Below, in pieces: positions 1 through 64,000 of a DNA stretch of 64,000 nt. The notes beneath the pieces were generated by a model. The model did no database searches, was not told where the DNA came from, and saw only the letters and a program-made list of their open reading frames with translations. The position numbers were made by a program, and so were the translations under genes. Source of the stretch: Phyllobates terribilis (Eukaryota); assembly GCF_046119375.1 (NCBI RefSeq), contig NW_027362763.1:248372001-248436000 (forward strand), written 5' to 3'. The stretch's first letter is position 1. Each line of letters begins with the position of its first letter.

Positions 1-3000
1 GAGCGTGTGGTGATGGACAGGTTCATCCATTCCCTACCCAGGCCGGTGCAGACCAGGGTTGTCCAGGGTGACCCTCGGAATGCGGACGACCTTGTTGGCC
101 TGGTAGAGAGGTACCAAGTGGTCGAAAAATCCCTAGGGAAACCCGATATAATCACCTCCCCCTACTGGAGTGCCCAAAAGGGGGCGGGTTCACCACGGAA
201 GGGGGTCAGAGCCACAACTGGGGGGCGTCCCACTTCCACTGAAGGTGCCGCAAGGACTGTTGTTAAGGATGTGATCTGTTGGCGGTGTCGCAATCCGGGA
301 CACGTAGCCGCCCAGTGTCATACGTCTGCTGAGCCAATGGACTGCAGCCTAGGCAGACGATGTTCATACTATGCTTACCCAGCCTGCAGTGTGGACTGTC
401 AACCCAGCGAGGGGCCGCAGGCATGTGCCGTATCCGTTAACAGAGTGATGGTCCTGGGGCTGTTGGACTCTGGGAGTCTGGTAACCTTAATCAGTGCCAC
501 CATTCCCCACCAGCTGATCCCTACCAAATCTGTGGGTGTCCGCTGCATACATGGGGATGCCAAGAACTACCCGGTGGCCAGAGTGACAGTCGAAACAGAC
601 TGTGGCGCCCCCAATCCCACAAGGTCGGGGTGGTCAAGGACCCGATACATCCCGTCATTTTGGGGCGCGATTTTCCCTTGTTCTGGGACTTGTGGGGGAA
701 GGCATCCAGACAGAGTCCCGTGGAAAAAAGCCAGGACCCTAGAGAAATACCCCGGTCGACATCGGAAGTGGATGAGTTCCCACTATGTGTCCTTGTCGGT
801 GACGAGGACGAGACTGTGTCTGAAGTGGTCGAACTCCCTGAATTAGAGGTGCCTGGAGAGAACTTTGGGTCAGCTCAGGTTCGGGACTTGACCTTGAAAG
901 GGGCGTGGCATAATGTTACTGTTTGTAATGGTGTTGCTCAAGAGCCGGGGGCGGACACCAGGTACCCACACTTTGCAGTTCAGGGGGAGCTATTATACCG
1001 GGTGACCAAACTAAAAAGTGAAGAAGTAGTGGAACAGCTGTTAGTTCCAGGTTCATACCGTCAGAGGATATTAAACATGGCACACTCACATAATCTGGGG
1101 GGACACCTAGGGGTTGAGAAAACCCAGGAGAGAATTATAAGGAGGTTTTATTGGCCAGGATGTCATCGGGAAATCTTAAACTATTGTAGGTCCTGCCCCA
1201 CCTGCCAGATAACCGCGCCCACCTCCCACTTCCGTAGTCCATTAGTTCCATTACCTGTCATAGAGGTTCCCTGTGAGAGGATTGTCATGGACCTTGTGGG
1301 TCCCTTAGTTAAATCGGCCCGGGGCCACCAATACATCCTGGTGGTCATGGACTATGCGACCCGGTACCCCGAAGCGGTACCACTAAGGAACTCGTCCAGT
1401 AAAAGTATAGCCCGAGAGCTAGTTCATATTTTTGCTCGGACAGGTCTGCCAAAAGAGATTTTGACAGACCAAGGAACCCCCTTCATGAGCAAGGTGATGA
1501 AGGAGCTATGCAGAGTCCTTCAGATAGCCCAGATTCGGACCTCAGTTTATCATCCGCAGACGGACGGCTGAGTGGAACGCTTCAATAAGACTTTAAAGGC
1601 GATGCTCAGGAAGGTCGTTGAAAAGGATGGGCGAGACTGGGACTACCTGCTCCCATTTCTGCTTTTCTCTGTCAGAAAAGTTCCTCAAGCCTCCATTGGC
1701 TTTTCTCCATTTGAGCTCCTGTATGGACGGCATCCAAGAGGTCTCCTAGACATCGCCAAGGAAACCTGGGAGGCCGAGGTCACGCCCCACCGGAGCATCA
1801 TCGAACATGTCGCCCAGTTACAGGAGAGAATGGCGTAGGTGATGCCCATCATGAAGGAACATCTCCTCCAGGCGCAGGAAGCCCAGGTGAGGGTGTATAA
1901 CCAGTCGGCAAGGCTGAGACAGTTCCAACCTGGGGATCGCGTCCTGGTTCTTATTCCCACCGTTGAAAGTAAGTTTCTGGCCAAGTGGCAAGGCCCATAT
2001 GAGGTGGTGGAGAAGCTTGGTGAAGTGAACTACAGAGTCCACCAGCCTGGCCGAAAAAAGCCACACCAGGTGTACCATGTAAACCTGCTCAAGCCGTGGC
2101 AAGATCGGGAGCCCGTGGGAACTCCTTGCCTGGGAGCTACTCCCGAAGGCCAGATGGAAGATGTCACGATAGCGGAGACCCTTTCGCCAGCCCAGAAGCA
2201 ACAGTGTCGAGAACTGCTCCAGCAGAATCGGGACCTGTTCTCAGAGTTGCCGGGGCATACCCAGGTGGTAGAACATGATGTGCTAACAGAGCCGCATATA
2301 AGGGTGAACCTGAAGCCATACAGGATTCCTGAAGCACGCTGGGAGGTGATCTCGGCTGAGGTGAAGAGGATGTTAGACCTCGGTGTGATAGAGAAGTCAA
2401 AGAGTGGATGGTCGAGCCCCATCATCCTCGTGCCAAAACCCAACGGAGAGTGGAGGTTTTGTAATGATTATCGCCGGCTGAATGAGGTGTCCAAGTGTGA
2501 TGCGTACCCGATGCCCTGCGTCGATGAACTCATCGAGAGGCTTGGATCGGCGAGGTATATCACCACTCTGGACCTGACGAAGCGCTACTGGCAGATCCCC
2601 ATGTCCCAGACGGCCAAGGAGAAGACGGCTTTCTCAACACCTGATGGGTGCTTCCAATACACTTGGATGCCGTTCGGACTACAGGGGGCCCCAGCCACCT
2701 TCCAGAGGGCTATGGATCGGATCCTAGCCCCACATAAGAAGTATGCCGCAGCCTACCTTGATGACATTGTAGTCTTTAGCCCAGACTGGGAAAGTCATCT
2801 ACCTAAACTAAAGGCCGTTCTGGATGCTCTAAGAAAGGCGGGATTTACAATAAATCCAAAAAAATGCGCCGTTGGAAAAGAGGAGGCCAAGTACTTGGGC
2901 TATGTCTTCGGGAGAGGCAAGATAAAGCCGCAAGTTAATAAAGTGAAGGCAATCCAGACCTGGCCGAAACCGCTCTCCAAGAAGCAAGTGAGAGCATTCC

Positions 3001-3251
3001 TGGGAATGGTGGGATATTACCGGCGGTTTATCCTAAATTTTGCCATGATGGCATCGCCACTGACGGATCTCCTAAAAGGCACGAGATCAACTATGGTGAA
3101 GTGGACGGAGGAAACAGAGACTGCGTTTCAACTATTGAAATCAGCACTGTGTAAACAACCGGTCCTGGTCGCACCAGACTTCAATAAAGAGTTTGTGGTC
3201 CAGAAAGACGCTTCAGAGGTTGGTCTAGGAGCCGTACTCTCTCAAGAGATA
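1..3251 (+). mobile_element. Gmr1-like Gypsy LTR retrotransposon A, internal region (gag C-terminus, CCHC, protease, integrase, RT, start of RNase H); 5' end lies outside the window
   Basis: Motifs in order: SCAN-like capsid C-terminus, CWRCRNPGHVAAQC, LLDSGS, HSHNLGGHLG..CRSCPTC, D/D/E (MDLVGP, TDQG, ERFN), WQGPY, RFCNDYRRLN, YLDD, VQKDAS. One frameshift near 610-630 and in-frame stops at 1569 and 1836. Confidence 0.95.
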
Positions 3252-3445
3252 CAGTACAGACCAAAAGTTTGGACACACCTTCTAATTTAAAGACTTTTCA
3301 GTATTTTCATGGCTATGAAAATTGTACATTCACACTGAAGGCATCAAAACTATGAATTAACACATGTGGAATTATATAGTTAACAAAAAAAAGTGTGAAA
3401 CAACTGAAAATATGTCTTATATTCTAGGTTCTTCAAAGTAGCTAC

Positions 3446-4627
3446 TGTAACGGGTCTGGGAGGCGGAACCTCTGAGCAACTATACAAGGGGGCGGTCCTT
3501 GTAAGGAAGCGGGTGGCTCCCGGGGAAGAAGGGCAGGTAGTCACGGCAAGTGACAGGGACAGTCTCTGGGTAGAAGGGCAGGTAGTCACGGCAAGTGACA
3601 GGGACAGTCTCTGGGTAGAAGGGCAGGTACTCACGGCAAGTGACAGGGACAGTCTCTGGGTAGAAGGACAGCAGGCAGTTGGCTGGTGAGCGCTCCCAGG
3701 TGAGCGGGCGAGAGTCTTTGGACAGGCAGGTGGTCACGGCAAGTGACGGCAGAGCCTCCAGGTAGGCTAGCAGGCAGGTAGCAGGTGAGCGCTCCCAGGT
3801 GAGCGGGCAAGAGTCTCTGGACGGGCAGGTGGTCACGGCAAGTGACGGCAGAGCCTCCAGGTAGGCTAGCAGACAGGTAGCAGGTGAGCGCTCCCAGGTG
3901 AGAAGGTAAGAGTCTCTGGACAGGCAGGTGGTCACGGCAAGTGACGGCAGAGCCTCCAGGTAGGCTAGCAGGCAGGTAGCAGGTGAGCGCTCCCAGGTGA
4001 GCGGGCAAGAGTCTCTGGACGGGCAGGTGGTCACGGCAAGTGACAGCAGAGCCTCCAGGTAGGCTAGCAGACAGGTAGCAGGTGAGCGCTCCCAGGTGAG
4101 CAGGCAAGAGTCTCTGGACAGGCAGGTGGTCATGGCAAGTGACAGCGGAGCCTCCAGGTAGGCTAGCAGGCAGGTAGCAGATGAGCGCTCCCAGGTGAGC
4201 GGGCAGGCTGGTCCATAGACAGACTGACAGGTGTCGGAAGGCAGACCGTCGGACCGCAGGCTTGCAAGCAGGTAAACGAATATCAGGCTGGTATCAAGCA
4301 GGAATCTGGCAGGTGACTGGCAGGTAACTGGTAACGGGACCTGAGGGCTGAAGCAGAGTGAAGGCTTTGCAACAACATTGCTCGGGCACCTCCATTTTGG
4401 AGGAGGTGCCTTATATATGGTGAGGTCCTCCGGCCATTGGCCGGGGACTCCTTAGGACGGCGCGCGCGGCCCCTTTAAGAGAGGGGGAGCGCGCGCGCGC
4501 CCTAAGCACAGTGGCCAGGAAGCAGCGCGCGCTGCCAGCAGAGCGGGAGGAGGACGCCGGGCACGGAGAGGAGAGGTGAGGGGAACAGCGTCCCTGCCTA
4601 GCAGGAGGCAGGGACGCCGACGCTACA
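3446..4627 (-). mobile_element. Solo LTR (Gypsy type) inserted in the left TIR of Tc1 #1
   Basis: TGT...ACA ends; 5-bp TSD gctac/gccac (one mismatch). Removing it restores aaagtagccacctttt, matching the right TIR. The promoter part resembles the LTR at 24043-24860 in opposite orientation. Confidence 0.85.
3530..4205. repeat. Tandem arrays inside the solo LTR: about 3 copies of 45 bp followed by about 5 copies of 99 bp
   Basis: 15-aa and 33-aa periodicity in the minus-strand ORFs; shared core gtcacggcaagtgac. Confidence 0.9.
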
Positions 4628-6070
4628 GCCACCTTTTGCTTTAATGGCTGCTTTGCACACTCTTGGCAATCTCTTGATGAGCTTCAAGAGGTAGTCACCG
4701 GAAATGGTTTTCACTTCACAGTTGTGCCCTGTCAGGTTTAATAAGTGGGATTTCTTGCCTTATAAATGGGGTTGGGACCATCAGTTGTGTTGTAAAGAAG
4801 TCTGGTGGATACACAGCTGATAGTCCTACTGAATAGACTGTTAGAATTTGTATTATGGCAAGAAAAAAGCAGCTAAGAAGAGAAAAACGAGTGGCCATCA
4901 TTACTTTAAGAAATTAAGGTCAGTCAGTCCGAAAAATTGGGAAAACTTTGAAAGTGTCCGCAAGTGCAGTTGCAAAGTCCATCAAGCGCTAAAAAGAAAC
5001 TGGCTCACATGAGGACCGCCCCAGGAAAGGAAGACCAAGAGTCACCTCTGCTTCTGAAGATAAGTTTATCCGAGTCACCAGCCTCAGAAATCGCAGGTTA
5101 AAAGCAGCTCAGATTAGAGACCAGGTCAATGCCACACAGAGTTCTAGCAGCAGACATATCTCTTCAACAACTGTTAAAAGGAGACTTTGTGCAGCAGGCC
5201 TTCATGGTAAAATAGCTGCTAGGAAACCACTGCTAAGGACAGGTAACAAGCAGAAGAGACAAGTTTGGGCTAAAGAACACAAGGAATGGACATTAGACTA
5301 GTGGAAATCTGTGCTTTGGTCTGATGAGTCCAAATTTGAGATTTTTGGTTCCAACCACCGTGTCTTTGTGCGACGCAGAAAAGGTGAACGGATGGACTCT
5401 ACATGCCTGGTTCCCACCGTGAAGCATGGAGGAGGAGGTGTGATTGTGTGGGGGTGCTTTGCTGGTGACACTGTTGGGGATTTATTCAAAATTGAAGGCA
5501 TACTGAACCAGCATGGCTACCTCAGCATCTTGCAGCGGCATGCTATTTCATCCGGTTTGCGTTTAGTTGGACCATCATTTATTTTTTAACAGGACAATGA
5601 CCCCAAACACACCTTCAGGCTGTGTAAGGGCTATTTGACCAAGAGGGAGAGTGATGGGGTGCTATGCCAGATGACCTGGCCTCCACAGTCACCAGACCTG
5701 AACCCAATTGAGATGGTTTGGGGTGAGCTGAACCGCAGAGTGAAGGAAAAAGGGCCAACAAGTGCTAAGCATCTCTGGGAACTCCTTCAAGATTGTTGGA
5801 AGACCATTTCCGGTGACTACCTCTTGAAGCTCATCAAGAGAATGCCAAGAGTGTGCAAAGCAGTCATCAAAGCAAAAGGTGGCTACTTAGAAGAACCTAG
5901 AATATAAGTCATATTTTCAGTTGTTTCACACTTTTTTGTTAAGTATATAATTCCACATCTGTTAATTCATAGTTTTGATGCCTTCAGTGTGAATGTACAA
6001 TTTTCATAGTCATGAAAATACAGAAAAAAGTCTAAATGAGAAGGTGTGTCCAAACTTTTGGTCAGTACTG

Positions 6071-6501
6071 TAAATGGAGAAGAACATCCCATTCTCTATC
6101 TGAGTCGGAAGCTTTCATCCTGCGAGAAAAACTATGCAATAGTAGAAAAAGAGTGTCTAGCCATAAAATGGGCCGTAGATAAACTAAGATACTACCTATT
6201 AGGCCGGAAGTTTAAGTTGGTATCAGACCATGCCCCGTTGAGGTGGTTGAGGGAAAAGAGGGGTAAAAATGCCAGGGTAACTAGATGGTTCCTAGCTCTT
6301 CAGGACTTCAACTTTCACGTAGAGCATAGGCCTGGGAAGTTACACGGGAACGCTGATGCCCGTTCTAGAATTCCCTGTCTGGTATCGGAAGGTCCCCAAA
6401 CCCCCGGCTTTGGGCAGGTGGGGGGAATATGTGACAGGGTCACTGGTATGATATATGAGGGAAGGTATGTGTCGCACAGGTTGCTAGCCTGTTTGAACTG
6501 A
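6071..6501 (+). mobile_element. Gmr1-like element A, remainder of RNase H
   Basis: Removing Tc1 #1 and one TA restores VLSQEINGEEHPILYLSRKL..EKECLAIKWA..SDHAPL..NAD. Confidence 0.93.
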
Positions 6502-6932
6502 AACCAATGAACTTTCTGCCAGCATGTTATATGCTGGTGGGATAACTCACTTAAAGGGCGTGGTTTTAGGGGAATGACAGTGATGGGAGGGACATCATTC
6601 CCCATACCTCCACCTCAGGGTGTGGCTGAGGATCGTTTAAATGTTCAACCCTGTTTTTTTTCTTCTTTGAGTTGTGTTTGGAGAAGCAAGGTCTCCAGAC
6701 TGGACAGCCATAGCTCAGGAGGGAGCTAAAGGCTGGACATAACCTGTGTGTGCGACCCGCACACACATATATGGACTCTGCTACAGTTTATCTTTTGTTT
6801 TGTAGTTTAGCCAAGCAAGGCTGTGTTTATTTTGCTGGAGTGCAGAGCTTTATGCTGCTAATAAAGTCTGCAAAGAAAACCCGGGTTCATGAGTCTACTT
6901 TCGGAAGTGGCCGAGCGAGTCGTCCTACCACA
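6430..6932 (+). mobile_element. 3' LTR of Gmr1-like element A (about 500 bp)
   Basis: Purine tract gggggga ending near 6427, then tgtgac...ccaca; AATAAA near 6860. Confidence 0.8.
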
Positions 6933-7644
6933 GTGAGTATAATGGTTTTTTTTTATTTTTTAACATTTTTATTCTTTTTTTTAACTAACTTTGTCACACT
7001 ATATAAAATCCATGCCGGTTGTATGGATTTATATAGTGTGACCAAGTTGTCAAGCACTTTTCCAAGTGATGCTAAAATAGCTTGGAAAGTGATTGACAAA
7101 ATCGTATGTGCAAAATGAGTGAAAAACACTTGTCCCTGGCATTTTTCCTGATAGTTTCTGCATCTCCCTGGCAGGAAAAACGCATGTGCATTTTACATGC
7201 ATTTTTTCTGCCAGGGACAAGCATTTGTCAAGCGTTTTTAGCATGCGATTTCGCATGCTTTTGTCAAGCGTTTTTCCAAACGATTTTAGCATCACTTGGA
7301 AAAGTGGTTGAAAGTTGGTCACAAAATATAAATCCATGCAACCGGCATGGTTTTTTATTGTGTGACCAACATAATGTTAAAAAAAAAGAATTAGAGCGTA
7401 AAAATTAAAAAATAACCTTAGACTCACCTTTTGATGGCCCACACAGCGAAATCACACTAGAATTGGTCTTGCTGCGGGTTTTATCAAAATGCGAACTCGC
7501 AGCGGAAATTTCCGCATGCTGTGCACAGCACATGCGGATTTACATTGCAGTAAATGGCAGACCTATTACAAGTGATTTTAATGCGTTTTCGCGGCGACAA
7601 TACGCTGCAAAAATGCATTAAAATAGCTTCGTGTGCACATAGCC
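6933..7644. mobile_element. Right part of a PIF/Harbinger-type MITE with internal hairpin blocks
   Basis: Ends gtgtgcacatagcc followed by TAA. The arm is the reverse complement of the left arm of 8570-9392, and both contain the ggtcacactatataaatccatg hairpin. Confidence 0.7.
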
Positions 7645-7836
7645 TAAGACTGAAAAAAAAAAATCCATCAGAGATAGCAGAAATGTTAGCAGTGGCCAAA
7701 TCAACAGTTTGGTACATTCTGCAAAAAAGAGCGATTTGGTGAGCTTGGGAACTCAAAAAGGCCTGGATGTCCACGGAAGACAACAGTAGTGGATGATCGC
7801 AGAATCATTTCCATGGGGAAGAAAAACACTCATCGG

Positions 7837-8398
7837 GAAGTAGATGTTTCAGTATCTAATTCTACCAAAAACGAATAAAAAGACAGCATGAGAGCAAATA
7901 CAGAGGGTTCACCACTAGGGTTGAGCGAGTATGTTCTGTCCGAGTATGCTCGGGCCGAGCTCCGAGTATTTACAGCTGCTCGGTGATAAGGTTAAATCGC
8001 TCCCGTGTACATGATTTGCAACTGTTTGACAGCTTTATTACATGTGAGGAATGTGTAAGAAATAGACATTCCTCACAGGGGTGGATTAAGAGTAGCAAGG
8101 GCCCCGGGCAGTTTAGAAGTAGATGTTTCAGTATCTAATTCTACCAAAAACGAATAAAAAGACAGCATGAGAGCAAATACAGAGGGTTCACCACTAGGGT
8201 TGAGCGAGTATGTTCTGCCCGAGTATGCTCGGGCCGAGCTCCGAGTATTTACAGCTGCTCGGTGATAAGGTTAAATCGCTCCCGTGTACATGATTTGCAA
8301 CTGTTTGACAGCTTTATTACATGTGAGGAATGTGTAAGAAATAGACATTCCTCACAGGGGTGGATTAAGAGTAGCAAGGGCCCCGGGCAGTTTAGAAG
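7837..8398. repeat. 279-bp direct tandem duplication spanning the Tc1/hAT-MITE junction
   Basis: gaagtagatgtttcag occurs at 7837 and 8116; the two copies are nearly identical; gaag microhomology at the join. Confidence 0.9.
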
Positions 8399-8399
8399 G

Positions 8400-8402
8400 C
8401 CC

Positions 8403-8467
<65 letters not shown>
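8400..8467. repeat. Poly-C run plus (CA)n microsatellite
   Basis: Direct reading. Confidence 0.95.
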
Positions 8468-8469
<2 letters not shown>

Positions 8470-8569
8470 GAAGTATCACGTGACATGTCACATGATCCCC
8501 TGTGATAGATCATGTGATAGTTCACGTGAAATTAATTTGGCACAATATTAATTATAATAATTTTTTTTA

Positions 8570-9392
8570 GGCTGTGTGCCCACTATGCATTTTTTAAGCA
8601 TTTCCGCAGCGGCAATTCCGCTGCAGAAACGCTTAAAAAACGCTTGCTAGAAGGTCCGCCATGTTCCCCAATGATAATCCGCATGTGCTGTGCACATGCT
8701 GCGGAAATTTCCGCTGCAGATTATCATTGCGGAAAAATCCGCAGTACTACCAATTATTTTGCGGAAGCGCGGCACTTTCACCGCCATTGACTTGCATTGG
8801 AACACATGGAATCCGCATCACTTCATCTGTGCATGCAGAATCCATGCGTTTCAATGAGCGGATGGTACCCGGGTTTGGAGAAAAGGAGACTCTCCTCCGG
8901 ACCCGGGTACCATAGAACCTGTAAAAAAAGAATAAAATAAAAAATAAATATTATACTTACCTTCTGATGGCCCCCGGTGTCTTTATCCGATGCGTCCTGG
9001 CTTGCCGGCAGCTCGCGATGGTCTGAAAAGGACCTGCCGTGACGTCATTTAGTCATGTGAAGGGTCACGCGACCGCTGACGTCGGCAGGCCATCAGAAGG
9101 TAATTATATATTTATTTTTTACCATTCTTTTATGGTCACACTATATAAATCCATGCTGGTTGCATGGATTTATATAGTGTGACCAAGTTGTCAAGCCCTT
9201 TCCAAGTGATGCTAAAATCGGTTGGAAAGCGCTTGTCAACCCGCATGCAGAAATGCATGTGAAGAACGCTTCACATCCGCAAGTCCCTGGCAGGAAAAAC
9301 GCATGTACAATCCACATGCGTTTTTTCTGCCAGGGAGATGCAGAAACGCTCAAAAAAAATCCGGAGCATTTCTGCATCGTGGGCACATAGCC
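8570..9392. mobile_element. PIF/Harbinger-type MITE
   Basis: TIRs ggctgtgtgcccac / gtgggcacatagcc; TTA on both sides. Confidence 0.85.
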
Positions 9393-9423
9393 TTACATTA
9401 ATTGTATGACTCAATATTGAGCA

Positions 9424-9797
9424 CACGTAGCCATCTATACACAGCAGGAGGCCGCACGTAGCCATCTATACACAGCAGGAGGCCGCACGTAGCCATCTAT
9501 ACACAGCGGGAGGCCGCACGTAGCCATCTATACACAGCGGGAGGCCGCACGTAGCCATCTATACACAGCGGGAGGCCGCACGTAGCCATCTATACACAGC
9601 GGGAGGCCGCACGTAGCCATCTATACACAGCGGGAGGCCGCACGTAGCCATCTATACACAGCGGGAGGCCGCACGTAGCCATCTATACACAGCGGGAGGC
9701 CGCACGGCGCCATCTATACACAGCGGGAGGCCGCACGGCGCCAACTATACACAGCGGGAGGCAGCACGGCGCCATCTATACACAGCGGGAGGCCGCA
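9424..9797. repeat. 31-bp minisatellite, about 12 copies (cacgtagccatctatacacagcgggaggccg)
   Basis: Direct reading; variants accumulate toward the right end. Confidence 0.95.
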
Positions 9798-9929
9798 CGC
9801 AGTCACGCACGCAGTCACGCATGCAGTCACGCACACACACAAACATATACAGACATATACATACACGCTTAAACACATTTGAAACACAAAAATACATATA
9901 AACAGACATCACACAATGATATCTGCCTG

Positions 9930-9960
<31 letters not shown>

Positions 9961-12447
9961 CATCCCCCGGCTCGGCTCCAGTCCTCCTACTCTTTTCCAG
10001 GGAAGTTAACTGCTGCAGTGCTGCCCCGGCCGAAGAAGAAGCAGCGGCCGTGCGCTGCTGCTTGGGGAGCGGTCCGGGGGCCCCCCCGCCACTGTCTGCC
10101 GGTATGTGCCGCGGCGCCGCACATATAATGAGAGCAATCTGGCCATAGACACCCCGGAGCCCCGGGCCCCCTGGAGGTTCGGGGCCCCTGGTGGTAGCCC
10201 GGATTGCCCTCATTATAATCCGCCTATGATTCCTCACATGTAATAAAGCTGTCAAACAGTTGAAAATCATGCATGCGGGAGAGATTTAACCTTATCACCG
10301 AGCAGCTGTAAATACTCGGAGCTCGGCCCGAGCATACTCGGCGAAAGGGTTAATAGAACATACTCGCTCAATACTATTCACCACAAGTTTCAAGCCATTA
10401 ATCAGCCTTAACAATAGAAAGTCCAGATTAGACTTTGCCAAAAAAACATCTAATTAAGCAAGCCCAATTCTGGAAAAGCAATCTTTGGACAGATGAAACT
10501 AAGATCAGCCTGTACCAAAATGATGGGAAGAAGAAAGTATGGAGGAGGCTTGGAATAGCTCATGACCCAGAGCACACCTCATTCTCTGTAAAACATGGTG
10601 GAGGCAGTGTGATGGCATGGGCATGCATGGCTTCCAATGGCACTGGGTCACTAGTGTTTATTGATGATGTGACTCAAGACAGAAGCAGCGGGATGAAATC
10701 TAAACTGTACAGGGCGATACTTTCTGCTCAGATTCAACAAAATACAGCAAGGTTGATTGGACACTGCTTCACGGGACAGATAGACAATGATCCAAAATAT
10801 ACTGGATCATTGGAAGGAATATTCTGCAATGGCCGAGTTAATCACCAGATCTCAACCCCAGCAATTCACGTGCTTCAGACAAAACTTAAGGCAGAAAGAC
10901 CCACAAACAAGCAACAACTGAAGTCAGCTGCAATTAAGGCCGGCAAAGCATCACATAAGAGGAAACCCAGCGTTTGGTGACATCCAGGGCTTCCAGACTT
11001 TTGCCTGCAAAGGATTCTTAATAAAGTATTAAAAATTAACATTTTATTTGTGGTAAAGGTGATTTGTCCAATTAGTTTTGAGCCTCTGAAATGAGCAGGC
11101 TTTATAGAAAAATGGTTGCAATTCCTAAACATTTCATAGGATATTTTTGTTCAATCCCCTTCATTAAATCTGAAAGTCTACACTTCAATTGCATCTCAGT
11201 TGTTTCATTTTAAATCCAAAATTGTGGCATGCAGAGCCCAAATAATGAAGATTCGGTCACTGTCCAAATACTTCTGGACCTAACTGTATATATTAACACC
11301 CCCAAGGTCTTTCCAAAAAAGGATGTGACAAGAAAAGTTGGGTCCCAAAAGCAAACACTTGTAAAGGCCACTGTATTTGTGAGTAGTGTACAGTGGTGTA
11401 ATATTTGACTATTACAACAAGTGTGCAAAAATTGTAAAAATGTTTTTAAAGCACCACAATCTGTGAGGTAGACAGTTGCACTTAAATTTGTTTAAGTTAT
11501 TTAGCAAATAAACTATTTTAATCTTCTATTTCAAGTGTGGTGTTCCTCTTTATAGGTTATATAGTTCCCCTTTAGCACACACTTATTTTTTGGGTTGCTG
11601 TAAATTGGTAATCTAAATTTCTGGAATGTGGAAATGTTTCTTTTGACTTTTAATAAAAACAAAAAAATCCTCTACGAAATTCAAAAGAAATGCAAGAACG
11701 GCTAATGCTTATATCTTGTTCATTTCACAAGCTTTCTCAGACAGACAAGTCTTGGTTTCAGTATTTTTTTCTATCTGTAATGATGAGCTGTGTGCCCTGA
11801 CCTCCCGCCCGCTCGACTGTGCCTGATAACATGTAAGCCTGCCCTCTGGCTGATGCTATGTTCTGCCATGTGTGAAATAGCACGGGGCATTTTTTGGGAA
11901 AAAATATGTGCAAATCAACAATCAAATTGGAAATTGTTCAAATTCACAGCAACCTGCAAATTTCATGAAATTTAACTCAAATTTGATTTGCAGCAGATCG
12001 AGTCAATCATCTGTAATGGCTAGGCCTATGTCCACCATAGAGACCTCTTGTAAAAATAATGTATTGTATAATGACCTCTGTATACAGTAATGCAGATTCA
12101 TACATGCCAGACGGAGGCCGAAAGAACACACTTTTGGTTTCCGTCTGATGAACAGATATGACTGGGAATGTTACAGTATGTGTTGGGAAATGCTCCCGAA
12201 ATATCATGTAGGCTAAGAGCACAGACACAGTGTGAACTTAGTCTAAGACCACGTTCACACGATCAGTACTTGGTCAGTATTTTACTGCAGTATTTGTAAG
12301 CCAAAACCAGGAGTGGGTGATAAATACAGAACTGGTGATGTGTTTCAATTATACTTTTCCTCTGATTGTTCCTCTCCTGGTTGTCGCTTACTGATGTGAA
12401 ATACTGACCAAATACTGAACATGTTTAATTCAATCACTCCAATTTAA

Positions 12448-12899
12448 AGCAATTCACAAGTGCTCCCATTAACTTTTTGATCCTCTTAATATATTGTAAT
12501 CATCATATTATGTGTACTTACAATTGCTCATTTTGCTCTTCTACCCATCTAATTCTTCTCTTTTCCATTAGGTTTATTACATCACGTGATTAAAAACTGA
12601 CTAGCTGAATCCTTCTAAGCTCTATGTAGAAGCAGGAAGTCTCTTCACCCTGTATGACTCATCAGTCACTGCAAAAGTCCCTGGCAGGGGGAGGAGAGGA
12701 GCAGCTGGGTCAGGAGTTGAAGAGGGAAATCAGAAATGAAAGGACAAGAGACTTCCTGCTTCTACATATAACAGAGAAAAGAGAATAATTATCGGGGTAC
12801 AAAGGCAAAATGAGCAATTGTAAGTAGACACAGAGCTATGATAATATGACTGCAATATATTAAGAGGGTAAAAAGTTTGATGGGAGGAGGAGTGCTTCT
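12448..12899. mobile_element. TTAA-flanked (T2/Kolobok-like) MITE
   Basis: TTAA at both ends; inverted arms ...ttacaattgctcattttgc / gcaaaatgagcaattgtaa... Confidence 0.6.
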
Positions 12900-13452
12900 T
12901 TAATTATAGGTGATGTTTTTCTAACCCTGTGTAATAGTTACCGTAAACTTAGAGTAAACAGTCTTAAATTGCATCATATTTATCCAGTGGCTCTCGCTGG
13001 ATGATAAACCCAATGTGTATTTTAGATTGTCTAGTCCAAATTCAAACCATCCATTAATCAGATTACTTTTAGACCACTTTTTATACACTTCCTTTTCGAG
13101 AAACTTTCTAAAAGTGTCTAGTGTCTAAAACCCCTAATAAATCTGGCACATGGCACGTGAGGACATATTATGGCTCAACTGTAGACAGAATTCTCATACA
13201 TTTTAGTTAGTAAATCTTCCCCATCATTTTTACCAACTGTATAATGCATTTAAAAGGTTATTCCCATCTCAACCATTCATTCTTCGGTCACAAGAGATCG
13301 AGAATGCGGTACGTAAACAGCACAATGGGTTGCTATTCAGTTTCTGTAACTTTCATAGAAATAAATGGTTGTTACAGAAACAAAGTATAGCAGCTTTCTC
13401 GACTTTTCCGGTAGCCCCAACCATGAATAGCTGAGATGAGAATTCCTCTTTA

Positions 13453-14460
13453 GGCCATGTTCACATGTCCAGCAATCATCAGTTAGAACGGATCCAGCAG
13501 CAATCCATTAACAAAAAAGTTGTGCAGACACAACTTTTCTGTCCAGCTAAAAAAAATGGATTTCAGCTAAATCAGTTTTTTTTACATTGAAGTCTATGGA
13601 AAACGGATTCGCTAAATAGTCATCAGTTTTTCTTTCATTTCAAACTCATCCAGTAAGCAAAAAAAATCCTTTTTGAAAAAAAAGAAAAACAGATGGCTAC
13701 TTAACGGATCCGTTTTCCATAGACTTCAATGTAAAAAAATGGATCTAATTGAAATCAGTTTTTTAAAGCCGAACAAAAAAGTTGTGTCTGCACAATTTTT
13801 TAGTGTTAACGATTTGCTACTGGATCTGTTCTAATGGATGATTACTGGACATGTGAACATAGCCTTAGAGTATGTGCACACGATCCTTTCTGGAAGCGCT
13901 TTGAACGCAGTATACTTTATGCTGTGTCCAAAGCGCTGCACGCAGGTGAATCCGCTTGTGTTCATTGAACCATGCGAATTCACTGCATCCTATACATTAC
14001 ACTGATAGAATTTCTCTTGTGGAGGTTCCGAAAGAGAAATTGACATGCTGCGGTCTGTGAAGACACGCCGCATGTCCGTCTCTGTGGGTGAGCCGCAGGA
14101 GCACGGAGACGCATAGTGGGCATTGGATTTCTTGAAATCCCATCCACTATGTCTAACATCTAGCCTCTGCGGATAGCACACAGCGCAAGTGTGCTGTGTC
14201 CAATCCACAGCCATTCCCAACCGTACCCTTAGAGAGAGTATGTTTTTGCAACTCCATCTAACAGCAGCATGAAGAAAGGGCAGAGACCCTGATTGCAGGA
14301 TGTATCGCTTAGGCTATGTTCACATGTCCAGTAATCATCTTTTAGAACTGATCCTTTGACAAAAAAGCTGTGCAGACACAACTTTTTTTGTCCAGCTAAA
14401 AAAAAACTGATTTCAACTGGATCTGCTTTTTTAACATTGAAGTCTATAGAAAACGGATTT
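13453..14460. mobile_element. Cluster of Harbinger-type MITEs: complete 13453-13864, adjacent copy from 13868, left arm from about 14312
   Basis: ggccatgttcacatgtcc / ggacatgtgaacatagcc with TTA on both sides; palindromic interior. Confidence 0.75.
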
Positions 14461-14810
14461 GTTTAGCACAGGGGTGTACATAAAAATCATGGGGCCCCTT
14501 AGCAGAAGTTCTAATGCCCCCTGCAAAAAAAAACAACAACAATATATGGCGGGTCACAAAAGAGCATAGCTCACAACTTGGTCACCTTTACAAAGTAATT
14601 TTCCTCCTATTGAAGCCCTAGATTTCCCTTTCATTGCAGCCATAAAGTATGGTGCCAACAAAAGTGTCCCACAAACACTGTATGATACCCCCACATGCAC
14701 AGCATGATGACACAGCTGTACCCCACCTCAACTCCCCTGGCAAAGTATGATGACCCCCAGCCCCATACAGCCCTCAATGCAATATGCCCCCCACACAACC
14801 CTGCACATTG

Positions 14811-15070
14811 TATAATAATAATCTTTTATATTTATATAGCGCCAACATATTCCACAATGCTTTACAATTCAGACATTATCAGCACTGTCCCATCAGGGCT
14901 CACATTCTAAATTCAGTATGTCTTTGGAGTGTGGGAGAACCAGCAGGAAATGCACATGAATACAGGGAGAACATACAAACTCCTTGCAGATGTTGTCCTT
15001 GGTGGGATTTGAATCCAGGACCCCAGCACTGCAAGGCTGCAGCGCTAACCACTGAGCCACCGTGCTGCCC
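14811..15070 (-). mobile_element. tRNA-derived SINE with an L2-type tail
   Basis: Minus strand has A box TGGCTCAGTGG and B-box-like GGATTCAAATCC; 3' tail matches the L2 end at about 46612-46669. Confidence 0.85.
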
Positions 15071-15243
15071 TATAATAAAGTATAAAGGCTCTCATATAGC
15101 CTCTCCAAATAATATAATGGCCCCCACATAGCCCTACAAATATTATAATAGCCACCACATAACCCTCAAAATATTATAATGGTCTTCACATAGCACTCCA
15201 TATAGTATAACGCACTCCCCATAATCCTCCATATAGTATAATG

Positions 15244-15989
15244 CAGTGGTTGGCAAACTTTTTTGCACCAGGGACCGGCTTTAAGCAAGACCAGTTTTCA
15301 ATGGCCCGGTGGGGGTGGGGGCGGGGCTTTGGTCATATGTGGGTGGGGTTATGGAGGGGTGGAGCTTAGTGCATACTTATCATATAATTATGACATTTAT
15401 AATGAGAATGTGATTCAACTTACCATAGGTTCAGAATGAGTGGGAGCACCAGGCTTGTTTCCCTGGATCAGTGGGAGCACTGGGCTTGTTTTCCTGCAAC
15501 AAGACGGTCCCATCTAGGTCCCATCTGATGATGATGACCACTACTGCTGCTACTGGACACAGCCACTGCTGCTATGAATTTTCACTGTTATTTGCTTTTT
15601 TCACTTTAACCAGAAAATCTGCTGCTGGGCCGCACGACACCAGAACACAGCTACAGGAGTCATAAGGGTGGGACACCTGACGTCATATCTAGCTGCCCAT
15701 TAGCATCCAGAGCCCCTCCCCCTCCAACTCGCAGCTAGCAGAAGGGGAAGGAGCGCTGGACACACATGACCTGCTTGTCCCTGCTCCTGCCTGAGCACAT
15801 TCTGTGAGTAGGGCCGCATGGCTAATTATCTATTCACTGCCAGTCCCTCCTCCTCTTTTCTTATAGGCTACTGATCACATGCTGGCTTTCTCCCTGCTGA
15901 TCCTCTACAACTGTCAGCGGCGCCGCGGACCGGCTGAAAAACCCCAACGGCCCGGTCCTGGTCCGCGGACCGGCTGTTGGGGACCTCTG
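15244..15989. mobile_element. hAT (Charlie-like) non-autonomous element inserted in the minisatellite
   Basis: Ends cagtggttggcaaac / tgttggggacctctg; 8-bp TSD gtataatg at 15236-15243 and 15990-15997. Confidence 0.85.
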
Positions 15990-16231
15990 GTATAATGCAC
16001 CCCCATAGTCCTCCATATAGTATAATGTACCCCCATAGTCCTCCATATAGTACTATGCACCTCCATAGTCCTCCATATAGTACAATGCATCCCCATAGTC
16101 CTCTGTATAGTATGTAATGCACTCCACATAGTCCTCCATATAGGATAATGCACTCCATAGTCTTCCATACTGTGTAATTCACTCCCCATAGTTCTCCCAA
16201 TAGCATAATGCAAGCCATAGTCCTCCATATA

Positions 16232-16362
16232 ACATGACCAGATAGGTCAAAACACGTTTGTTTACTACATCTGCTGGACTGTACTGCTTCCGTGCCTTTT
16301 AACTTTTGCTAATAAATGGACTTTTAATTATACCACATCCGTTGGAAGTTCTACTTCTATTA
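16232..16362 (+). mobile_element. Short insertion in the minisatellite, probably a Penelope pseudo-LTR 3' fragment
   Basis: gacc-agata-ggtc stem followed by aaaacacgtt (resembling decayed gaaacgcgtt); AATAAA downstream. Confidence 0.45.
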
Positions 16363-17454
16363 AAGTCCTCCATATAGTATAATGCACCCCATAGTTATCC
16401 ATATAGTATAATGCACTCCCCATAGTCCTCCATATAGTATAATTCACCCCCATAGTTCTCTATTTAGTATAATGCTCTCCTCATAGTCTTGCATATAGTA
16501 CAATTCACTCCATAGTCCTCCATATATTATAATGCACCCCATAGTCCTCCGTATAGTATAATGTACCCCATAGTCCTCCATATATTTTAATGCACCCCTA
16601 TAGTCTGCCATATAGTATAATGCATTCCCCATAGTCCTCCATATAGTATAATTCACCTCATAGTCTTCCATATAGTATAATGCACCCCCCATAGTCCTCC
16701 ATAGAGTATAACGCACTCCATAGTCCTCCATATAGGACAATGCATTCTATATTCCTCCATATAGTAAAATGGACTCTCCATAGTCCTCCATATGTTAGAT
16801 TGCACCCTATAGTCGTCCATACAGTATTATGGCCACCACAATGTACTCACTGTTTTAAAAAAAAAAACACTTACCTCTTCTCCTCCCTTCAGCACAGCGG
16901 GTGCAGAGTAGTGATGTCATTGTGCCCGCTGTACTGAGACATCAGACACCAAGGAAGAATGATCGAGGAGGGAGCATCAGCTGACGCTCCCTCTTTCATC
17001 CATGATGCCAATACAGTTGAATGTGCGATGACGGGCAGGGGCCCGGTGTCGACGCTGGCACCAGGCCCCCACTGACTCATGTGCCTCATAGCAGCCAAGT
17101 GGCCTGCCGCCATTGGCGGTTCGCCACTGGTTTAGCAAAAATCACAGACTCCTATGAATGCTATCCACAGGTTGGCTTTCATAGGAGCCCTATCATGACA
17201 AGCACAGGGGTCTTCAGCAAACCCCCCGGCCATAATGGCAACCCATCAATGGGCGGTCAGAACAGTGTAACTTCTGGGCGGTGCACTGTAACTGAGTCAA
17301 GCGGTTGCTCATTGGCTGCAGGCCCCAAAAGATCCAGTGCCGACACCGATGGAGTGGCCTCTGCACTGGAGGTGAGTATAACTGTTATTATTTTATGAGG
17401 AGGAAACGTGGCGATTAAGAAGAGGTTGTGTAAGTAGTGACAACCCCTTTAAAT

Positions 17455-17715
17455 GTCGCAGTAGTGGATGAATTGAAATGTTGAAGAGAAATGGGGACAA
17501 GGGACATCCCTGCCATGTTCCTCAGGATATGTCTACATGAGGCATGTTATATCCATTTATTGTTATTGTTGTTGTCACCTCTGAGTATAGGGCGTCTATG
17601 TGTCTAATAAATTTGGGTCGATCTTCCTCTAATCTAGTGCAGCAGATGGAAAGGCCAAGTCAACCGATCAAAGGCTTTCTCTGCATCACTAGTGCAATGA
17701 TTCGGCTTGATAGAT
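17455..17715 (-). mobile_element. Degenerate L1/Tx1-type RT fragment
   Basis: Minus strand reads DAEKAFDR and GTWQGCPLSPFLFNISIHPL. Confidence 0.75.
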
Positions 17716-18086
17716 CTTGAGCCAGTACAGTGAGTGCCAGGGCCGGGATGAGGGGTAGACAGGGAAGGCACCTGCCTAGAGTGCTACCTCCTGCCTACTC
17801 GAGTGGGGCACATTTCGGAGAAAAAAAACCCTGCCATTGCTGAATGCCTGCGGCTGCCTGTCAATTTCCTCCAGCCACAGGCATTCAGCTCAGTGATGGC
17901 CGGGCAAAAAGGGGAGCAGTGTCAGTCACTTGTGCCACTCACCCCTCTCTCTCCTGTGCCGTGGCCGTCGATCCTTCCCCGCACTCCATTGTATTCGCAT
18001 CTGTAAGACAGGAGCAGAGAAGCTGTCATCATCTCCCTGCTCTGCCGGGAACTCCGGCACACACAGAGGACATCAGAGGTCGCGAT

Positions 18087-18397
18087 TAGTGTTGAGCGAG
18101 TATGTTCGGTTAACCCTTTCGCCGAGTATGCTCGGCCGAGCACCAAGTATTTATAGAATGCTCGGGCTTTAAGTTTTCGTCGCTCCATGAACATGATTTG
18201 CAACTGTTTGACAAATTTAATACATGTGAGGAATGCCTGTTTTTCCAGCATTCCTCACATGTATTAAATCTGTCAAACAGTTGCAAATCATGTTCACGGA
18301 GCGAGGAAAACTTAAAGCCCGAGCATTCTATAAATACTCGGTGCTCGGCCGAGTATACTCGGCGAAAGGGTTAACCGAACATACTCGCTCAACACTA
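18087..18397. mobile_element. 311-bp near-perfect foldback hAT MITE, same family as 7916-10376
   Basis: TIRs tagtgttgagcgagtatgttcgg / ccgaacatactcgctcaacacta; exact 8-bp TSD gtcgcgat. Confidence 0.95.
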
Positions 18398-18574
18398 GTC
18401 GCGATGCAATAACGTTATTGTGCCGTCCAGCGCACACTGCTGCACCAGATGGAAGAGGAGACAGAGCTGCACTGGAGAGGCTGCCTGGATTAGGTGGGTA
18501 TAAGCTTTTTTATTTTTATTCTATTATTTTTCTATTGAATGGAGGCTATTATACCTAGGGCCTGTGAGGACATT

Positions 18575-19430
18575 CCAAGAGGGGCTGGCTATGGGGACAT
18601 TACAAGAGGGGTTGGATATGGGGACATAAGAGGGGCTGTGGGGACATCACAAGAGGGCCTGGCTATGGGAACATTACAAGAGGGTGCTGACCATGTGGAC
18701 AAAAGGAGCTGGCTATGGAGACATTACAAGGAGCGCTGGCTATGGGGACATAAGGCGCTTGCTATGGCGATATTACAAGAGGGGCTGGCTATGTACTGTG
18801 GTTCCTGCATGGCCCACAGTCTGATAATGAATGATAGCAACAACCCCCAGTATCTCCTTAATCCTTGGTAAGGACATACTGGGAGTTGTAGGTTCATGAG
18901 ATAAAATTGTATATGGGCCTGACTTGACATTACAATTGATTGTTGTACTAAGCTTGGTGATGTATTCATGTACTGATGGTGATTCTGGTGATGAATTCAT
19001 GTACTGATGGTGGTTTTGGTGACGTATTCATATACTTAAGAAGGTACTGGTGTTGTATTTATTTACTAACAGTGGTTCTTGTGATGCATTCATATACTGA
19101 TAGTGGTTCTGATGATCCATTTATCTACTGATGGTGGTTCTATTGACCTATTAATTTACTGATGATGGTTCTGGTGCTTTTTTATGTACTTTTGATGGCT
19201 CTGGTGATGTATTCATGTACTGATGATGATTTTGGTTTTGTATCCATGTACTGATGATGGTTCTGATGATGAATACAGCACCAGAACCATCATAACTATG
19301 TAAATACATCACCAGAGCCATCAATAGTACTTGAATACAGCACTAGAACAACCATCACTACATGAAGATGTCACCACAACCACCAACAGTATATGAATGT
19401 GTCACCAGAACCACTATCCATACAGGAATA
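18575..19430. repeat. Two degenerate minisatellites: about 27-28-bp ggggctggctatggggacattacaaga (18575-18790) and about 31-bp tgatggtggttctggtgatgtattcatgtac (18950-19430), the latter changing orientation near 19270
   Basis: Direct reading. Confidence 0.7.
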
Positions 19431-20974
19431 TGGCAGCAAAACCACCATTATTTTTGTTGTAAACTGCATTTGTCGGATGACGTATACAAAAACCATCATA
19501 CATATCCCTTTATAATAAGGTCTGTCTAGCTTCCATTGGTGTATCCGCGAAATGCTGCACACCTTATTTGAAACCAAATGGCCCCAATTATAGTTAAGTA
19601 ATATTAGCTTCCTTGACTGTCCTTGGGTCTGTCATTTAAAATATAGGATGTCAGGGATGAATATCGCTATTTTTCCCTGGTATCATGTAAATGGTCTGCA
19701 AGTAATGAATGATTCCATATCTAACTATGGAAACACTCCCTGTTGAGCCTCACCCCTGAAGTACACTACTTTTTTACTTTTTCTGGTATTTTTTGGTGAA
19801 ACAGGTAACAATTCTAGTGGAAGTGGTCATCAGAGCTTGTTACCTGACCCATCTGAAGGGTAGCGGGGGTGTTAGGGGTCCTGTTACCTTAGTCTCTGAC
19901 CCATTCCTTTACATAGGGGCTGAGGGTTCATGTGGTGGGGTGGGGGGTGTCATCAGCTTCATCTGACTAGGGCACCAAAATACCTTGACCCGACGCTGGT
20001 GGCGGCTAGTGCCATTTGGATGGGGTTTTTTTTGTTATAGAATTCCGATATTGTGTGAAACCCTTCTTTAGGTTGGATAAGTATTGAGGGAGTATTTGTT
20101 GCATGTGATTTTCTAACATGTTTATAGCAATTTATAGTTATGGTTTAACAGGGTTATAGGGCGGTAGGAAAGTGGACCTGTGGTGTCTTTGTTTGAAGCT
20201 GTTACCTTTTATTATTGATGTAGTTTGTATGCAATAGTACAATAACTGTATTAATCAATAATGGTCTCTTAGCTCATAACAGACCAGTTTTCCTAAGCAG
20301 ATACCACTCTTTTTATTGGTAAAGTTTTGGACAAAATGAGTATAAAACAATAGACCATATTTCTTATAGACCGTATATGTTTTTAACAATCTATTCCCTT
20401 CAATGTAGTGCACATAAAAAGACACAACGTTCCCTCCAACTGGCTAATATAATGGAGAAACCAATGGTCGTTCACTCTCCTGACTGTCCACACTGTGGCG
20501 CTGTGGTTCTACATTTTGTATGAAAGTATTTTCAAGTTGTGCAAGAAAATTTCCCTTAGAAAACAGTTAACGAAATGACCTCAGGCTCTTGTAACCTGTT
20601 ATTATTACAGCTCAGAGGTTTCTATTACGGCTTTGATAAGTAACTTTTGCCATTATAAAGAAAGTTGTTTCAGGTTTCTTGACAAATTGTGATTTGCAGA
20701 AGTTCCCTAATGAATAATTACAAATGTAAATTCTGCTTTTTTTATACTAAATTTGAAGAAGTTTTTGTGATTTTAAAATGTTCAGCAAAGTTCTTCAACT
20801 TGCAAGAATCGGAAAAGAAAAACAATAACTTTATAACTTCTAACAGCTCGACTCACTGTTTGCTTGATAAACTATGCCTCAGGCCTCATTGAGATGTTTG
20901 TTTTCATATACCCATTATAGTCTATATGGCTGTTCACTTGCCCTATTTTTTTGTGGACCATGTGCTATTTCAAA

Positions 20975-21086
20975 CAGAGGCTGTACATACATCGGTCGGA
21001 GATGGTTTAGTGAAGCTGCATTGAGCAGGGGGTTGGACACGATGACCCGGGAAGTGCCTTCCAACTCTACCATTCTAGGATTCTAT
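20975..21086 (+). mobile_element. 5'-truncated CR1 3' end
   Basis: gagcagggggttggac..ttccaactctaccattctaggattctatg matches the end of the CR1 at about 60725-60839. Confidence 0.85.
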
Positions 21087-22340
21087 GGCACAGATCTTCC
21101 CCCAGTGGGTTCTAACCCGAAGATCATTGACCCATGGACAAGTGTCACTAGGTTCCCTGAGTCGAAGTGAGTCTCCGCCTGGTGTCCGTTGACGTGCACC
21201 TGGCACAGATGGGGCTCACTAGTTGTAGCAACGGCGTCTGTGGTGTAGACAGTGTGGCCAGAAATCGACACCCAGGGAGCAAACCCGCAGTCCATGGGTT
21301 CAGCAGTCAGGGGGCAGTTGGCTGCCACATGTCCTGGCCCTTTGCACCGCCAGCTCCTGATGGTGGGGGCACCACTAGTCCATGAGACCGGTTTAGGGGA
21401 AACTGGTCTCTTATTATGCTCATTCCAGGGACCCGCCCCATTATTGGCTTTGTTCTGTCTGACCTAAGCAGAGGGTCGTGTCCCTTCTTCAGGTTCACTA
21501 AAATGAAGGGGCCGGCGTGATATCCGCAGTGGGGCAGAGTCCCATACCAAGTCTTGGGTGGCCAAATAACGCTCGATCAGGCTAACTACCTGATCTAGGT
21601 TGCCCGGGACCCCTTGTCCCACCCAGCGATGTATAGCTAGAGTTCGCATCAACTGGTCGACTACTACCCTCTCTACCATCTGGGCTGGGCTCAAGGTCTC
21701 ATGCTGGATCCACTTTTTTACAAGATTGAGCAAGTCATAAACCTGAGAGATAGCAGGTCAGGCCTCCACAAAGGACCAGTGGTATGGTGCCTGTGTCCGT
21801 ACATAAGCATTAACCCCCATCTGGGCAAGGATCTCCACTTTGAGTTATCCATAGTCCAAGGCGACCTCGGGGGGAGGTCAAAATAGGCTTTCTGGGTGTC
21901 TCCCATCAGAAACAGGGCCACCACTTAAGCCCACTGGGAGTTCAGCAAACTCTCCCGCTCTGCGGTTCTTTCAAACACTGTGAGGGAGGCTTCCATGTCG
22001 TCCTCTGGACTCATTTTCCTCAGCACTGATCTGACTTTGTTCCGGGCCTCGGGATGGACCGGGGTCTATCATAGAGCCGCAATCTGCTGTGCTAACAGGC
22101 GGTTAGTTTGCTGCTGTTGTGCCATGGAGTAGGAATTCCTCCATCTTGTCCATGGAGTAGAGTTGTAACATTGTAAGCTTTATTACGGACAATAAGTTTT
22201 CTTTAGGGGTATGCCTTAGTTCACAGTGCCTGCATTCTCCACCATATGTAAGACAGCGGCTTTCACGTCCGTGCAGTAATGAGGCAGTGACCCAAGAAAG
22301 TTCAGCTCAGTTATTTGCCAACTTGCGAATCCAAAACGTT
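21087..22340 (-). mobile_element. Gmr1-like Gypsy element B, 5' part: U5 remnant, PBS, gag (SCAN-like), CCHC relic, protease
   Basis: Minus strand: LTR end ...cttaca at 22247, PBS, then ERVVVDQLMR..LDQVVSLIERY and FDSGN; parallels the proteins at 1-600. Confidence 0.85.
22227..22244 (-). promoter_or_regulatory. Primer-binding site complementary to the tRNA-Ala 3' end
   Basis: TGGTGGAGAATGCAGGCA versus the complement of tRNA-Ala(AGC) ...TGCCCGCATTCTCCACCA (one mismatch), 2 nt from the LTR end. Confidence 0.8.
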
Positions 22341-23396
22341 GATGTTGTGCAGACAGCCCGTCCTCGATAGACCCAACTTTAGGAATACTTTTATTGTTCA
22401 AATGGATGCCTTTGAAGTAGGGCTAGGAGCAGTTCTGTCACAGGAGGTGTATGGATAGGAACATTCAGTCACTTACTTTAGTAGGAAACTAACCCCGGCT
22501 GAAAAAAATTATAGCGTAGTGGAGAAGGAGTGTTTGGCCATTAAGTGGGCCTTGGAGTCCCTATGTTATAATTTACTGTGGCGGCAGTTCTGCTGGGCAA
22601 CGGACCATTCACCTTTTGGTCTGGATGAGAAACGCCAAGGAGAGGAATTCATGGGTGACCAGATGGTTTTTGTCGTTACAAAACTTTCTGGGTGGAACAT
22701 CGAGCTGGGAAGTCACAACGGATTTTGGATGTCCTGTCACGGGCACCTTGTATATTAACAGGTGTTCAACCCCTCAAATTTGAATAGAGGGGGGTATGTG
22801 AGGCAGTGATGGGATTCATATACGAGGGTCATTATGTGTGCCATAGGATGTGTATGGAAACATACTGAACCCACTGGAGAGTGTTGTAATCACTGCCAAA
22901 GCTCTGGTTACAACACAAAATAAAAGTACGTGTGGACTGGGTCAAGCTATTTCACCAAGTCAGATTTAGGAAAACCTGACATGGGCTTTTATTTTCGGAG
23001 AGATCTGTAGGAAGGCAGTAGGGCGGATCTCTCCCTCCACTGCGGGTCTTGCAAGTGGCCCATGGCCATGATTCACAATTAATCCTGCAGTTAACTGTTG
23101 GGTGTGTCAGTGTTGGTTTGCAAGCTGCAGAGCAGGAGACTCTGTGTATGCATGTCTGTGTGAAATTGAACACAGACCAGAGCCAGAGAGTAGAGCAAAG
23201 CCATTACCGCATGTGTGAGTTATACGGTGGTGCTGTCACCAAAAGCAACGGACTGATATGGACTGATACGGATGTTCCAGATGCGAACCAAATGATTAAA
23301 TTAGGATTTTTTTCGTAAATTGGCAAAGACATTTAAGTTGATCTTTCTTGGGTCACTGCCTCATAACCGCATAGAAGTGAAAGCCGCTGCCTTACA
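22340..23396 (+). mobile_element. Gmr1-like element B, 3' part in the opposite orientation: RNase H, PPT, 600-bp LTR (22797-23396)
   Basis: VQMDAFEVGLGAVLSQE and EKECLAIKWALE; PPT agagggggg; tgtgaggcag...ctgccttaca. The last 90 bp or so match the reverse complement of 22247-22335. Confidence 0.85.
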
Positions 23397-24042
23397 AAGG
23401 GAATAAATAGAGGTCGGAAACTTCCAGCACCTATCCCCAGGAATAATAAAGAATCAGAAATTTTATTTCAATGTTCCTTGGACTACTTTTCTAATAAAGT
23501 AAGAAAAATGTAAATCACCATCTAAGAATTTGACCTAAATATCTTAAAAAAACTTGTCTCTCAATTTCCAAAAATTTACATTACCAGTGGTGGGATTCAG
23601 AGGGTTCTCCCGGTTTGGTGGAACCACTTATTTAAATAGCAGACTGTTCCCCGAACCGGCAAGAAGTGGTGCCCTGATCCGATTCCCTGGCTCGCAGTTT
23701 TCAGCTTTATGTGAGTCCAGTTGAAATGTATTGCGGTAAAGAAAGCCACAGGCTTCCTGAACTGCAATAGTTAACAGCCGCCAGCCAATCACTGCCGTGT
23801 TCCTGCCCATTTGCACCGCATATGAAGAAGGAGGACATTGCTTGAACGCGGCCAGGTATGAAGAAACATCTTTTTTTTTTTTTTACTGAAAAGCCGCAAT
23901 ATGAGAGACAACCATATGGGGCCAGGATGGAGACGTATGGGGCCAGGATGGAGACATATGGGGCCAGGATGGAGACATATCTATAATGTGTATAATGTCG
24001 CTGGTGAGTCACTGCATTACCTGTACACTATACATTGCATAC

Positions 24043-24860
24043 TGTTAGAACAGCGCCGGCGCCCCTGCACGTCCCCTTCCTCCCCCTGCAGGGACGCTGG
24101 AGTGTTCACTTACCCGTCCGCGTTCCCCGGCATCTCGCTCCTCTCAGGGCCTGAGCACGACACACAGGTCTCCTGGGAGAATGCTTAGGGCGCGCGCACT
24201 CCCTGCTTCTTAAAGGGGAAGGTGCGCATGCTTCTGAAAATGTCCCCAGCCAACGGCTGGGAGACATTAGGTATTTAAGGAACCTACCCCAAATGGGAGG
24301 TGCCTTAGCAATGTTTAGTATCAGTGAGTTCCTGCTGCCTAGTTGTAAGGTCCCTGTTCCCATGCTCTTTGTATCTGATCCTGTCCGTCCTGTTACCTGA
24401 CCTTGTCCACCCTGTCTGCACCTGATCCGGTCCGCCCTGCTGTTCCTATACCCGAACCTATCCTGCCTGTGCCTCTTCCTGATTCTGATCCATCTAGTCC
24501 GCACATGTGCCACTATCCTCACCTGCCCAGTCTGAACAAGCACCTGTGAACCTGCATCTGTGATCCCATACCTGTGGCAGTCCCGTGTTACTGTACAGTC
24601 CTGCTTGTGCCTGATCTCGCACCTGTCTACCAGCCATACCCCTCCTGTTATCCAGTTCCTGTCCGACCTTGCCTTCCTGCCCTTTTGGGGGTCAGCTGCC
24701 ATGGCTCCGGGGCCCGTCCTGGAGTAGCGTCTGACGTCCCCTGGGTTCAAGTCTAACCACACCATCAGGGGCTCTAGTGAAGAACCAGGTGTTCACTTAG
24801 CTACGCCCCTCCGGGTGCTCTTCGGACCGTGGCACAGTGATTCCACAATCGTGTGTAACA
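24043..24860 (+). mobile_element. 5' LTR of a Sushi/Ty3-like Gypsy element
   Basis: tgttag...gtaaca; gag starts about 15 bp downstream; promoter region similar to the solo LTR at 3446-4627. Confidence 0.7.
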
Positions 24861-25194
24861 GTTTGCTAAGGCTGTGGAACCCACTGACTCTCATAGCCTT
24901 ACAGTCTCTGACCTGTACCACGAGATGACCCGTTAAAGAGATCAGCAAGACAAGGTCCTATTTTACCTACGTAGTGTTAACACCCACCTGGACACCAGTC
25001 GCAGCATTCGCTCCTATTCAAGCTGTGGCAGTGACCATTCAGTCCGCAAATCATACTTCAAGTCCTAGACTGTCTGTCTGCACATCACGTTTTGACGGGG
25101 ATCCAAAGCAATGCCGAGGTTTTATCAACTAGTGCTCGCTGCACTTTGAACTGCTGGCCCACCAGTTTCCCTCCGATCGGGCGAAGGTAGCAAG

Positions 25195-25755
25195 CACTAC
25201 TGCATACACCTTCTGATGTACAGTTTTAAAAAAAAAAGTAATATCAGCTCACCCTTGTTTTTTTTTGTTTTTTTAATTATTTTATTTTTATTTTTGCTTA
25301 CACATTCTTAGTGTCTTATATGTTATATATAACATTTTTTTGCTGTGCCTACAATGCGTAATGTTTCCTTAATGTTTGATGTTCTATATATGTCTTCTGA
25401 TATAGACGAGGCACTGCTAGCATTCCACAGGTGTCCACTAATTAATTAACCAATCAATCTGGTCATGCCATGTTTTTAAATCCCTCACTTTTTTGTTTAC
25501 ATTCTATCTAGCCGAGTCTAAGAACGCAGTTAGTGTTCAAAACGCGTCCGGCGTTTTCCTCATACCCTTATCCCCAATTCTCACCTATGCTAAGGTGTAT
25601 GCAGGAGTGCTTGCTATGTTTTAAAAGAAACAATAAAACTTTATGGATTTTATGGACTGAATCTGGATCCTCACCTTTCTTGCAAGCCTTTCTGATGTTA
25701 CATCTTGGAGGAGAGGCCTGGTGTAGTTCAATCCTTTGTGGGAAAGAGGAGATGC
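25195..25755 (+). mobile_element. Insertion in gag resembling a Penelope pseudo-LTR
   Basis: Interrupts gag; contains a gaacgc/gtgttc stem followed by aaaacgcgtc, then AATAAA. Confidence 0.4.
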
Positions 25756-27046
25756 AATAATCTCAGACCTACAGACCTTCCTAGAGGCATTCCGCAAGGT
25801 ATTTGATGAACCAGGCCGAGTTACTTCTGCCGCCTCATCCCTCCCTCCTCAGACTACATCACGCCAGTCTGTCCATAGGCCAATAAACTGTCTGCTTCCG
25901 CACCTTGGCTTCTGAACTCGGCTGGAACAACGAGGCACTGGTAGCTGCTTTCTGGGAGGGATTGTCCGGAAGGATCAAGGATGAGCTAGCAGGGAGAGAC
26001 ATTCCTACTATACTGGACGATCTAATTTCCTTGGCCATCCAAATCGACCTCCAGTTCCAAGAGCGCTCCCGAGAAACGGTGCATGAAAGAAAACCGCTTC
26101 ATCTGGCTCCGTCCTTCCAAAGGCCACTCACTCCTCAGCCTTCCACGCCAGCAGCATCTCCTGAACCTATGCAAGTCAACAAAATGGAGCTGGCTGAGCA
26201 ATGGCAGGAGATCTGTTGAGCCAAAGGCTTGTGCTTTTATTGTGGAGAAACCGGTCATTTCATTCGCTCTTAGTCCCAAGAAGCAGGGAAACTCACAAGC
26301 CTAGGGCAATTAGGAGAGGCCAACCTGGGCGACATCAATTCCTTTCCGCAATTGATCCTGACCATGTCTGTGACTTGTAGAGGTTTCCAGTTCGTTGAAA
26401 CAGGGAACCTCATACAGCAAGCAGTGGTAGATCGCGACCAGATCCCAGTTCGACAACTCCAGAATCCGTTGTTGGTGTTATCTGTCGATGACAGACCCCT
26501 ATCGCAAGCCGTTCTGGTGGACTCTGAGCAAGTAGAACTCCGGATAGGGATGCTCCACACTGAGAAAATTGCCTTCTACATGCTTCCTAGCCTGTCTCAT
26601 CCACTTCTCCTGGGTCTACTGTGGCTCCGCGTGCATGAACCCATCCTTGACTGGAGATCCAGAGGGGTGCTTTGTTGGGGTCAGTCTTGTCATGAGAAAT
26701 GTCTTGTACTCGTACGAGCAGTCCGGTCGCTGGTGGCACCATCTTCCCTTAAGTTATTATCATCTGCCTACCGGCCGTTTTCTGATGTCTTCGACAAGAA
26801 GGAAGCAGAGACATTACCTCCACATAGGCCATACGACTGCCCAATAGACCTGCTCCTGGGATTCTCACCGCCACGAGGCTATATTTACCCCCTGTCCTCG
26901 GTAGAGACTCTAACCATGTCCGAGTATGTTAATCATTAAAAAGTCCTCTTCACCAACTGGATCTGAAGGTATGGATTCCTGAGGCTGAGAATGCTTTTCT
27001 CTCCCTGAAACAGGCCTTTTCCTCTGCTCCAATATTACATCGACCA

Positions 27047-28351
27047 TGTCAGTGAATTATTCAGAAATATTGAACATATTCTTTCTTTCTTTCCCTGAAG
27101 CCACCTCACCCCTCCCTTCCACCTTTTGTCCCAAGACAAGAGCTAGCAATCAACCACTTGTCATGGGAGAGCTGACAGTCCAGCATCTGGCTCCCTGCAA
27201 ATTATCACCCACAGCCAAAATAGCTTACACAAACAAATGCCAGCCAAGAAGTGTTACAACCTAATTAAAACACGAGCATCTTTCTCCCTGGCAGGCACAG
27301 GGGGTAATTGGATGCAGGCTTGCAATAATTTACGTGTAACTGTTAAAGCTTGCTTCCCTAGCTTCAAAAGGAAACCTAATCTCGCCGGCACCGATACGAA
27401 ATATGGAATAACTGAAGTTCCATAATTCTGATAATAATGGGACCTATATTTTTAGTGGCAGGGTCAGTCGAGGAGCGATATGCTCATTTTTTCGTAGCCG
27501 AAAACCCCTCCGAGCAGTAGAGCAAAAGCACCAGAAGAGCAGACTGCAACAGCGAAATGTGTGGTCTTTAAATGAAGGTAAAATCATAATAGAAATTATG
27601 GTACCACTTTTGGGCTTCTGGGATCAACCAGCGATAAGTTACCACAAAAAAAAGATTTTTAATACAAACATGAAGAGTGGAGCCGAGCCCACATGATGTC
27701 GGCACAGGGGCGGGTGTGGACAGATCTCTCCCTTCAGCAAAAAATAGTTTGCTGAGGTTGTAGATTCATTCATTGCCAGAGGGGTATAAAGACTATAAGC
27801 AACGGATCCTGTTAGATAACAGTCTAATCAAATCGGGGAGCCCCTCCTCCCCCTAAATTGAACCATCTCAGCGATCGTATAGTAAGTTTCTTCCTTAATC
27901 CTTATTATTTTGTGTAACTGCTTATGTATTTTAATGTCTCCTTTGTAAAATCCTTGTATATATTTTTCCTAAACACTGCCTCCCTTTTAGATTAAATATA
28001 AAATTTAATAGTTCTGTTTCTTTTGTCCTGTAACAGTTCCCTCCCCCGAAGCCATACGCTACCAGAACGCAGGCGTCCGCTCAGGCCTGTATTCTATTTC
28101 ATATCTGGATGGTGGTGGCAGCGAATAATAATATTAATTGGGCTATCGTGAAGCTGACAGTGACCGTATGGAGGGTGTAAACACGTATTCCATACATTGG
28201 AATCCATATGCTCACTGGTCGCTTGCCGATACCCAAGAAGTGAGTAGTCTGGATCGTGTGTTCGCGATTTCGGACGAAATCCGTGACACAGTGACGGCAT
28301 GGTGAGATATTGCGTGATCTCCCCAGTGTCGTTGCTGTGGAATTCCTGACA
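27047..28351 (+). mobile_element. Solo LTR (about 1.3 kb) inserted in the Sushi-like RT-RNase H linker
   Basis: tgtcagtgaatt...aattcctgaca; 5-bp TSD gacca/gacct; removal restores APILHRPEENKQFFLEVD; TATAAA near 27785. Strand inferred from the TATA box. Confidence 0.8.
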
Positions 28352-30049
28352 GACCTGAAGAGAACAAACAATTCTTTCTGGAGGTAGATGCTTCCTCTTC
28401 TAGGGCCGGAGCAGTTCTCACCCAAAAGTCTTCCTCCAGTCGTATGGTAATCTGTGGATTCTTCTCCAAGGCCTTCTCTGCCCCGGAGTGCAACTACTCG
28501 ATTAGCGATCAAGAGTTGGCAATTAAGATGGCTCAAGAAGAATGGCGGTACCTTCTTGAGGGAGCAGTCCATCCAGTCGTCATTTATACAAACCATAAGA
28601 ACCTAGCCTATCTGTAGTCCGCGCCTCTTTTGATTTTGTTTTGTATTTCTGGCCAGCTGACAAAAACATCAAACATAATGCACTTTTCCGCTCCTTCCTG
28701 CCCACTGACCAAACGGAGGAACCTCAACTCATGATCAAGCAGTCCAAAATGGTTAACTCCGGTAAACTTGTCCCAAATTCCGCCTGGTAAGACCTTGGTG
28801 TCAGAATTGGACAAGAGGCAAGTTCTACTATGGGGCACTCCTCCAAGGTGGCCGGCCATGCTGGGCAGAGAAAGACATTGCAGCTCATATCACGTCACTA
28901 CTGGTGGCCCAACATGCTTAAGGAATTCATGGAGTTTGTTTCCGCCTGTCCTTCTGGGGCCTGCAACAAGACACCTAGGTAACTCCCATCCGGGCGACTT
29001 TTACCATTTCCTGTGCCCTCAGTAACTTGGCAGCATATTGCCATAGACTTTATTACTGACCTTCTGTGTCCTCGGGCTGTTCCGTCATCTGGGTAGTGGT
29101 GAATTGCTTCTCGAAGATGGCACATTTCACTTCATTGCCTGACAATTCATCCAGCACATCTTCCGTCTTCACAGATTTGGTTGCCACATCGTGTATGACC
29201 AAGGTGTCCAATTCACATCCCGATTCTGGCAAGTTTTGTGCAAAGTTCTGAATGTTGTGCTAGAGTTCTCATCTGCATATCACCCTCAATCCAACGGACA
29301 GGTAGAGAATCAACCAGATTCTGACCAACTTCCTGGGGCACTTCACAAACGCACATCATGACGAATGAGTCAAGCTCTTACCATGGGAAGAGTTCTCCCA
29401 TAACAACCACGTGGTGAGTCTTTCTGCAAGCTCTCCATTCTTTATTGTCTTTGGGCAACAGCCAAGAATTCCTCTTAAAGTATTGGCTGCTTCTGGTGTA
29501 CCAGCAGCAGATGTTCTTACAAAGGATTTCTCAAAGATATGGGAGGACACTAAAACTACTCTAGAGATGTCATCTGAGCATATAAAGAGGCATGCGGATA
29601 AGAGACACTTGGATCCACCTTGTTATCATCCATTTCATAAGGTGTGGCTATTTCCTCAGTATATCTGTCTTAAAATCCAATCCTACAAGTTAGGCCCTCT
29701 CTTCATCAGTCCCTTTGAAGTCATCAAGCAAATTAAAGGGAACCTGTCAGGTCCCCCATGCCCTCTAACCCAGCATCATTCACCTATCAGCAAATTCCCT
29801 GCCTAACCAACCCTGTATAACGTTATTGAGTGAAAACAAGGTTTAAAAAAATCAATTATATTGTCCCAGCTTCCTATGCTAATGAGGGCTTTGACTAGTC
29901 GATGGGGCGTTAGTTTCCCCAGACTAGTCAGCCCTCTTTCCATTTTATCATGCCCCTGTGGTTGTGATAACATAATTTGCTCGAGCGGCGTCATCGCCAC
30001 TTATGCAAATCTCGCACATGCGCACCTCTCGTGAGTATGAACTTTTTTT

Positions 30050-32380
30050 TTGTTTTACAAAAATTTTACTTTAAACACAAATTTCAGGGATAACAGGAGA
30101 AAATGGACCCCAAAATTTGTGGAGCAATTTCTCCAGAGCACGCCAATACCCCATATGTGGGGGAAAAGTACTGTTTGGGTGCATGGCAGGACTCGGAAGG
30201 GAAGGAGCACCATTTGCCTTTATGAACGCAAAATTGGATACCCCGTATGTGGCTGTACAGTACTGCTTAGCCATATGGCGAGACTCGGGAGGGATGGAGC
30301 GCTATTTGCCTCCTGGAGCACAGATTTTCCTAGAATAGTTTGTGGACCCCATATACAGAGCACTAGAAGAAGTGCTAGAAGAGCAGAAACCCCCCCAAGT
30401 GACCACATTTTGGAAATGATACCCCTTTGGGAATTTATCTACAGGTGTCTTGACTATTTTGACTACATGGGTGTTTCTAGAAACAAGAAGGAGTGGATAT
30501 TGCAGCGTTAAAATTGAAAACTGCCGTTGTAGTGACCAGTACGTTATGCCCAGCTTATGCTTCTGGAGACAAGCACATGTAAATTAAGCAGGCACTCATA
30601 GCTACAGAAATGCTAAACATGTGGCCGCTAACTGCGGTTTAGGCACACTGTGGGGATCAGAGGAGAGGGGGGCATTTGGATTTGGGAGTGCAGAATCTGC
30701 TGACTTTCTTTTGGGGGGTAAGGAGGCATTCCGATTTTCGAAAGCTTTTATACTACCAATAACATGGAAGCCCCCTATATTTCCATTGACATATGACGGA
30801 CCTGAGTGGGGGCTTTTTTTGTGGATTGATTTGAAGCCTTTGTTAGGAACATTTTACATAACATTTGTGATCACATTTATCCTGTCCTCTATGCTGAGCA
30901 CTTACATTGGGGTTTCCATCTAAATCTCGGTGTGATGTAATTCAGATGAAACCGAGGGATCCATTCACTATAATGAGGCAGCAGAGTTACTCTGGACTCC
31001 GTCTGGCCTCTGTTCAGCAGTGTCATTCTTTTCAGAAGTGCACAAAACTGTGGCCGATTGCACTTTTATGCACACCTAAAAAGATAGGACACCGCTGGAT
31101 CAAATGCCAGACTGCAACCAGTGTCCCCATCTGCCTCATTACAGGGAATATTCTGCTGGGGGTTCCGTCTGAATCACGTATTTCAGAGATTTACACGGAA
31201 AGCCCGGTGTAAGCGATCAGCGCAGAGCGCAGGATAAATGTGAGCCGAGCCATACTGCGATCTTTGTGAGGCAGTTTGAACAAATCAACAGCAGGTGTAG
31301 ATTTGGTTTTATTTTTTACGCCATTCCTCGTGCGGTATAAGTGATTAGACGACTTTATTCTTTGGGTCGGCGCGATTACAGCAATGCCAGATTCATATCA
31401 GATTTTTATGTTTGCCAGCTGTCAGATACTAAAACACGCCTTTTTTTTTTTTGCAAAGACTGTTTACAATTTTTTTTCCCATATTTCAGCCGACAGTCAT
31501 GTAAGGGCTTGTTTTTTGCGGGACGAGTTGAAGTTTATATTGGTACAATTTTTGTTCACATGACATTTGGCTTTCTATTCCTATTTTTGGGAGGCAGAAT
31601 GAACAAAAGCCAGCAATTAAGGAATTGTTTTTTGGGGGGATTTTTTTTATGCCAGTTCGCGTGTGGTAAAATTGATAGGGCAGCGTTATTCTTTTGGTCA
31701 GTACGATTGCAGCGATGCCACATTTATATAATTTTGAATGTTTTGGCACTTTTACACAAACTTATAGTAAAAATAATAATTTTTGTATCGAGTTATGCTG
31801 AGAGCTATAACTTTTTTATTTTTCTGCTGACGGAGCTGAATGGCAGCTTGTTTTTTTACAGGACAAGAAGATGTTTTCAGCGGTACCATTTTTATTTACA
31901 TTTGTCTTTTTGATTGCGTTTTACTCTTTTTTGTTCGGCGGTATGATAAATGATATAGCAGTTATAAAGCAGAAGAATGCAGGAGTATTGCTATGCTTTG
32001 TAACTCTCTGTTCTGCACTGACACAGGTTAGTTAGATCATGCACTGCGCATGATCTAACTAACTTGCTAGAGCCTGGTGACCTAGATGTCGTGATGATAT
32101 CATGCCACCATGACAATGATCACCCCAACCTCCCTCGGATGATGTTGCAGGGGCAGCAATCGGAGGATAGAGGGGGCTTCCTCCTTCTCAATGCTGCGAT
32201 CGATATCGCAGGGCTAAACAGCAACCGGTGCAGGCACCACTCCTGGCACTGAATGCCGGGTGTCTGAATCACTGAACACCCAGCAGCGATCGCGCACAGC
32301 TTCTGTGCGTGCAACATCTCGTGGACATAGCCATACGTCCAAGGTAGGCCAGTACTTACCAACCTGGATGTATGGATACT
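30050..32380. mobile_element. Large non-coding repeat, probably a non-autonomous DNA element
   Basis: No protein homology seen; internally repeated blocks; terminal hairpin at about 32330-32377. Family recognition is from memory only. Confidence 0.4.
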
Positions 32381-32383
32381 TCT

Positions 32384-32792
32384 AAGGGAACATGTCATCA
32401 TAAAAATGCAGTTCAATCAGAAGACTTCATGTTATAGAGCAGGGGGAGCCAAGTAGATTGATATATTAATTTTTTTTTTTTTAATCACTAAAATATATGT
32501 AATACAACCCATTAATTATTTAAACCTCTGCACGTTCTGGTCCAGTGGGCGGTCTCATCAGTGTCTGACAACCATCTCTTTCTGCACCCTTACCTAAAAC
32601 AAAGTGGTCACTCACTGCTAGAACCGCCCACTGAACCAAAAAAAACACCAAGCGCAGGTGGTGTAAAGCTTTAAAACACAGGTTATACTGCATTTTTTTC
32701 TCTCATAGCCATACCTCTATCTACTCCGCTTCCCCTGCTCTATAGCATGGCTTCCTCAGTTTGGACTGAATTTTCATTATGACAGGTTCCCT
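32384..32792. mobile_element. T2/Kolobok-like MITE
   Basis: agggaacatgtca ... tgacaggttccct followed by TTAA. Confidence 0.6.
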
Positions 32793-33089
32793 TTAATGAA
32801 TCAGACACTAGTGACCTAAGGTGGCAGGGTTTTACTAGTAAACTAGGCCTTGAGGACATCCCACACAATAGCACTGTATTCTTGTAAGAGGAGAATCTCA
32901 CACACACACAAAAAAATATATACATATTTATATATAATCAAATTCTTTATGATTGCCTCTTGCCAACTCTGATCATGTACACTGCCCATCTTAAAAAAAA
33001 ACAAAAAAAAAAACACACAAACGGGCAACCGTCCCTATAACCCAAGCACCAGAGACTGAATGTGTAGCACGTCCAAAATTTTGGCATAT

Positions 33090-34595
33090 ATGCTGTGATT
33101 AGGAATTTATTAACTTGTTTTCATAGTTTGTGAAAATTCACTTTATGAGGGTGATTTACAGGGAGTCCACAAGCACAAAACAAGTATGACGCTCAGGGGT
33201 CCATTCGTGGCCGAGCAATGTAAGGCACCTTCCTCCTTGATTGACATCTCTACAGGAGCAATGGGAAGGAAGAGTTAGTTGGAAAACAAGTTAGTTGGGA
33301 CGGTGCACCGTAGTTTGAGCACACCAATGGTTCAGCGAGTGCTTGTGATTTATTTGGCTAGACTTCTTTTTTAAATTACCTGTACACCAGTGTATAAAGC
33401 ATGTACGGTATATACAATCTGCACAAACATACACCAGCTCAGTGTAAGAAAAACCTTGCACACTTTAGGTTTAGGTGTACACACTTCTATCATATTCTCA
33501 TACATCCAGTTATTTGTGTACAATTTTTCCAGCTAAATTACAAAGTGTAGGGCTTCTCCTAAAACAGATCATATGCCTACATTTTTTCCCAAAACCCTTA
33601 TTAACAATGCTGAATCCATTTTTGTAAAGTTTTATTTTCTTTTTACAAAACGCACCAACTGTACAGTTTTTTCTTTTTAGGTAGGTCACAATTTGAAACA
33701 ATACCTATGGTTGCTCAGAGCTGTGCTAGCCATGCCGCCAACCAATATTTTCAAGATATCTAACCACCAGTAAAATGGAGAGTGGATTCTTGTGCATGCA
33801 AAAGAATAGGTTAGACATTTAAAAAAAAAAAAAAAAAAAATTAAGAATGTGTCCAGTTTTTTTTTTTTCTTGTAAAGGCCAAAATGGCTTGAACAGACAG
33901 CTCTATAGCTGGGGATAATCACACAGGTCTGCGCTGACTCTTCCCCATCATCTCAGTGACCAGAGCACTCCACTGTGCAGCTTTGCTCATGCTCGCCCTC
34001 TAGTGGACATCTGGGGAGTGGCACGTTACAGGTGCTATTTTTTGGCAAGAGAATAAAAGATGTCTTTCTAGAGAATTAATAGCCTCTATCCGCAAAGCAA
34101 GCAGCTGAAAATGAACGAGAACACAACAGATTTTCTTGCAGCATGTAGAGAATAATCAAATCACTCAGTTTTCCAGCTTTTGATTCTTAAATTAAAAAGA
34201 ACTTAACCAATTTTTATACATTAAAAAGGTAGAATATTTAACAAACAAATAGCTTCAGACACAAACCTATTTAGAGCTACAGGTATCTACATTGCATACA
34301 ACTTAGTTCCACACGGATTAACGCTTCACTGAATAAGTAGCTCCACGACAGCAGATCGGCTTTATTGCTCTTATGCATATGGTGCTCTCTGAAGGCACTG
34401 TAGTATGGATTACAAAAGTTGGAATGACTTTGGTGGCAAAGTTTGGAATGACTTGGATGATCGCTGTTTACGTTGTCATTCTGGAACAGGCAGTTGTGTG
34501 AAATCTGGTTTTCGTTGTCCCAATTAACAGGAAAAAAAAATAAATCTGAGTCCATGTTATACTTCACAGGAAAATTGTAACATCTGGAGAAAGTT
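33090..34595 (-). other. SERP1: Probable SERP1 3' UTR with candidate AATAAA signals at 34361-34366, 33631-33636 and 33106-33111
   Basis: Repeat-free sequence after the stop codon; minus-strand AATAAA hexamers; miRNA seed matches. The 3' end is inferred. Confidence 0.55.
33993..34007 (-). promoter_or_regulatory. CTCF core motif
   Basis: cgccctctagtgg = CCACTAGAGGGCG on the minus strand. Confidence 0.55.
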
Positions 34596-34636
34596 TTACA
34601 TGCCCATCCTAATGCTCTGAATTATTTGGAAAATTG
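34596..34636 (-). CDS. SERP1: SERP1 exon 3 coding part: (A)IFQIIQSIRMGM*
   Basis: AG acceptor at 34638-34637; 41 nt; TAA stop. Confidence 0.97.
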
Positions 34637-36552
34637 CTGTAAAGAATGGAAAAGAAAAAGTTTAATCAAAATCACAGAATACAAGACAATTCCCGTAAAT
34701 ACAAATTGTAGAAGATACGTCTGTAAATTCATGTTAAGATGGAGAGATACCATTAGCTTTCATATGGTGGTTACTTCTAAAAGACGGGGTCCTGCCAACA
34801 CAGTAATGTGTCCCAGCTCTGGAGATGACAGGCGTCAGCTGCAGACCAACTATTCTGTAAGTACGGACCCTTTAAGCATCCCATGGTTGTGGTCTGCCTA
34901 AATATTACTGATACCCCATATGCATTTAATGTGACTGGCATCTTATCTTCTGACAGCCACTATAGGGTACTGCTCGCCATAAAGTTAGGGAACTTCGTTA
35001 CCATATGGAGACAGATCCGGTGTAGTAACTTATTGTGACTTCTCCAAGGATTCAAATGCCAGGCACTGATCATTCACAGGTCCCTACAGTCTGTTCTTCA
35101 CACTGAAGTAATGATGCGCAGTGCCCTGTCATGTGACCACTGCACACAATCATTGCCTGCAGCAGTAACACGTCAACAACACTGATCACAGCTGCAGGCA
35201 GTCATTAGCTAAAATAAAGATAATCACTGGAGCAGGAATCCTAGAAAATAGGCAAAGGATCATTACCAGGAGCGGCAGGGGATTGACAAGGCAAGTACAA
35301 CTCAAGGGGGAAAGTTTTATTAAAACTGGTGCAAAGGAAATGCAGAGTATTTCCCTATAATCAATTCTCCAGAGATCCCGTGAAATGTCAAAACCTAAAT
35401 CTGATCGGCTGCTACAGGAAACCACTCCACTTTTCCTCTACGCCAGTTTTGATAAGTCTCCATTTTTTATAGCATTGTGAACTGTAAAAAAAATAAAAAG
35501 TTATGTGGCGGCACAACCCTTAATGGTGACTAACCACCATAGACCGCAATGGAAATGTACATGCTACTCAGGGAAAAGAGGGGTGTCCGCACACAAGCAC
35601 CCATGAAGTCGGCACCCAACATATGTTATTGTACAGGAGACCAAGATACAAAGGACCAAATCTGAGGCAAGAAACTCTTAATGGCGTTAATTCTCTGTAG
35701 TGGGATGGAGAACCCAAAATACTCATCGTGATACTGCTCCACTCACAAAACCCCACAGGAGCCGAGCCACAGCTGTCAACTGCAGCGCCAGTGGCATACG
35801 ACCACGCACCACCAGCCCTCATCAGTGGCCCTGGCAGAGCTCCACTGTCAGACATATGATGTTGTAACCTGTGGATTGCATCAATTATTCCACTGACACA
35901 GTATACCTGAACCGGTGGATTACCTGACACCAATAATACACATGATAATATACCCCACTGATGAATGGAACAACAAGGGGCAGTCTACCATCAGGGAAAT
36001 GCCTTTCCATATGACATCTTACAGCACAGATAAGTCACAGAGGGAGGGTCACAGGCTTGGGTCGACTGCTCTAATAAAGTCTACTCCTCGCTAAACATAG
36101 CCAGGTATTGAATGACTGGCATAGCAGGTCCGCCATCAGCCGTATCTGACCCCAGATGTGCCCAGCACTCAGACTTAATATCCTCAGATGTACGGTTTCA
36201 CAGTGACATATGGCCGCTGCGGCACCACTACTCCCAGCAGACTTCCCCAATACATGGACAGCTGTGCAGGACACCATGCAGAGATCACAGGTAATGGTCG
36301 GCCACCACCTCCCGCTAACTAATGGCAGATAATCCCTTCGTTCCAGACATACACGTGACCCTAATCTCAGCAAACAATGTAACCTGCGAGACGACTACAA
36401 GAACACTGAACGATTAGAGCCAGTAGCAAAAAATATCAATCTCAGCCAGAGAGGAGACAGTCAACAGGAAGGAAACTGCTGTCAGGACGTCTTGACCACA
36501 GCGTCACCGGCCAGTGATGGGATCCTGGGGTGGTCGGGCAGTCGGCTGTTAC

Positions 36553-37129
<577 letters not shown>

Positions 37130-37132
37130 TTA

Positions 37133-37632
<500 letters not shown>

Positions 37633-37660
37633 ATGGCGCCTCCCATGCCGCTTCTGGCAG
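37633..37660 (+). CDS. EIF2A: EIF2A exon 1 coding part: MAPPMPLLA
   Basis: 28 nt, GT donor; frame joins exon 2; resembles human MAPSTPLLT. Confidence 0.9.
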
Positions 37661-38802
37661 GTCTGTTACTTCTACACGTATAGTAGCCGGTTCCTTCTAC
37701 GTGTGTATCCCGGTACTCTGACCGGTGGGGGAGCAGTGCCGACGTCCCCGTACTGTGTATTACTGGCTATTAAGCGCCTCACGTCTGCACCACGTGGTGT
37801 GGAGTCTACTACAGACTGACACGTGACAGGTGCAGACTCCAGTGCTGGGCACTTCCACAGCGAGCACGGTGCGGCGGGACCCTACAACCCTCCGACGGTG
37901 CGCATGCTTAAAGGGCTCCTCCGGGACACTATTATAGGGCTGAGAAGCCACAGGCAATTCCTTCCTACATGACTGTTCTTCTCAGGGCCAATGTCTGTCT
38001 GCACAGTCACATACCGCTGCTGCTGGCGATTCTAACCACCAACATCATGTCAACAGAGCAAGTACTTTTCTACGCGAGACTAGCAATGTTAGGCTGCCAG
38101 AGCAGGCTGTCAGTCAGCATAACTGCGGGGGTTCAGCTGTCAATCAGGAAGACGTCCTCAGTGATGCCCCATCTACAGAGCAGACTGGAAGAGGAAGAGC
38201 TGCTCTGGTGACTGGAAGTCAAATGAAGTCTCCTGCAGTGAAAGCTTTTAGCTTCCATAGTGTACAGCTAGTTTCCATGGAGCTTTGGCCCAGTGTTCAC
38301 AGGAGGTAGATGCGCTTTCCAGCTCATTGGTTTCTATAGCTCTCTTCTAATCACAATCTTCCCCACGTCACTCAGCATCAGCCATTTCCAGGGTAGATCT
38401 CCTGATCAAGACTCTCACTGCCTCTAGCTGTGTGCTTGCTCAAAGGCCTTGTTATTCCTATATATAAATATAGTGTTAACAGTGTAGACTCAGGACAAAC
38501 CCCCATTAATTTGTAGTAGCAAAATGAAGCTTCACTGATAACTGTCATCCCCAAGCAACCAGAAAGGGAGGAGAGAAAGTATACCTATGAGACAGTTTGA
38601 GAATACCTGTTTAACCCCTTAACGACCGCCGATGCTCCTAAAAACGGCGGCCGCTAAGGGGCCTTATTCCTTCATTGCTGTTTTAAAACAGCGATTGGGA
38701 ATAATAGAATAGCGCCGTCCCATGGCCGAAATTCCAGCGGGTTACAGCTGTGCATAACAAACCTGTAAACCCCGGATGGTTTTGGGGCCAATTAACCCCT
38801 TA

Positions 38803-39545
<743 letters not shown>

Positions 39546-39547
39546 AT

Positions 39548-39900
39548 GTGTAAATCTAGATGTGGGGAACAGAGCGCACAGTAGAGTGATACCCTATGGA
39601 AGGAGAGTAGGAGAGTGCTGGTTATGCTCACCTGATGGGCATGAAGAAAAACTGCTGCCCTGTGGCTGGTGGATAAATCCTTCAGAAGATATTGGATCCA
39701 GTTGGATGAACAAGATGGGAGTGCTTCTGGTGTAAATAAATTCTTCAGAGATGATGAGGAAAAAGGCTTTTTATAAACAACTCGTTTCAACACCGTACCG
39801 GTGTCTTTTTCAAGTGAAAAAACTTTTTTTTTTTTTTTCACTTGAAAAAGATGCTCGTATGGTGTTGAAACGCGTTGTGAATAACGCCCTGTAATCAAGC
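39548..39900 (-). mobile_element. Penelope pseudo-LTR-like fragment with an inverted duplication
   Basis: cacttgaaaaag..gttgaaacg.gttgt present on both strands around a poly-T at 39824-39838. Confidence 0.6.
39772..39881. ncRNA. Two inverted minimal hammerhead-like motifs with a U3-A8 core, both partly degenerate
   Basis: Stem I - UUGAAAA-A - stem II - GAAA - AC(GC)GU - U; minus copy 39772-39818, plus copy 39837-39881. Confidence 0.5.
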
Positions 39901-41699
39901 CAGTAAAGGCTAAACAAACAGCTGTGGGCTGATATTAATAGCCAGGGAACTTTTTATCTAATGGCCCCTTCTCCGGTTACTAATATTAGTCCCCAGCGGT
40001 CGGCTTTCCCTCTGCTGGTTATAAAAATGACGCGGGAGCCTATGCCATTTTTTTTTTTTTTAATTTTAGGCTTATGTGCCCACGATCCAGACATAGCAGC
40101 GCTTTGGACGCATATTTTTGCTGCGTCCAAAACGTTGCATTGAACGCAGGTAAATCCGCATGTGTTCACTGAACCATGTGGATTTATCGCATTCAATACA
40201 TTTTAGTGGTCAATTTTATGTTGCAGAGACTAGCGACTCCACAAGAGAGTTTGACATGCTGCGGTCCTGAAAGATGCGCCGCATGTCAGTGTCCGCGGGT
40301 GATCCGCAGCCTCAGATGCACGCATAGTGGACATGGGATTTCTAGAGATCCCATCCACTATACTGTAACATCTGGACGCTGCGGGTTTGATGCCATATTA
40401 AACACGCAGCGGCTACTGACCCTGGCCACGTACCCAAACTCATCCGCAGTAGGTCAATTTCTGTAGCGGACACGCCAGTCTCCGCTGCAGATTTTGACTG
40501 ATTGAAGTGTCATATGCTTTGGATTCACATGTACCGACAACAAAAGTGCAGCATTAGAACACTGCATTTTGGATGCAGCAAAAATACGCTGCTGAGTGCC
40601 GATTGGGGGGACGTAGTGGCTAACGAAATAGCTGTGAGCTGTTAATTATAGCCAGGGACCATGTTTGCCTCTTGGCAACTTCCTATGCTAAAAATAGCAG
40701 CTCACAGCTGCCCCAGAAATTACATGAATAGAAATGCTAATGAAGATTGGGTGAATGGGATTATCTGACACCTAGCTCATTTGTTTCGTGATGGTAAGGT
40801 GTCAATCAGACCCTTTCATCACCAAACCTAATTAAAGTAAAGAGTTAAATAAACACAGAGTAAACACTTTATTTGAAATACATAGACACATTCTTTAGTC
40901 ATTTAAATTAACCAATATACTCACACCAGTTCGGATGGTGCTCCAAAAAGCAATGTCCCACCAAATAATTTTATTTAGCTCCAAAAAGCATTCATTGAAA
41001 CGCTTAAAAAAGGAGATGCAGAAACGCTGCAGAATTTTCTGCTTCAAATCCTGAACGTGAGCACATAGCTTAAGCTGACTCTTACTGAGCACCATACATG
41101 AATGGCGCTCCTCTTTAAGGCATTAATCAACGTGTGAGAATTAAGGAGGCTCCTGTTACTGTGACTGAGACTTTGCATGCGGGTTTAGGCTTTCTTCTAA
41201 CATCTGTGATTTTTCATATCTGCAAAAAAATGGATTGTTTTTCAACAATTTTTGTTTGCTTTTCAAATACATCCTTGTTTTTTATCTCATATTTTTCTCA
41301 TATTTAAAAAAATAAATAAAATCAAAACCTGACACTTGAGAAAACACAACAAAGTTAATGTGTTCCATGTCCTTCCTGTTACAAAAAAAAGGATAGCACA
41401 CAAAAGACAAATACTGACATGAGTGAAGCCTTAGTTTGATTGGCAGATTGTACAAATCTTTAAAAAAAAATGTTTGTTTTTTTTCCGTTCACTTTTCATG
41501 GTCTGCTACTTTTACCAACTGAAGTCAGTGAGGAGATTATCTGTAATTAACAAAAAAGCAAGAGGGCACCACCCTGGTAAAAGAGATCAACCTAAAACAT
41601 ACCATATGAAGAATCACAAGCAACAAATAGAAGTATGCCAAACAAAAGAGATCACCTATAAATAATGATACTTCAATAGAAAGACCAGCCAAATAAAAT

Positions 41700-42225
41700 G
41701 TAAAACACTTAAAGCCCATTGGTTATATAAAAGACCAACTGCACAAGCTCATAATAGAGCAGTAGTCCACACTATCTAATAGCATGATACACAGGAAACC
41801 GATGATAAATACAATAATCATAAAAGATATGGTATGTCTCTGCACTAATATGGTGATTGCCAGGGCTGAACAGATGCAATAACACATAACCCCAATATGA
41901 TAAATGTAAAAGATCAAGGGTAATGAAAAACAAGCATGGCTTGTAGCTTATTTAACTGTATCATTTTTGTATTGCCCATCTCATTGTTTTTCATCACTCA
42001 CTCTTTGATCTTTTACCTTTATCATATTGGAGTTCAGGCTTATGTGTTATTGTATCTGCTCAGCCCTTGCAATCTTCATATTATGAATGAGACATATCTT
42101 TCATGATTATTGTATTTATAATCGTTATCCTGTGTATTATGCTATTAGATAGTGTGTACTACTGCTCAATTCTGAGCTTGTCCAGTTAAATCTTTTATAT
42201 AACCAATGGGCTTTATAAGTGTTTT
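41700..42225. repeat. Imperfect inverted repeat with arms of about 250 bp
   Basis: aaaacacttaaagcccattggttatataaaaga... versus ...tcttttatataaccaatgggctttataagtgtttt. Confidence 0.85.
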
Positions 42226-42228
42226 TAA

Positions 42229-42668
42229 AGGAAACCTGTCACCAGAAATAACGCTATTAACCTGCAGATATGCGGTTAATCTGCAGGTTAACCGCATTAT
42301 TATGCTGCCCGTCGCCTGCACGCAGAGGGGAGAAAATGGACTTTATTCTCCCCAACAGCATTCGGTTTCAGTCATGAGGGCGGCGCCTGTGCAGTCACCA
42401 CTCTTAATGACAACCGACCCCAATACAGAGGGAGTGTCAGTCAGTGCTGGGGGCGCGGTTACCGTGGCTGCCACTTTGTATACTCAGAGCGGCGACTGAA
42501 CCCGTGCCGCCTCCATGACTGAAACCAAATGCTTCCAGGGAGAATAAAGTTCATTTTCTCCCCTCTGCATTTGGCTGCATGCAGTTGCCGGGCAGCATAA
42601 TAACGCTGTTACCCTGCAGATTCCATATCTGCAGGTTAACAGCGTTATTTCTGGTGACAGGTTCCCTT
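42229..42668. mobile_element. T2/Kolobok-like palindromic MITE
   Basis: TTAA-aggaaacctgtcaccagaaataacg ... cgttatttctggtgacaggttccct-TTAA. Confidence 0.85.
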
Positions 42669-42672
42669 TTAA

Positions 42673-45600
42673 AGGGAATCTGTCAGCAGGTTTTTGCTAT
42701 GTAATCTGAAGACAGCATGAGGTAGGGGATAAAACACAGATTTCTGCCATGCCTCTCTTATCAAGCTCCAGGTTTTGTTTACTTACAATGATTGTTTTAG
42801 TACCAGGAGATTATCATTGCTGTGACTAGCTGGTATGTGAGCCCGGGTCCCACACGCCCCCTCCTGTGATATGCACCTCACGGTCTATAGACATTGTATT
42901 GTACCTCCATGTTCCTTGCAATGATCTGCAGCTAATCACTGGTATATATTTCTCATTCATCTACTTTGTTTAACTCATGATACTTTAAGGTCATCACACT
43001 TACTTTAACAGTTTATGATCCATGTAGAGTTGCCAGTCTGTTTTGTTTTTTTTTCTGCAGTTTTATGGTCTCCTGTTGTCTTAAGCTAGTTGATTGATTG
43101 CTAACGAGTTAAATCTGTGTATATCTAAGCAGATACGTCCCTATATATTGAGACATAGTCAAGGGGCAGCATTTATGCGCGGGCATTTATGCATAATTTA
43201 TCAAAGTGTCTCGGCAGTTAGATATGGCAGTTGGACAGGGCAGGAGACATGTACAGCTGTCATGCTCTCTTCACAATGTTATACCACACAGATCCATTCA
43301 TTCCCATCATACAACACAGGAAACGCTCTCACAAATCACTCAACCATCTGCTCACTCTCTGTATCTTCCTTCTCTTAGTCGCAGGTGATATTTCTCCTAA
43401 TCCAGGACCCTCCAGTAATAATAACACTAACTCTTTCCCTGTTACATTCAGAAACCCTGCTAATCTCATTAATATTCCCTGCATATCTTCTGTGTCATTC
43501 AACTGTGCCCTTTGGAATGCGCGCTCAGCATGTAATAAACTCTCTTACATCCATGACTTTTTCCTCTCTAATTCCCTCAACCTTCTGGCTCTCACTGAAA
43601 CCTGGATCCAGCAGTCGGACACCACCGCCGCGGCAGCTCTCTCCTATGGTGGCCTACATTTCTCTCATACCCCGCGACCTGACAACAGATCAGGGGGAGG
43701 TGTTGGTCTGCTTTTTTCAACAAAATGTACTTTTCAGGTTATCCCCCCAGTACCCTTCCTTATCTTCCCTTCTTTTGAGGCCCACACAGTCAGACTCTAC
43801 CGGCCCTTCTCCCTGCGAGTGGCGGTTGTCTATCGCCCTCCAGGTCCCTCCCGTCAGTTCCTGGATCACTTTGCTACCTGGCTTCCAAATTTTCTATCCT
43901 GCGACATGCCCACGATAATCATGGGAGATTTTAACATCCCAATTGGCGATCCTCTTTCCCCATCTGCCGCTCACCTTTTATCGCTAACCTCCTCCTTCGG
44001 CCTTTCACAGCTTGCTAATTCTCCTACACATGAAGATGGGAACACATTGGACCTGATCTTCTCCCGGCTTTGCTCAGTACATGACTTTACTAACTCTCCC
44101 CTTCCACTGTCTAACCATAATCTTCTTTCATTCTCTGTCAAGAACTGTGACTCTACTCAAGACCCCCCCACTTTCCACACTTATAGAAATATACATGCTA
44201 TTAACACCCAGAAATTTATGAAAAAGTTGCAATCATCATTGGCCCCAATCTCCTCCCTCTCATGTCCCGACTATGTATTGAAGCATTATAACGAAATAAT
44301 GCTATGCGCCCTGGATGAAGCCGCACCTCCTACACAAAGAACAATTCAGCATAGACGGTGACAACCCTGGCGCACACCTCAAACACGTCTTCTCCAGCGG
44401 TGCTCCAGGTGCGCTGAAAGGCTGTGGAGAAAATCTAATCTGCCCGAAGATTTCCTCCATTATAAATTTATACTGAAAACATATAACTCTGCGCTTCACC
44501 TCTCAAAACAAACCTACTTTAACAACCTCATAATCTCATTTTCCAATAATCCTAAACGACTCTTTGACACGTTTCATTCTCTCCTCAATCAAACAGCACA
44601 GGCCCCGATCACCAACCTCAGCGCTGACGATCTGGCCAATTATTTCAAAGAAAAAATTGACCATATCCGACAGGAAATTTTCTCCCAATCCCCAAACGTT
44701 ATGCATGCTCTCCCCCGCCACATTGTATCTTGTTGACTTTCTGATTTTGAACCAGTCACGGAAGATGAAGTGATCAGTCTCTTTGCATCGTCTCGCCCTA
44801 CCACCTGCACCAGTGACCCTATTCCCTCACATCTCCTTCAGTCCCTTGCTCCCGCTGTCACCACTCACCTAACTAAAATTTTCAACCTCTCCCTCTCATC
44901 TGGTATCTTTCCCTCTTCTTTTAAACACGCCAGCATACATCCATTACTTAAAAAACCATCCCTTGACCAGAACTGCACGGCCAACTACAGACCTGTTTCC
45001 AATCTTCCCTTTATCTCTAAACTCCTGGAACGCCTGGTCCATTCCCGTCTAATCCGCTATCTCTCAGACAACTCTCTTCTTGACCCTTTACAATCTGGTT
45101 TCCACTCTTTACATTCTACTGAAACTGCCCTCACTAAAGTCTCTAATGATCTACTAACAGCTAAATCTAATGGTCACTACTCCCTGCTGATTCTCCTGGA
45201 TCTCTCTGCAGCATTCGACACTGTGGATCACCAGCTCCTCCTCACTATGCTCCGCACTATTGGCCTCAAGGACACTGTTCTCTCCTGGTTCTCCTCCTAT
45301 CTCTCTGACCGCTCCTTCTCTGTGTCTTTTGCCAGCTCCTCCTCCTCTCTCCTTCCCCTTACTGTCGGGGTTCCTCAAGGATCAGTCCTAGGCTGCCTTC
45401 TTTTCTCCTTATACACCGCTCCCATTGGACAAACAATCAGCAGATTCGGTTTTCAGTACCATCTCTATGCTTATGACACCTAATTATACACCTCTGCTCC
45501 GAACATCACCCCTGCATTACTACAAAAGACCAGTGATTGTCTTTCTGCTGTGTCTAACATTATGTCCTCCCTCTACCTAAAACTGAATCTGTCAAAAACT

Positions 45601-46861
45601 GAACTACTCCTCTTTCCTCCCTCCACTAACCTACCTGTGCCCGATATTGCCATTTCCGTTTGTGGCTCAACCATTACTCCCCAGCAACAAGCCCTCTGTC
45701 TTGGGGTCATTTTTGACTCAGATCTTTCCTTCACTCCTCACATCAAATCACTCGCTCGTTCATGTCATCTACACCTCAAAAACATCTAAAAAATCAGGAC
45801 TTTTCTCACCTTTGACTCGGCAAAAACTCTTACTGTAGCTCTTATTCATTCCCGTCTGGACTACTGCAACTCTCTACTTATCGGGCTCCCTCTTACTAAA
45901 CTCTCCCCTCTCCAATCCGTCCTTAACGCAGCAGCCAGGATCATATTCCTCGCCAACCGCTACACCGATGCCTCTTCCCTGTGCCAGTCATTGCATTGGT
46001 TACTCATCCAATATAGAGTTCAATTTAAACTTATCACGCTTACCCACAAAGCGCTCCATGCTTCAGTACCCCCCTACATCTCCCCCCTTGTCTCAGTCTA
46101 CCACCCTACACGTGCCCTCCATTCTGCCAGTGACTTAAAACTAAAATCCTCCATAATCCGAACTTCCCACTCCCGTCTCCAAGATTTCTCCCGTTCTGCG
46201 CCAATTCTTTGGAATGCACTACCCAGAACAGTTTGTTTAATTCCCAATACCCACAGTTTCAAGGGGACCCTAAAAACCCATTTCTTTAGACTGACGTATC
46301 GCCTCCACACACTATCTGACCATCCCAGTTGCCCGTCCCAGTTTTCCCCCATATTAAAATCTTCAACTTCAGGTTCTTACCAACCATGCACATAATAGCC
46401 TCGGTCAGGACTGCACACATACTGGCCGGCGACCAGTCCATGTATTATTTATCCTATTTAGTATATCAAGGCTGCATTATACAATATATGTACATTCTAC
46501 CTTTTGTGTCTCCCCCATTTCCTCATAGACTGTAAGCTTGCGAGCAAGGCCCTCACTCCTTTTGATATGAGATATGTTTATTCTGTATTGTTTGTATAAG
46601 TCCCCCCTAAAATTTGTAAAGTGCTGCGGAATATGTTGGCGCTATAAAAATAAAAAAGAATAATATTATATTGTATATGCAGAGCCTGGTGTGGGCGGGG
46701 TTAGCTTCCTCAGCTCTGCTTCATTCTAAATCTAAAAGCACTGATTGTGTGAGAACTGCAGTACCCACTAATCTAAGTGATACATTGTTGGATTCAGCTT
46801 CTCTCTGCCTACATCAGGCTTCTCTCAGATGAAGTAGCAAAAACCTGCTGACAGATTCCCT
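42673..46861. mobile_element. T2/Kolobok-like MITE split by the L2 insertion
   Basis: agggaatctgtcagcaggtttttgct ... agcaaaaacctgctgacagattccct; shares a TTAA with the preceding MITE. Confidence 0.8.
42900..46669 (+). mobile_element. L2-clade LINE: 2A-like peptide, APE and RT in one frame (43231-46395) with four stops
   Basis: WNARS, TETW, GDFN, SNHN; [35 protein letters not shown]. Stops at 44359, 44734, 45481 and 45787; candidate 7-bp TSD attgtat. Confidence 0.93.
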
Positions 46862-47124
46862 TTACTTGTTTTTGTCTTGTCTTTTCAATAAAGTATCATT
46901 ATTTATAGGTATTCCCTTTTGTTTGGAATACTTTTTTTCTTTGTTGCCAGTGAGGAAATTATGCAAGCATTTTTCTTTACTGTATAGTGACCCTCTTGAA
47001 TATAGACATTGTCAGGGTTGCCCATAGAGATTTATCAGATGAGTTCTTTCACCTCCATACATTTTAGGGCATTTGTACAGATTTTATAATATTTAAATCT
47101 GTCTGAATTTTCTTGTTTCTCCAG

Positions 47125-47194
47125 TCCGAGGATCCGATGGACTTCATATGATCCAGGGGCCACCAAACATTGCAAATTTTGACTTGTTTCAACG
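47125..47194 (+). CDS. EIF2A: EIF2A exon 2: VRGSDGLHMIQGPPNIANFDLFQR
   Basis: 70 nt, AG/GT boundaries. Confidence 0.95.
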
Positions 47195-47614
47195 GTAAGC
47201 ACTGCACATATTTTCACACTTTTGTACATATAAAATGTTTAGGCTGTAACTTTATTTCAAGAGTGTACCTCAGAAATCTGGTCCAGCTTCAAAGAAGTGC
47301 TTACTAGCGCAATAGAACAGAGCTTGTAAGCACTGCACATATTTTGCCACCACTGCAAGACAGCAACAGTGGTCAGTCTCCTAGGCAATGAGCTGGAAAC
47401 AAAAGTGTTAAAGGGAATCTGCCAGTAGGGTCAACCCTCCTAAGCTGTTTATATGGGCATGCAGGTCATAGAAAGCTGAATAAAACGATATCTTAAAGGG
47501 AATCTGTCACCCCCTGGCACTTATCTGACCTCTAATATGGGCATACAGATGATAGAAATGTAAATCTATACCTACCTGTATGCCTCATTAGAGGTCTGGT
47601 TGCTGTGAAATGGC

Positions 47615-50600
47615 TTTTTCTCTAATTACCCCCCACCACAGCACACAGGAGGATGTAACCCCACCCTAATAGGGACAGGAAATACAAAGAGGTTTAAATA
47701 GCCCCCCCCCACACACATCCTCCCTCCAGTGTTATTTCCTGTCTCTATCAGGGATGAAGAGGTCATCCCCGGTGTGCTGGGCCGGCGACAGGCACTGGGG
47801 AGAAAGCTATTAACCGGGCAGCGGAGGATCGAGCAGTTTACCTCTCCTCCTCACATGCGCTGCTCCCGTCTCCTCCGTATTCGGGACCCCTTCCTCCAGT
47901 CCGCGCTCTCGGGCAAGGTCTGCAGGATCTTCTGGCCGGATGCCTCTTTGAGCTCTCCGGTCCATCTCCTCCTCCTCTCCCCCGCTGGATGTGCGAGCGA
48001 TGCCTGTCTCCTGGACGTGGAGCGCACGCTTTGGCGCCGGAAGTGACTTCGGACGGTGGATGATGATGTCACTTCTGGCGTTTTGCATTCCACGGTGGAC
48101 CACAGCAAACACTAAGGGGGAAAAGAGCGGTGAAGCCGCCGGTGATCACATGTCTTCACCTGGACACCGGGGGAGGAGCCCTCTTACAGAGGGAGGCGCT
48201 GGTCCAGTCGCCCATAAAGGAGCCCTGGACAGGAAGACATCTGCAGGTAGGACAAAACCATGGCTGTTGAAGCTTCTCGCTCTGCATCTGTAGAGCACAG
48301 CGCCGGTCCAGTCCCACTAAGTATGGCACTGGTAGTCCATCTCCCAGTTGCAGGTAATAGTGATTATGGCTCCCTTTCCCTTCTCCCCTCTCTTCTAAGG
48401 GGACAAGGAACCTGCATCTGGAGACAAAGCTAAACCGTCACGCAGATGTCCCATCTGTACAAAAAAGCTATCGTCCTCCCCTAGAAAGCCCCTATGCAAG
48501 GACTGTACGGAGAAGATTATCAGGCAGGAACAACCTTCCTTAATGGAAGAAATGAAGGGGATTGTACGTCAAGAGATCAAATCCTCCTTAGCCTCAGTCA
48601 CTCTCCTTACACCCTCACCTAGTCAGGATTCTACATCTACTCCCTCAGCAGCCAAAAAGAGGAAGATCAGCCCGCCAGAGGGAGGGGCGGAAGACTCTCA
48701 AGAGGAGATATATATCTCGGAAGATCTTCTAGAGGAAGGTGAACTGAGTCCAACTCCTGATAACTCCCATTGAGAGAGATATTACTTTCCATCAGATAGC
48801 TTGGAGGAACTCCTCATGGCAGTAAGGAGAACTATGGAGGTTGAGGAAGAAAAAGTTCCCCAGACAGTACAGGATCGGATGTTTGGGGGGCTACGTTCCA
48901 GAAAAAAAAATTAGCGTTCCCTATACATCAGAGTATTAGGGACTTAGTCTTAGAGGAGTGGGTATCTCCAGAAAAGAGGTTGAATACCCCTACGGAGTTA
49001 AAGGATAGATTTCCTGTAGACAACGAGACTGCAGAATGCTGGTCTGAAGTCCCAAGAGTGGATATCCAGATTGCATGAGTGGCAAAGAAAACCACACTGC
49101 CCTTTGAAGATTCTTTTCAATTAAAAGACCCCTTGGAACGCAAAATGGAGGGACTACTCAGAAAATCCTGGGAGACCTAGGCAGCACTATTAAACACCAA
49201 CGCAGTCTCTATGGGCGTATCTCGATCAATGGCTCGTTGGCTAGATCAACTGGAGGAACACCTAGTCTCGGGCACCCCCAGAGAAGACATCTTAGCATCC
49301 CTACCGCTTCTACAGAAAGCTACGGGGCTTTTAGCAGATGCTTCTGCAGAATCAGTGAGAGTGACGGCAAGAGCATCTTGGTTGTCAAACTCTGTAAGAA
49401 GGGCCCTATGGTTGAAATCCTGGAGCGGCGATGTGGCATCAAAAATGAAATTGTGTTCCATCCCCATTCTAGAGAAGGCCTCAGACAAGAAGAAGGCCCT
49501 CCCGGAACCTAGAAATGTAAGGAAAAGTCCTTTTCGTCCCTCCCAGGAACAGACCCCTCAATATAGGGGTAAAGGGAAAACAGGACGATGGAGCTACCCC
49601 AAAGGTAGAGGAGGCAAGAATCTTATTTCTCTCCCAAAATCAACGTCAGAACAGACCATGACGTCAGGACAGTCGGGGGCCGCATCTCAAATTTTCTCCC
49701 TCAGTGGAAAGAAATCTGCTCAGACCCATTGGTCCTGAGGGTAGTCTAGTTTGGAGTAAAAATACATTTCTCCTCCTATCCTCCACAGAGAATAAAGTTA
49801 ACACCGCTCTCCTCTCAGAGTCGTCAGGCCACCCTGATATCCGGTCTTTCAGACCTATTGTCCTCAGAGGTGATATCCCTGGTTCCTACAAGGGAGATAG
49901 ACACAGGACATTATTCCAGACTCTTCCTAATAAAAAAACCAAATGGCTCACACCGAGTTATAATCAATCTAAGGCCACTGAATCAGTATATCCACTACCA
50001 ACGATTCAAGATGGAATCCATCAGGTCGACGGTCCCCCTGATAGGACAGGACCATGTCATGGCCACAATCGATCTCCAAGATGCATATTACCACATCCCC
50101 ATACATCCACTTCATAGGAGGTTCCTAAGATTCACAGTGACTCAAGGGGAACAAATAGTCCACTACCAGTTCAATGTTCTCCCATTCGGGATATCACCAG
50201 CCCCGCGAATATTTACAAAGGTCATGGCAGAAGTCATGGCTTATATCCGGGGTCAGAATATTTCAATAGTACCATACCTCGACGACCTGTTTATTAATCG
50301 GGTCCTCAGTACCAGTACTCCAAGAACATATACAGTTGACCACGCCGATCCTATCATCTCTGGGCTGGTTAGTGAACCACAAAAAATCGGATATCCATGA
50401 CAAAAACATTTCTAGGAGTACTATTGGATTCCCACAGCCAGATGTAATTTCTGCCCAAACAAAAACAGGTCATGATAAAAGCAAAGATCAATGTCCTAAG
50501 GAGCAGATCAGTATCATTGAGAGATGCAATGTCGGTCCTCGGGTCTATGACATCCTGTATCCAGATGGTGGCCTGGGCTCAGGCGCATACCCGAACATTA

Positions 50601-50715
50601 CAGACCCACATCCTTACGAATTGGGATGGATCTCCACGGTCTCTGAACAGGAAAATCTCTATACCACCACGAGTAAAGACCCCTTTATTCTGGTGGCTAA
50701 GCGTGGCGGAGCTTC
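47615..50715 (+). mobile_element. DIRS1-like retrotransposon, 3'-truncated: gag-like ORF1 relic, RT, start of RNase H; no tyrosine recombinase seen
   Basis: CPIC..LCKDC ORF1 start; FEDSFQLKDPLERK; YSRLFLIKKPNGSHRVIINL, IDLQDAYYHIPI, LPFGISPAPRIFTK, PYLDD. Confidence 0.9.
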
Positions 50716-50739
50716 ATTGAAAAGAAAAAAAAAAGTGCT

Positions 50740-50796
50740 TTTCTTTCAAAAATAATGAAATTTCTAAATGACCCCAAACTTTTGAACTGTAGTGTA
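50740..50796 (+). mobile_element. Probable Tc1 terminal fragment
   Basis: aatgaccccaaacttttgaactgtagtgta. Confidence 0.45.
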
Positions 50797-51654
50797 CATA
50801 TGGTTCCTGACGATGCAAGGAGGAAGTGGGGAGAGCACCTGTTGCACACACCGGAGGTCACCTGTGCACAAGATCCCTGCTGTACAATGAGCATATAAGG
50901 GAGGAACAAATGCGCAGGTGTGGGATTTGCTCGCGGCAGAGGGAACTATGAAGTGTAGGGAAGGGGGGAAACATTATAATTAATACAGGAGGTGGGATTT
51001 CTTGCGGGCCCCAGGCCTCCAAAGCATCAGAAACCTGTAGGAATAAAAAGAAACTTCACAGCAACAAGACCTCTATTATATGAGGCATACAGGTATGCAT
51101 AGATTTACATTTCTGCTACCTGTATGCCCATATTAGAGGTCAGATAAGTGCCAGGGGGTGACAGATTCACTTTAATATCTGCGATCTGATGTCTTATTTT
51201 TGAGTGAGACACATTTTTCTTTTATGTAAATGAGCTGTTAGGATCTATGGGCTGGACACTGATCTATATGAGAATCTGTCTCCGGATATTATTTTAAATG
51301 AAAGGGGGAATTATCAGTGTGAGACATATGACTGATAGTCTGCTCTCCTGAGCTACATGTCTCACACTGGTTGCGCCCCCTTTCATTTAAAATGAGCACT
51401 GGAGGCAGATTCTCAGGGAGATCTATGTCCCGCCCATAGATCTTAAAAGCTCATTTTCATATTAAGAAAAATGTAGATTTCTCTGGAATAAGACCTCAAA
51501 TCGCAGATATCAAGGTGTCATTTTATTCAGCTTCCCATGACCTAAATGCTCATACACATACAGGCGTAGGAGGGCTGCTCTTTCTGACAGATTGTCTTTG
51601 AATTATTATATTCATCTTCCTAAATGGATATTATTGGATACTGCTAGTAAATAT

Positions 51655-52010
51655 AGACCATTTTTCCGTCTTTTGTGGATTATAAGATACACCGGACTAT
51701 AAGATGCACCCCAAATTTTGGGGTGGATAATAGGAAAAAACATTTTTTTAAATAAAATAGTGGTGCATCTTATCCGTTTTAACGGTAGCTTACCTGGGGG
51801 TGGCAGCAGTGGAGCTGGGTCGCTGCATCAGGAGGCTGGCGGCAGCAGGAGTGGGGCGATGCCTGTGCGCTCATTAGATGTTGGCGCCTGTGAGTGGAGT
51901 CCCTTTTCCCATTCTGTTCCCTGCGGTGGGCTTGGCAGAGCGAGTTCTCTTGAATATAGGAGAGCCTGGCCAGATGGATGTCAGCCGAATCAACTGACAG
52001 ATAAGTGTAC
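51655..52010. mobile_element. Probable pogo/Tigger-like MITE fragment
   Basis: ggactataagatgcacc / ggtgcatcttat inverted motifs. Confidence 0.45.
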
Positions 52011-52181
52011 GGAGGGGCTTTAGGTTTCATTCCAATGTACTAATGACTAATGTAAGGTTAGGTTACAATGGGGCAAAGTAAATGAGATTTCCTGTATTTT
52101 CTTTACTGGAGTTGTATTAATTCACATTTTATGGTACTTAATGTGTTGTGTTGTTTTTTGTTTTGCTTTTTCCAATTTTAG

Positions 52182-52256
52182 GGACTGGAGCAAAAATTGC
52201 AAAGTATGCAAGTTTACCAAGGATGGAAAGCTTTTTGCATGGAGCAATGGAGAAGT
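52182..52256 (+). CDS. EIF2A: EIF2A exon 3: DWSKNCKVCKFTKDGKLFAWSNGEV
   Basis: 75 nt, AG/GT boundaries. Confidence 0.96.
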
Positions 52257-52354
52257 GTAAGTCCTCTTACTGTTCTAGGTGTTAGCACTTGTCATGAGGC
52301 TTAATTATTAATATATTAAATCTCAATGCTTTAAAATGACCCTTGTGTTTTCAG

Positions 52355-52473
52355 AACAAATATAGTAAGCACGGCTGACAGCAAGTTGCTGCACACCTTT
52401 GATCTCCCCAAAGTGGTTGGCCTTGAATTCTCTCCAAAGAACACAATCCTGGCAACCTGGCAGACGTACATCT
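52355..52473 (+). CDS. EIF2A: EIF2A exon 4: TNIVSTADSKLLHTFDLPKVVGLEFSPKNTILATWQTYI
   Basis: 119 nt, AG/GT boundaries. Confidence 0.96.
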
Positions 52474-53619
52474 GTAAGTAACGCTCCCCTCTAGGCCAGG
52501 CTCAGACGAACCTATGCAAAAATCGGACTTTTTTTTTTTTTTTCTGGATGAAAACACAGACATTTTTTCTTGCACTTGTCTTATGGGGTTTCTTAGTTAT
52601 TTGTATGCAATTTTTTTTTTCATCTGTATGATAATTTATAGTTGTTATAGTAAAAGGCAAAAAAGAAAAACTTCTTTTCTATGTTAGTAATTGCAATGTA
52701 TCTGTAAAAAATGGATGCCAAATTATGGTACCTAGTATCAATTTTTTAACGTACCCATTGAGTTTGAGTCTGATCAGAAACAAAATGTATGAGAATAATG
52801 CAGATATTTTATACGACGACCGTCGGTCCGTGTAGAAAAACACTTATGTGAACAGATGTCAGAACCTGCTGATCGTACAGAGGAATGCTGTCACAGCTGT
52901 CTTCTCGTAGAATAGCTGTCATATATGACTTTTGTAGGAAATTCCTTCTCCTGTACAACCACTGATTGGTGGACATTATATTAGTACTTCTACTTTCTTT
53001 TAAAAAGAGGATCTGCAGCATCTGCAGAGTTCACTATACCAAACATTGAAATTCAGTTTCTGAAGACCTTGATAGTACAACTTGTATGAATATTATGGAG
53101 TATGTCTGAGAGGACCGGTACCTCTGTTATTGAGATTAGCGATGCATACAGAGGTTGGAATCCACCAGCCTACATTTACTGCATATTAAGTGAATTGTTA
53201 TAGGATTTCCCTATTTGGTGCAACTTTAATTATTCTATTGGCTTTTAAAAGTAAAGAACCTGTTTAGCAGGTTGGATTGATGAGCATTTTGAGAAACCAG
53301 TATAACGGAACAGGATATTTTCTCTGTTTATTTTACAAGTGCAAATAAGAATTTGATTAAGATAGGATTTCCTGATCTTGCAGAACAGGATCTAGTCTTC
53401 TTATTGGCACTTAATAAACAATCATGCGCTTAGAGCCTAAGGAGAATTTTTTTCCCTTTTGTATTACTTTGGCACTTTGTAACTTGTGAACAGCTACTCA
53501 TTTACACTAAGTGCTAAGACGCAAGAAGTATTGTCATATCGTGGAGTGTGCGGTCACTTCTAGATCGATCAAAGTAACAAACGGGAAAGAGGCTAAGTGA
53601 CTGGAGCGGTGAAGACGTC

Positions 53620-56600
53620 ACTGATCAGAACCTTATCACACATCTTGGAGATCACTTCAACAAATCCCAGGACTTTGCTTCATAATATATGCACAATATA
53701 GCGTTTGTGGTAACCCATTAGTAAATATATAAACAGCGAAGGGGTTAAAATACATTTTATTATAATTCTCTAAAACATGAAGGAAGCACCCAAAGTGCAA
53801 TGTACTAACAAACCATAATATGTGTAAAAAACACATAGGTGTGTACCATATGGAGGAGTATAATGCTGTACAGCAATGAAGAATACTCAACCAACAAAAG
53901 AGTGCCCCGGTCAAACAGGAGCACTCACACGGGAAGAGTAACCCAGTCCTTGAGTATATCTGTTATTCCAATGAGGAGTATATGAAGGACAATAATTATG
54001 GAATCACTCAACATGAATGAGCCGACCAGGTGTCATAAGAAACACTCTTGATGGTCTTCCCATAGAGACTATGTCAAAATAAATTTTTATACACAGTAAA
54101 TCAAGGGAGGCACGTACAGAACTATACCAAAAGGAGCGTTCTAGAGTAATGTACACGGCAAGCAGTCATATCCATAATAGAAGAGTCAGCAAGTGATCCT
54201 GACATTGCTGATCTTTACAAATAATATCATGACCGCTAAAGAATGTAATCATGGATAATATATACTGAAAGACAGATTGTACCATGATCTATACGCATAT
54301 AAGAAATATGGAACGATCTCACCGTTTCCATGGACATAGTGTCTCTCACACTCCATTCTCCTAAATTGGTGGCAGTATTCCGACAGGCAGGCTCCTGGAT
54401 CCCGACGCGTTTCCCATTATTATTCACCAGGAGAGTATACAGCCATGCGTCCTAAGTCTCTCCCTCCTCTGAAAATTATAGGGGGCTCGTATGGTCACTA
54501 AGTGTGACCGTTGTGTCTTTATACACATGCCGCACGCTGAATACCGGCGTGCGGAGCACTTCCGGTTCCGGGTGTGACGCACATCTGGTGCACAGTTCAC
54601 CCTAGGCCGGATTCATGTCCGAATCCGATCGTTGGAACGCAGCTGGAGTGCAAGGTAATCGTGCATGCATGGATCTCGGTGCGCTATGCCACCGTCCTAA
54701 AAAGCACAGAACGGGGCCAGAAACAAAAAACATGACCCTATAGTGCGCCAGTAGAGATCCTCCAGAGAAAACTGACAAGCTTATAGCATTTCTTGTATAG
54801 GCAGATCCATAAATATATGGGGAGGGGACAGTACATGTAATATAAATAGTCCCAAACTATCATGAATAAACCACAGAGCATGTACATATTAAAGTCACTG
54901 TGTAAAAGAAAAAAGCATATATGGATCAAAGGAAGGTCAAGACGGATGGGCTAGAAATTGAGAAGGATAACATGTTATACAGTATATGCAAAAAAAGAGA
55001 AGGGGTTCAGAGCTCACACGTCCGTGACACAGGGCATGATCCACGTGACATAAGGGAGAAAAAACAAAGTGGGGAATGAGGGATATGGATATATATCTGT
55101 CCCTGAGCTAAATCTCACTAATGCTGACCTCTACCTATCAGTGGAGGTTGGCACCCTAAGGGGGCTACGCAAGTGGCACCCCCACTCCTCGACTGCTGCC
55201 CCTAAATGAATAGACCCTCCACTGACCCCAAGTTCTAAAGAAAAGAAGTGAAAGATAGCTGCTCATTAAGTCCAGTAAGTTGTACGATTTTTAGCCAGAA
55301 TATTCATTTACATTCTTTCTGGAGGATTTTCTGGTCCCAGTTTCCCCCTTTAACAGGGGGTTTGATCTTATCAATGCCAATAAACTCCATACACCTGACA
55401 TCACCACCATGAAATGTATTGACATGATTAGATATGGGGGTATCACGTTTGTTTGTGATGTCCCCAATGTGCTCCCTCACTCTGTCTAAGCTTTCTCCTC
55501 GTCTTCCCCACATACTCAATCCCACATCGGCAAGTGGCTTTGTACACCACTCCTTTCGTGCGGCAGTTGATGAAATCGCGTATGGTGTATTTTTTCTGAG
55601 TGACATTACTGCTAAAAGAATTTCCTTGCGTCACTGAATCACAGGCAGCACAGTTGCCACACCTATAGCAATCCTGGACCTGCTCTCTAAACCAAGATGG
55701 ATCGGCCTCCTGTTTATGTGAACCAGCCTGTCCCTTAGGGATCTGCCTTTCTGAAAAGTGATCTGTGGAGAATGGCCACTGTATCTCTGACGTGTGCATC
55801 TACAAGGTGAACAGGCCAATGACGTTGAAGAATTTTTCTCACCTCATGAGTCCCATTCAAGTAGGTTGTAATGAAGCGTGAGATTACTGTTCTGGGGGTA
55901 AGGATTTGCTTACGGTCCCTCAAAAGTGCCTCCTTATAAGCCTCCAACAGTATCTTCTTAGGATAACCCCTACCAAGGAAATGTTCACATAGGTCATCCC
56001 CCTGTTCCTTAAAGACAGCGATGTTGGAACAATTCTGCGTATCCTTAAATACTGTCCTTTGGGAATGCCCTTCTTAAGTGGGCCAGGATGGCCACTTTAC
56101 CACCTGAGGAGGGAATTGGTGGCAGTTGGTTTCCTATAATTGCTTGTACTCAACTCCCCATTCTCATTTTTTTGGATGCAGATGTCTAGAAAGGACAACT
56201 TCACGGGATTCACCTCATATGTGAAGCTTAGGCCAATATCATTCACTTTCAAACTCTCCACAAATTCACCAAGAGTGTTTCAGATCCTTTCCAGACGACA
56301 AAGATGTCGTCGATATATCTTAGCCAGATTACGATCCTTTCACTCAGAGGGGCAGGTGGTTCACCATAGTTTCCTTCCACCAGCCCAGGAGCAAATTATA
56401 GTATGAGGAAGCACAAGGGCTCCCCATCGCAGTGCCCCCGAACTGGTGGAAGTACTTATAAAAAAGAGAAAAAATTTTGGTGAGGCAAAATTCGAGGGAG
56501 TGCAAGACAAAGGTGCTGTCTTTCAAATTGACAACCCCTAGTATGTAAGTAGCAGTCAACAGCCATGAGGCCAAAATTGTGTGGAATAGAGGTGTATAAT

Positions 56601-56698
56601 GACTCCACATCAATGCTCGCAAGGATCATGTCAGAATCCAAGCGAACATTGTCCAATTTGCTTAACGGATCTGTTGTATCACGGACATGTGCACTCAG
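53620..56698 (-). mobile_element. Penelope-like element: RT and GIY-YIG endonuclease (frameshifted, ends near 55250) plus a long 3' region; left boundary approximate
   Basis: DVESLYTSIP, GTAMGS, RYIDDIFVVW, CYRCGNCAAC, GVVYKATCRCGIEYVGKT, GLNEQLSF. Confidence 0.9.
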
Positions 56699-56885
56699 GG
56701 GAGGAGTCCTGAGGAGATAATTTGCATATTCCCACTGCATTTTGGGGTAAGTGAAAAGTCTCCGCGAGCTCAAAGAACACTGGATTTTGGCTGTTGGAGC
56801 TGAAAAGAGGACATCGGTAAATGAAGCATTTTGAAGCTTTTTTTTAAGCTTTTTTCACTGTTTTCAGAACATTAACAATAAGAAC

Positions 56886-57848
56886 ATGGAAGAGTCCAGG
56901 AGCCATTTGGTGAGCTGCATATCCTGCTACATGTTCACAGACTTGCCAGTGGAAAAGCCAAACTTCACATGCCAGAAATGCAAGCTTGTGTCCCTGTTGG
57001 AGGAAAAGTTGCGAAATCTAGAAGAGAGGTTAACTACCTTGAAAATCATTAAGGAAGGTGAAGAGTTCTTAGACAGAGCAGAATTATCTCTTCATGATTC
57101 AGAAAGAGAAGAAATTCGAACTGCACCTGACGAAACAGAGGAATGGAAGCATGTGACCCACAGAAGCAGGAGGATCGAGAGGCAGTCAGCACCCATACTG
57201 CTCAGGAACCAGTACCAGGCTCTCACGCAGGAGAACCATGAAGAAATACAGCAAAATAAGACTTTGCCAGCAATGAATAACCTTGTAAGCCCTCAGAATC
57301 CTCCTGGATGGAGAAAGAAGAATGTTGTGAAGAAAAAACGGAGAGTGGTGGTTATGGGGGATTCCCTGTTAAGAGGAACAGAGGCCGCTATCTGCAGACC
57401 AGACATAACCTCAAGAGAAATGTGCTGTCTTCCAGGAGCAAAAATTAAAGATGTGTCTGACAGGATATCAAGACTCTTCAGACCTACAGATCACTACCCA
57501 TTCCTGCTAATACATGTGGGGACAAATGACACCGCAAGAAAGGACCTGGAAACCATCTGCAGTGACTTTGAAGACTTAGGCAAGAAAGTGAAAGAATTGG
57601 GAGCGCAGGTGGTCTTCTCATCCATCCTCCCAGTGGATGGCCATGGAACAATGAGGTGGAATAAGATTCTACAGGTGAACAACTGGCTACGTCGATGGTG
57701 CCGTCAACAAGGATTTGGATTTCTGGATCACGGAATGAATTACCTATACGATGGACTACTTGCTAGAGATGGGGTGCACCTTACGAAGACTGGAAAACAT
57801 GTATTTGGAAGTCGCCTTGCTACACTCATCAGGAAAGCTTTAAACTAG
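56886..57848 (+). CDS. CR1 ORF1: Cys-rich zinc finger, coiled coil, SGNH esterase-like domain (320 aa)
   Basis: CISC..CQKC; VVMGDSLLRG, HVGTND, DGVHL. Confidence 0.92.
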   Translation: MEESRSHLVSCISCYMFTDLPVEKPNFTCQKCKLVSLLEEKLRNLEERLTTLKIIKEGEEFLDRAELSLHDSEREEIRTAPDETEEWKHVTHRSRRIERQSAPILLRNQYQALTQENHEEIQQNKTLPAMNNLVSPQNPPGWRKKNVVKKKRRVVVMGDSLLRGTEAAICRPDITSREMCCLPGAKIKDVSDRISRLFRPTDHYPFLLIHVGTNDTARKDLETICSDFEDLGKKVKELGAQVVFSSILPVDGHGTMRWNKILQVNNWLRRWCRQQGFGFLDHGMNYLYDGLLARDGVHLTKTGKHVFGSRLATLIRKALN

Positions 57849-57970
57849 AACAATGTGGGAAGGGAAGCAAAAGGCCAGAAAAAGCCATACAGCTGACAAA
57901 TACTATTGAGATCTCTGCTACTGGAAGTGGAAAGGAAGAACAAAGACAAAACAATTTAAATAATAAAAAT

Positions 57971-60760
57971 ATGGGAGGAAGAGAAACCAATCACAAACTA
58001 AAATGTTTTTATACAAATGCACAAAGCATGGGCAACAAACAAGGAGAATTGGAACTACTAATGCAGCAAAAGGAATATGATGTCATTGGAATCACTGAAA
58101 CTTGGTGGGACGATACACATGATTGGAATAAAAGGCTAAAAGGATACAACTTATTTGCAAGAAACAGACTTGATAAACGAGGAGGAGGTGTTGCATTGTA
58201 TGTTAGAAAAGCGTATATCTGCACAGAGATTGAAGCTTCAGAGACTGGGAGTTCTGTGGAAACTGTTTGGGTAAGAATACAAGGAGAGAACAACGGAAAG
58301 GACACCATTGTAGGCATTTACTACAGGCCACCTGGGCAAGCTGAAGATATGGATGAACTCTTTATGTATCAAATGACCAAGTTCTCCAAAAAATATGACG
58401 TAGTGGTCATGGGAGATTTCAACTATCCAGACATTAGTTGGGAATCTCTCTCAAGTAAAACTAACAGGTCAAGCAAATTCTTATCCTCTCTTGCTGACAA
58501 CTTTATCTTCCAAAAGGTAGGGGAGAAAACAAGGGGATCTGCTACTTTGGATCTAATCCTTATAAACAGGGAGGAAATGGTTGAGGAGGTAAAGGTGGCT
58601 GGGACCCTAGGAGGCAGCGATCATGCTATTATAGAATTTTGGATAACTAGAGGAGGAAGACATGTGAAGACTCAAACTTCAAGGTTAGATTTTAGAAAGG
58701 CAGATTTTAAGAGACTCAGAAAGAGAATAGGAGGGATCCAATGGCTGGATGTCCTTAAGGACAAAAATGTCCAGGAAGGATGGGAAATTTTTAAAAATGA
58801 GATTCTCAAAGCACAATCATTAACAATCCCGAAAAGTAGGAAGAATGGGAAGCATTTAAGGAAACCAGGATGGATGAACACAGAACTTAAACACATGCTA
58901 AAAAGAAAGAAAGAAATGTTTATTAAATGGAAAGAGGGAGGCATATCTAAAGAAGATTATAATGCAGTCTGCAGATCCTGTAGGGCACGTATCAGGTTAG
59001 CTAAAGCTGACAATGAATTAAGGCTTGCAAGAGATGTCAAAAGCAATAAAAAAGGATTTTGGGGGTATGTCAAAAGTAAAAGAAAAGTCAAAGATGCTAT
59101 AGGATTTTTACAGGATGAAAATGGAGAAATGGTAAGAGAGGATGTTGAGAAGGCCGAACTTTTTAATTCCTATTTTGCATCTGTTTTCTCTCAGAAAGAA
59201 AATGTAACATCAACTGATCTTCACTGTCCTTTTAAAGGAATAGAGGAATCCAAGTTATCTGTAAACCGAAAGATTGTGAGGGAATATTTAGCTAACATAA
59301 ATGAGTTCAAGTCTCCAGGTCCAGATGAATTACACCCCAGAGTACTGAAGGAGATCGTAGAAGAAATTTTAGAACCACTCTCCATAATCTTTGAAAATTC
59401 TTGGAGAACAGGAGAAGTCTCAGAAGACTGGAGAAGAGCAAATGTTGTTCCTATCTTCAAAAAGGGGAAGAAGGTGGACCCAGGGAACTATAGGCCGGTG
59501 AGTCTGACTTCTATACCAGGAAAGATCTTTGAACAAATTATTAAACAACATGTATGTAAGTACATGGATAAGAATGAAGTGATTAACCAGAGTCAGCATG
59601 GGTTTGTAACTAACAAGTCATGTCAGACTAACTTAATTTCCTTCTATGACAGAATCACTGACTGGGTGGATCAGGGAAATGCTGTAGATATAGTATATCT
59701 TGACTTCAGCAAAGCATTTGACAAAGTATCTCACACCATCCTTATTGAAAAAATGACCAAGTATGCAATGGACCAGGCAACTGTTAGGTGGATTCATAAC
59801 TGGCTTAGTGATCGGACTCAAAGGGTGGTTGTAAATGGCTTCACATCCAGCTGGATGAATGTCTCAAGTGGGGTACCACAGGGCTCCGTCCTGGGACCTG
59901 TATTGTTCAACATCTTTATCAATGATTTAGATGAAGGAATTGAGGGTAAGCTGATTAAATTTGCTGATGACACAAAGCTAGGAGGGATAGCTAATACTAG
60001 AGAAGAGAGAGAGAGGATTCAAAAAGACCTAAATAAACTGGAGCAGTGGGCAGCAACTAACAGAATGGTTTTTAACAGGGAAAAATGCAAAGTACTACAT
60101 CTGGGCAATAAAAATGAAAAAAGCATATACAGAATGGGAGGAATAGAGCTAAGCAACAGTACATGTGAAAAAGACTTAGGTATACTAATAGATCATAGAC
60201 TGAACATGAGTCAACAGTGTGATGCAGCAGCAAAAAAGGCAAATACAATTCTGGGATGTATTAACAGAAGCATACAGTCTAGATCACGTGAAGTCATTAT
60301 CGGTCTTTACTCCTCTTTGGTCAGACCTCATCTGGAATACTGTGTACAGTTTTGGGCACCACATTTTAAAAAAGACATAGACAAACTGGAGCAAGTTCAG
60401 AGAAGAGCGACCAGAATGGTGACTGGTCTGCAAACCATGTCCTATGAGGAACGGTTGCAGGATTTGGGAATGTTTAGCTTGCAAAAAAGAAGACTGAGAG
60501 GAGACTTAATAGCTGTCTACAAATATGTCAAGGGCTGTCACATTGTAGAAGGATCATCTTTATTCTCATTTGCACAAGGAAAGACTAGAAGCAATGGGAT
60601 GAAACTAAATGGGAGGAGACACAGATTAGATATTAGAAAAAACTTTTTGACAGTTAGGATGATCAATGAGTGGAACAGGCTGCCACGAGAGGTGGTGAGT
60701 TCCCCTTCAATGGACGTCTTCAAACAGAGGCTGGACAGACATCTGTCTGAGATGATTTAG
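57971..60760 (+). CDS. CR1 ORF2: APE endonuclease and reverse transcriptase (929 aa, uninterrupted)
   Basis: YTNAQS, ITETWW, GDFN, SDH; YLDFSKAFD, PQGSVLGP, KFADD. Confidence 0.96.
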   Translation: MGGRETNHKLKCFYTNAQSMGNKQGELELLMQQKEYDVIGITETWWDDTHDWNKRLKGYNLFARNRLDKRGGGVALYVRKAYICTEIEASETGSSVETVWVRIQGENNGKDTIVGIYYRPPGQAEDMDELFMYQMTKFSKKYDVVVMGDFNYPDISWESLSSKTNRSSKFLSSLADNFIFQKVGEKTRGSATLDLILINREEMVEEVKVAGTLGGSDHAIIEFWITRGGRHVKTQTSRLDFRKADFKRLRKRIGGIQWLDVLKDKNVQEGWEIFKNEILKAQSLTIPKSRKNGKHLRKPGWMNTELKHMLKRKKEMFIKWKEGGISKEDYNAVCRSCRARIRLAKADNELRLARDVKSNKKGFWGYVKSKRKVKDAIGFLQDENGEMVREDVEKAELFNSYFASVFSQKENVTSTDLHCPFKGIEESKLSVNRKIVREYLANINEFKSPGPDELHPRVLKEIVEEILEPLSIIFENSWRTGEVSEDWRRANVVPIFKKGKKVDPGNYRPVSLTSIPGKIFEQIIKQHVCKYMDKNEVINQSQHGFVTNKSCQTNLISFYDRITDWVDQGNAVDIVYLDFSKAFDKVSHTILIEKMTKYAMDQATVRWIHNWLSDRTQRVVVNGFTSSWMNVSSGVPQGSVLGPVLFNIFINDLDEGIEGKLIKFADDTKLGGIANTREERERIQKDLNKLEQWAATNRMVFNREKCKVLHLGNKNEKSIYRMGGIELSNSTCEKDLGILIDHRLNMSQQCDAAAKKANTILGCINRSIQSRSREVIIGLYSSLVRPHLEYCVQFWAPHFKKDIDKLEQVQRRATRMVTGLQTMSYEERLQDLGMFSLQKRRLRGDLIAVYKYVKGCHIVEGSSLFSFAQGKTRSNGMKLNGRRHRLDIRKNFLTVRMINEWNRLPREVVSSPSMDVFKQRLDRHLSEMI

Positions 60761-60839
60761 TGAATCCGGCTTTGAGCAGGGGGTTGGACCAGATGACCCA
60801 GGAGGTCCCTTCCAACTCTACCATTCTATGATTCTATGA

Positions 60840-60935
60840 GAGACACCACAAAAGGTTTAAGTACCTGATCAAGGTACATACCGAAATTTTGTGTTAAACT
60901 GTTTGCACTGGTCACACGAAATATTGTTTCTATTT
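60840..60935 (-). mobile_element. Upstream continuation of the Penelope RT beyond the CR1
   Basis: Minus strand SLTQNFGMYLDQVLKPFVVSL joins SAHVRDTTD at 56697. Confidence 0.8.
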
Positions 60936-61482
60936 ACATTTCTCTTTTGATTATTCACTTTGCATTTTCTAATTGCTGGTGTGTTTTTATCTTACTTTGC
61001 AGCAGGTTACCCATACTTGTCTACAACGTTTGCACAGTACTGTAGGTCTTCAGAAACATAGTAACTGTACCTAATAAATGAAACATCTAGCACTTTAGCG
61101 GCCCATGTGTTTTTTGTTGTGCTCCTTGATACTTAAAGGTGTAATCTCACTTTAAACAGCTTTGGCATTCTAACAGGCTGTGCCATAAATGTCTGATAGG
61201 TCGGGGCTCACATGTATGTACAGAACTGGGGGACATGGCCAACCTGGTAAGGTGGCCGTTTTCCATTCATTTTTCTCTGTATCTGGTGGACACTTTACCA
61301 GATGGGACAGGAGTCAGGACCCTTATTCTGCAGCTAAGTACGTGTCCCAGAGATGGGACATGCCATAAATGTCTGCGGTGGGGAAAATCCCTCTAAGGAA
61401 AGCTTGATATCTCCATCCATATGTTGTAAAACATTTATTTGATTTAATAACAACACTTTAACCATCCTTTGTTTCATCACAG

Positions 61483-61582
61483 CTGGAAAAGATGGCGCAG
61501 CAGGAGTCCCTAACCTCCAGTTATATGACTTGAAAACAGGGACGTGTGTTAAGTCCTTCATCCAAAAGAAGATGGAGAATTG
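61483..61582 (+). CDS. EIF2A: EIF2A exon 5: GKDGAAGVPNLQLYDLKTGTCVKSFIQKKMENW
   Basis: 100 nt, AG/GT boundaries. Confidence 0.97.
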
Positions 61583-61667
61583 GTAAATATCTGAAAAGAA
61601 AGCTGCCATAATCTGTCATAGTTAGAGAAGTCGAAGAGTAAGTGAGCTACAGGATTTCACTAATATA

Positions 61668-61669
<2 letters not shown>

Positions 61670-61750
<81 letters not shown>
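61670..61750. repeat. (TG)n(TA)n compound microsatellite in EIF2A intron 5
   Basis: Direct reading. Confidence 0.95.
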
Positions 61751-61752
<2 letters not shown>

Positions 61753-61804
61753 CATAGCAACTGTTTTATAGCTGAAGATATGACTTTGGCTTTATATCCT
61801 CTAG

Positions 61805-61887
61805 GTCTCCTCGCTGGTCTGTAGATGAGAAGATTTGTGCCAGGAATGTGAACAATGAAGTTCACTTTTTTGAAAACAACAACTTTG
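61805..61887 (+). CDS. EIF2A: EIF2A exon 6: SPRWSVDEKICARNVNNEVHFFENNNF
   Basis: 83 nt, AG/GT boundaries. Confidence 0.97.
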
Positions 61888-61972
61888 GTATGATAACGGC
61901 CATTGCATTACTTAGCTGATTTCAGCTGTCTGGCCCAGATTAAGTAGCCTTTATTCTTTTCCAAAGATTCCC

Positions 61973-62235
61973 TTATTTATTTATTTTACTCACTTGTATA
62001 GCGCCATTAATTCCACAGCACTTTACAGACATTATGGGCACTGTCCCCATTGGGGCTCACAATCTAGATCCACTATCAGTATGTCTTTAGAGTGTGGGAG
62101 GAAACCGGAGAACCTGGAGGAAACCCACACAAACACAGGGAGAGCATACAAACTCCTTGCAGATGTTGTCCTCGGTGGGATTTGAACCCAGGACCCCAGC
62201 GCTGCAGTGCTAACCACTGAGCCACCATGCTGCCC
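61973..62235 (-). mobile_element. tRNA-derived SINE, same family as 14811-15070
   Basis: A box TGGCTCAGTGG, B box GGTTCAAATCC, L2-type tail. Confidence 0.85.
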
Positions 62236-62564
62236 ACATCCTATAAGTATCTACAATCTGTTTTTATTTCAGCGGGCACCCTATTCCAGTTACTTTTAGG
62301 GTCATTTGCATTTTGAATAGAGCGGAGATGTTCATGCTCAGCCTCCTGTCTATACCTATGAGACTGCCGGAGAAAGCAGAGTACAGCAATCAGCTTTTTC
62401 CAACAATCCCATAGACAATGAATAGAGCAGAGGTCGGGTATGGCGCAAATCTGCATTCTTGGGAAAAGTTGTTATTTTGGGAGTAACCCTTTAACTTTTA
62501 TAGAAAAAAAACATGGTGTCCTGTCATAATTTCATTGTTTCTATGTTTTGCTATTTTTTGTCAG

Positions 62565-62638
62565 ATACCATTGCAAATAAATTGCACTTACAGAAAGTCA
62601 GTGATTTTGAGTTGTCACCTGGAGAGCATCCCTGCAAG
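62565..62638 (+). CDS. EIF2A: EIF2A exon 7: TIANKLHLQKVSDFELSPGEHPCK
   Basis: 74 nt, AG/GT boundaries. Confidence 0.97.
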
Positions 62639-62685
62639 GTATACTTTATCATGCTCTGTAAATATACATCTGATTTCTACAACTC

Positions 62686-62848
62686 NNNNNNNNNNNNNNN
62701 NNNNNNNNNNNNNNNNNNNNNNNNNNNNNNNNNNNNNNNNNNNNNNNNNNNNNNNNNNNNNNNNNNNNNNNNNNNNNNNNNNNNNNNNNNNNNNNNNNNN
62801 NNNNNNNNNNNNNNNNNNNNNNNNNNNNNNNNNNNNNNNNNNNNNNNN
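62686..62848. other. Assembly gap (163 N)
   Basis: Direct reading. Confidence 1.
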
Positions 62849-63578
62849 CGCTTTTTGTTTTTGGCCTCAAGATTTCTTCAATTGAATTTTGTTAAGTTTG
62901 TATTGAAAAACACAAATCCCAGTTACAGCTCTGTATGACGTTACCAACTTCTTCTCAGTGTCTTTTAAGCTCAACCTGCCGCAAGAGCAATGAAGGAAAT
63001 TATTCCTTTGGCAAAATGCAAAAAAACATTTCAAACATTGAAATAATCAAATGAAGAGAGATAAAAGCTATTGTATGGACTTATTTTGGGAAATGTCAAT
63101 GTTATTTTCTATTGACTTATTGTGTCTTTTCTTGAAAGTTTTCCATTTTTATTAAAAGTAATTGATGGTGCAGAAAACCTTTTTTTCCCCCTACAAACAG
63201 TGGAATACTCACCTTGAATCACCCCCAAGACAGAACCATGGCAGGATGCTACGGAGGTCTGTGCCATCCAGATGCAAGAACTGCTGAAGCCTGTGATTGG
63301 GCTGCAATGGTCATGTGACTAAAAGAGCGCTTCATCAGAGAAATAACTGATCGCTGCAGAGAATCCTAGGTTTCACTTGTCCTGTTGATATCTGAACTTC
63401 GGACACCTCTGGAGCATCTGGTTCTAGATTCATGGGGGTGATGGAAGGTGATTATGGTTATGTTTGTTTTAAATATTCATTCCTATTGAAAACTTTTTTT
63501 TTTTTTTAGCTTCAGACAACCCCTTTAAGGTAATTTGGTGTGGATCGGTTGACTTATAATAATGTTTCTCTTTTCTAG

Positions 63579-63723
63579 GTAGTAGTATATGTTCCTGGAA
63601 GTAAAGGTGCCCCATCATTTGTGAGGGTGTACCAGTACCCCAATTTCACTGGCCCCCAGTCTGCCATTGCTAATAAAAGTTTCTTCAAAGCTGATCGAGT
63701 GATGATGCTGTGGAACTCAAAAG
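63579..63723 (+). CDS. EIF2A: EIF2A exon 8: VVVYVPGSKGAPSFVRVYQYPNFTGPQSAIANKSFFKADRVMMLWNSK
   Basis: 145 nt, AG/GT boundaries; the gene continues beyond the window. Confidence 0.97.
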
Positions 63724-64000
63724 GTAATGATCAGGTCATGTAGGTTATACTGCCCTGATACTCCTCAGTATCTGGCATCCGTGATCACAGACCTTACACT
63801 AATGGATCCTAATGTAGACAACAATGCACTTTGCTAAAACTGTGGTTTATATTTTGTCAATTGCCTTTTTATCTGTATTGTCCTGGGCTTTTTCATCTTC
63901 TATTTTTTTAATCTGTTTTGCTGTATATAGAAATTGTCATATCTCTTAAAGGGAATCTTCCAGCAGGTTTTTGCTATGTAATTTGAAAACCGCATAATGT

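What the first reader, a model, noticed from the sequence alone, without database searches (positions are those of the whole stretch)
43249..43410. 2A-like (StopGo) peptide directly before the endonuclease of an L2 LINE in EIF2A intron 1
Seen: the long L2 frame reads ...HLLTLCIFLLLVAGDISPNPG|P (GDISPNPGP at 43384-43410), shortly before the APE domain starts (FNCALWNARS). There is an in-frame stop at 43219 and the first in-frame ATG is at 43249, so only about 53 residues precede the putative skip site. Established: D(V/I)ExNPG|P peptides cause ribosomal skipping, and 2A-like motifs are known in APE-type non-LTR elements including the L2 clade. Inference: skipping would release APE-RT from a short hydrophobic, signal-peptide-like leader, possibly giving two differently targeted products. 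The usual Glu is replaced by Ser, so activity is uncertain. This copy has four stops but no frameshift, so the active ancestor could be rebuilt.
Basis: partly seen in the sequence, partly recalled or inferred. Interest (0 to 1): 0.7.

Follow-up and report, generated by a model that had tools for sequence, protein, structure and literature searches.

The report
Frog LINE leader with skip motif
This is a dead copy of a very common frog jumping gene whose protein starts with a greasy leader and a virus-like ribosome-skipping motif already catalogued in Xenopus; the motif is kept unchanged across related families and likely throttles and frees the copying enzyme, but skipping by this peptide is untested.

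Summary
The motif is real (GDISPNPG|P, 43384-43410) and precedes the APE domain of a dead L2 LINE in EIF2A intron 1. It is not new: Xenopus CR1-L2-1, L2-3 and L2-4_XT end in the same nine residues. Two first-reader details fail. The '53-residue leader' and 'no frameshift' come from a private 179-bp deletion; intact copies have one 1112-aa ORF, no ORF1 and a 121-aa leader. Ser is the selected state, not decay: 6,296 Ser-form against 0 Glu-form matches genome-wide, and pN 0, pS 0.89 across four families. Published reporter data class Leu-rich Ser-form peptides as skipping, fall-off or protein-reducing (8 of 8), while two other Ser forms were inactive in lysate. The real leader begins with a separate signal-like segment, which also goes with the motif in distant APE elements (16 of 22 against 3 of 33). 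Likely role: ER docking plus leaky StopGo as a throttle. I did not find the signal-like leader in print, but this scan noted it before on other DNA (e1-10146537, e1-7882422, e1-9808914).

The parts
42895..46654 (+). L2 LINE copy, 5'-truncated inside the upstream repeat unit, dead; about 94.5-95.4% identical to intact copies
   Evidence: blastn to other copies
43139..43149 (+). TATA-like box at the end of the 5' repeat unit; full-length copies begin about 30 nt after the equivalent box of an upstream unit
   Evidence: promoter role inferred
43213..43249 (+). DNA-level conserved block with two GGCAGTT words and the family start codon (ATG 43224-43226); in intact copies followed by a splice-donor-like CAG|GTAA
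   Evidence: pS only 0.14 across families
43249..43250 (+). junction of a private 179-bp deletion that removed the donor-like site and the N-terminal hydrophobic segment and shifted the frame
43249..43338 (+). surviving C-terminal half of the leader (end of the ISPSLL-SPM motif, short helix, His/basic stretch)
43339..43383 (+). Leu-rich predicted helix upstream of the core motif (5 Leu in positions -19 to -10)
   Evidence: helix 99-112 of the model
43384..43410 (+). 2A-like core GDISPNPG|P; putative skip between 43407 and 43408
43510..44067 (+). APE endonuclease domain (Pfam PF03372)
44950..45711 (+). reverse transcriptase domain (PF00078), broken by a stop at 45481; the catalytic motif reads YAYDT; end projected from an intact copy
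46620..46680 (+). conserved 3' end followed by a decayed (TAT)n-type tail
37633..37660 (+). host EIF2A coding exon 1 (context)
   Evidence: gene identity
47125..47194 (+). host EIF2A exon 2 (context)

Best explanation
The window holds a dead copy of a single-ORF frog L2 LINE whose intact relatives encode a 121-residue leader ending in a strictly conserved GDISPNPG|P, which likely acts as a leaky ribosome stall-and-skip site that both limits and releases the endonuclease-reverse transcriptase. Shown: one ORF, no ORF1, the leader with an N-terminal hydrophobic segment and a Leu-rich stretch before the motif, protein-level selection on the motif, Ser fixed at the Glu position. Inferred: (1) the N-terminal hydrophobic segment binds SRP and docks the translating ribosome and its RNA at the ER; (2) the Leu helix and core stall the ribosome; (3) some ribosomes release the leader and go on to make signal-free, Pro-started APE-RT on the cytosolic side, next to its own RNA; (4) the rest fall off or make a membrane-bound fusion that cannot reach the nucleus, so enzyme output is throttled, as an ORF1 would otherwise do.
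For: pN 0.000 with pS 0.886 for the nine codons over 6 pairs of 4 families, against APE pN 0.183 and flanks 0.30-0.52. 6,296 Ser-form, 0 Glu-form, 0 reversed-control matches. Motif intact in 115 of 120 copies fetched by protein search (the query held the motif). All four families have copies with open frames of 1093-1113 aa, so recently active lineages carry it. The motif lies in a low-confidence loop about 30 residues before the APE fold, after a helix that ends at -10, the geometry reported for active peptides (PMC13405545 section 13). In that paper's Table, 21 peptides end in an intact GD[IV]SxNPGP: all 8 with 4 or more Leu at -19..-10 are classed skipping (5), fall-off (1) or non-skipping with reduced protein (2); all 13 with 3 or fewer are non-skipping (my hand count; the window peptide has 5). 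Two of the 8 match frog-type leaders P0063 (skipping) and P0047 (reduced only). N-terminal hydrophobic segment in 4 of 4 families (KD17 2.1-2.7; nucleotide-shuffle p 0.002-0.031) with in-frame length changes, and in other frogs (P0004, P0008). In distant APE proteins: 40 of 58 with the motif against 13 of 61 without; 16 of 22 against 3 of 33 among hits found by the APE start alone.
Against: Glu is nearly invariant in viral StopGo and Ser is not among the tolerated variants (PMC12846837). The two E-to-S retrotransposon peptides tested in lysate were inactive (Odon 2013). The Xenopus peptides are listed with activity N/A. Reporter classes are model-assigned (86% on training samples), from 20-mers without the leader, and my cut of 4 Leu was chosen after seeing the rows (at the paper's cut of 3 it is 8 of 9). 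No signal-peptide predictor was available; the strand is T/C-rich and in families B and C another frame is as hydrophobic. The N-terminal half of the leader has pN/pS 0.73 on near-saturated sites. A signal sequence upstream can inhibit 2A (PMC2978324 abstract). Four distant APE proteins have a hydrophobic N-terminus and no motif. Protein counts are not phylogenetically independent.
Confidence: 0.55

Rival explanations
1. No peptide bond is skipped. The Leu helix plus GDxSxNPGP only stalls or destabilises the nascent chain, or the two hydrophobic segments form a membrane hairpin that leaves APE-RT tethered on the cytosolic side until a protease frees it.
For: E-to-S peptides inactive in lysate; 2 of 8 Leu-rich Ser-form peptides are 'non-skipping, reduced', one of them frog-type; the second hydrophobic stretch is marginally membrane-compatible in families A-C (recalled scale).
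Against: NPGP, the residues that matter at the peptidyl-transferase centre, are invariant with saturated third positions; distant elements keep the core behind a non-membrane-like stretch; 5 of 8 Leu-rich peptides fall in a skipping class.
Confidence: 0.2
2. The motif is a weak StopGo element working alone, as in L1Tc; the N-terminal hydrophobicity is a by-product of a T/C-rich strand and has no targeting role, or translation starts at a downstream Met.
For: Alternative frames equally hydrophobic in families B and C; pN/pS 0.73 in the N-terminal half; the first ten codons are conserved as DNA, not protein; family D has GTG where the others have ATG.
Against: Hydrophobic segment in 4 of 4 families and in distant elements with the motif but rarely without; distance from the donor-like site to the motif is a multiple of 3 in all four families; family D's first Met opens the hydrophobic segment; the downstream Met is absent in family D.
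Confidence: 0.13
3. Efficient, virus-like StopGo yields two stable products in equal amounts, the leader being a small secreted or membrane protein with its own job.
For: A second conserved motif (ISPSLL-S-M) and helix in the leader across frogs.
Against: Glu absent from all 6,296 matches; efficient viral sites need Glu or His; no family or Atlas match for the leader above 0.81.
Confidence: 0.09
4. The motif is a decayed relic or a structural extension of the endonuclease.
For: Odon 2013 offers decay as the simplest reading of non-Glu motifs.
Against: Zero amino-acid change at saturated synonymous divergence; the motif lies outside the predicted APE fold behind a linker of variable length.
Confidence: 0.03

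Closest known systems
Xenopus tropicalis 2A-bearing L2 elements CR1-L2-1_XT, L2-2_XT, L2-3_XT, L2-4_XT (Odon et al. 2013, PMC3708506; listed in Rao et al. 2025, PMC12338488, supplementary file 2)
   Same: Same core in three (L2-2_XT has Val for Ile), same Ser, same KS-x-x-H-L...LLL run upstream; RT visibly closest to L2-3_XT and L2-4_XT among the records shown (by eye); single ORF.
   Different: Another frog lineage, with at least four recently active families; leader defined here as 86-121 aa with a separate N-terminal hydrophobic segment, which Odon 2013 does not mention (0 hits for signal, hydrophobic, membrane).
Class A viral StopGo/2A (FMDV F2A, P2A, T2A) and L1Tc/Ingi 2A
   Same: GD[VI]xxNPG|P core after a Leu-rich helix; in L1Tc the same place before APE.
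   Different: Ser for the near-invariant Glu; more Leu, a trait tied to reduced protein rather than clean skipping.
Sea-urchin NLR '2A-like signal sequences' (Roulston et al. 2016, PMC4981915)
   Same: Proposed split between ER-targeted uncut and cytosolic skipped product.
   Different: There the 26-aa 2A is itself the N-terminal signal in host immune genes; here a distinct hydrophobic segment lies 60-90 residues upstream, in a retrotransposon.
ZfL2-1 esterase ORF1p (Schneider et al. 2013, PMC3905857, abstract only)
   Same: An L2 upstream product with a suggested membrane-targeting role.
   Different: A separate ORF with coiled coil and SGNH esterase; no likeness in sequence was tested or is expected.

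Membership tests
StopGo/2A class A | core (D/G/C/N)(V/I)ExNPGP | tested here: not met
   DISPNPGP has Ser for Glu; Ser is not a listed functional variant in PMC12846837
StopGo/2A class A | Leu-rich helix upstream ending near -10 | tested here: met
   5 Leu at -19..-10; predicted helix 99-112
StopGo/2A class A | core conserved as protein, not as codons | tested here: met
   pN 0, pS 0.89
StopGo/2A class A | Gly-Pro bond skipped during translation | not testable with these tools
   only published data on look-alike peptides, which are mixed
2A-bearing single-ORF L2 elements (Odon 2013) | APE plus RT in one ORF | tested here: met
   Pfam PF03372 and PF00078
2A-bearing single-ORF L2 elements (Odon 2013) | no ORF1 | tested here: met
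   13 of 15 fetched copies (picked for long open frames) have one 1112-aa ORF; upstream lie only repeat units
2A-bearing single-ORF L2 elements (Odon 2013) | 2A-like motif in the N-terminal region before APE (about 40-80 aa from the start) | tested here: inconclusive
   position before APE met; distance is 86-121 aa from the first Met in the four families, longer than the published range, which may rest on downstream Met calls
2A-bearing single-ORF L2 elements (Odon 2013) | RT tree places it in the L2 clade | not tested
   no tree built; by-eye likeness to L2-3_XT and L2-4_XT in the paper's supplement
2A-like signal sequences (Roulston 2016) | the 2A itself is the N-terminal signal | tested here: not met
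   the 2A helix lies about 100 residues from the start, behind a separate hydrophobic segment
2A-like signal sequences (Roulston 2016) | dual localisation shown in cells | not testable with these tools
   needs microsome or cell assays

The most novel reading that the evidence does not exclude
Single-ORF APE retrotransposons of many animals have replaced ORF1 with a signal-sequence plus non-Glu 2A leader: it docks the element's RNA and ribosome at the ER, and only chains broken at NPG|P give active enzyme beside the nuclear envelope, while translocon engagement tunes the skip. The non-Glu motif would then be a context-dependent StopGo that peptide-only reporters miss.
Probability: 0.3. Interest if true: 0.7.

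Novelty: new member of a known kind. Interest (0 to 1): 0.38.

Why it matters
The motif itself has been in print for frog L2 elements since 2013, so the finding as written is ordinary. What this work adds is that Ser at the Glu position is under strict selection in several recently active families, which argues against the 'decayed 2A' reading, and that the motif travels with an N-terminal signal-like segment. If that pair is functional it would answer how ORF1-less LINEs control and place their enzyme. Young, intact, abundant natural copies make the question directly testable.

Tried and rejected
Splicing from the conserved donor-like site: the predicted junction has 0 genomic matches; none of 21 copies lacking G at the donor is a splice product (19 go on with TAA or similar as point variants or other families, by eye); no joint starts at the donor in contigs of 6 runs, none on record as RNA; no RNA holder listed, so expression is open. 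The deletion as a non-autonomous subfamily: rejected, 1 match. Reverse-strand ORFs in the 84-bp repeat are repeat artefacts. ESM Atlas: best score 0.81, a lead at most. 3' stem-loop folds no better than shuffles (z 0.0). Literature: main-text search for GDISPNPGP 0 papers; 'signal peptide + non-LTR retrotransposon + ORF2 + 2A-like' 0; 'retrotransposon + StopGo + signal peptide + endonuclease + endoplasmic reticulum' 0; word look-ups in Odon 2013, Luke 2013, Snell 2026 and PMC13343379 show no signal-like LINE leader. Theses, Repbase entries and subscription journals were not searchable. Three other NPGP words in the window (15012, 55670, 62185) are not 2A-like. No RT tree and no signal-peptide predictor were run.

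Full report
Observation. The frame starting at 43222 reads ...HLLTLCIFLLLVAGDISPNPGP with the core at 43384-43410, then APE and RT domains broken by four stops. Such a core is expected 1.4e-4 times by chance in this window. The host gene is EIF2A and the element lies in sense orientation between the first two coding exons as read by eye. The genome is 10.6 Gb; the closest named protein relatives come from poison frogs and other frogs.

What the copy has lost. A search with the N-terminal 124 residues scored 150 of 22,642 candidates, all 96-100% identical. Of the 29 other copies fetched, 24 have an upstream ATG 195-207 nt before the codon at 43249, in frame in 19; the window has 25 nt. So 179 bp are missing, the junction is unique in the genome, and the family start codon at 43224 now gives a 54-aa out-of-frame peptide. 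The '53-residue leader' and 'no frameshift' are properties of this deletion. Of 15 copies fetched whole (chosen for long open frames), 13 carry one 1112-aa ORF, no ORF1, upstream repeat units and a (TAT)n tail. The natural leader is 121 aa: basic N-terminus, a hydrophobic segment at about 29-47, a polar linker, an ISPSLL-SPM motif and short helix, a His/basic stretch, then the Leu-rich stretch and the core.

Selection on the motif. Degenerate patterns give 6,296 matches for the Ser form, 0 for the Glu form and 0 for the reversed control. The first 30 matches fall into at least five families by eye; four of them (A, the window's; B, C, D) were searched and all have copies with open frames of 1093-1113 aa. 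One natural copy of each was compared over 6 pairs: the nine core codons have pN 0.000 and pS 0.886; APE 0.183 and 0.666; the 21 residues upstream 0.301; the linker after 0.354; the N-terminal half of the leader 0.515 and 0.702 (uncorrected proportions near saturation). The motif is thus held as protein more tightly than the endonuclease average. An AlphaFold model from 38 sequences puts it in a low-confidence loop (119-134 under pLDDT 50) after a helix at 99-112 and before the APE fold at 152, so it is not part of the enzyme fold.

Is it active? Untested. Against: Glu is nearly invariant among 2,465 viral octapeptides and stacks on the rRNA (PMC12846837, sections 6 and 9 read); two E-to-S retrotransposon peptides were inactive in lysate (PMC3708506, parts 1-5 of 6 read). 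For: in the table of PMC13405545 (abstract, sections 6, 12, 13, 14, passages and supplement rows seen), 31 rows hold GDIS or GDVS; I dropped 10 whose core is out of register or altered; of the 21 left, all 8 with 4 or more Leu at -19..-10 are classed skipping (5), fall-off (1) or reduced without skipping (2), and all 13 with fewer are non-skipping (hand count, cut chosen afterwards; 8 of 9 at the paper's cut of 3). The window peptide has 5 Leu, families B-D 6-7. Two of the 8 match frog-type leaders that I retrieved: P0063 (skipping class) and P0047 (reduced only). These classes come from a model with 86% accuracy on its training samples. A leaky stall, skip or fall-off is therefore more likely than either clean viral skipping or no effect.

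The signal-like segment. All four families have a 17-residue window of mean hydropathy 2.1-2.7 before the ISPS motif, above anything in their next 500 residues (1.3-1.4) and above shuffles (p 0.002-0.031), though another frame scores as high in B and C. Relatives from other frogs start Met-hydrophobic in the same way. Of 185 proteins retrieved, 99 carry the core, with S 48, E 12, H 11, N 9, Q 8, others 11 at the Glu position (biased by a Ser query and by frog hits). Among those starting with Met and with the core at 55-125, 40 of 58 have a hydrophobic first 35 residues, against 13 of 61 without the core; 9 of those 13 have a degenerate core and 4 have none. Limited to hits matched through the APE start, 16 of 22 against 3 of 33. 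These proteins are not independent and some starts are gene-model guesses. No signal-peptide predictor was on hand, so 'signal-like' rests on hydropathy and position.

Mechanism. A working signal in front of a nuclear enzyme would send it the wrong way unless the chain is broken or stopped before APE (inference). The most economical model is SRP docking at the ER, stall at the motif, release of the leader by part of the ribosomes with cytosolic APE-RT made next to its own RNA, and loss of the rest by fall-off or as membrane-bound fusion. This fits the published idea that 2A stands in for ORF1 as a brake (PMC3894237, part 1 of 3 and passages) and the suggested membrane role of another L2's ORF1p (PMC3905857, abstract). 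A signal can also suppress 2A (PMC2978324, abstract), which would make the outcome context-dependent. Rivals: stall or hairpin anchor without skipping (0.2), motif alone with incidental hydrophobicity (0.13), clean two-product skipping (0.09), relic (0.03).

Known or new. Xenopus CR1-L2-1_XT, L2-3_XT and L2-4_XT end in the same GDISPNPGP and L2-2_XT in the Val form, all with activity N/A (PMC12338488, passages and supplement rows); the RT is by eye closest to L2-3_XT and L2-4_XT. Dual targeting by a 2A-like signal is published for sea-urchin NLRs (PMC4981915, abstract and passages). I found no paper on a separate signal-like segment in LINE leaders, within a library that lacks theses, Repbase and most subscription journals; the figure with the Odon peptides could not be seen. 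This scan noted the same layout before on other DNA; I had formed the leader reading from my own calls and tested it here. Verdict: a new member of a known kind; interest 0.38, carried by the selected Ser form and the signal-like leader.

Noticed in passing
window 42895-43249; L032 oriented 727-2331 (G000:C4:430009500-430016500): The 5' region is built of tandem units, each ending in a TATA-like box; full-length copies start about 30 nt after the equivalent of that box, and L032 has three units. It looks like a monomer promoter that loses one unit per round, as recalled for mouse L1. Units hold an 84- or 93-bp tandem repeat of 2-11 copies.
   Followed up: partly
window 43213-43249 and families B, C, D: A block conserved as DNA (pS 0.14) with repeated GGCAGTT words, which resemble MYB/A-MYB sites (recalled), and a donor-like CAG|GTAA about 130-150 nt after the TATA box in all four families. 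No spliced copy or joint found. It may serve transcription rather than splicing.
   Followed up: partly
window 43249-43250: The private deletion begins exactly at the donor-like site, so this sense-oriented intronic copy has lost it; chance or selection for EIF2A splicing not tested.
   Followed up: no
L128 and other family D loci: Family D has GTG where A, B and C have the start ATG; its first in-frame Met opens the hydrophobic segment, giving an 86-aa leader.
   Followed up: partly
window 42223-42673: Long inverted repeats (about 190 bp, 81% alike) just upstream of the L2, MITE-like.
   Followed up: no
window 15012 and 62185: Two similar short repeats that translate to WDLNPGP; not 2A-like, possibly a SINE family.
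   Followed up: no
P0010: A frog-type L2 leader, motif and APE in a record labelled Protopolystoma xenopodis, a parasite of Xenopus: host contamination or transfer.
   Followed up: no
P0011-P0021: Several frog gene models join unrelated sequence to the L2 just before the His-Lys-Ser run of the 2A region; probably model artefacts or a cryptic acceptor.
   Followed up: no
P0109, P0137, P0168, P0170: APE proteins with a hydrophobic N-terminus but no NPGP; three have an Arg-rich stretch where the leader lies.
   Followed up: no
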